DNA of 64,000 nucleotides from the human T2T-CHM13v2.0 reference genome, Homo sapiens, in NCBI RefSeq assembly GCF_009914755.1, contig NC_060940.1. One strand, given 5' to 3'. The translations under genes were made by a program, and so were the position numbers. Shown in pieces: positions 1-64,000 of the stretch (the first letter of the stretch is position 1; each line of letters starts with the position of its first letter). The notes under the pieces were generated by a model. The model worked only from the letters and a program-made list of their open reading frames with translations, was not told the DNA's origin and searched no databases.

Positions 1-272
<272 letters not shown>

Positions 273-939
273 TGAGCGTTTACTATGTGGCCAGTGCTAG
301 GCTTAGCAGTTTATAAGCTATCATTCCCTTTCACACTTCCGAGAACCCAGGGGTCTAGAACACACCCATCAGCTGGAGGCGACCCGGCGTGGCGCAGGGA
401 GGCCTGGTCCTGAGCCCACACTGATCCCATGACTACCCTGTGCCCAGCACTGTGCTAGGTGCCCACATGAGAGGACACACAGTAGCGGCTTATGATTCCT
501 GTCCTCTGTCTGCACAAATGGGGACAGATGACCCCCCAGTATGCAGGCGTCCAATTAAGCCACGTGAGATGGTCATTTCTGTAAGGCAAAAGCAGATGGG
601 TGCCTGTGATTTCATATGGTTCTTCCTGGTATCCTGCATATGAGTAATATTCCGAGTCAGACGAGATAAGAAGAGGGGAAAGGACAGATAAAAAGAGAAG
701 CGCTATCACAGGGCTGTGCCTGGTGAATCGCCCAGGAAGCGCCACAGATGGCAGCGCAGTTCTTCAGACGTGCAAGCAGCAGACCCAACAGGCGGCTCAG
801 CACCCCTGAGCGCCCACAAGCACCCACCACTCAAGTTCGCCCCCAGGCCACGTAGCAATCTGTGCTACATTCACTCATCCATCTGACCTAGTTCTTAGCA
901 ATCTCAGAATCTCAGTCGCGTCGTCAGATGTTCCCTCTG

Positions 940-1120
940 TCTGGGTTTTAATCCCGGCTCGTCTATCTTCCGGCCGTGTGACCACAGGCAAGTAACTTAA
1001 CCTCTCTGTGCCCATTTCCTCAAGTATAAAAGGAGGAAAAGAGTGGCACTTACCTCGCTAAAGCTGTTGTGAGGCTGTTGTGAAAGCTCTCAGTACAATT
1101 CCTGGCACAGAGTAAGCTCT
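940..1120 (+). mobile_element. MIR SINE
   Basis: tgtgacc..ggcaagtaacttaacctctctgtg MIR core. Confidence 0.75.
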
Positions 1121-1315
1121 GAGCAGTTGTTCATTCCTTCTTTTTAAAAGTATTATTAGGCACAGTGTCTGGCACAGGCTAAGGGCTTAATAAATATTTA
1201 TTTTTATGAATGAAGGATAAATGAATGAATGCGCCACATCTAGATCAAAGCCCTCCACAGTAGTGTCCCCCACCTGAAAAGGCCACCCCCTTTAACCTCC
1301 ACCCTCTCTCCCCAG

Positions 1316-1452
1316 GTAACGGCCCCTCTGGTATCTGCCTGTCCTACCTGCTCTCCGGCTACACACCCTACACGAAGCCAGATGCCATCCACCCACACCC
1401 CCTGCTGCAGAGGAAGCTCACCGAGGCCCCGGGGGTCTCCATCCTGGACCAG
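1316..1452 (+). CDS. OSGIN1: OSGIN1 internal coding exon (GNGPSGICLSYLLSGY...SILDQ), FAD-binding GxGxxG motif
   Basis: cccag|GT acceptor, CAG|gtgggt donor; 137 nt, phase 1 to 0; translation matches recalled OSGIN1; upstream exons lie outside the window. Confidence 0.95.
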
Positions 1453-1663
1453 GTGGGTCAGCCTGGGGCCAGAGCTCTGGGTAGTACATACCCGCCCTTG
1501 GAAAACTACCGCCGCTTTCCCAGGGAAAAACAGAAGTGTGTGTTTGCTGGAAACAAGACTAAACAAAGAATTCGAGAGTCCACAAAGTCAGCCACGGAGA
1601 TCGTGAAAGAGAAATCAGAGACCCACAAATGCCACACGATCTAGGGCTCACTATGCCCTAGGC

Positions 1664-1950
1664 CGGTTGTTCTCAAGGAGGGGATGATTTTTCTCCTCGG
1701 GGGGCACCTGGCAATGTCTGGAGACAATTTGGGTTGTCATGGCAGGGTGACGGTACTACCAAATCTAGCAGGGTGGAGGCCAGGGATGCTGGCAAACATC
1801 CAGCACTGCACAGGACAACGAGGGTGGTGAGACTGAAATATGTGTGGTGGAGCTTCTCAACCTTGGCCCCACTGACATTTGGATGACTTTGTTCTGGCTA
1901 CAAAGAATGATCTGGCTCAAATGTCAGTGCGGCCAAGGTTGAGAAACTCC
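1664..1950 (+). mobile_element. MER20 (hAT) DNA transposon interrupted by an inverted copy of its own 3' end
   Basis: ggcaatgtctggagaca...ggccagggatgctg...aaagaat..aatgtca...aggttgagaaac motifs. Confidence 0.8.
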
Positions 1951-2146
1951 ACCACAGATATTTCAGTCCCACTACCTCCTGCCCACAAGGGTTTGCAAAT
2001 CCTCCCTCCGTACCCCTTGTCTTCCACTGTGCTCCTCGACGACCTCCCCTTGTCGACCTCCCTCGTCAGGCAGTGTACATCCTCCTGTTCCCTTCCCGCC
2101 CCTGAGTTGGAGATGAGGAAATAGGTCTTGACCATTTGATCTAGAT

Positions 2147-2358
2147 CAGCATTTTTCAAAGTGCTCTCTATAGAATACTAGTTCCTCAGTATAATATAGA
2201 GAGAAAAATGTCCCCACTCCAGTAAAACAGGGACACACTGGGTTTGGCAAAATTAAACAGGTAAATGATGGCTGCAGGACTTGTCAGAGCCTTTAATATG
2301 CCCGTCTGTGTTATCTGCTGTTAAGAGGCAGCACCTCCCAAGCTGATCTGACCACACT
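2147..2358 (+). mobile_element. MER103-like hAT element
   Basis: ttaaacagg..ctgcaggactt.tcagagcctttaatatgc motif. Confidence 0.65.
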
Positions 2359-2624
2359 GATATTAGGGTAGGGATGTAGGACCAGGCAATCGCTCCAGTC
2401 TCACCCAAGCTTGCGCATTTGGTCTGTACTCTGGGGCCCTTGGCCTCCTAGAAAGACCTCAAAACGAGAGCTTCAAACTACCCCCAGGGTGCGCATCTCT
2501 CTGAGACCCTCCAGTGCCAGGGAAATGGCCCGGCCCCAGTCCCCACGTTCCTGCCCAGCCTCAGGCTCTGGGAAGAAGACCCCGCCCTCCTCCAGCAGCC
2601 CCTCTGACCTATGCCCCCCTCCAG

Positions 2625-2816
2625 GACCTGGACTACCTGTCCGAAGGCCTCGAAGGCCGATCCCAAAGCCCCGTGGCCCTGCTCTTTGATGCCCTTCTAC
2701 GCCCAGACACAGACTTTGGGGGAAACATGAAGTCGGTCCTCACCTGGAAGCACCGGAAGGAGCACGCCATCCCCCACGTGGTTCTGGGCCGGAACCTCCC
2801 CGGGGGAGCCTGGCAC
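2625..2816 (+). CDS. OSGIN1: OSGIN1 internal coding exon (DLDYLSEGLEGRS...PGGAWH)
   Basis: ccag|GAC, CAC|gtgagt; 192 nt, phase 0/0; inside ORF 2514..3209. Confidence 0.96.
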
Positions 2817-3036
2817 GTGAGTGGGGCAGCGAGGGCATGGCTTGTGGGGGGCTCTCTCCCTCGTTCTCCCCACTTGGGGCTGGGACTCTGGCATCTCCCT
2901 TTCCTCATTCTCCACCCCGCAACCCTGCCTCTCCCTCCTCCCTCTACCCAGCCCCAGCAAAGGCCTCCCATGCCCTCTAGCCCCAAATGGGTTCAGGCAA
3001 GCAGAGGCCTGGACCAAAGGGTTCCTTTCCCTGCAG

Positions 3037-3128
3037 TCCATCGAAGGCTCCATGGTGATCCTGAGCCAAGGCCAGTGGATGGGGCTCCCGGACCTGGAGG
3101 TCAAGGACTGGATGCAGAAGAAGCGAAG
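3037..3128 (+). CDS. OSGIN1: OSGIN1 penultimate coding exon (SIEGSMVILSQGQWMGLP...KKR)
   Basis: ctgcag|TCC, AG|gtgagg; 92 nt, phase 0 to 2. Confidence 0.96.
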
Positions 3129-3173
3129 GTGAGGCCGCCCCGGAACGCCTTGGGGGACACGGAAGGTTGGGCC

Positions 3174-3615
3174 TGTGAACCCAGAAAATCTGAGACAGGT
3201 CTCAGTTAATTTAGAAAGTTTATTTTTCCAAGGTTGAGGACGCGCCCGTGACAGCCTCAGGAAGTCCTAATGACATGTGCCCAAGGTGATCCGGCACAGC
3301 TTGGTTTTATACATTTTAGGGAGACATGAGACATCAATCAATATTTGTAAGAAGTACATTGGTTCGGTCTGGAAAGCTGGGCCAGCTTGAAGCAAAGGCA
3401 GGAAGTGGGGAGGGGGCTTCCAGGTCGCAGGTAGGTGAGAGATAAACAGTTGCATTCTTTTGAGGTTCTGATGAGCCTCTCCAAATGAGGCGATCAGATA
3501 CGCATCTATCTCAGGGAGCAGAGGGGTGACTTGGAATGGAATGGGAGGCAGGGTGGCCCTCAGCAGTTCTCAGCTTGACTTTTCCCTTTAGCTTAGTGAT
3601 TTGGGGGATTTCACA
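3174..3615 (-). mobile_element. MER4A-type ERV1 solo LTR
   Basis: TG...CA ends, 4-bp TSD GGCC on both sides, MER4A consensus motifs. Confidence 0.85.
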
Positions 3616-4240
3616 GGCCCCCCACAGTGAGCCCGTGAGCCAGAGGTACAGGGGCTTCAGAGTGCATCTGGTCTGTCTTCCTCTTCTTCCAGAGGGGGAA
3701 ACTGAGGCTCAGATAGGGAAAGGACTTGTCCACCCCACATGAGTGGGGGTGAGCAGCAGAGCTGGGCTCACCCGAGGACCCCCTGTCCCGTGCAAGCAGC
3801 AGACCGCCCTGTCACATGGCCCCCAACTGGGCCTCCCCATAGTGCCCCAGCCTCTAAGGAGGGGGTAACACCTGGCCCCTGAGCCCCACGCCCTGCCCCG
3901 TGCCTCTGGCACAGGTCCCCCAGTCCTTGTGGTCTCCCTTCAGCCCTTTCCTCTATTCTGAGCCTGGCCTAGAACAATCTTTCTGGGTCAGCTAATAGGG
4001 TGACTTTCTTTTTTCTTTTCTTTTTTTTTTTTTTAATGCTTTTGCTACAGGTGAGTTTCATCCTTAACCATGAGCCCCCAAGTTGGGTAAATTAACTCAC
4101 CTAAGGTCATGCAGGTTATTGGAAATGCAGAAGGAAAACAGCTCACCCCAAACCCACACTTCTCCACGCCCTTTCACTCCTGGGGTATTTTTTCCCCATC
4201 TGGCTTCCTGCCCCATCATGGCCACCCTAGAGAAAAGGTT

Positions 4241-5007
<767 letters not shown>

Positions 5008-6077
5008 GTTTCAATCACTGAATAAAGGAGTTCTAGTCCCTGCTCCTCCTGGGGTGCATCCACTCAATGAGAAGCTGCCCCAGCGCAGATACCTGGGTGC
5101 AGTCTGCCTCTCGGGAAGCCCTGCTTCCTCCGCCCCCAGGGCTGTGACCAGGCCTGTGTCCCCAACGGCAGGCACTCCAGGCGTCCCCCTCCAGGCCTCA
5201 CTATCTCTTTGATGCGAAGACTCTTCTGCATGTTTGGCAGGAAGACTTCCAGGTTTGTGTAGCTACATGTTAGTAGGCAGCCAGAAACTTACATTTCGCT
5301 TGTAAGCACAGCCTTTTATAGGCTCATTTTGCATTTTCACATTGTATCCCAAGCGTTTCATGTGGTGAAGTCACAGCGTTCAAAACCATCCTTTTACATG
5401 GCCTCACAATATTCCCAAAGGCGAGTGAGCATCCCCAGTCCAGCAAATCTTCACCGAATGCTTATTATGTGCCAGGCCTTGGGCTTAGACGTCAGAGCAC
5501 AAAACCACCGCAGACACACCCCCTGCCTCATGGCACTGCCAAGGTTACCCAGCCCCTGCCAGCCCTGGAGCATTCATTCTTTCCATTGTGTCATTATTAT
5601 AAATAACTCTGCACAGAACATGCTCTTGGGACCGTTCTGTGTCACAATCTTTACAAAAACTGAGAAAAGAATGACTGCCCACAGAGATAAATTCCAGGGT
5701 CGCAGACGGGCTGCGCTGGGTTGACTGGCACGGCCTTGGGGGTCCATTGTCAGCTCCTGCTACATGTAGCCGGACGGCAGGTGGCACAGGATTCTCCCGT
5801 ATGGGAGTTCATCTTGAACCATGAGCCCACAAGCTGGGTAGATTAACTCATCTAAGGTCACACAGTGAGATACAGGAAGGTGCTAGAATGATGCAAAGCC
5901 TGTCATTCAACCGCCACAAGAATGGGCCTGCAGTCACTGCCCCTGGAAAGAGTGACAATCCAAACAACAACAACAATAATAGAATACCTCCTGCTGCTGC
6001 GTGGGCTGGGAACGATGGTGAGTGCGTCACATGGGAGTCTTTAAATCAACTTTAAATCAACTTTTTGACTACATATA

Positions 6078-6403
6078 GGCTGGGTGCGGTGGCGCAAGCC
6101 TGTAATCCCAGCACTTTGGGAGGCCGAGGCTGGTGGATCACTTGAGGTCAAGAGTTCGAAACCATCCTGGCCAACATGGCAAAACCCCATCTCTAATAAA
6201 AATACAAAAATTAGCCAGGTATGGCGCTGCATGCCTGTAGTTCCAGCTGCTCAGGAGGCCGAGGTATGAGAATCACCTGAGCCCGGGAGGCAGGGGCTGC
6301 AGCGAGCTGAGATCACACCACGGCACTCCAGCCTGGGCAGCAGAGTGAGACTCTGTCTCAAAAAATTAAAATAAAATAAAATAAAATAAAATAAAATAAT
6401 AAA
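6078..6403 (+). mobile_element. Alu with (AAAAT)n tail, inserted in an old antisense L1 fragment (~6050-6640)
   Basis: Alu consensus; flanking repeat ctacatata. Confidence 0.92.
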
Positions 6404-7117
6404 TTGGCTACATATAGAAAAGTACGTAACTCCTGTGAGTACAGGTTGATGAAATTTCTCAAGGTAAGCACAGAGAATGAAGAAGCAGGCCCCCTCCCAG
6501 AAGCCCCCATGCCCTTTCTGATCAGGATCCCATTCCCCATCCCCGGAGGTAACCCCTCTCTTGACATCCAGCTCCATAGATGAGTTCTGCCTGTTTCTGA
6601 ACTCTGTAAAAATGGAATCATACCATATTTAATCATTTGAGGTGACAATCATGGTGGCCTATCCTTACATGGCACTTACTTCCAGTCAGGTTCCATCCTA
6701 AGCACTTTGTGTTTGTCAGCTCACCAAATCCTCCCCACGACCTCACGAAATAGGTCCTGCCACCAACATCTTCCTCATTTTGCAAACTGGGGAAACAGAC
6801 ACAGCTCCCTGATGGCAGAGTCAGGATTCGAGCCCAGGCAGCGGGGCTCTGGAGGCTGCCCTCTGAACCCCACCCTACACCACCCTAGAGCATCCTACAC
6901 CACCCTACACCACCTCTCCTGAGGGAGGCACCCTTGTTAGCTCCATTTTACAGAAGAGGAGACTGAGGCTTAGAGAGGTTGAATTACCTGGCCTAGTCCT
7001 ACAGCTACAGCCTAGTCCAGCTCCAGGGCCTGACACTGCCCTGGACATCTCCCGTCCCACCCAGCCCCCCAACCCCTAACAGTGTCTGACTCTGGCGTCC
7101 TGCATCCTCCCCAACAG

Positions 7118-8063
7118 AGGTCTTCGCAACAGCCGGGCCACTGCCGGGGACATCGCCCACTACTACAGGGACTACGTGGTCAAGAAGGGTCTGGGGCATA
7201 ACTTTGTGTCCGGTGCTGTAGTCACAGCCGTGGAGTGGGGGACCCCCGATCCCAGCAGCTGTGGGGCCCAGGACTCCAGCCCCCTCTTCCAGGTGAGCGG
7301 CTTCCTGACCAGGAACCAGGCCCAGCAGCCCTTCTCGCTGTGGGCCCGCAACGTGGTCCTCGCCACAGGCACGTTCGACAGCCCGGCCCGGCTGGGCATC
7401 CCCGGGGAGGCCCTGCCCTTCATCCACCATGAGCTGTCTGCCCTGGAGGCCGCCACAAGGGTGGGTGCGGTGACCCCGGCCTCAGACCCTGTCCTCATCA
7501 TTGGCGCGGGGCTGTCAGCGGCCGACGCGGTCCTCTACGCCCGCCACTACAACATCCCGGTGATCCATGCCTTCCGCCGGGCCGTGGACGACCCTGGCCT
7601 GGTGTTCAACCAGCTGCCCAAGATGCTGTACCCCGAGTACCACAAGGTGCACCAGATGATGCGGGAGCAGTCCATCCTGTCGCCCAGCCCCTATGAGGGT
7701 TACCGCAGCCTCCCCAGGCACCAGCTGCTGTGCTTCAAGGAAGACTGCCAGGCCGTGTTCCAGGACCTCGAGGGTGTCGAGAAGGTGTTTGGGGTCTCCC
7801 TGGTGCTGGTCCTCATCGGCTCCCACCCCGACCTCTCCTTCCTGCCTGGGGCAGGGGCTGACTTTGCAGTGGATCCTGACCAGCCGCTGAGCGCCAAGAG
7901 GAACCCCATTGACGTGGACCCCTTCACCTACCAGAGCACCCGCCAGGAGGGCCTGTACGCCATGGGGCCGCTGGCCGGGGACAACTTCGTGAGGTTTGTG
8001 CAGGGGGGCGCCTTGGCTGTGGCCAGCTCCCTGCTAAGGAAGGAGACCAGGAAGCCACCCTAA
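7118..8063 (+). CDS. OSGIN1: OSGIN1 last coding exon (GLRNSRATAGDIAHYY...KETRKPP*), oxidative stress-induced growth inhibitor 1
   Basis: aacag|A completes the AGA codon; continues into ORF 7176..8063; LATG, IIGAGLSA and YAMGP flavoprotein motifs; TAA at 8061-8063. Confidence 0.97.
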
Positions 8064-8366
8064 CACTCGGCCAGACCCGCTGGCTCCCAGGCCCTGAGAG
8101 GACAGAGATGACCACATCCCTGCTGGATGCAGGACCCGTCCAAAGATGCCCCGGGGAGGGGTGTCAGCCCACGTTGCTGGCCTTTGGGGTCAAGAGGAGT
8201 AGGGATCCCAGGCTGCCCTGGACTTAGACCAGTGTCTGAGGTGGTAACAGCGGCCGCAGGCCAGGGTTGGCCTAGACCTGGGATTTGTGGGGAAAGCTGC
8301 TGGTGTGACCAGCTGAGCACCCAGCCAGGAGACCTGCAGCCCTGCGCCTTCCAGAAGCAGGTCCCA

Positions 8367-8372
8367 AATAAA
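8367..8372 (+). terminator. OSGIN1: OSGIN1 polyadenylation signal AATAAA
   Basis: AATAAA about 300 nt after the stop codon. Confidence 0.85.
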
Positions 8373-8932
8373 GCCAGTGCCCACCTGCTCTCATGCGTCT
8401 GAGGACTCTGTGCTCGGAGGGAGCTGCGTTCCCGGAACCCTGCACTGGGCTGGGGGGAAGGGAGGAAAGGGGATTGTGGGAGGAGTCCTGGGGCATGTGG
8501 TCCTGGATGAGGTCCATGGCTGGGGCCTTGGGGTACAAAGGATGGTGCCCCAAGTGTGGGGGCAGTTGAGCGGGCAGCTGTACTAGAGTCTGGGGGTGGG
8601 AGTGGCGGGTGTGTGCAGGCAGTGATGTCCAGGAGGGCGCTGCAGCCCCGCCCCCTCCGCAGCCTGTCCCAGGCCTCCCTCCTCTCTGTTCTGCCATGCG
8701 GCCTCCTTTCAGTCCCTCCTGCTGGCCAGGTCTCTGCCTGCCCCAAGGCCTTTGCACAGAGAGTCCCCAGCCCAGGACAGTTTCCCGCCTTTCTTTAACT
8801 CCTTTTCCTTGGGATGTCTCAGCATAAGAATCACTTCCTCTAGGAAGCCTCTTCTGACACAAACCCCTCCACTGCCGTCACAGCAAATACTCCTTTCATG
8901 GTCTAAGGTGCTACCTTTTCATAGCAGTGCAG

Positions 8933-9225
8933 TTTTTTTTTCTTTTTTTTGAGACAGAGTCTCATTTTGTCACCCAGGCTGGAGTGCTGTGGCGCTTGGT
9001 TCACTACAACCTCTGCTTCTGGGTTGAAATGATTCTCCTGTCTCAGCCTCCCAAGTAGCTGGGATTACAGGTGACTGCCACCTCGCCCAGCTAGTTATTG
9101 TATTTTTAATAGAGACGGGGTTTCACCATGTTGGCCAGGCTGGTCTTGAACTCCTGACCTCAAGTGATCCGCCCTCTTTGGCTCCCCAAAGTGTTGGTAT
9201 CACAGGCATGAGCCACCACACCCTT
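8933..9225 (-). mobile_element. Alu
   Basis: Alu consensus in antisense with poly-T. Confidence 0.93.
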
Positions 9226-9410
9226 CCAGCAGTTCAGTTTTAATTGTTCATTTGTTTGTGGAATCATTTCAGTGTTTGGCTCTGCCCACTTGGATGTAAG
9301 CTCCAGGAGCTCTGGGAGACCAAGTACACCATCTGTTTTGCCCATTGCTGGAACTCCGTGGTTGGGCACCTGCCTGGCACCTAGTGGGTTCTCCTTAATT
9401 CATCTTTTAA

Positions 9411-9751
9411 ATGGATGGGTGGATGGATGGATGGGAGGATGGGTGGGTGGGTGGACAGATGGATAGATGAGAGGATGGTTGGATGGATGGGAGGATGGTG
9501 GGTGGGTGGATGGATGGATGGATGGATGGGAGGGAGGGGGGTGGGTGGGTGGGTGGATGGATGGGAGGGAGGATGGATGGATGGATGGGAGGGAGGGAGG
9601 ATAGATGGATGGATGGAAGGATGGTGGGTGGATGGATGGGAGGGTGTGTAGGTGGGTGGATGGATGGATGGATGAGAGGGTAGGGGGGTGGATAGATGGA
9701 TAGATGGGAGGGTGGGTGGGTGGATGGACAGACAGATGGGCGGGCGGGCAG

Positions 9752-9787
<36 letters not shown>

Positions 9788-10098
9788 ATGGATGGATGGA
9801 TGGGAGGGTGGATGGATGGATGGATGGAGGGTGGATGGATGGATGCCAGGGAGGGAGGATGAGTGGGTGGGTGAATGGATGGATGGATGGGAGGATGCTG
9901 GGTGGGTGGATGGATGGATGGATGAATGGTTGGGAGGGTGGGTGGATGGATGGACGGACAGTCGGCCGGCCGGATGGATGGATGGGAGGATGGGTGGATG
10001 GATGTATAGATGGATTGATGGACGGGTAGGCAGGTGGATGGATGGATGGATGGATGGACGGACAGGTGGGTGGGTGGATAGATGGATGGGTGGATGGA
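9411..10098 (+). repeat. Degenerate (GGAT/GGGT)n simple repeat, ~690 bp
   Basis: Directly visible tetranucleotide array. Confidence 0.97.
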
Positions 10099-10149
10099 GT
10101 ATGAAGGAAAGATGTTCTGGGGTGAAGACTGGTTCTGGGAGTTTTGTAA

Positions 10150-11320
10150 CCAAGGGGGCGGCCTGAGGGGGCGTGCACGCCCGCGGGAGTTAAGGATGGG
10201 CGCCCGCGGGCGTGACGGGGCCGCGGGGCGTGGGCGCCGCTCCCCGGGGCTGGAGCCGGCAGAGGGCGCTCCGGGCTCGCTGGACACCCGCGCTTCGGCC
10301 TCTGCTGCGCGCCGCGAGTGGGAGGGGGGACTTTAGAAGCGGGGAGAGCAGGAGACTTTTGGGGAGCAGGCCCCAGGGGCGCCGCCCCGCCCCCAGGCCC
10401 CACATACCCCTCCCCTCCGGGTAGCCCCCTCTGTGGCTGCGCCCGCGCCCCTCGCCCCGGCGGGCAGTCCTCAGGCCCCGCGCCCGGCCGGCGGGGGTGG
10501 GGGCGGCGGGGAGCGGGCACGTGGCTCGGGGTCCGGCCGGCCCGCCCCCCGGCGCCGGCCAGTCCCCGCGGTGTCCGCGGCCGCGGGGGCAGCGGGAGAG
10601 AGGGCGGGGCGGCGCGGGCAGCGCGGGGAGGGGGTCGCGCGGGGGCGGGCCGCAGCTGGGCGGGGGTCGGCGGGCTTCCGGGCGGCGGCGGCGGGCGCGG
10701 CGCGATGTGCGAGCGGGCGGCGCGCCTGTGCAGGGCCGGCGCGCACAGGCTGCTCCGGGAGCCGCCGCAGCAGGGCCGGGCGCTGGGCGGGCTGCTGCGC
10801 TGGGTGGGCGCCAGGATGGGCGAGCCCCGGGAGTCGCTGGCCCCCGCCGCCCCCGCGGACCCCGGCCCAGCCTCGCCGCGCGGGGGCACCGCCGTCATCC
10901 TGGACGTGAGTACGCGCCGGCCGGGACCCCCGCCGTGGCCTCCGCTGGGACCCGGAGCCCCCTCCGCCCCTCGGGCGGACCCCGACGCCGCGACCCGCGA
11001 GGCCCTCCCTACCCGGGCAGGAGACCCCCGGCCCCTCCGCGTGCCGGAGCGGGAGCCCCCAGCCCCGCCACGTCCAGGCCGGTCTCCAGCCCAGTCCTCT
11101 CCCTGGACCGGGAGACCCCCCTCCTCCGCCCCTCCACCGGCGCTTCTCGGAGTCCCTGCCTGCCCACAGTGGGGAGCCGTGAGCCCCCGGACCCGGCCAC
11201 TGTCCCCCTAGTTTTGTCCAAGCCAAACCCCCACCCTTTACCCCGCGGGACCGGAGCCCCTCGCCGCGTCCAGCCGCCTCCTCCTCTCCATCCCGGATCC
11301 TGTCCGGAGCGATACTTTTC
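10150..11320 (+). promoter_or_regulatory. NECAB2: CpG island / NECAB2 promoter and first exon
   Basis: Very GC- and CpG-rich, multiple GGGCGG/CCGCCC boxes, contains the ATG at 10705. Confidence 0.92.
10705..10905 (+). CDS. NECAB2: NECAB2 exon 1 CDS ([12 protein letters not shown]...TAVILD)
   Basis: ATG 10705; GAC|gtgagt donor; 201 nt. Confidence 0.94.
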
Positions 11321-12866
11321 TGAGACCCCTAACAACCCCTACCTCTAGCCCACCTCTCTTCGCCCTAGACCCTGAGCCCCCGTTCATCTCACGCTCAAAG
11401 ACCCTTTGCCCCAGCTACTGCCACTTTAAAAGTGAAGCCCCCTCCCCACCTTCTGTCTTCTCGTCTCCTTTCCATTGAGCCAGAGCCATCGCCCATCAGC
11501 CCTGAGCTGGTACCCCTCTGGTCTTCCCCACCCCGCCCCCTTCCATTCCAAGTCCTCTGTTCCCTTCCCCACACCCCTCTACCCTACAGAGAGCTGGGTC
11601 CTCTTCATGGACCAGACTCACCCCTCACCCCTCCTAACTCCCCTGGGACCCAAATCACCCATCTCTGGGAAGCCCACCTCACCCTCCCACCCGCCCCACC
11701 CGGGAGGGAGGAATCTTCAGGGGGCGGCTCGGAGGAGGAGGACTTCTCCCAGCAGAGAGTGCTAGGAGGAGGTGGAGGAGGCTTCTGGGGATGTTGACTG
11801 CGTGTTTCAGCGAGGGTCCTGCTGGGGTGGGGCTGGGGGCTGCCTCTGCCTGTGTGGTGGATTTCTGGGAGAGTGGTGGGTGTGTGTGAATGTGCACACG
11901 CGTGTATCGCGGATCCCTGTGAGTCGGGGGATTCCCTCCCTTCCTCTCTCCTCTTCCCTGCTCCTGGAACCCTTGGCCGGGGTCTGGGCTGGGAGGGCCG
12001 GCCAGAGCAGGGGGAGCTCTAGAGTGCCACACTCGCAGGCACACATTCACACACTCACGCACTCGCTTACGCACGCACACACAGCCAGAGACACACCCAT
12101 GCAGCCAAACCATCCCCTCCTCAGGACCCCCGCAGAGCTCCCACTGAAAGTCCTGGGCAGAGCCCTGCAGCCCCAAGCTGCCCTGCATGGAAGCCCTGCC
12201 CAGTCAGGGTGGGGGCTCTGAGGTTCCATCTCCTCACCTGCCAAAAGGAGTGATGAGCGGGGGGTGGGGCGGGAGGTGCTCATGCAGACTCCTGGAGCTG
12301 GCTGACATTACCAGGTGTCAGCCCTGCCATGTCACTCATGTGTTCAGCATTCCTGCCCAGAGCCGGCACCTACCTGGTGCCTGGCCTCAAGGGGGATCTG
12401 GGACACCCAGATAGGGACCCCAGTTTTGAGGAGCCTTGCCCAGTCAGGAACGGGGCTGCGGGGTGCCCAGGCTGGATCTTTGAGGAGGGCTTGGGGATCT
12501 GAGGTTCAGCCAGGAGGAGGGGTGATGTTTGAGAGGCCCTCCCATAGCTGTGCTTCAGTCTCACCGCCCAGGTGCCTAGAAATGACCAAGGGTGCCCCCT
12601 TTCTCGTTGCCTGGAGGGATGGGGGGCGAGGGCATCTGTCCTTTACCCCAAGGCGAGGACAGAGGGTGGAAGGGTCAGAGTGAGTATTACCTCCTCCTCC
12701 TCCATGGCTGACCTGGCCCCAGCAGCCCTCCCTGGTGTCGGGAAATGTGTACATGTTGCTGCCTCTCCCTGGGTCTCAGTACCCTCCTTGTTAAAACAAG
12801 CCACTGAGATTGGGGTGGGGGCCACCGCAGAAGCTGGGATCCTTCTCAGGCTTTAAAGTGCTGGTG

Positions 12867-13196
<330 letters not shown>

Positions 13197-14206
13197 TTAC
13201 AGTGAAAGGTCTGACTCCACTACAGTGCAGAGTAGGTGGGACATCCTGCATTGCAAACAAGCTCCTGCAGGAGCCAAACAGCTCCTGTGAATAGCAAGGT
13301 CTTAGCGCACAGGTGTCAACATTGGGCCTGGGAGGCTTTAAAAATGCTGAAATCAGAGTGGGCCTCACAGCAGCTGATTCAGTCACCCTGGGGTGTGGCC
13401 CGGGCTGAGGAGGTTTTGAAAGCTCTCCAGGCGATGGTGTTGGAAGGGGCGGAAAGCTGCCTTCGAGCCTCAGCCTGGCAAGCAGCACCTGCCAGCCAGA
13501 CCTTGAGGAAAGGGGAGCAGCTCTGTCCCACGGATTCAGATGTCACTGGAAAGGCAGAACGAGGAGGCACCTGGTCTTGTAGGTTCAGGCCAGCCTTGGA
13601 GCTGCCCTCCACCCATCCCTGCCTAATGCAGCCGGAACTTCGTCTGCGGCTGCTTTTCTGAACTCTTGGCGTCCTGTTTCTCCTCCTGCACCCCAAAATT
13701 AACGCAGTCCTGCCCGTGGCTGGCATTGTCACCAGGCCTTGCAAACACCTCTGTCGGACTTTGCCCAACCTCCCTGGAAACACACCAGGGGTTTTGGAAG
13801 GACTGCAGTGGTAAAGGTTGTGGCGCTCCCTGGGACACTGATTCGGAGTGTGGTTGTGTGCAGCTGAGCGTTTGGCGGTGGGTGAAGCCACGTGGACTGA
13901 TGACTGTGGACCTACACCTGCAGGGATGGCCGTGGGCCTGCGTGTGTGTGTCAGCGTGGCTGGGAGCAGGCTGGTGGTACTGGCAGCCGCTTCCACGTGG
14001 GTGAGGGGAGGGCCTCTGTCTGCAACATCCCTCATCAGTTCCCCCTGGATCCCAGCCCGGGGAGGGGGAGAGGGAAGGGGGGCTCAGCTTCCCAGGACCC
14101 TAAGCTGCTCCTGGGAGAAGAGAAGGATCCCAGTATCCGGTCAGAGGCTGCAGGAAGCGCTTGCCTCTCCCTGGCCCAGGGCTGACTCCGCCTCTCTTTT
14201 CTGCAG

Positions 14207-14231
14207 ATTTTCCGCCGTGCGGACAAAAATG
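14207..14231 (+). CDS. NECAB2: NECAB2 exon 2, 25-nt microexon (IFRRADKN)
   Basis: ctgcag|ATT, G|gtgagt; first half of the EF-hand 1 loop. Confidence 0.93.
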
Positions 14232-16890
14232 GTGAGTTTCCCTTCCAGGCCGACGGCCGCCCCACTCCTTCTGTCCTCGTGCTTCATGGGGAAGGGATCA
14301 GGGATAGGAGACAAGCGCAACCTTGAACCTAAAGGTTTGGAGTGCAGGGGTCTGAAGTTAGAAGGCCAAATCCTGCTGCTGCTCTGTGCCTTGACCTCCC
14401 TGTCTGTAAAACGGGAATCCTAGTAGGGCCTACTTAGTAGGGACAGCTCCACTCAAGGGCTCAGTGAGTCTTGTCTGTGATGCCAAGAACAATGACTGGC
14501 CGTGGTAAGGGCTGGGTGTACTTTAGGCCTTTTCCTAGCTGGGCTGGACCAGAGGAGCCCGGGCTGGGGCCCAGAAACCCTCCTTGAAAGGAAGCCGCCA
14601 GCCTCACGCTAGGCCCTTCACAAGCCTTGGTGCAGTTCTTCATCGTAGCAACCTGAGCAGTCAGTGCTCTTGCCTCTGTTGACACCATAGCAGCCCAGAG
14701 AGGTTAAGCAATTTGCCCCAGGGTTGCCCAGCTGCATGAAGGAAACGGAGGCTCTCCTGAAGACCGGGGCCCTTTTCCCTTTCTCTCTCAGCCTCTTTAA
14801 AAATGTGAGCAGCGCCTTGTTGTGGCCACGGAATTCATAGCGCTCCACTTCTCCCGACTCCTTGGAGGGGCTTCACTTGCAGAAGGAGCCCAGGCCTTGA
14901 GAGAATAAGCACGTTTAGGCGGCCCAGCTGAGCCTCGGCTGACAAAAAGCACCTTCTTAAAAATACCAGAATCATTATTACAGTTGCAACGCAACTCACC
15001 GTGGACTTGAACCAAGACAGATTCCCTCTCTGGGCCTTGGTTTTCCCGTGGGTAAAGTGGGGCAATAACACTTGCCCTGCCTCCTTCCCTGGGTTTTGGG
15101 GAAAAGCCAGAGAGGCGGTGTGGGTGACAAATGTTTTTAAAGAGAATCGCGTGCTCCCGGTATGTTCATTCATTGAGAAAATGCACATCAAGTACCAAGC
15201 CTGTGGCAGGGGAAGAGCACGCAACAGAGACCCTGTGACCTGCCCCAGGGCCCTTGGTCCCCAACGCCTCTGGCCCCGGTTCCTCTCCTGCACAAGCTGC
15301 AGTTGAGGGTGGCAGCTCTGGCCTGGGTCTCCAGCACCCGCCTCATCCCTGGGAGTTCCTGTTGACGGCTCCCACCCAGGGCGGTTGCAGGGTGGAGTTG
15401 GAGGCCTTGGGCATGGTGGGAGGGCAGGTGCACAGGCCTGGGCTGGAATCAGTTCCAACGAGTCTCCCACCCTGGCCTCCTGCATCCCTGGGGGGTGACA
15501 GTGACCACTCCCAGGCCTCTGGGGAAGAAGGACCATCAGCAGTGATTCCATACGGAGCAGAGGAGGAATAAGAGGGACGTAGGGAGATGAAGTGGCTCTG
15601 GAAAAACAGCCGTAGCATCATGGCCTGAAAAGCCTTGGAGATGAGGAGGGGAAATCAGGGGGCTGTCCCTGAGATGGGGTCGCCGGAGCCCTCAGCGTCA
15701 TTGCCTGTGTGCTGGCCTGGCTCCTCCAGCAGGTTGAGAGGTAGGGATTTGGGTTTGTCCCTTGTCCCGGGCCTGATACCCAGCACACAGTAGGTCCTCG
15801 GTAAATGTCTGTAGACTTGGTGGACGTGTTTGTTGGTGAGAGCGTGGCTGTGCGTATCTCGGTGACTCAGCAGCGTGAGGCTGTTGGGAATGCGTGTGTC
15901 CAGCGTGGGCCTCTAGCCATGGCTGTGCATCCCGAGTGTGTGTGCAGTTAGTGTGCGTGTGTGGCTTCCTGAGTGTGCAGCTCTGCAGGAGCCACTGCAG
16001 TGTATACACTTGGGCAGGTGGTGCCTGGCCCCCTCGGGCACAGATGGGGTTCTGTCCTTGCTGCAGGCTCCCCCCATCAGAGGCCATGTGTCCACCCCCT
16101 GAGCACAGCTGTGGGACTCTCAGTTTCCTTACTGCAGCCTCCTCAAAGGCCGAGCCTGTTCCTTCTCCTTGGGGCTTACATCTTACCAGCCACCACTATG
16201 TGACCGTTAGGGGCTGTCACCAGGGTGAATGTGGGTGTGAGATGCGGGTTCCAGCAAGAGCTTCCCAGGTCCCCCAGCCTGACTGCCTAGGCTCAAGTCC
16301 TGGCTCAGCCGCGTACCGGCTCTGGCCTCAGGCAAGTCACCAAATTCTGCAGTCTCAGTTTCCTTATCTGTAAATGGGAATAATTACAGCACCCACCTCA
16401 GAGGGCTGTCTGAGGATAGATAGTTGCTCTCCTGGCTTCGCTCATTGAAGATATCAATAAGTCCCCGCTGCTCTGCCTCAAATGCCTCGGAAATGGGAGT
16501 CCGCAGGTGTGGCTTGTCCAGAGGGGTTTGATTCCTCTGTGCTCAGCAGGGAATTCGGTCTGGGGGAGGCTGCCAGCAGTCACTGAACGTCTGTTATGCA
16601 CCAGGACTTGAATGTGCTTTTTCCTTTAATCTTCATTGTGATCCTCCTGAGACAAGAAGTATCAACCCCCACCCTCCTTCCAGATGACGAAAACAAGGCT
16701 CGGAGATGGCACGTGATATTCTTCACATGGTCGGGGGGCAGCGGTGCAGGCAGGTTCTGATTCAACACAGCAGCTTAAAAGCTTGTAGGAGTGGGGATGG
16801 GACTTGGTGTGGGTATAGATAGGGGAGTGGTGTGGGAATAGAATGGCTGGGGAAAGAGGAATGAGTGTAGGGGTGAGAATAGGTGTCAAG

Positions 16891-17438
16891 GAGGTGTGGA
16901 TCCAAGAATGAGAGCAGGTGTGCAGGGAGGTGTGGGTGCAGGGATGAGAGCAGGTGTGCAGGGAGGCGTGGGTGCGGGGATGGGAACAGGTGTGCAGGGA
17001 GGTGTGGGTGCAGGGATGGGAACAGGTGTGCAGGGAGGTGTGGGTGCGGGAATGTGAACCGGTGTGCAGGGATGAGAGCAGGTGTGCAGGGAGGTGTGCA
17101 GGGATGAGAGCAGGTGTGCAGGGAGGTGTGGGTGCAGGGATGAGAACAGGTGTGCAGGGATGAGAGCAGGTGTGCAGGGAGGTGTGCAGGGATGAGAGCA
17201 GGTGTGCAGGGAGGTGTGGGTGCAGGGATGGGAACAGGTGTGCAGGGAGGTGTTGGTGCGGGGATGGGAACAGGTGTGCAGGGAGGTGTTGGTGCGGGAA
17301 TGTGAACCGGTGTGCAGGGAGGCGTGGGTGCGGGGATGGGAACAGGTGTGCAGGGATGAGAGCAGGTGTGCAGGGAGGTGTGGGTGCGGGGATGGGAACA
17401 GGTGTGCAGGGATGAGAACAGGTGTGCAGGGGGTGCAG
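16891..17438 (+). repeat. Composite G-rich minisatellite (20-, 16- and 12-bp modules)
   Basis: GGGATGAGAGCAGGTGTGCA (~17x) interleaved with GGGAGGTGTGGGTGCA or GGGAGGTGTGCA. Confidence 0.95.
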
Positions 17439-18036
17439 ATGTGGAGGCCGATAGGCCCACAAGCACACACAGGACTGCTCAACACTGACGCTAGCCCTGC
17501 CTCACGTGTCCACAGGAAGGATGGATGGGATGCCTCAGGGGAGCGGGAGATGGGGTGCAAACTCAAAGGACCCCCCAGGCTGCCCTTAGGACTTAGAGAT
17601 TACAGGAACAAAGGCTCAGGGCTGCCCTGTCAGGGTGGCTCCTGTGACAGAGACTTGTTTGGCTGAGCTGGATACCGGATGCCCAGTCCCTATGGGAAGG
17701 TTAGCATGAGGGGCCTGACTGGCAGCCTGGGACATAAACTCAGGGGGTGGCAGAGGGCTGAGTGGCAGACAGCATTTCCCTTCAGGGACATGGACGCTGA
17801 CAGGCTGACAGGCTCTTGGCATTTGAAAGGTCATGGAGACAGAGAGTGAGTTTGTGCTAATTAGCAAAGACACCTGCAAACGGCCCGCTTGGGGTCTCTG
17901 GCAAAAGTGCCAGCGCGGGCCCGCTTGGCCTGTCTAATTGGACTGGGGGCCTACGTAGGGCATGTTTTTTCCTCATTAGTGAATTCATTAGGGCCGTGAT
18001 CAGGCGTTCAGGATAAATGTCAGCCGAAAGCTTAGT

Positions 18037-18138
18037 GAGGGGGCACCTTGCTGGCCTCTGTCTGCCTGCTCTCCCTGTGTGCCGAGGGGGCACCTTGCTG
18101 GTCTCTGGCTGCCTGCTCTCCCTGTGTGCAGAGGGGGC
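18037..18138 (+). repeat. 47-bp tandem duplication (~2.2 copies)
   Basis: gagggggcaccttgctgg.ctctg.ctgcctgctctccctgtgtgc repeated. Confidence 0.9.
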
Positions 18139-20499
18139 CCAAGGTACCTGGACAGGCACGTGGGGAGATGAGCCAGCCAGAGGGAGGCTGGGATTGGGGC
18201 TCACAACCCCTGTCATGCCCATGGTGACTGCCCCTCACCCAAAGTGGGGGTGCCTGAGCCAGCACCCACCCCCTGCTGGGTAGGTGGCGATGTCGCCACA
18301 AGATCCTACCCCTGGATTAGGTTGAGAGCCTGGACTTGGGAGCCAGATGGCCTGGGTTCAAGCTTCAGCTGTAGGACCTAGGCAAGTACCCTAAGGGCTC
18401 TGTGCCTCAGTTTACCCCTCTCTAACATGGAAGTGGTAGTACTACCTGTGTCGTGAGTGTTAAGAAGACTAAAGGAGTGAGTCCGTGGAAGGTACTCCAC
18501 GTGTGGTGTGACTCCACACTGGGATTCCTGGGTTTTATCTTCAGGCTTGCCGAAGACACTCGGAAGGCATCCTCTGTCACAGAACACAGAAAGCAACAAC
18601 TTCGATTTCACTTATCTCGTGGCTGACTTTGCGGACTTTTAGTTGTTAGGTTTTGGGTCTTTGGTTTGTGCATGTGTGGTTGGATTGGGGTTTTTTTGGC
18701 CTTTCCTTTGAAAGACAGAAATTCTTCCCACTGTAACCTTGAAATCTGAGCTGCGATGGGGGCATCTTGGGATATTGGCCCTAGCCCCCCGTGCCCACAC
18801 GTTCATATTCTTTACCGGTCTCTGATACTTTATGCTCTATGGGGTTAAAGAGAAAAGTGGTGGCATGAAACCTTGGCAAGATCTGAGGACCCCCCCTCTC
18901 CTGAGCTTATGCTCTCACCCTGTGTTGAGCTCCAGCAGAGCTGCTGGGAGCACAGACAGAAGCACTGGAGCCTTTAAAGTTTAAGAATGACTCATTCTCA
19001 ACCCAAGTACGTCTGCCATGTCGGGTTAGGCAGGTTGTGCGCTGCACAAGGGCACCCACCCGAGGAAATGGAGGGTTTCAAATCCAGGCTGCAATCCGCT
19101 TTCAACACATGTGCACTGACACTGGTCTCATCCTCTCGGCAGAGAAAGGAGAGTCTTTTTCTAATCCATAGGAAGGTGCCATGTGGACTCTCAGGGCCCT
19201 TGTCCCAAGCACCCAGCTTTGAATGCAGATCCTCTGGAAGTAATGCCAGGGGTTTATGCAGAGAGGCTGGGGGCCAGGAACTGTCATGGGCTCCCTCTTG
19301 TCTCTGACCTCCATGCCACTCACATAGTTTCTCTTAAGGAGGAACAGATCCTTGAGGAGGGGGGAGGTGGCTGCAGGGCAGGTGGGGGATGAGCTTGCTG
19401 GCATTTGCTCAGCAGGTCTGTTCAGGTGGAAGGAGCTGAGGGTGGAAGCTTAGGGACCGCCTCCCAGAGTCCCTGATGTTCTTAAGCCACCTCCCCTGGT
19501 GGCCCAATCTGATCCAAACCCACAAGACCTTCCTGGTAGGGCCAAAAGTGTCCCCAGAGCAACTGCAAGTGAAGGGAAAAGGTGAGGCGATGGGTGGGAC
19601 TGGTGGCATGTGTCCCACCCATCCCTCCACAGAGCCCCTCCACAGAGGAGCTGTGGAGGCCCCTCTGTGGAGCTCCACCTCAGAAGCACAGCCTCTGGCC
19701 AGAGCGTTGGCACCTCCAGGCCTGGCACCTCCTTCCTGCATGGCTTGGCATCTAGATGGCTGCATCTGTGGCCTGGGAGAGGAGGTAACTGAGAACCTCA
19801 TGCCGGCCATTGGCAGCCATCTCATGCTGCCTCAGGGAAGGACCTGAAGTTTGCCACATAGATGGGGCGGAGAAGAAAGGGTTCTTCTGTACTCTAAGAA
19901 CAGTGCTGAGAGAGTCAGGGCTTAGGGGCTGGGATTGGGGTTGGGAGCATGCAGAGACCACTTGGCGTTTGGAAGCTATGGAGTGGTGGCTCATCCAGCT
20001 GCTGGTTTTTGGATCCACTTCATACCGATGGTGTGACATGGGACAAGTTGCTCACAGTGGGTTATCTTAAATAGCACCTGCCTCCAGGTGGCCATGTAAA
20101 TTGAGAGAAAATTCACTGGCAGGGGGCAGATACTCTATATTTGTTGAACGCATGGAAAATGTTGAGTGCATGGTGAGCCCAAGAAAGCTAGCTATTGCAT
20201 TATTGTTAGTTTGAGGATTATCTGTAAACAGGCATTGGTCTGGGAATTAGCTGGATGAGGCATGATTCTCTGTGTACTGGAGTTTACTGGTTAGTGTGGG
20301 AATTAGCTGGGTGGGTAGGGATTATCTAAAATGGAATTTGTCTTTTAGTTTGGGGATTAGCTGGGAGGGTAGGGATTATCTGAGCTGCAGTTGTTCTGTC
20401 AGTCAGGCCATTGACTGGATTTGGGGGCCGTGCATGCACTAGCCCCACCAGCCTTATCTCTGCAGACACCAGCTCCTTTCTCTGCTTCCTTCCTTGCAG

Positions 20500-20608
20500 A
20501 TGATGGGAAGCTGTCCTTGGAGGAATTCCAGCTCTTCTTTGCAGATGGCGTCCTTAATGAGAAAGAACTGGAGGATCTCTTTCACACGATTGACTCTGAC
20601 AACACCAA
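20500..20608 (+). CDS. NECAB2: NECAB2 exon 3 ([10 protein letters not shown]...IDSDNT)
   Basis: ttgcag|AT, AA|gtgagc; 109 nt; EF-hand residues. Confidence 0.96.
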
Positions 20609-22894
20609 GTGAGCTTCAGTCCTGGCTGGCAGAGTGGGGGTGTGTGTGGGCTGTGGTGGAGGCATCTTTTCATCTAGTGTCCGTTCCTAGTCCCCTGTAA
20701 GGGGCAGGAGAACTGAAAATCCCCAAATTTGCTAATCCAGAAGTCAGCTCTTCACTGCCTGGGGTGAATGGGGCGTGTGCAGATTCATATTGCATTGGCT
20801 ACTATCGCAAGTGTGTCTTCTGAGTGCACATGGCCAACTAAGGAGAGACTCCTGGTTTTGCACAGTGGACATGGGATTATGAAAATGGGAAGGTGGCAAT
20901 GACTTCATCCTTCTGCCATCTTCAGCCAGCAGCCAGTTCTCACCCCAACCCCAATGCCTGTGTGTCCTCCCAGTCCCAACATTAACTGTGAGGTTGAACG
21001 TCATCCTAACACTGACTCCTGTGTTAAACCAAACACGAATCCTAACTCAACACTACGTCTATCATTATAGCTTATTAAACCTTTTCTCCAACCCAGTCAT
21101 AACCCTGACCTGCATCTCAGAATCAGCCAAAAACTCTGTCTCCACCCATCTCTAAATCAAGTGGAAAATGCAGATTCTACTCAGACTTACCCTTGACCCT
21201 TCCCAGCCTCACCTCCAATCTTGCCCTTTTCTTGGGATTCCCCAGACAGGATGAGGTCTGAGCCCTCTCCTCAACCCCACCTTCAGGAGGGATCAGAGCC
21301 CCACCTGGTCTCCTTTCTCAGGCCTACTCGCGTGATGAGGACCCAAGCTTCTGGAGGGCTGCTTAGGGCACATTTGGTAAGCGGAGGTTCTCTGAGACTG
21401 ACTAGAGATGGTCTGGACAAGGAGCTACCACCAAACCAGTGTGCAAGGGGTAGAGTACAGTGGTGGTTTGGACCAGAGGCTGCGGCTGAGAGAGTCCTGG
21501 GGGGCACTGGCTGGGGACCGGGATATGGTAAGTGGAGCAGATACCATCCTCTGGGAAAGGCCACTTTAAAGAAATGGCTTCAGGCTCCAGACTGCAGAAT
21601 GGAGAACTGTCTGGGGCCAGATGGAGATTTCTGAGCTGTTACTGCAGCTTCCTGGGGTGCTTTGAAGGGGCCAGGCAGGTGCCCATTGATTTAGACCTTC
21701 TCTTTCAGGGCCTTTTGTGTTAGGACCAGCGGGGTAGAGGAGGGGGTGGAGGCGGAGGGAGGAGGAGGCACTGGTTTGAGAGTCGAACTGTGAGAGTACG
21801 TGTGGGTGGGTGGGGGTGCAGGGAGGACTCGCGGTTATGGAAGGTCAAAGCTCTATAAAGACTTTTAGGATTAATCTCCCCAACATTACCTAAGGTGTGA
21901 GCCACGAACATTAGCCCCTTGGGATGCTAAATAGACTTTGTGCCCAAAACAGTGTACAAACCATCAAAAAGTTTTGTGAAACATGAATTAAAGCAGAATG
22001 ACAGGGTCGCTTTCTGCAGGACTTGCCAGAACTCTGAATATGAGATGGAGGTTGGAGGCACCTCCTGACAGAGCATGCAGAGCCCCCGAGTGCAGATTCA
22101 CTGGGCCACAGAAGCCTTCTGTCCAGATGTGCTTTGCTGAGCCTGGGCTCCACTGAGCACGATGAGGGACCTAGGCCCAGAAAGGGCCACCACCGTATTG
22201 GGTCCCTTGCACATTGACTTGGCAGTAGCTCCTTATCCAGACCATCTCTAGCCAGTCCCAGAGGGCCTCAGCTTATCAAATCTGCTCCTAAGCTGCAGAA
22301 CCACCATAGTTCCCAGCACTGCACCCCTTATCTTGGGGCCGGTCTGTGCTCCTTCACTGCCATGGGGGATAGGCTCATGCTCAGCCTGCTCCCCCAAGAA
22401 AGGACAGGACCCTTCTCCAGGCTGTAGGAATGGGGATATGGGACCCAGGGGCTGCGACCAGAACAGGAAGGGCTCTGCCACAACCCCAGGAACTCCAGGA
22501 CCCAGCAGGCAGGGTCGACTGGGGGTGGGTCAGTGGGTCAGATGAGAGCTTTGCTGACAGCCCGTCACAGTAATGGGTCCCCACTCTCTGTCCCTTTACC
22601 CCTTTCCTGGCCCCCAGCTTGGCCCTCCCCTTGGTGTCATTTATTCATGATGGGGTCAGCAGACTCCGAGAAAACAGAACAAGGGTGGGTGGTGTGGGGG
22701 ATCAGACAGACGTGGGCCTTCAGGGGCGGGGGTGTCACCTACCTGCTGCACCCTCTTCTGTAAGGCGGAGCTTGTGGGGCCAGCACACAGGCTGCAAAGA
22801 GCAGGCAGGATGTGTGTTTCGCAGGCTGTGCAGGGTCAGGCCTGCTAACCCCCTCTCTGTCTCTGTCTGTCTCTGCCTCTGTCTGTCTCTGCAG

Positions 22895-22920
22895 CCATGT
22901 GGACACCAAGGAGCTGTGTG
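22895..22920 (+). CDS. NECAB2: NECAB2 exon 4, 26-nt microexon (NHVDTKELC)
   Basis: CTAAC branch point, long pyrimidine tract, gcag|C, G|gtaggt; completes the EF-hand 2 loop and keeps frame. Confidence 0.93.
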
Positions 22921-23085
22921 GTAGGTGCCTGGCTATGCTGGGACCAAGATGGGGATGCTGGGATGGGGCTGGATGAGAAGGGCCTGAGGCAGGGGAGGCT
23001 GGAGGTAGCGCAGGTGGGAGGTGCAGGAGTGCTGAGTGGGAGGGGCAGGACCTGTGACCCCTGACCTTTGCCTTTCCTTCCCCAG

Positions 23086-23183
23086 ATTACTTTGTGGACC
23101 ACATGGGTGACTATGAGGATGTCCTGGCCTCCCTGGAGACCTTGAATCACTCTGTCCTGAAGGCCATGGGTTATACCAAGAAG
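23086..23183 (+). CDS. NECAB2: NECAB2 exon 5 ([14 protein letters not shown]...YTKK)
   Basis: cccag|AT, AAG|gtcagt; 98 nt. Confidence 0.96.
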
Positions 23184-24902
23184 GTCAGTGGGTGTAGGTG
23201 GCCCCCGGGGTCCAGGGCTCCAGTGCTGCTTCAGTTCCACCCTTGCCTAAGGATGCCTGGATTTTTGAAGACAGGCCGCCAGGGAGGCCTATCTCAGGGG
23301 TGGGCTTTGCCTGGGCCTCTTTGAAGCAGCTGAGATGAACTGGGAAGGGAATAGAATGGTTTGGTGAATGGCTCTGGTTGGGAGCAGGAGGCATTTTCCC
23401 GGAATCAGGCCTGATCCTGGGCTGGGGCCTTAGAAAGGGTGGCCGCAATCACCCTGTGCCCTTAAGGGGTCCCCAGACAGGTGTCGTACCCTTCAGGGTG
23501 GGCTTACAAGACTGGAAGAGGGGGCGGGGTGGGGCGTGGTGGGGGGTGGTGGTTCATGCATCTGAACCCTGTCCCATATCAGGTTCTCGATGCTCAGCAC
23601 CTGGTTTAATCCTCACAGCAACCCTATGGGTGGTTGCTGTCACCTCCACTATCTCACAGCTATGGAAACAGAGGCTCACAAAGGTGAACTCAACAGAGTC
23701 ACAGCCAGACAGCCATAGCTGCTGGCTGGGATGAGTGGGGAAACTGAGTCAGGGACCTGGCAATAGGCATGGGAGTGTAGCATGAGACTCCAGGCACACC
23801 CAGGAGGCAACTGGAGAGTCAGTCATCCAGGAGCAGAGAGCAGCCATAGGGCACACTGGTCCAGGCCCACGGTGAGGGAACTGGGAGCATGCAAGGGTGA
23901 GGGACCCACAGGTGCTCGAGGCAGCAGCCACCAGCACCCTGAGCTTTGGGAGTCCAGAAAAGCCCAGCCTTGTCTGCCGGTTGAGGCCGGGGAACTTAGC
24001 TGATAAAGCCAGCCAGACCTGGCTGAGGGATCTGAGCTGGTTATTTCCCTTTCTGAGCCTCAGTTTTTCCATCTGTGAAATGGAGACATCCACCTTATGA
24101 ATTACGAAGTCCTTCAGAGATTGAGCCAAGTAAGGCCTCTGAGCTATTGAGCATGCAGGACCAAGCTCGGAGCAAAGGCACCTGCTGGTTTGTATCAATA
24201 CGCTCCTACTGTACGCTCAGCCAGATATTAAAACCCATTCTGTGCAATTTTCCCATGCTTCTCAGTTAGTGACCGCCATGTATTAGACAGTCTCTGTTTT
24301 GCCATATATCTAACAATAGTTGGGCCTCATTCTGGGCCTCCACGATTCCACATTTCCATTTCTGTCCCAGTATCATGCTGTTTTGAGTCTTGCTGTTTTA
24401 GAGTATATTTTAATACCATGTAAGACCTGCTCCCTTCAAGTATTAATCTTTGTAGAATATCGTTTGATATCCCCAAGTATCAAGGTATAGGCGGTGGATT
24501 AGAAGGTAGCATGGGAAGATCCCAGGCTTCCGAGTCACCCAGACAAGGGTGGCAATGCCAGCTCTGCTCCAAACAGGCTGTGTGAGGTCACCACGTGCTC
24601 ACAGATGACCCTGGGAAATGGAAACCACCTCCTTGAGCCTCGGTTTTCTCACCTTAGAAGGGGCCCACGTCCTAGCCATGCTGTGAGGCATTCGTAACAT
24701 CCATGGTTGCGTCTTGGTCTTCAGTCAGACTTTTCAGGAACATAAGAGAGTTCTCCATCAGTGTCTACTGATACAAGTTAGACCGGTTTTAGAGATCTTG
24801 CTCTTGGAAGTCATGTGCGTATGATGTCAGGGGTGGTCTTTGGTGGTTTTTTTGTGGCAGTCGTGGTGATGATAGGTTGTTGCATCCGTGATTGGCATTT
24901 CC

Positions 24903-25207
<305 letters not shown>

Positions 25208-26030
25208 ATGTGATTGGCATTTCTTTTGCTTGCGTATTTCCTAAGTGGTTTTTGTTTGTAGAAATGCAGCTTGTCGGTTGTTGTTTTGAATGCTTTTCTT
25301 GTATGTGCTGTTTGCTTTCGTCAAGCCGCAGCATCAGTTATTAAGAGTGCCGTTGTCTCTGCATTCTAACACGTGCCCCTCTTGCTTCCCTGTCTATCCT
25401 GTGGCATTTCTCTCATGTTCTAAAACGTCGTGGTGGGGCACGGCCAGGCATGCTTGTTTGGCTCCTGATTTTCGAGTGCATCTCTAGTACTTCTCTGCTG
25501 ATTATCATATTAATACCAGCTCTTATTTTAGAATCCTTGTCAGCATGTTGGAGAAATATTTTTGCATTCCCTTTTTTCCATTTTGTCTTAGGAGGGTGGT
25601 GGTGAATTTTTTCAAATGCCTTTTGGTATTTTTAAATGATCATATGATTTTTTTCCCCTAAGCTATTGATGGGGTGGATGCTATTTTTAGATTGTCTCAA
25701 ATTGAACAATCCTTCGCTCCCTGTGATAAACCCTAATTGGTATATTATTCTTTTATCACATTACTGAGTCCTTGTCATGAGCCAAGAATTTTATCTCTGT
25801 CTCCATTGGGAGTGGAGATCGGATGATAGCTTGGGAATGATTTTGTGAAGTGGTTTTGAATGTGTTCTGTGTATGAATCAGCTTCTCTAACATAGCATCA
25901 TTTTTCTACGTAAAAATAGAATTTATCCATAACGCTTGGGTCTCAGTGTTAAACAGGGGAGGGGATGATTTTCATAGTTATTTTAAGGTCATCTCTACTT
26001 TTAGTCAACTTTTTCACTTGTCCATTGTAA

Positions 26031-26349
<319 letters not shown>

Positions 26350-26483
26350 GGAATATTTTTAAACAAAACTGCCCTGGGCATAGTCGTTTTTACAATCAGT
26401 CATGCATGGAATGTTTTATGATTATTTTTAAAAATCTAAAACATTGTTTGACACACGCAGGCACTTAATGCACATTAAGTTCA

Positions 26484-26803
<320 letters not shown>

Positions 26804-27025
26804 ATGTGCTGCTGTAGCTCACATCTTAAGTTTCTCCCATTTTTCTACATTTTAAAACCTTGTATTTGACAGTTTTGCCTGTTTTAATTAGCTGTTTCAA
26901 ATAACAAGCTCCTGGCACATTTATTTAAATTTCATGACATGTTTTCTTATTTATTTATAGCTCCTATCATTATTATTTCCTCCCTCTTATAACTTTAGGT
27001 TTGTTGTTTTTGCTGTTCTTTTTCA

Positions 27026-27707
<682 letters not shown>

Positions 27708-27959
27708 TTACTGTTGGCGTTCCCATAGCAATCACAGATGTTAATGTGTAGTATTTTCAACCTATTATTTGAGCAGCCTGTTATGTTCTCATTTATTTTT
27801 CAGTTCATTGTATTAAGATAAAATTGAATGACCAGAAAGGTTTCTACTCTATTTTTTTAATGTACTGAGATTTTTCCATTACATTTGTGTTTGTTTTTGT
27901 AACTACCTCATGAATGCTTAAGACGATGTGGATTGTGCTTGCAGAATTAGCAGATCTGA

Positions 27960-28373
<414 letters not shown>

Positions 28374-28587
28374 CAAAGATTTTCTCTAACTCAATATGAG
28401 AATCAGTAAGATACTGGAACTGGCTCAAAGGAGAATTGAAAGAACTTGTGCACTAATACATAGGTAAATAGCAATTCCGAAATCAGTTGGTGAATAAATG
28501 CATGAATGGTCACTATCCCAGGGCAACAACCAATTGCCCTGTGGAGAGTGCCAGACAAACTTCCTGTGCATTTCTGTATAAGAGATA

Positions 28588-28878
28588 AAGACGGGGTCTT
28601 GTTGTGTTGCCCAGGCTGGAGTACAGTGGCACAGTCATTACTCATTGCAGCCTCAACCTCCCAGACCCAAGTGATCTTCCCACTTTAGCCTTCCAAGTAG
28701 CTGGGAACACAGGTGGGTGCCACCACTCACGGCAAATTTTTTTTTTTTTTTTTTTTGGTAGAGACAGGGTTTCCCTATTTTGCTTAGACTAGTCTCAAAC
28801 TCCTGGGCTGAAGCAATCATCTCCCCACCTTGGCTTGTCCAAGTGCTGGGATTACAGGCATAAGCCACCATGGCCAGC
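28588..28878 (-). mobile_element. AluJ-like
   Basis: Alu consensus in antisense. Confidence 0.9.
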
Positions 28879-28944
28879 CAGAAGAGAACTCTTTGAATTA
28901 TTATAAATGGTCTATATCCACAGAGTTTTAAAAGTTGCTCCAGG

Positions 28945-29105
28945 GAGGGTAGGAGTGGGGTTAGGGTTGAAACATTACCTCGTAGGTACAATGTTCAATA
29001 TGTGGGTGACGGGTACACTAGAAACGCAACCCCCACCATGACATACCCATGTAACAAACAGGCATAAGTACCCTCTGAATCTGAAATAAAAATAATAAAA
29101 CATAA
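28945..29105 (+). mobile_element. L1 (L1PB-like) 3' end fragment
   Basis: ggtacaatgttca...catgtaacaaac...gtaccc..tgaatct..aataaaa. Confidence 0.75.
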
Positions 29106-32100
29106 AACCCAACTTTCTGTCCTTGGCTTCCCTCCTGTAACAAGTTCTCAAATCCATCTTTCAAATAAATAAATGTTGGAAAACAAAACAAAGTAGCTCC
29201 TGAATAAGGAAAGACTTAGATAAACTAGAAAAAATAGTAAACTTAGAAAAACAAGAAACCCAAGAGTCATTTTTGCCCATTTCAGAGACTTTGACTATTC
29301 TTTCTAACAGTGCCCTTTGCGTCCTTATTTATTATTATCTAATGTATCTGTTCTGTGAGACAGTGGTTAGCTAATTTCTCATACTAAATTGCGTTTTGTC
29401 ATTAAATCTTTGTGTTTCTAATGGTTTTCCTTTCTAATTTTTAGCCATGTTGTTTGACGCATATAGACTTTTGTTACAGTACTTCTGTTATATAATGGTA
29501 CGTAGTTGATATGCAAAATTTAGGGAGTAAAGTATAAAGAAAATTCAAATCGCTTCTAATTCCCACTATCCCTAACCACTGGTAACATTTTAGCCTTTTT
29601 TTATGTGTATTTCTTAAATTTATAATCTGTGTTCAAAAATCTATTTCCTGCTCTTTTACCTAATTTTTTAACATTTTCCCTATGTTACTAAAACTTTTCA
29701 AAAGCATCATTTAAAATATTTTAGTGTACTTATTTTTCCTCTTTTGTTAGGTATATTAGATTATTTCCAAGTTTTTGCTATTATGAGTATTACATAGTTA
29801 ATACCTTGTGGCAAACATAGTTGTCCATATTTTGCACTATTTCTTGAGGATAATTTATCAGAGTTGGGGAATTACTGGGTTAAAGAATCTGAGCAGTTTA
29901 TGGCACTTGACATAGAGCAAAATGGCTACATAAGATGGCTGTAAGCATCGAAGTCCCCATAGCTATATTCTGTGTCAGTACATGAAGATTTAATAATGGC
30001 ACGTCTTTGTTATAACTTTATGCCTTTTATCATTATATTCCTACCTTTCTTGGGCAGTACTTTCTCATTTAAATTCTAACTTGATAGTGATATTGTACCT
30101 TATGCTGTTCAATCACAGTTGGTTACTGAATCTTTACACAGGCTTTTCTTCATAAGTCCTTTGTGCTGCTTTGGTTTAGGTGCGCTTCTGATGGACCTTG
30201 TTTAATCAGATCTGGGACTTTGTCTTTATACAAGGGAATTCGGGCCACCTTTTTTATTATGATTGCTTTATTCGGTCTGACTGTTGTGTTTTATTCTTCC
30301 CTTTTTTTATGCTTTCTTCATCTCTTTTACATTTTACCTTTTGGTGGTCTGCCCTGTTTATATCATGGATTATGATTTGGAATGTACAATTCCTAGTTTT
30401 CACTTCATCAGTTACTTTAAAAAATACATTATTATTAAGATTCTTAATCCTATTTTTATACTTAGCTAATTAACACTTTCTCTTCCCTTTGGGAATAAAA
30501 ATAATTTTTAAGATTTTAGGCTTTTTTCCCCTATGCTTTATTGACTAAATCCAATATAGTTGAAATTAAACCATTAGTGGTTAATGTTTTTATTTCCTAA
30601 CCTCTGTAACCTGAATGTTTAATTTGAGTGATCGCTGTTAGTTCTTGTCATAACTTCCCCATATGAAGAACTCTCTCTAATTCAAGCCCAAGTGACTTAG
30701 GACAAACTCTTAAGCATTGTTTGCAGAAAAGGTGCTCATCTGGTAAAATTTCAGAAATTTGCAGGTTTCTGGAGATCTCCCAGTTGTTCTACAAATGAGT
30801 AACTTGTCCACTGGATGCAAAATTTCTCCACCTGAGCCTTTCCCTGTGGAGTCTGTGGAGCTGGTCTCTTGTCTGAGGCAAGCTCAGTCCCCCCCCATTA
30901 TGTAATATACCCATGTAACAAATAGGCACGTGTACCCCTGTGTCAAATCTGGGGTTGTATCTTTACATGGGGGAATGTAGGCTGCTTTTCAGTTGTGGAG
31001 GAGAAATCAGGAAAAGCTTCATTTTTTACTCCCCGGAAAATAACTTGTCTTCTTTGGAATTCAGCTAACCAGTAACACTTATTGATCGCTGACCACATCT
31101 TCAGTCACTGGTCCGGGTGCTTTTAACACACTTCAGCCCATTTTTCTGCTGATCACTTCTAGCAGCCTTTTGCTTTGTGTTTAAATATTTTACCAAGTTA
31201 TGTCTTCATGTCCGTTTTTGGCCATTCGCGTGTCTGGAGTCTGTTGATCACTGGATCATGTGTGGTTTTGGTCATTGCCATTTATTCAGCTGCGGGAACC
31301 TGCCAAGCTGTAAGAACCTGACATAGTTTTGGCCATGTACTCTGTCAGGGTCTGTCCCCAGCAGACCCTGGTCTGGCTGTCGGCTTGGTGGCTTGGGTCG
31401 CCCACCTTCACCACGCCTTAGCTGTCTTCTCATGTGCCCCTCCTCCTCCTCTGTTTCTCAGTCTGTCTGTCAGCCGTGTTTCCCATTGTGCAATTATTGC
31501 TAATTAATTCCCAGTCAGAGTGATGGATGGTTTAATTTGCTTTCCTTGAGAGCCCTGTTTTTCCTTGCCTTGCCAGGGACTGGGCAGAAATCCAAGGTGC
31601 CTGGGGCAGGTGGCTTGGGAAGGCGGGGTCTTGGCAGAGGAGGCCAGGAGAGCAGGGCAGGGTTTGGGAGACCCAAGATCCCCCAACACAGCATCATTTT
31701 CATCATCCCGTCCTTGAGCGACGTGGGTAAGCAGAGCTTTCTCCCTTCTGCTGTAAAGTCTTTGCAGCCCAAAGCATCTCCACTGGATCCAAAAGCCTTG
31801 AGAAATGTCCTTGCAGAATCTCAGGACAGAGGTGGAAATTCTGTTCCACACCACAGAGCAAAACTTGGAAAAAACTTTCTTTTTCGTCTTTTCCCCAGAG
31901 TTCCGCTAAGACTCCCTCTCTGATTTCCCCCCAGGCTCCTCTCTGGCCACCTCCTTTTGATTACTAAGCCCCGGGCACTTTCCTCCCTTCAGCTGCTTTT
32001 GATTCCGTTTTGTCATTTTCCTTAGTAGCAGCCTGGAGATCCAGGAGCCCTAGGAATCCTCCTTGCAGGAGGAAGGAGGGAGGGAAGGTCGTGGATTCTT

Positions 32101-32550
32101 CTTGCCTGATCATTATCCTTGTCACAGCAACAACAAAACTACCAGTCACTATCACTGCCACCATCACCGTCATCTATATTGTAGCACCTACTGTTGATTG
32201 AGTCTTTGCTGTGTGGCAGGCCCTGTGCAGAGCATTGTACACGCATGTTGCTGTTTAATCTTCGCTACAACCTTGTAAGATAGATGCTTCAGTGACCCCA
32301 TTATACTCTGGGAGGTCACAGAGCTAGTAAGTGGTGAAGCCAGGGTTCAAATTTGGTCTCTAAACCTCTAGCCTCTGCGTTGGAAATGCTACAGCCTCTA
32401 AGACTGGACCCCAGGAGGCCGTGGGGTCCTCCCTTCCCTTTGCAAAGCAAATTCACCAGCACCAGCTTTCCCCCAACTCCTGTGCTAGACCCCACCTCCA
32501 ATTTCCCTCCCACCCCTTTCCCCTCAGTGCCTCTTCTCTTCCTTCCACAG

Positions 32551-32687
32551 GTATATGAGGGTGGGAGCAACGTGGACCAGTTTGTGACCCGCTTCCTCCT
32601 GAAGGAGACGGCCAATCAGATCCAGTCGCTGCTGAGCTCAGTGGAGAGTGCGGTGGAGGCCATCGAGGAACAGACCAGCCAGCTCCG
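32551..32687 (+). CDS. NECAB2: NECAB2 exon 6 ([27 protein letters not shown]...SQLR)
   Basis: cacag|GTA, CG|gtgagt; 137 nt; NECAB homology region. Confidence 0.96.
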
Positions 32688-33029
32688 GTGAGTCTCTGAG
32701 ACCCTGCAGGGTCCCATGGGGGTATGCCGTGCACGCGCACGTGCCCACCTGCTGCTTGGTGGGGATGTCTGTGTACCTAAGAGCTGGGTGACCTTGGGCA
32801 AGTTGCCACAGCTCTTTGTGCCTTTGGTGCTCCATTATGTAATATAGGCACAATTATATACCTAAAATCTCAGCCATTGCAAGGATTGAATGAGATAGTA
32901 AATGCTCAGGAGAATGCCTGGTGTACATATTTATTAATACAGTGAAGACACCATTTCCCAGACTCTAATTTGTTTTGCTGCATCCACATGCTAATTGTTT
33001 ATGCAGAACTATTCTGTTGTTTGGCCCAC

Positions 33030-34012
<983 letters not shown>

Positions 34013-34724
34013 CACTTTTGAAAATTAGAAAGCAGTTTAGGAAATGGCATATGGTTATAACTGCACTCTCGGCATCACATGCCGTAAGTGAAGTAACTGT
34101 AAAAATAAGCACCTGTCATTGTTTACGATCCAGCTTGAATCCTGAGGCTTGCCACCTCTCTGTTAAAAAGAGAGACTGGGGGGAAATCAGAGAGGTGTTG
34201 AAGACAGTAGTAGCAAGTTGAGAGTTTCTCAGGAGGACTGAAAGAGACGTGAAAGAGGAGTGTTTCTTTCTGGTCTTGTGTTAGGCCTTGTTTGTGTGCT
34301 TGGAACCATGGGAATGCATCTGGGGTCCCATCCTAGGTGGTGGCTGCTGTGTTAGGGGTGTGACCTGGTATTTAGAGAGGAGCGACATTCTCGTGGCTCA
34401 GCAGTCCCATCTCCCGGGGAACACGAGCACCCGTCCCCCCCCCCACCTCCATTTGCTGTTTCAAATTGAGAAAAACCCTTCTTTGCTCAGTTCTTCCCAG
34501 AACAGCTGATGTGCTTGACACAGAAGAAAAAGAGAAAATGCAAACAGATGAGGGAAACAGCCAGGTGTCGGCACCCAAGCTCGATTGAGCCCTTAATTTT
34601 CCAGGCAGAGAGGTACCTCAGGACCAGGATATTGGTTTGCTGGGGGACTGGGGTTTGATCGTGTGTTTCTTCGTAGTTGAAGAGCTGGTCCTGATCAGAC
34701 ATGATTGTGAAGGTAACTCTGAGA

Positions 34725-34890
34725 CACTGTTTCCCAAATGAGTTTGATCTGAGCATTTGCGCTGAATCACCTGGGAAAATTAAAATACACATTCCTGGGC
34801 TCCTGGCCATACTCACTGGCTAGAATCCCTGGACTGGAGCCCAGAACTCTGCACATGTGGTCAGTCTTGTGATTCTTGGGTGCCCCAGAA
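34725..34890 (+). mobile_element. MER5-like hAT element
   Basis: gaatcacctggg..ttaaaatacacattcctgggc...gcccagaa motif. Confidence 0.6.
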
Positions 34891-35584
34891 TTAGCAGCCA
34901 TCGCTGTGAAAAAAGCTGACACTTAGATTTCCTGGGTTTTCCTGTTACTATCTTGATGAAAAACTTGCTGTTTTTCTCCTGCCGCAGAACAGATAGTATG
35001 GCTGCGCAGTTTTCAGGGCAGACTTCCCACACTGGGTCAGCTCCATCACGCGTCAGCAGTTACACCCACCTGCCCCCATGGTGGGGACCTTACTTGGGGA
35101 TGTTGTCAGACGGGGCAGCTTGTCGTGATACCTCTGTTCCACACATGCCCCTCCCTCGAACTTCCCCAAATCTCAGCTAGTTTGGCTCTAGGCTGTGGGT
35201 CCCTGAGGACTATCCTGTTTCCCAGCCCCAGGACAGTCTCCCAGGATGTCACCTCTAGCACAGGCTACTGGCTCAGACCCCACCACCCGGGAGCCCTGAG
35301 CAACCCGTCATGGTCTGAGGGATACATTTAATTTCCTGCTGGTTTATAGAGAAGCCATGATTGACACCATAAAGACTCTGCCAGCCTCTCCCCTCCCAAG
35401 GCGGGAGTCGAGTTTGCTCCCTCCGCAAGGGGGAGAGCCTGGCGGAGTGTTCAAGGTTCACAAGAGACAAATTCCAGAATGCACCAAGACCGCGATGCAC
35501 AGAGACCAAGCGGGTGTTGGGGCCGTGCACAGGGCACTCTGTGTGTCTTCTGGGGGAGTGTCTGTGTTTCTGTATGTCTGCCAG

Positions 35585-35671
35585 GAGCTTTTCAGCATCC
35601 TTTTGCATGGGAGGATTTGGTCATTCATTGAGCATTTTTGAGTCCCTACTATGTGCTGGACACAGTGCAAG
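35585..35671 (+). other. Candidate cryptic in-frame exon of NECAB2 (intron 6)
   Basis: ccag| acceptor, AAG|gtgagc donor, 87 nt, stop-free in phase 2, adjacent (TG)23. Confidence 0.55.
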
Positions 35672-35676
35672 GTGAG

Positions 35677-35677
<1 letters not shown>

Positions 35678-35724
<47 letters not shown>
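35678..35724 (+). repeat. (TG)23 microsatellite
   Basis: Perfect dinucleotide run. Confidence 0.98.
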
Positions 35725-35725
<1 letters not shown>

Positions 35726-36356
35726 TGCCTCTGCCTGTGGCTAGCTGTGCCTGTCAGGGCACGCAGGGGTGTGTATGCACATGAGTATGCACAGGAGAGG
35801 GGTGTCCAGGGCCGGGAGATGGGGCCAGGCCCAGGTCAGGATCACAGTTTCTGTCCTGTTACATCCCGACTGTCAGTGTCTCTTTAGGTCTCGCTTTTAT
35901 GTGTATGTGTTGGAGGGGGGTCTTGAAACCAGGTCCCCCACCCCAGAGGGCACCAAACATTAAATGGGCCTATCATGAGGGAGGGAGGGGGACTTGGTCA
36001 CTCCACAGCTTGGGCTCTACACGTGCCCGAAAGCTTCGAGCTGTTAGAGTGGGGGTGGGTCCCTGGCTCAGCCTCACTCTGGAACTGAATCTCTTGGGGA
36101 AAAGGCCTAGGCCGTGGGGTCCTAGAATGGAGCTGAATTCGAATCCCAGCTCTGCCCAGCTAGCTGCGTGGCCCTGGCTGAGTCACCTGCTTTAAGAACC
36201 TCATTTCCTCCTCTGTCAAAACAAAGGCCATGATGCAAGTTCTGTGCATGTGTGAGTCCACTGTCTTGCGTAATAAATGCCTGTGGAAGATGCTGGAAGT
36301 GGTAAGGGCCCTGAAGCCACCGCCATGGTCTGTGTGTGTTCCCATCCAAACTGCAG

Positions 36357-36475
36357 ACAGAACCACATCAAACCCAGCCACAGCGCGGCACAGACCTGGT
36401 GTGGAAGCCCCACTCCCGCCTCTGCCCCCAACCACAAGCTCATGGCTATGGAACAAGGCAAGACCCTTCCATCTG
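36357..36475 (+). CDS. NECAB2: NECAB2 exon 7 (QNHIKPSHS...KTLPS)
   Basis: ctgcag|A, G|gtgaga; 119 nt, phase 2 to 1. Confidence 0.92.
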
Positions 36476-36663
36476 GTGAGAGAAAGCGGGGGCCCTGGTG
36501 GGGGTACCAGCTGGGGGTCCCGAGGAGTTCTGAGAGTCCTCTGACAGGGACTGGGGAGATGAGCAAGTTTGATGCCCCTGGAGGGGCTGGATGTTTCCAG
36601 CTTCCCCCCGAAGCCCTCGTCCTGCCCACCACTGAAGTCTGTGTGTCTCTTTCTCTACCGCAG

Positions 36664-36743
36664 CCACGGAGGATGCAAAGGAAGAGGGTCTGGAAGCCCA
36701 GATCAGCCGCTTGGCAGAGCTGATTGGGAGGCTGGAGAGCAAA
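36664..36743 (+). CDS. NECAB2: NECAB2 exon 8 (ATEDAKEEGLEAQISRLAELIGRLESK)
   Basis: cgcag|CC, AAA|gtaagc; 80 nt. Confidence 0.95.
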
Positions 36744-37899
36744 GTAAGCCCTGGCCTGACCACGGCGTCTACTCCTTCCAACCCCTGAGGGAGTGCAGAG
36801 TTAAGCCTGGAGTTCAGGACAAAAGTCTGGGCTGCAGAGGGGCCAGGGAACCATGAAAAAGACATCCCCCAGGTGGGGCGTGGAGCTGCCGAGGACGAAG
36901 CTAAGGATCAAACCCCGGGGGATGCTCGTGTTGTTCAGGCCCAAGGAGGGGCGCCTGGGAAGAGAGAGTGTTGGGGGGTCAGGCGGGCCTGCAGGCAGCA
37001 GGAGCAGCTCCAGGAGCAGAGGGTGGTCAGCAGGGTCCCGTGTTGCAAGGCCCTAGCTTCAAGGAGACTTTGCTCTGAAGTGGCTGGAGCAGATATTGGC
37101 CGAAAGGCAGCACCAGGATGAAAGAGAGACGTGATGATTCGAGAGAGTTTCAAAACAAGGAAGGAAGTGACCAGCAGTAGCAAATGTATTAAGTGTGATA
37201 TGGGACGTCCACAGGTGATAGAAAATGGCACAGCCCTTACAGAAAACATTTTCAGATAATGTTTCGTGACTCGGGATAGAGTGCTCACAATATGACCATT
37301 TGGTGGAAAGAAAAGTTTGTCTTAGGGCCTACAGACAGATGGGCTCAGGTATCAGTCAGAATTCTGGTTGTGCCACTTCATAGCTGTGTGACCCTGGGCC
37401 AGGGACTTGTCCTCTCTGAGGCTTAGATTCCTCCTCTGATAATCAAGAAAATAACCTGGAGCATGGGACCCCTCCCTCATAGGGGTGTCGTTAGGATGAA
37501 CCAAAATGATGTCTCCGGTTTAGCACAGGGCCCGGTGCTGTAGCTTGCATTTAATATTAGCAATGTTAGCAATTATTATGAGGCATTCTGTTACCCAAAC
37601 CTATCCACATGCACACAGCACACCCGTATACCCACATAAGCCAAGGTAACTGAGCTCTCAGAACCCTGGGATTGAGGTGGTTTTATGTTTCTCCTACTTT
37701 TGTGTATTTTTTTTACACCCTTTGTAAAGGGTATTGCTACTTTTAGTTTGGGGGTTCTCAGGCATTCATGGGGGCAGGAACAAGGGGCTCCCCGCATGGA
37801 GGGAGACAGAGGCTGACGTGGAATGAAGTCCGAGGGAGGAAGCTCAAACTTCCCCTCCTGCAGGGATGAGGCTGAGGTGGAGTTACCCCCTTCCTGAAG

Positions 37900-38150
37900 C
37901 CAGCTGCGGGAGCGGCTCGGAGGGGACCCCGTGGCCCGGTTGTCATAACAACTCAGCGGGCGCCTCGGGAGGGAGACTCTGAAGCTTATTTTTAGAGCAC
38001 CGTCGCCCTAACAACCAGGCTGGCTGGTAACCACGGAGTACCTGGGCGTCCTGGAGACGGGGTGGGACCAGGTCCTCCTCCCCAGCCTCTAACTGGCCCG
38101 GGCGGTCAGCAGGGGCCAATCCGGGCCTGGCTTCAGGCCCCGCCCTTCAC
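37900..38150. promoter_or_regulatory. Intragenic promoter/enhancer-like element (RFX X-boxes, CCAAT, GC box)
   Basis: GTTGTCATAACAAC 37939-37952, GTCGCCCTAACAAC 38002-38015, CCAAT 38116, GGCCCCGCCC 38136; local CpG enrichment. Confidence 0.5.
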
Positions 38151-38986
38151 CGGCCAACCGGAGCTGCCTCTGGGCTGGAAGGATGGAGGCTCTAGGGGCC
38201 CCTGGCTGGGAGAAGAATGGGGCAGATACAGGGGCCACAGTGCCTCTCCTCATCCTCCTATGGCTTTTCCAGCCCCAGGACCCCTCACGTATGCTTGTAA
38301 AACCATGGAAACAGACTTGTTCCTGCCAGGCACACCTTCACCACTTACCAAGGCGTGTTCATGCTGTGTGCCCCCAGAAGGCAGTACCCTTGCCAGGATC
38401 AGCTACTACAGAGCCCAGTGCAAAATGAGCGTGCAAGGTCCCTTGCTCAAACATTTAGAACGTCACGGTGGTGACTACACAGACTCATCCACCTGCTGCT
38501 GTTTTCCTTATTAGCTGGCGTGCTTTACCTGTGGCTGCCCTGTGTGACTCCCGTAGATGGTCTGTCCTCATGGAGGATGGACAGAGATAGCCACAGAGGT
38601 GGTTAGTGGGGTGCCCAAGCTGAAGGAAGCAGCAGCATGAGCCTGTGCGTCAGGTAGACACTGGGTTCAGACCCACGCTCTGACACTTAGATGGCTTTCG
38701 TGCCTTCAGAGCCGGGGTTCTCTGCCGTGACATAGTAACTGTTGATCTTCTGTGGGGGCTCAGCCCTGTGTGGGCACCAGTCGTGGGTGAACAGAGCAGA
38801 TGTGGTTCCTGGAGACCGAAACTTACAGTGGGGCAGCACCTTCCCTGGGGAGTCTGGAAGATTGTGTATTTGTAAACCATCTAGCTTAGAGTCTGGGGAA
38901 GACCAGAGAGAACAGTTCACCCCATTAGATCCCTGAGGTGCTGGGGGTTATGATTTGGGGTGAATTATAAGTTACAGGGAATCTAA

Positions 38987-39846
<860 letters not shown>

Positions 39847-40258
39847 CAGAGGCTCCTGGACTTTGATCCAAAAAAGGTTTGGCGTAGAGCAAAGTGATCG
39901 GCCAGACAGTGATGTGAAAATGCTGAGTCCATCAACTATGAGTTTTTCTTGTCAGTGGATGTGCTGTGTCTCCAGGCCCTGGAGGCTGTGCAGGTGGTTG
40001 TGGACATGGATGGGGCCTCTGTAAACAACCTCGTCTGTTTTCCCCATTTTTGGGGGCTACTTCTGCACTGGGCTCTTGAGGTTCTAGTCCTTTCTTAGCC
40101 CATTTTTAGTCCATTCTTATCCATTCATGGGTAAGAATGAAAAGTGGGGGAGGGTTATTTTATTTTGACCGAGGAAGGGAGGTCATGGGGGCCTGATGGG
40201 GTGTTTAGGGAGAAGGCCTGACGTGGAGCCCCACACTGACTCCTGCTGTGCCCGGCAG

Positions 40259-40371
40259 CACCTGCAGCTGGTCCGGCAGGAGATGGCCGTGTGCCCCGAG
40301 CAACTGAGCGAGTTTCTGGACTCTCTGCGCCAGTATCTGCGGGGGACCACTGGCGTGAGGAACTGCTTCCA
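40259..40371 (+). CDS. NECAB2: NECAB2 exon 10 ([12 protein letters not shown]...RNCF), start of ABM domain
   Basis: ggcag|CAC, CA|gtgagt; 113 nt. Confidence 0.94.
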
Positions 40372-41944
40372 GTGAGTGAGCTGCCGAGGCGTGGGTGGGA
40401 TGGTGGCAGGGAGCTCTGCCTGGCAGTGGAGGAACAGGGCAGGACTAGGCTTTGCCCTAAGTAGTACAAGTTGCACCCCAGGGACACACACAGCTGGATG
40501 CGTAAGAAGTGGGTTCAGGTCTCTACTGAGGTTCCTCCCAGCCAAGCAAATGTGGCAGGTGTCTTCATCTCCCTGGCATCAGCTTACTCATCTGTAAAGG
40601 GGGGACCACCCCCAGGACTCCTTGCTGGGGTGATCATGAGTGCATATACAATCAAGTGTGTGAATCTCAAGTGTGAAGGGCTCCAGCTGGGCCTGGTGTG
40701 CCCCGTGCGCTCAGTCAGCCTCAGCTGCTGCTGTCACAGGGGTTCCTGCACACTTAAGTCCAGGCCCAGAATGTAGTATTTGCTCAGTTAACCACTGAGG
40801 AAGGAGAGGAGAGTCGGTAGCTGAAGGGAAATGCCCAAGTCATGTAGTTGCCCTTCTCCCCCTGATGTGCTGAGATGTCCAGGGCGGGGCAAGCGGCCTT
40901 ACCTTCAAATTCCTGTTCATCCCACCAGGCTGATGTAGCTCCTTGGTAAAGCTAAGGCATGTGGCCAGGGCCAGAGTGGAGGGGGTTGCAGAAGACAACA
41001 GCCCTTTGTTCTTGCTGGTAGTGGTCCCCCGCCCCCCGTTTCTGCAGCAAGGCTCTGCCCAACTCCCTTCCCAGGGCTTTCTTCCATCCCCAGAGCACAC
41101 ACTCATTCACCCCATTGCCTGGGGACATGGCTGTGAACCAGGCAGGCCAGGTCCTAGCACAGGGTCTTTGAGAGGGGTCTTCTTGGGCCCCCTGTGCACT
41201 GAGGCTTGAGTGACAACAGCCTGACCTGTAGCACGAGGGGAGGAGTAGCCTGGGCAGGAGTGCGGCCGTTCCCGAGACTCGGCGTGGCCACGAGGGGCCA
41301 TTCTTGAGTAAGTAGCCAGGATGGGGGGGCAGGACCCACTCCACTCCAGGAGGACAGACTGCACAGGAGCAGGGGCCAGACTTGATCTTTTTCCATTACG
41401 TGAATAAGTGGGAGGCTCCAGGGTGAAGTAGGGCCACCCCGATGCGCTGTGGAGAGGAGGCACGGTGGACGTAGAGGCTCTGGTTTGTCGAGTTGGAGAC
41501 GGCAAGCCTGGAGAGCCAGGTGAGATTCTACTTCCCAGGCATGGTGCACCTAAAGCTGCACGGAGGTGTGTCCACCCCAAGATGGAATCCAGCCCGGCCC
41601 CTTCCTCTAGGCTGAGCACTGTAGCCCCTCCTCCCCAGCTTTTGGCCCCCGCTTTATGGTCACTTGGGGCTTCCTCATTGTAGTGCACTTGCAGAGAGGA
41701 TTCTGGGGCGGCATAGACTATCAGCACCTTTAAAATGACGTGAGTGCGGGCCCCTGGGTCCCATAGAGCAATGGGGGACTTGCCTGCAGCCCCTTCCTCT
41801 GTGGCCCAGCACCCCCTCCCCTCAGCCTCCTTTGGTCAGGTCAGGTACAGTGCAGTGGGGGTGTTGCAAGGATTAAATGAGAGGACAAGTAGAAGGAAGA
41901 AGAGGGAAGATGCTTTGATTTTTAAAGGTTTTTTGATTTTTAAA

Positions 41945-42546
41945 GGTTTTTTGAGACCAAATCTTGCTTTATTGTCCAGGCAGGAGTGAGTGTGTAGTAG
42001 TGGAAGCTCAGCTCACTGCAACCTCTCACCAGAGGGTTTAAATGAGTCTCATGCCTCAGTGTCCTGCATCGCTGGGATTACAGGGATGTGCCACCAGGCC
42101 CAGCAAGTTTTATTTTTTTTTTTTTTAAAGAGACAGTGTTTTGCCATGTTGGCTAGGCTGGTCTTGAACTCCTGACCTCACGTAATCCACCTGCCTCGAC
42201 CCCTCAAGACTTCCCAAAGTTCTGCGATTACAGGCGTGAACCATCACATCCAGCCACCTGGTTTTGTTTAAATAAATGTTCACACTTTAACATGACATTT
42301 CAGCTGGGCACAGTGGCTGAAGTTTGCAATCCTGGCACTTTGGGAAGCCAAGGTGAGAAGACAGCCTGAGCCCAGGAGTTAAAGACCAGCATGGGGAACA
42401 TAGCAAGACCCCATCTCTATTGGGACAGTTTTTGAATTAGGCCGAGTGGTGCACTCCTCTAGTCCCCGCTACTTGGAAGGCTGAAGTGATTGTGCCACTG
42501 CACTCCAGCCTGGGCAACAGAGTGAGACCCTATCTCAAAAGAAAAA
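41945..42546. mobile_element. Inverted pair of old Alus (- ~41945-42255, + ~42302-42546)
   Basis: Diverged Alu consensus in opposite orientations. Confidence 0.85.
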
Positions 42547-42777
42547 CTACACTGCATTGATTCTATTTAATAAATAGCTGTTGGCCACTATAAGAAGCCA
42601 GGCCTTATTCCCTGTGCTGGGGTCACCCTGTCGAGTCTCGATGGAGGTCAAGACAGGAAGAAACATTGAAGGCAGCCGTTGTGTATAGTGGTGGGTCTCA
42701 GGCCACCCCAGGGGAACAGCACTGAGGTGGCCTTGGTTGAGCTCCAGCCTCCTCCCCCCGACCATCTCCTGTTGCAG

Positions 42778-42855
42778 CATCACTGCCGTGAGGCTCTCAG
42801 ATGGCTTCACCTTTGTCATCTATGAGTTCTGGGAGACAGAGGAGGCGTGGAAGAG
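42778..42855 (+). CDS. NECAB2: NECAB2 exon 11 ([25 protein letters not shown])
   Basis: ttgcag|C, AG|gtgaga; 78 nt; ABM-type FxIYExW motif. Confidence 0.96.
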
Positions 42856-43878
42856 GTGAGATGCTGGGTCCCCACAGCAGGTGAGGGAGACAGAGGGAAG
42901 TGGGGGGGCTGTCTTCCTGGAGCCAGGCATCCTTGGAGGGGAGGGTAAGGCCGAGTCCAGTCAGCAGATTCCCGAGGCATCTACCCGCTGGCATGCTTGC
43001 GTCAGTAAACCCTGGTGGAGGCAGGAGCTCTTGGTGGGTAGTGAGAGCCCCCACCACACTCAGCTGGGCTTTCCTGCTTTCCCCAGGGTTGCTTCTGTGC
43101 CCCTAGAGCACCTTGTCCTCCTGGAACAGCCCTGGGGGCCGAGGCACTGCCTTCTTTACCACCCTGTAGAGTTGAGGGCCTAACCTAGAAGGTGACTCAG
43201 TCCCCATGTGATCAATTGTTCCAGCGACTAACCTCCCCTCCAGCTGAGTGCCCGGTACGAGGGACGGAGATGGGGTAGGGTGTCAGCAGCTCTGATGGGC
43301 CTTAGGCCTTTGTCCTCTGCTCAGCACACATCTGGGAGAGGGTGGAGACTATTGCTGATGCGCCAGACCCCACAGGCAGGAAGCGGGGCCTAGGGGTAGC
43401 CCATGCCCCCATCTCCTGCTTCCCTGGTAAACACTCACGGTTTGCTGACAAACTCAGGACCCCAGTGGGAACAGGGGCGGTCATGAGAAGTGAGAGTGTC
43501 CCCTCCCTGTCCGTACTTCAGTGACTCATAAAACGAGGGACTAAAAGCCTTCGCAGCTTCTGTGTTGTCATGGGTCCCAGGCAGAGGATGGCCCCACTCC
43601 TCCTGCTAGGGTAAAGGGGGAGGTAGAGGCTCTGTGCAATGAGTGGGGGGATCCCGCTGCCCATTTATAGCTCACAGGGAAAAAGAGAAGCTCACTGCCC
43701 ACCCCAGAGTCAGCCTCCCTGGGCACCCCCTCACCTTCCCACAAAGGCTCTGAGTCCAAAGACCCCCCGTGCTTATTGATAAGCTCCCCATTTTGGGCTA
43801 GAGCTAGGATTAACAGGGGAGCCACACGCGGAGCTCCACTCCTGCCACCCCTGACTCACACATGTCCCTGCGTCACAG

Positions 43879-43970
43879 GCACCTGCAGAGCCCCCTGTGT
43901 AAGGCGTTCCGGCACGTCAAGGTGGACACACTGAGCCAGCCTGAGGCCCTCTCCAGGATCTTGGTGCCAG
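43879..43970 (+). CDS. NECAB2: NECAB2 exon 12 ([14 protein letters not shown]...ILVP)
   Basis: cacag|G, CAG|gtaggg; 92 nt. Confidence 0.95.
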
Positions 43971-44371
43971 GTAGGGGGCGAAGGCCTGGAACTGCAGTGG
44001 CCACCTGACTGGAGAGAAGGGCAAGAGCCTAGAGGCTGCCCCGTATCTCCCGGGGACTTGCCTGCTTGCTGTGGGCCCACTGTCAGCTCCTGCCACCAAT
44101 GCCAGGCTCAGAGCCAGCCCTGAGGTGGCCCCACATACAGGTATGCCTGCCAGAGCTTGCACCAGAGCACCCCCTCCACGGCCCCCTACTTCCAGCCAGA
44201 CTGAATTTCCCTTCCCAGGTGTGTGGTTTGCACCTGGGTGACCAGCAAGGACCTGTGTGTCACACAAGGACTCAAAGCCATCCCCCAACCTGCCATTCAA
44301 GACGACCACCACCAGCTACGAGGCTGCCCACATTCGCACTCCTTCCCTCTAACGTGTCTCTCTCCTTCTAG

Positions 44372-44400
44372 CTGCTTGGTGCACGGTGGGACGGGACTGA
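44372..44400 (+). CDS. NECAB2: NECAB2 exon 13 CDS (AAWCTVGRD*)
   Basis: ttctag|CT; TGA 44398-44400; 13 exons sum to 386 aa. Confidence 0.94.
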
Positions 44401-44811
44401 CAGCCTCCCAGAGGCCCGTGGAGGAGCCCACCAGCCCCTTCTTCTTGTGAAGGAAATCCCCTGTTTTTTTCTAGACAGACACTTTGGTGCAGAAGCTTCT
44501 TTTCAATCCATCCTCCACAAGAAGGTGTTTCCCTGTTGTTAAGTGAAGGAGGCCGCCCCTGCCCCCACCTGAGAAGGCAGAGCAGTGTCTGTGCTGCCAG
44601 GTCCTGGTGAAGCCCAAGGTTGAAGGGGGCGGCTTCCTGGAGCCAGCACCCCTGCCTCCTGGTCCTGGCCTCTCCCCTACCCCTCACATGGCCACGCATG
44701 ACCCACACTGACCACACCCTGCCCTCTTCGGTGACATTCTTCTACCTAGTAGGAGTCATGCCCCTGTAGTGCCCAGCCTAGCCAGGTAGCCACCACTGTA
44801 CCCAGGCGCCA

Positions 44812-44817
44812 AATAAA
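44812..44817 (+). terminator. NECAB2: NECAB2 polyadenylation signal AATAAA
   Basis: AATAAA followed by a GT-rich downstream element (tgtgtgctctgtgtctgttt). Confidence 0.88.
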
Positions 44818-45492
44818 CCCTGGTTGGGAAGAGCTGTGTGCTCTGTGTCTGTTTCCTGGTTGACAACAGCAGGGGGCCAGGGACCCTTCAAGTGCTCCCA
44901 GCCTCAGTTTTCTGAACCATGAAATGGTGGTGGTCACTCTATGCGGTATTTGGGAACTAGGCTCATGCCTATTCAGGAGCTCAGCACCACACCTACCCTC
45001 AGGTCAGTAATTCAAAGGACTGGGCACAACTGTCAAAGTCACGGTCAAGGTAGGTAGATGACAGACAGACAGACAAAATCCAGCAAAGAAAGAGGCTCCC
45101 GGAGTGGGGGGCCAGGCACGGGGCTACCAGTAAAGGCCCATAGCACTGAACCCTCCCAGCTTCAATGCTGATAGAGCATCACCAATCAGGGATGCAGTCC
45201 TGAGTCTTACTGGGGTTCGGTGACGCATACACGCTGACACCTCATGGCTCAACACCCCACCATAAATCACATGGTTGGCCCAGACCACGCAGTGTGGCTC
45301 AACACAGACACTGTCACCAGGCAGGACGCTCCAGGGACGGGTGAATGCCTCCCGGCACGTCTGTGCATTAGCCATTCAACACAGCAGGAGACCCCGCCTA
45401 TCAACTGGAAATCATGTCTTAAGTCTTATTCTGGAAGCTTTGTAACTTCTTCCTATTTCTCAGTCCGGGTTAGCAGGAAAGAAGTCACTCAC

Positions 45493-45777
45493 AGCCCAGT
45501 GCAGTGGCTCAAGCTGTCATCCCAGCACTTTGGGAGGCCGAGGCTGGTGGAACACCTGAGGTCAAGAGTTTGAATCCATCCTGGCCAACATGGTGAAACC
45601 TCGTCTCTACTAAAAATATAAAAATTAGCTGGGTATGATGGTACACGCCTGTAATCCCAGCCACTTGGGAGGCTGAGGCAGGAGAATCGCTTCAACCCAG
45701 GAGGTGGAGATTGCAGTGAGCAGAGATCACACAACTGCACCCTGGGCAACAGAGTGAGACTGTCTCAAAAAAAAAAT
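45493..45777 (+). mobile_element. Alu
   Basis: Alu consensus. Confidence 0.93.
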
Positions 45778-46859
45778 CACAAAAGTTCAAAGGACAAAGA
45801 GAATGGTGGGTCCCTCTCCTAAAACAGGGCAGAGCCAAGACCACAGGCCAGGGCACAGGTGGGAGCCCTGAGGGGAAGGGGCAGGACCCAGAATGGGCAC
45901 CTTTCTACCTCAGGCACAGAGCCTGGAGGGCTGGCCAGTGCCACATGTGGTTATTAACACTCACCACCCAGCAAGGTCCCTGCCCACACTGTCCAGCCCC
46001 CTGTGCTTGCCGGGAGCTTTGAAACCCTGCTCCCAGGGCAGGTCCCTGCCCCTTGGGTACTGCCACCTCCTTGCGGGGTGTGATGCCTGCCGCTGCAAAA
46101 CCAGCAAAACACGACATGAGTTTGTAGGAAAAGAAAAGGGGTTCAAGAACCATCTGTATGTCTCCAAGCTGAATGTCCCTATACCAGCCTCTCAGGGCCT
46201 GTTTTCTCACCTGTAATGTGGGGAAAAGACCCCTCCCTTGAAGGATCAGGGGCTTCACTGCCTGGCGCACGAGAATGCCACTTACAGGCTCCTGCTGCCC
46301 CACCCACAAGACTGGTACATTCCAACCACCTCAGCTATTCTAAGAACAACATTCTCAGGGGCTAAGGCTTTCTGGGGTACAACTGAGGAACCTCCTTTAG
46401 CCGGGCCTGTTCCCCTCCCACATGTCACATCTGCCCAGGCCTCCATGGGGGGTGATATCTCTGCTGATTGCAGCCCACGTGCACTGAAAGCCTTCAGGGG
46501 CCCCCTCAGAACCTGAGTGGCCGGGGATGGGCTCTGACAAGAACATGTTTCAACCCTAAAAGCTCTAAGAGCTCCCGCTTAATTCACACTTCAGAGCCTG
46601 GCACAGTCAAGCACTTGACAGGCCCATCTCCCTCCATGCTCCCCTATGCTGTCCTGCTCTTGGCAGGTGGGGAGATGGAGACAGAGAGGGCAAGCAACTC
46701 ACCAGAGGTCACACAGCAAGTAAGTGGCTCAAGTCAGATCCAAACCCAGAGTTCTGTGCCTAACCCCTGCGCCACACAGCATCAACCCGTGAGGAAGAAC
46801 GGCTTCAGATTAACCCATTAAGATCAGAATCAGGTTCCTCCAAATGCTAATGGCGAAGT

Positions 46860-47410
46860 ACCGTATCCCATAGAAGTACTGTATCCCAGCAATTCCACTT
46901 CTAGGGATATACTCTGCCTGAAATGGAAAAGGCATCCATCCACTCACTCACTCGGTGCATGTACTCATGACGGCACTATTCACAACAGCCACAAGGTAGA
47001 AACTATCCAAATACTCATCAGCCGATGAAGGCGTAAACAAATGCAGTCTCTCCAAACAGTTTATCATTCAGTCATCAACAGGAGTGAAGGACTGGGCCGT
47101 CGGTGACTCGAAAACCCCACACTGAGTGAAGGCAGGCAGACACAACAGACGGCATCTAATATTCCACTTACATGAAACGTCCAGAATAAGCAAATCCACA
47201 TAGACAGAAAGCACAGAGTGGCTGCCTCGAGGATGGGGAAGAGGAAAAGGGGAGGGACAGCTCATGGGCAGGGGGCTTTCCTCGGGATGGAATGTTCTAG
47301 AACTAGAGGGAAGTGATGGTGACGTAGCATTGCAAATGTACTAAAGGCCACTGAATCCTATGCTTTAAGATGGTTAGTTTTACACTATGTGAGTTGCATT
47401 TCAATGTTTA
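46860..47410 (+). mobile_element. Old L1 (L1MB/MC-like) 3' fragment
   Basis: cccagcaattccacttctagggatata...attccacttacatgaaacgtccagaataagcaaatcca. Confidence 0.8.
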
Positions 47411-48806
47411 AGAATCTCAAATCACTCTCAAAAACAGTTCACCATCTGTACTTAGCCGGTAGAGCTGCATACTCACCAGGCCCGGTTCAAAACCTGCCAC
47501 TTGTCCCCGGGAGGCATCTGTGGGTGGGCAACTCCTCCTGAGGTGCTTAGGGCCAGCAGTGCCCTGGGCTGGGCCCCTGAGCCAAGGGAAAGAGGTCTCC
47601 CCTGCAGCCTACCATGCTCAGAGCAGGAGCACAAGGCATTTGCACTATGAAGCATCACCGGGCCATGCTCAAAGCTGTTACTTCTGACTCTCCACTGACA
47701 CACAGCTGTCATCCTTGGCCAGGTGCTGCAACAGGACACACTCTGTGTCGAGGGCTTTGGAGGGACCTCAGCTCAGACTCTCAGCCATCCTGGGAGGGAG
47801 GGGCTGTCCACAGCTTCATTTTGGAAAAGGACAAAAAGGTCTGAACTGGGAGGCTGGAAAACATCCAGAGGAAGGGTGCTGAGGCAGAGGAGAGCACTGG
47901 CAGGGATTTCCTGCAGTCACCACCCTAGGAACAGGCTTTGCTGAGGCCACACAGCTGGTAAGTGGCAGGCAGAGTCAAGTCATCTGCCAGCCCCAGAGCC
48001 CATGTGCTGGAAGCCCTACACATTGTCACCTGGCCCCTGAGGACATCTGGCTGGAAGGTGACATCCCAGCTTCTACCACTGTGATTGCATGAGCTGCGTC
48101 CTTGCATTATGATAATTTGCAGACAGTCATAGGAGGATCACATCGACCTGTCATAGAATCGAGACAGAAGCCTTTGTCCTGATGAGTGATATTCAGTCAC
48201 CCCTTAAAGAGCCCCGCTATCACCTCTTAGCATTGAGTGCCAGTGCACTTGCCTCCTGAGGTGCTTTCTTGCTTTGGGATGAGTCCTCACCTCCTCATAC
48301 TTCCCATTTCCCCTTGGCTCCCAGGAAACTCAGGTACCCCTTGCCAATCACGACCTTGGTCTTCTGGGAATAAAGCTACATTGCTTGGGTCTCCACTGTG
48401 CGTGACGTATCCCATCAGCTACTCTGGATCCATCATCGTCTTTAATCCTCACAAGAGACCTGCTTTGTACAGAGTAACCCTGCTCCATTTTGCCGCTAGG
48501 GAAACTGATTCTGCAAGAAGGTTCACACACTTCCCAAGGCTTTGAGCTAGCAAATGGCAGACCCAGTGTTCAAAACCAACGGTCCAACTCCAAAGCTACT
48601 TCACACACAGCCTTCTTTGATGGCATGACCCTCACCCCACCACACTTTGATATCTCAGGACTCTCCATAAATAGTACTAGCACAGCCCCAGCCTTCCTGG
48701 CCAGGGTCACAGAGCCCTTTAGGAAGCAGGCAGGTATAAATAAGAAATGAATGACTATTCAGCCTCACCTCTCACTCCAGGGTGATAAATTCTCCATTAC
48801 AGCAAT

Positions 48807-49494
<688 letters not shown>

Positions 49495-50412
49495 TCATGG
49501 TGGGGTTGGTCAGACATTGAAGAAGGGTCCTGGGTACCCTCCCAATACCCCCACAGGGTCAGAGTCCACACCTGCAGCCACACTTCTCCCATCCCCCAGC
49601 AGCCAGGCTACAGGAGCCCCAGGGCCAGGTACCTATTCCCACCCCTGCCCCCCAACTCTGACGTCTCCTCAGCATGGCATGTACAGTGGGAAGGAAAAGA
49701 ATTTAACCCCAAATGAGTTCTGATCTGATCTCTGTACCTTGCAGGACGCTCAGCCTGGATTTTTCTAAGCCTCAGTTGCCTAACCTGTAAAATGGGCACA
49801 TCTAGAAACATTATGCTAGGTCCAAGGAGGCAGAGACAAAGGCCCACGTACATGTGAGGCTGTTCAGAGGGCATGCCCGTAGCAGGCAAACCCAGAGACT
49901 GAGCGCAGCTGCATGGTTGCTGGGAGCTGAGGGAGGGAGAAATGGGGGGTAACTGCTAATGGGCACTAAGTTTCTTCTGAGCGTGACAAAAACGGACTAG
50001 AATTACTGGGGCAGCTGCACAGCTCTGTGAGCACACTAAAAACCACTGGATTGTACACTGTAAAGAAGTGAATCATTACGGTATACACCTTTTATCTCAA
50101 TTTTGAAAATTCATGCATGTGGACAAGCTGAAATAAATATGGACCTGTCACCGCCAGCCTTGCACGGTCACGTGCATTGTACCATGTGACAGCAGGAAAG
50201 GCCTGACCTATTGCCTGCCCTGAGGAAGGCATCCTCAAATGTCAGTCCCACCCTCCCCTGACTCTGGCACTGCTGGCTTCTAGGAGGATGTCCCAAGGCA
50301 GAGAAGCGTGGCCTGAACTGAATCTAGCAACCGGGGCCTCTGCAGGGTCAATGCCAGGGAGGACGCAAAGGAGCAGCTGGGTCCGTGTCTGCCTCTCCAC
50401 ATCCTACCCTCC

Positions 50413-50734
50413 TTCTTTTTTTTTTTTTTTTTTTTTGTTGTTATTGTTGTTGAGATGGAATACTGCTCTGTCACCCAGGCTGGAGGGCAGTGGCACAATC
50501 TTGGCTTGCTGCAACCTCCACTTCTCAGGTTCAAACGATTCTCCTGCCTCAACCTCCCGAGTAGCTGGGATTACAAGCGCCCCCAACTATGCCCGGCTAA
50601 TTTTTTTGTACTTTCAGTAGAGACGGGGTTTCACCACGTTGGCCAGGCTGGTTCTCAAGCTCCTGACCTCAAGTGATCTGCCCGCGTCAGCCTCCCAAAG
50701 TGCTGGGATTACAGGTGTGAGCCACTGTGCCCAG
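50413..50734 (-). mobile_element. Alu
   Basis: Alu consensus in antisense; flanking repeat acc(c)tccttc/t. Confidence 0.93.
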
Positions 50735-51188
50735 CTACCTCCTTTTCTTTACCCAGGCCCTGGAAGCAAACCTCGTCTCCTCTTGCTCTCTGCTGCCAGT
50801 GTGACCCCTTGTCCCAGAATTGGGGAGGCCACCAGGGAGAACTGCAGAGCCAACAGTCCACTTGGCTTCCAGGCTCTTTGAGTCCAGCTGGTGGGAGGGA
50901 AAGCACAGTTTCCTTGGAGTCATCCACCCTCCACGGGGCATGGGCCAAGTGCATGGCGGTGTGGCGTGTTCCGGGCATACACCTCCTTGGGCCTGTCACA
51001 GCCAAGGGCAGGATTCGGGCATTTCCTGCGCCCTGGCCAAAGGACCATTTGAGTCCATCACCATCGCCAGCCATGCCTCCTCCCACTCCCTTCTGGGCTT
51101 CCCATTGCTGTGCAGTATCCTTACCTGACACCCTTGATCCTGACACTCCAAAGCCAATTATCTGGGCCTCAGCCCCTAGCTCCCTTTT

Positions 51189-51647
51189 ATGGATTGAATC
51201 TTGTCTCCCAGAAACATCAGTTGAGGTTGAACCCCCGGAACCTGTGAACATAACCTTATTTGGAAATTGCATCTTTGTGGGTCCTAATTAATAGAAGATG
51301 CAGGCAACTTATGATGAGATCACACTACTTACGGAGGTGGGAGGAGCTCACTTAGTGATGGGTATCTTTTTAAGAGAGAGATTTGGACACAGAGGATACA
51401 CAGGGGAGAGTCACATGAAGACAAGAGCAGACACTGGAGTGAGGCAGCCACAAGCCAAGGAGTGCCGGCCACCCCTAGAACTGGGAAGACAGGAGGGAGC
51501 CTCCCCTAGAGCCCACAGAGGGAGCATGGCCCTAATGACACGTGATTTCAGACTCCTGGCCTCCAGAACTGTGACGCAACAAGCATCTGTTGTTTTAAGC
51601 CACCAGAGTGCGGTTATGGTCATTTATCACAGCGGCCATAAGAACTT
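51189..51647 (+). mobile_element. MLT1C-like MaLR LTR
   Basis: gcagccacaagccaagga...tggcctccagaactgtga...tgttgttttaagccacc. Confidence 0.8.
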
Positions 51648-51734
51648 TCCTCACCTTTGTACCAGAAACCCTTCGAACCCGCATAGCCCCATGAGCAGCC
51701 CAAGGAGGCAGAAGGCATCAGTCTCTCCAGCATC

Positions 51735-51740
51735 TTTATG
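51735..51740 (-). terminator. SLC38A8: Probable SLC38A8 variant poly(A) signal CATAAA
   Basis: CATAAA about 95 nt after the stop, with upstream UGUA and U-rich tract; no canonical AATAAA seen nearby on this strand. Confidence 0.55.
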
Positions 51741-51834
51741 AGGAAAAGAAATGGCATCGGTCTCCTGGCTGCATACAGCAGCCACGTAGGGTCAGCCCCC
51801 GGAGGGCCCCTTCCTGCCCGGCACTAGCTGCCCA

Positions 51835-52917
<1,083 letters not shown>

Positions 52918-53616
52918 CTAAGTCACACACGATCTCAGAGGGGTAGGGGACGAGGACGCAGGAGGCAGAGGTGGCTGGGACTGGCAGCCACCGAGGCCAC
53001 ATTTGTGAGCTTCGTCATGTAACCAGAGATGGGGTAGACAAGGAGGTCAGAGCGATAACAAGATTCCCACAAAATGGCAGGGCCACCAGAGATATTTGTG
53101 GCCCCATTAACAAAGACCAGAAGGCCGGGTTGTCATGGAAGGAACATTTCTAACCGAGCAGCATCTCAGCACGGCTGTTCAGCGCCGTAAACATCCATTC
53201 ATCTGTGCGGGGACTGTGAGGCTAATGTGCCTGTGGGCTGTGGCACTCCTGGAGCAGCGCTGATGTATTAGAAGGACCCAAAGCAGTTTTAACGATAAAA
53301 ATATCTTGAAAGCTCATCAGTAAAAACTGTTGTGAGCTCAGATCAAGGAACAAAACAAAAAGCATGAAGACTCCGAAAAGCATCCCAGGGAATGAGCGGC
53401 TTAGGGGGTTACCAGACATTGGGAGGCTGGTTCAATACCCAAGGCAGGTTTAGAAACATCCAGAAACACTGCTCTCAAATCCAGAAGAAACCGGGCCAGG
53501 CCTGCTCCTTTGCAAAAACCAAGCTTGGGCTCAATGGGGCTAGAGGGCCGGGGGTATAGGGGAACAGACCTACAGCTGGCACCCAAATTCACGATTGCTG
53601 CCATTTAACATTATCT

Positions 53617-54223
<607 letters not shown>

Positions 54224-55055
54224 TCATCTCTTTACCTGCCTCAGCCTCAGTTTCCCCATCTATGGGATGGGAGGGAGTCACCCAGAACCCCAGACTACCC
54301 AGGGGCGGCTGAGGAAGCGCACATCATTCACGTGTACATCGTCCTCTTCCGTGGGTCAGACTCAGCTGCTCAGTGGCAAAGTACAGAGGGTCAGTCGTGT
54401 CTGATCCACAGGTCCGCTCGGGGATAAATATTTGTCAAATGAAGGAAAGATCCAAATTATCTGGTCTCAACAGCATTGTATGCCAGGCAGGTGGGTTAGC
54501 ATGGGGCCTGGGAGCCAGGGGCCTGGGTTGCATCCTAGCTCTGTCCTCACTAGCCTCCGGGCCCGCCTCCTCAGCTGTAGGATGAAGACATGTGGGTATG
54601 GTGGGGAGGTGAACATGTAAAAGGACCTAGCTCAGTGCCTAGCAGAGGAGCCTGGGAACAGCGACCCACTGCTGTGATGATGGTGTCTGGCCGGCCATGG
54701 GGCCTTTCTAACCCAGCCTGCACCCTGATCCTGCCCTGGGTCCGAGCCAGGTAACAAAGGAGGGTACAGATGCACCACTGGGTGCTTCCAGAGGCTGGAA
54801 TCTACATGAAATCCCAACCACAGACCCTCAGAGTGGAAGGGAAGGCCCTTGCAGGACCCGGCGTTACTGGCCCGGGCTCCTGTCCTGGCTCAGATGCCCT
54901 CATACTGGGTAGACAGAGACTCTCTTCCTGTGGCTCGCAGGTTTCTCATCTGCAGGATGCAGAGGATGAGAAATAGGATCTGCAGGGTCCCCTGAAACAT
55001 TCTTACTCTGATCCGGGGCACACCCAGGGTGCCACCTCATCTTAGGGACACTTAC

Positions 55056-55107
55056 TTGACTCTTGGTCCTATAGGCTCGACACCCATTGCACAGATGAGG
55101 CACAAAC
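55056..55107 (-). CDS. SLC38A8: SLC38A8 coding exon (GLCLICAMGVEPIGPRVK)
   Basis: ttttgcag|GT, AA|gtaagt; 52 nt. Confidence 0.93.
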
Positions 55108-55407
55108 CTGCAAAAAAGACAGGGTCACCCACAGTTCTTCGTTATCAAACCCAAAGCAACAAAAGGGTCCCGGGAGAGGTCCTCAGGGACCCAGGAGGCC
55201 AGCAAGGCCTCCGCCCATGGGTGCCCCTGGCTCAGGCCCCCTGGAGAGGCAACACAGTGGAGCTGGAAGGACGGGGCTGGAGTCCCAGCTCAACATGCCC
55301 TAGTGACTTAGGCAGAGGTCTGGCAGCAACCGACTTCCCAGAGCCCCATCTTTCAGGCAACCTTGACAACAAGCCCCCCCACAGCAGAGTCTATGAGGAG
55401 ATGGTGA

Positions 55408-55799
<392 letters not shown>

Positions 55800-55974
55800 C
55801 TTTTTTTTTTTTTTTTAAATAGTTCTGCTAGGATTCAGGGCCATGTAGCTTGGCCTAAAGCTCCCAAAGGATCCTCTCTCAACTCAAACCTGTCCTGGGC
55901 AGTCCTTCCCACCACAGGAAATAGCCAGCGCTACAACTGGCCACCTGGTCACAGCATCAGAATTTAATCTAACA

Positions 55975-56700
55975 GCCCAGACCAGGGAGTGTGAGAGAGG
56001 AGCCACGTGGCCACAGCCTCACCTCTGAGAAGCTCCACCCAGAGCCTGAGTGAGGAGCCGTGTGGCCACACCCTCAGCCCTGAAAGCCCCGCCCAGAGCC
56101 TGAGGGAAGGGCTGTGTGACCACACTCTCATCTCTGAAAGGCCCGCCCAGAGCTGAGGGAGGAGATGCATGGCCACACCCCTCACCTCTAAAACCTCCTC
56201 TCAGAGCCTGAGGGAGGAGCTATGTGGCCACACCCCTCACCTCTGAAAGCCCCGCCCAGAGCCAAGGGAGGAGCTGTGTAGCCACACCCTCACCTCTGAA
56301 AGCTCCACCCTAAGCCCGAGGGAGAAGCCACAAGGCCACACCCCTCACCTCTGAAAGCCTCGCCCACAGCCTGAATAAGGAGCTGCGTGGCCACACCCTC
56401 ACCTCTGAAAGCCCGGCCCAGAACTGAGGGAGGAGTCGTGTGGCCACATCCCCATCAATGAAAGCTCCGCTCAGAGCACGCAGGAGCAGCTGTGTGGCCA
56501 CACCCCTCACCTCTGAAAGCCCTGCCCAGAGTCGAGGGAGGAGCTCTATAGCCACACCCTCACCTGTGAAAGCGCCACCCTAAGCCCAAGGGAGAAGCCA
56601 CATGGCCACACCCCTCTCCTCTCTAAAAGTTCCACCCAGAACCTGAGGGAGGAGCCACATGGCCACTCCCCTCACCTCTGAGAGCTCTGGGCAGAGCCAG
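55975..56700 (+). repeat. ~54-bp minisatellite, ~13 diverged copies, in an SLC38A8 intron
   Basis: gaggagctgtgtggccacacccctcacctctgaaagccccgcccagagcctgagg-like unit at ~54-bp period. Confidence 0.95.
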
Positions 56701-57727
56701 GAGCAGAGTGGGTGGCTGTTCTCCTCCCCTCCCTTCACTTCACTTCCCCATTCTTTATCTCTTAATCCCAGTAGACCCCAATTTACAGGAGCTGGGGCAG
56801 GTACGGTTAGATTCTCAAGGGACTACATCAAAGACAACCCCTGAATCTTAATTCACCTGCTAAGAACCCACTTTTCATATTCCACACATCAGTTGGCCTC
56901 TTTGATAACCAACATTTCTCTGTGGCCCTCAATTCTTCCATCGCCCCCCCACCTCCGGGGTATTGACAAAGTTGTCACCACCCACTTACCTGGGACCCTG
57001 AACAGTGTTTCGTTTCATGCCCCCATTCGAGTTTTGGAAGACCTGTAAGAGCCTCTACCTGTGCTTTCTGTTAAGTTTCACCAATGGGCATCTACTTCTT
57101 GTCTGTTTGACATAACGGCTGCATCAGGGTGTTGGGGATACCTGGCTAAGGGTCCCCAAGCTCGATGTCTGTTTGGCATGGTTCCAGTCGCGGCTGAATC
57201 ACAGGGTCCACTCACGGAACACGCACTGAGGGAGTCTCGACTGTGTACTCAACACTTGCTGTGTGTGGGGCCCTGGAACACACCCCCCACTGCGGATCTG
57301 GAGTCTCTGTTCTGGGCTCCAGTGGGCCACTACAGTGTACCCTTTTCCACTGGAAGAAGCATCCCTCCAGCCCCCACCTTGCTGGCTTCCCCTTCTCAGA
57401 TAATGCTTGGGCTGTTTGGGAAGGTTTCCTAAGAAACCATCCTTCGCAGAAACGGTGTTTGCCTCCAGGGCCTGGAGGCAGGAGGGAAGGGAGACATTTG
57501 CAGGGTGCCTTGAGCCACGTGACTTTCACATATACGATTTTCTTTTTTTAATAAAACAAAATCTTTTAGCAGGAGGCACCAGCGGTAGCATGGACAGAGC
57601 TGTATGATTGACCCTCAGCCCTGCTGCATACTAGCTGTGCCCCCGGCGGGGGGTTCAGGGCCTCGGTCTTCGCATCTATGGAATGGGATCATAAACGTTC
57701 CTACGTCAAGAATGTCCATCAGGAGCT

Positions 57728-58379
<652 letters not shown>

Positions 58380-58589
58380 AGGAGCTAATGAGATGTTTAA
58401 TGAGTGAGGGAAGGTATGTAAAGCCCAAGCCTGTGCCTGGCTCAATAAAAAGGGCACCTACATGGGGTCTTAATCCTACCCATATGTGGCTCCCACCTTC
58501 CAGAACCTTGACCTCCAACACTGGGAGTCCCCACAGAGATGAGCAGGGAAGAACAAGTGGGCAGAAAGCCTGGAAAGCAGGGGCCTCAC

Positions 58590-58798
58590 CTGGGAAGATG
58601 AAGATGAAGAAGGAACTGATGCCTCCGATGATGCTGACGATCTCGCTGAGGTCAGGCATAAACAGCGCCATGGCGAGCGTCACGGTGACCCACAGGATGG
58701 TCAGCGGCATCCGGACCCACAGCCCTGAGGGGTCGGCCAGGGCGCTGGGCCCCCATCCCCCCAAGCAGCTCCTCCTCCAGAAGTCCTGCATCACTGAC
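58590..58798 (-). CDS. SLC38A8: SLC38A8 coding exon ([10 protein letters not shown]...[14 protein letters not shown])
   Basis: ccag|G, CAG|gtgagg; 209 nt; SLC38/Aa_trans IGG...FIFPG motif; inside ORF 58378..58824. Confidence 0.96.
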
Positions 58799-59209
58799 CT
58801 GGAGGCCACAGCCAACACAGACACATGGGCATCTCAGGGGCACCAGCCTCCACCCGACAGCTGCTCCCCAGTCCTCCAGGAGTCCCCTCACACCTGTCAG
58901 TGCTCCTGTTCCACACTCAGGTGTTTATTCCCCAGGAGACCTTGCCAACCCTCAGGGGTTCTGCCACCATCGGGCAGCCCATGGGGCAGGGGATGAAGCA
59001 CGTGGTTCGCATTCCAGTCCTGGCTGTGGACACACACTCACGGAGTGACTTTGGGCAATCTACCTAAATCCTCTGTGCCTGTTTCCTCCTGTCTACAATT
59101 GGAGAGGATGGTAGTCCCACAGCCGCGTAGCCCACACCTGGTACATGCTCAATCACAGCACACATCAGCAGACCATGCTTCACGGTGCCCCCCACTGAGC
59201 CAGGCCTCA

Positions 59210-59443
<234 letters not shown>

Positions 59444-60082
59444 TTACCACCTAAGATTTTCCTTAGGAGCTGAAAGAAGGTTCTGGAAGGGATAGCCCAA
59501 AGCTTTCCTGTCCTAAGCCTACACATGACTGTGCTCCAGGGATTCAAGACCCCTGCAGACAAATCCGCCACTTATCCTCCTTTCAAATCGCTCACAGAGC
59601 TGGTGCACGGAGCTCACCCACAGTGCGTGTGTTGACTAGAAGCACAGAGCACTTTGAAAAATACAAACACACCTCCCATGCCCTGTCCATCTCACTCCTA
59701 CGACATCTAAAGAAAGCAGCTAGCTGTGCACACATTTCCAAATGGGGAAAACCAAGAGCCAGGGCATCAACCAATACCTAGAATCACACAGCTAGTTTTC
59801 GTGGACTGAGGACTAGAGCGCCAGTCCCTTTGCGCCAACAGGGTGACACTGCTTCTGTCACCCCGGGTTGCCTGCCCTGTCCTGAGAGATAGGTCTCTAA
59901 GAGCCATGTTCCTTTCAGCTTCTCTGCAAGCCCTTTCTGAGAGGTCCCATGGCCCTGGCAGTGGGAACATGTGGAGGTGATACTGAATCACTGAGTCACA
60001 CCCTCTGACCCAGGGGCTACAGACTGATGGGACCTCCTCTGCTGGGGAAGGAGTCACCCAGCAAGTTTCCTGGATAACCACA

Positions 60083-64000
<3,918 letters not shown>

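What the first reader, a model, noticed from the sequence alone, without database searches (positions are those of the whole stretch)
35585..35724. In-frame 87-nt cryptic exon in NECAB2 intron 6 abutting (UG)23: TDP-43-repressed cryptic exon architecture
Seen: a pyrimidine/UG-rich acceptor (tctgtgtttctgtatgtctgccag|35585), a strong donor AAG|GTGAGC at 35671/35672, and (TG)23 starting 6 nt into the intron. The exon is 87 nt. In the phase-2 frame of intron 6 it has no stop, inserting SFSASFCMGGFGHSLSIFESLLCAGHSAR after R199 (415-aa product, escapes NMD). Its 3' half resembles an antisense L2 3' end (exonisation). Established: TDP-43 binds UG repeats and represses adjacent cryptic exons; in-frame ones produce neo-peptides in ALS/FTD. 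Inference: a candidate loss-of-function biomarker in a neuronal gene, and repeat-length polymorphism could tune repression. It may already appear in published TDP-43 cryptic-exon lists; I cannot verify that.
Basis: partly seen in the sequence, partly recalled or inferred. Interest (0 to 1): 0.88.

Follow-up and report, generated by a model that had tools for sequence, protein, structure and literature searches.

The report
NECAB2 TDP-43 cryptic exon, already listed

Summary
Every sequence feature in the finding is present as described: acceptor ...CTGCCAG|G at 35585, donor AAG|GTGAGC at 35671/35672, an 87-nt interval, and a pure (TG)23 at 35678-35723. It is stop-free in the phase-2 frame of intron 6 and inserts 29 residues after R199, giving 415 aa.

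The proposed test has already been done in print. Supplementary Data 1 of Brown et al. 2022 (PMC8891020; MAJIQ, CRISPRi TDP-43 knockdown in iPSC-derived i3Neurons, 4 controls and 3 knockdowns) has five NECAB2 rows.
- Junction chr16:83990630-83993528, 'novel_acceptor', cryptic_junction TRUE: PSI 0.001 to 0.287.
- Junction 83993614-83994302: PSI 0.001 to 0.415.
- Canonical junction: PSI 0.998 to 0.642.

By exon lengths and distances these are window 32687^35585 and 35671^36357. NECAB2 RNA level is unchanged (log2FC 0.02), which fits escape from NMD.

No main text in the held library names it.

Still not shown: direct TDP-43 binding to the repeat, inclusion in patient tissue, the peptide itself, any effect of repeat length, and the MIR/L2 origin.

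The parts
32551..32687 (+). NECAB2 exon 6 (137 nt), the upstream constitutive exon. It ends in phase 2 and is the source exon of the splicing event in the published table.
   Evidence: Hub annotation. Donor CCG|GTGAGT. Equals GRCh38 83990494-83990630, 137 nt.
35535..35584 (+). UG- and pyrimidine-rich acceptor region, ending in CAG.
   Evidence: 12 of 17 pyrimidines at positions -20 to -4, with C at -3. 7 TGTG/GTGT words in 50 nt, against a window 99th percentile of 6.
35585..35671 (+). 87-nt in-frame cryptic cassette exon that is included when TDP-43 is depleted.
   Evidence: Sequence. Translation is stop-free. Equals GRCh38 83993528-83993614; junction PSI 0.001 to 0.287 on the 5' side and 0.001 to 0.415 on the 3' side.
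35672..35677 (+). Intronic part of the donor, GTGAGC.
   Evidence: The 9-mer AAGGTGAGC matches 8 of 9 consensus positions, among the top 12 of 1,902 intronic GT sites in NECAB2. The same donor ends annotated RefSeq and GENCODE exons (hub table).
35678..35724 (+). (TG)23.5, read as (UG)n in the pre-mRNA. This is the presumed TDP-43 binding platform, starting at intron position +7.
   Evidence: TRF period 2, 23.5 copies, 100% matches. It is the only such repeat of 8 or more units in the window. Binding itself is inferred, not shown.
36357..36475 (+). NECAB2 exon 7 (119 nt), the downstream constitutive exon and the target exon of the second splicing event in the published table.
   Evidence: Hub annotation. 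Acceptor CTGCAG|ACA. Equals GRCh38 83994302-83994420.
33981..35671 (+). Annotated RefSeq exon of another NECAB2 transcript that ends at the same donor. GENCODE v31 has a shorter version, 35460-35671 by the coordinate offset.
   Evidence: Hub table. The exon 83993403-83993614 appears in the MAJIQ rows. Joined to exons 7-13, its longest ORF is 220 aa from ATG 35574, in the same frame as the cryptic exon, after 21 upstream ATGs.

Best explanation
Window 35585-35671 is a TDP-43-repressed cryptic cassette exon in NECAB2 intron 6.

In normal neurons the exon is skipped (PSI about 0.001). The likely reason is that TDP-43 coats the (UG)23 tract that begins 6 nt past the donor, and probably also the UG-rich stretch just before the acceptor. 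This would block U1 snRNP and exon definition at an otherwise strong 5' splice site.

When TDP-43 is depleted, the donor 35671 and the acceptor 35585 are used in about 30-40% of junction reads. The exon is 87 nt long and stop-free in frame, so the mRNA is not an NMD target. It should encode NECAB2 with 29 extra, rather hydrophobic residues after R199 (415 aa).

Shown: the sequence anatomy, the TDP-43 dependence of both junctions in one published data set, and the unchanged RNA level.
Inferred: direct binding of TDP-43 to this repeat, steric block as the mode of repression, both junctions lying on the same molecule, and translation of the insert.
For: - Sequence anatomy and frame.
- Donor strength and rarity: 8 of 9 consensus matches, shared by 12 of 1,902 intronic GT sites.
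- It is the only (TG) repeat of 8 or more units in the window, and the upstream flank is UG-rich above the 99th percentile.
- Brown et al. 2022, Supplementary Data 1 (supplement rows read) gives five NECAB2 rows:
  - 83990630-83993528, novel_acceptor, cryptic TRUE, PSI 0.001 to 0.287, P(change >10%) 0.9999992;
  - 83993614-83994302, PSI 0.001 to 0.415, P = 1;
  - the canonical junction, 0.998 to 0.642 in one event and 0.999 to 0.585 in the other;
  - intron retention, 0.001 to 0.068.
- The paper's definition of cryptic splicing, and the replicate numbers (4 controls, 3 knockdowns), come from passages read.
- Coordinates match by distance: 137=137, 2898=2898, 87=87 and 119=119.
- NECAB2 RNA is unchanged: log2FC 0.023, padj 0.86.
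- A 2026 review (PMC13343711; passages read) makes three relevant statements. TDP-43 sites are often close to the 3' end of cryptic exons. Binding close to splice sites represses them, for example by steric hindrance. Only about 3% of cryptic exons are in frame.
Against: - The support is one data set in one cell type, with 4 controls and 3 knockdowns.
- I saw no CLIP data for this site, so a direct action of TDP-43 is inferred.
- NECAB2 is absent from all 14 readable supplementary files of Ma et al. 2022, the UNC13A cryptic-exon study. Four PDFs there could not be read.
- NECAB2 is absent from the single small supplement file held for each of three other papers, which is weak evidence.
- The two junction PSIs differ (0.287 and 0.415). 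Some use of the donor may therefore come from retained-intron or internally started transcripts rather than the cassette.
- Ribosome footprints on NECAB2 are few (baseMean 10.35, log2FC -0.72, p 0.20), so translation of the insert has no support.
- The main text of the Seddighi et al. preprint reports 65 cryptic peptides across 12 genes and does not name NECAB2.
Confidence: 0.85

Rival explanations
1. The exon depends on TDP-43 only indirectly. Knockdown would change another splicing regulator, or transcription through the intron, and the adjacent (UG)23 would be a bystander.
For: No CLIP or binding data for this site were seen in any call. Intron retention of 32688-35459 also rises slightly, from 0.001 to 0.068, which could point to a broader change in how the intron is processed.
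Against: A pure 46-nt UG tract begins 6 nt from the de-repressed donor, and the upstream flank is also UG-rich. A UG tract is the canonical high-affinity TDP-43 ligand (established knowledge). The position matches what the review describes for direct targets. The change is large and specific: PSI goes from 0.001 to 0.29-0.42 while the gene's RNA level is unchanged.
Confidence: 0.1
2. The signal mainly reflects an alternative transcript that starts or continues inside intron 6 (the annotated exons 33981-35671 and 35460-35671) and splices from donor 35671 to exon 7. On this reading it is not an 87-nt cassette in full-length mRNA.
For: The donor is annotated in RefSeq and GENCODE as the end of longer exons (hub table). 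PSI on the donor side (0.415) exceeds PSI on the acceptor side (0.287). Such a transcript has a 220-aa ORF from ATG 35574 in the same frame.
Against: The novel junction from the end of exon 6 to 35585 rises to PSI 0.287 with P 0.9999992, and only a cassette or an exon-6-linked form can produce it. In controls the donor junction is at PSI 0.001, so no constitutive internal transcript is active in these neurons. The internal leader carries 21 upstream ATGs.
Confidence: 0.15
3. The exon is a culture-model event only. It appears in NGN2 i3Neurons with near-complete TDP-43 knockdown but not at a detectable level in neurons of ALS/FTD patients, so it has no value as a biomarker.
For: NECAB2 is not in the 14 readable supplementary files of Ma et al. 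2022. No main text in the library names the event. The review notes that cryptic exons depend on cell type.
Against: Absence from short lists is weak evidence: four PDFs of Ma et al. were unreadable, and the other supplements held were tiny. The Seddighi preprint states that splicing changes in iNeurons predict those in patient tissue across numerous transcripts (passage read).
Confidence: 0.4

Closest known systems
In-frame TDP-43 cryptic exons that yield cryptic peptides (HDGFL2 intron 6, MYO18A, CAMK2B)
   Same: It is an intronic cassette silent in controls and included on TDP-43 knockdown in the same i3Neuron system. It is in frame, and the transcript level is kept.
   Different: For HDGFL2 and MYO18A the protein product was detected by MS or antibody, and cryptic HDGFL2 was measured in patient fluids. 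For NECAB2 no peptide evidence was seen. The 29-residue insert is a single tryptic peptide of about 3.0 kDa with GRAVY +0.61, two Cys and one Met, so it is a poorer analyte than the polar MYO18A insert described.
UNC13A and STMN2 cryptic exons
   Same: It comes from the same published screen and meets the same definition of cryptic splicing. UG-rich TDP-43 sites lie next to the exon.
   Different: Those events cut transcript and protein levels: Brown et al. report UNC13A as NMD-sensitive and STMN2 as not. The NECAB2 exon is in frame and the RNA level does not change. No risk variants are known to me at this site.
CFTR exon 9 (TG)m polymorphic tract (recalled, no call)
   Same: A pure UG repeat next to a splice site recruits TDP-43 and causes exon skipping. 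Repeat length there alters the degree of skipping.
   Different: In CFTR the repeat lies before the 3' splice site of a constitutive exon, and its length effect has been measured. Here the repeat follows the 5' splice site of a cryptic exon, and the only hint of length variation is a 2-nt difference between two assemblies.
Exonised antisense MIR / L2 3' end elements (recalled, no call)
   Same: The 3' half of the exon (about 35615-35671) resembles, from my recall, the antisense 3' end shared by MIR and L2. Exonisation of such elements has been reported.
   Different: This was not tested. No repeat-family library is on hand, NCBI's mask of stretches of 100 or more does not cover the exon (hub table), and blastn found no second copy in the window.

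Membership tests
TDP-43-repressed cryptic exon | Near-zero inclusion in cells with normal TDP-43, and at least one splice junction that is not annotated. | tested here: met
   Control PSI is 0.001 for both junctions. The acceptor junction is 'novel_acceptor', unannotated in GENCODE v31, and the hub's RefSeq table has no exon starting at 35585. The donor junction is annotated.
TDP-43-repressed cryptic exon | Inclusion rises when TDP-43 is depleted. | tested here: met
   In published MAJIQ rows, PSI goes from 0.001 to 0.287 and from 0.001 to 0.415, while the canonical junction falls from 0.998 to 0.642. This is one data set, with 4 controls and 3 knockdowns.
TDP-43-repressed cryptic exon | A UG-rich or (UG)n motif next to the exon. 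| tested here: met
   (TG)23.5 at 35678-35724, starting 6 nt after the donor. The 50 nt before the acceptor are UG-rich above the window's 99th percentile.
TDP-43-repressed cryptic exon | Direct TDP-43 binding at the site (CLIP), and loss of repression when the site is removed. | not testable with these tools
   No CLIP tracks or minigene data are on hand, and no paper found or 32 reports them for NECAB2.
TDP-43-repressed cryptic exon | Detected in patient tissue or nuclei that have lost TDP-43. | tested here: inconclusive
   NECAB2 is absent from the 14 readable supplementary files of Ma et al. 2022, where four PDFs were unreadable.
In-frame cryptic exon that yields a cryptic peptide | Length is a multiple of 3 and there is no stop in the host frame. 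| tested here: met
   87 nt, phase 2, no stops, 29 residues inserted.
In-frame cryptic exon that yields a cryptic peptide | The transcript is not degraded on inclusion. | tested here: met
   NECAB2 log2FC 0.023, padj 0.86, at about 30-40% inclusion.
In-frame cryptic exon that yields a cryptic peptide | The peptide or the larger protein is detected. | not tested
   No proteomic data are on hand.
Exonised antisense MIR/L2 element | Significant alignment to the repeat family consensus. | not testable with these tools
   No Dfam or RepeatMasker library is on hand, and consensus sequence from memory may not be used in a call. There is no paralogous copy in the window.

The most novel reading that the evidence does not exclude
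The length of the (TG)n tract at the donor varies between people. CHM13 has 23 units. GRCh38 is 2 nt longer somewhere between the donor and exon 7, most simply 24 units. This length would set how much TDP-43 loss is needed to unmask the exon, as the (TG)m tract does for CFTR exon 9. NECAB2 cryptic-exon inclusion, and the 29-residue insert it encodes, would then be a genotype-dependent and NMD-resistant readout of early TDP-43 dysfunction in NECAB2-expressing neurons. The insert could also impair NECAB2 itself. NECAB2 protein was reported as reduced in ALS visual cortex in a 2026 preprint.
Probability: 0.15. Interest if true: 0.55.

Novelty: already known. Interest (0 to 1): 0.3.

Why it matters
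In-frame TDP-43 cryptic exons are uncommon. A 2026 review puts them at about 3%, and one proteogenomic study found them in 27 of 154 cryptic-exon genes. They are the source of the cryptic-peptide biomarkers now pursued for ALS/FTD, such as HDGFL2.

This NECAB2 exon belongs to that small class and has a clear anatomy: a strong donor with (UG)23 six bases away. It could therefore serve as a further candidate marker, or as a simple model for how a repeat next to a donor silences it.

Its value is limited in four ways:
- the event is already in a public table;
- the predicted peptide is hydrophobic and a single long tryptic fragment;
- NECAB2 is expressed in restricted sets of neurons (recalled);
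- evidence from patient tissue is lacking.

It is also worth noting that a reader working from raw sequence alone predicted both junctions correctly to the base.

Tried and rejected
- Earlier findings of this scan were not open.
- Main-text searches found no paper that names this exon:
  - NECAB2 + 'cryptic exon' + TDP-43 gave one paper, which mentions NECAB2 only as a down-regulated protein.
  - NECAB2 + TDP-43 gave 8 papers; by their titles and abstract openings none concerns splicing of NECAB2, and apart from the preprint read they were not opened.
  - NECAB2 + cryptic gave 5 papers, none relevant by title. I checked the eLife 2013 hit, which is about an eQTL.
  - NECAB2 + TARDBP gave 2 papers, neither relevant by title or abstract.
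  - The four GRCh38 junction coordinates gave no papers.
- Supplements without NECAB2:
  - Ma 2022, all 14 readable files;
  - Irwin 2024, 1 file;
  - the FTLD-TDP frontal cortex paper of 2025, 1 file of 3,162 characters;
  - Sinha 2025, 1 file.
- Supplements I could not see, which may bear on the peptide and patient-tissue claims: the Seddighi preprint (closed), the Mehta 2023 review (closed), and the published Seddighi paper (not held).
- A search on UG repeats near 5' splice sites failed on term syntax and was not repeated.
- blastn of 35540-35677 against the window found no second copy. The only hit below E = 0.01 was the UG-rich flank against the repeat itself, so the repeat-family origin could not be tested.
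- The RNA fold of 35520-35800 is no more stable than shuffles: z = +1.57, with 190 of 200 shuffles folding at least as well. I dropped a structure-based mechanism.
- I rejected the idea that the AG..GT architecture alone is remarkable, because there are 11 crude look-alikes in the same gene's introns.

Full report
**1. The observation**

- The acceptor reads TGTTTCTGTATGTCTGCCAG|GAG, with the first exon base at 35585.
- The donor reads CAAG|GTGAGC, with the last exon base at 35671.
- The interval is 87 nt.
- Tandem Repeats Finder reports a perfect TG repeat of 23.5 copies at 35678-35724. A regular expression gives (TG)23 at 35678-35723, starting after six intronic bases.

The frame also holds. 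The annotated coding sequence up to exon 6 is 596 nt, so intron 6 is phase 2. In that frame the 87 nt have no stop and add 29 residues after R199: the 28 residues kept as P0001 plus a junction-spanning R. This turns 386 aa into 415 aa. The alternative acceptor at 35596 would give 76 nt, a frameshift and an early stop.

**2. Is it more than chance?**

The bare AG..GT shape is not. I used a crude, transparent count: matches to the 9-position donor consensus (recalled), and pyrimidines at positions -20 to -4 of the acceptor.
- The 32,535 nt of NECAB2 introns hold 11 comparable pseudo-exons.
- The donor is strong. It matches 8 of 9 positions, as do only 12 of 1,902 intronic GT sites. This is at least as good as all 12 annotated NECAB2 donors.
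- The acceptor is middling: 12 of 17 pyrimidines, against 10-16 for the annotated acceptors.

Three things set this interval apart:
- It is the only one of the 11 that is both a multiple of three and stop-free.
- It abuts the only (TG)/(CA) repeat of 8 or more units in the whole 64-kb window.
- The 50 nt before its acceptor are also UG-rich, with 7 TGTG/GTGT words against a window 99th percentile of 6.

The hub's annotation already ends a RefSeq exon (33981-35671) at this donor, so the donor is a known splice site. Only the acceptor is new relative to the annotation.

**3. What it is: published data**

No main text in the held library names a NECAB2 cryptic exon. The junction coordinates occur in no main text either.

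The supplements of Brown et al. 2022 (Nature 603:131, PMC8891020) do list it.
- The study used CRISPRi knockdown of TDP-43 in iPSC-derived cortical-like i3Neurons, with 4 controls and 3 knockdowns, and analysed splicing with MAJIQ on GRCh38. It reports 179 cryptic exons (passages read).
- It defines cryptic splicing as PSI below 5% in controls, a change above 10%, and a junction unannotated in GENCODE v31.

Supplementary Data 1 holds five NECAB2 rows.

From the source exon 83990494-83990630:

| Junction | Category | PSI, control to knockdown | P(change >10%) |
|---|---|---|---|
| 83990630-83993528 | novel_acceptor, cryptic_junction TRUE | 0.001 to 0.287 | 0.9999992 |
| 83990630-83994302 | canonical | 0.998 to 0.642 | 1 |
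| 83990631-83993402 | intron retention | 0.001 to 0.068 | 0.04 |

Into the target exon 83994302-83994420:

| Junction | Category | PSI, control to knockdown | P(change >10%) |
|---|---|---|---|
| 83990630-83994302 | canonical | 0.999 to 0.585 | 1 |
| 83993614-83994302 | annotated | 0.001 to 0.415 | 1 |

**4. Mapping to the window**

The window is from T2T-CHM13, so I mapped by distances.

| Interval | GRCh38 | Window |
|---|---|---|
| Exon 6 | 137 | 137 |
| End of exon 6 to the novel acceptor | 2898 | 2898 |
| Novel acceptor to the annotated donor | 87 | 87 |
| Exon 7 | 119 | 119 |
| Donor to exon 7 | 688 | 686 |

The donor-to-exon-7 distance is 2 nt longer in GRCh38. The difference lies somewhere in 35672-36356. 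One TG unit of the repeat is the simplest reading, but I could not show this.

**5. Consequences for the transcript and protein**

NECAB2 is well expressed in these neurons and does not change on knockdown (baseMean 1049, log2FC 0.023, padj 0.86). At 30-40% inclusion, this is what an in-frame, NMD-immune exon predicts.

Ribosome profiling of NECAB2 is too thin to say anything (baseMean 10.35, log2FC -0.72, p 0.20).

The insert is a single tryptic peptide of 29 residues. It is about 3.0 kDa, with GRAVY +0.61, two Cys, one Met and no internal K or R. It would be a difficult MS analyte and is probably partly buried or aggregation-prone.

The insert falls between the end of exon 6 and the start of exon 7. 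The end of exon 6 is a helix-like heptad-rich stretch, and the start of exon 7 is rich in Pro, Ser and Ala. That this is a linker between the EF-hand and the C-terminal domain is my inference from composition and recall, not a test.

**6. Mechanism**

The best-supported reading has two steps.
- TDP-43 binds the (UG)23 tract at intron positions +7 to +52, and likely the UG-rich polypyrimidine region before the acceptor. This keeps U1 and exon definition away from an otherwise strong donor.
- Loss of TDP-43 frees the donor, and the upstream AG at 35584 is then used.

A 2026 review states that TDP-43 sites are often close to the 3' end of cryptic exons. It also states that binding close to splice sites represses them, for example by steric hindrance (passages read).

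Direct binding at this site is inferred; I saw no CLIP data. A predicted RNA fold of 35520-35800 is no more stable than shuffles (z +1.57), so I do not invoke structure.

**7. Rivals**

- An indirect effect of knockdown is possible but unlikely, given the position and purity of the repeat.
- Part of the donor-side signal may come from transcripts that retain or start in the intron. PSI is 0.415 on the donor side against 0.287 on the acceptor side. RefSeq and GENCODE annotate longer exons ending at this donor (hub table).
  - The RefSeq form has a 220-aa ORF from ATG 35574, in the same frame as the cryptic exon, behind 21 upstream ATGs.
  - If that form is ever translated, the 'neo-peptide' would not be strictly disease-specific.
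- Whether the exon appears in patients is open.
  - NECAB2 is absent from all 14 readable supplementary files of Ma et al. 2022 (four PDFs unreadable).
  - It is also absent from the small files held for three other papers.
  - The preprint's main text reports 27 of 154 cryptic-exon genes with in-frame insertions, and 65 cryptic peptides across 12 genes. It does not name NECAB2.

**8. Repeat origin**

No repeat library is on hand, and there is no second copy in the window. This stays a recalled resemblance.

**9. Verdict**

- The exon is a member of the known class of TDP-43-repressed cryptic exons, in the uncommon in-frame subclass.
- It is already known at the level of a public data table, though apparently never discussed. 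Interest is therefore modest.
- What remains open and mildly interesting: whether the repeat binds TDP-43, whether its length varies and tunes repression, whether the exon appears in patient neurons, and whether the 415-aa protein is made.

Noticed in passing
window 35672-36356: The distance from the cryptic donor to exon 7 is 686 nt here (CHM13) but 688 nt in the GRCh38 coordinates of the published table. All other compared distances are identical. The simplest reading is one TG unit more in GRCh38, but the place of the difference was not shown.
   Followed up: partly
window 33981-35671: The RefSeq alternative exon that ends at the same donor, joined to exons 7-13, has its longest ORF (220 aa) starting at ATG 35574. 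That is 11 nt before the cryptic acceptor and in the same frame, so it would share the 28-residue 'neo-peptide'. The ORF lies behind 21 upstream ATGs, and CpG observed/expected is at most 0.5 across 33400-36400, so there is no CpG-island promoter.
   Followed up: partly
window 32688-35459: The published table also shows a small rise in retention of the first part of intron 6 on TDP-43 knockdown (PSI 0.001 to 0.068, P(change >10%) 0.04).
   Followed up: no
window 33343-33441 and 33874-33893: There are low-complexity T-rich tracts, (TTTTTC)n-like and T20, inside and at the end of the long masked repeat 33026-33950, just before the start of the RefSeq alternative exon at 33981.
   Followed up: no
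window 35720-35797: Just after the TG tract lie short imperfect tandem units: period 16 at 35720-35754 and period 12 at 35773-35797 (GTATGCACAGGA). This extends the GU/GC-rich region downstream of the donor.
   Followed up: no
NECAB2 gene (literature): A 2026 bioRxiv preprint reports NECAB2 protein as down-regulated in ALS primary visual cortex proteomics (passage read). It makes no link to splicing.
   Followed up: no
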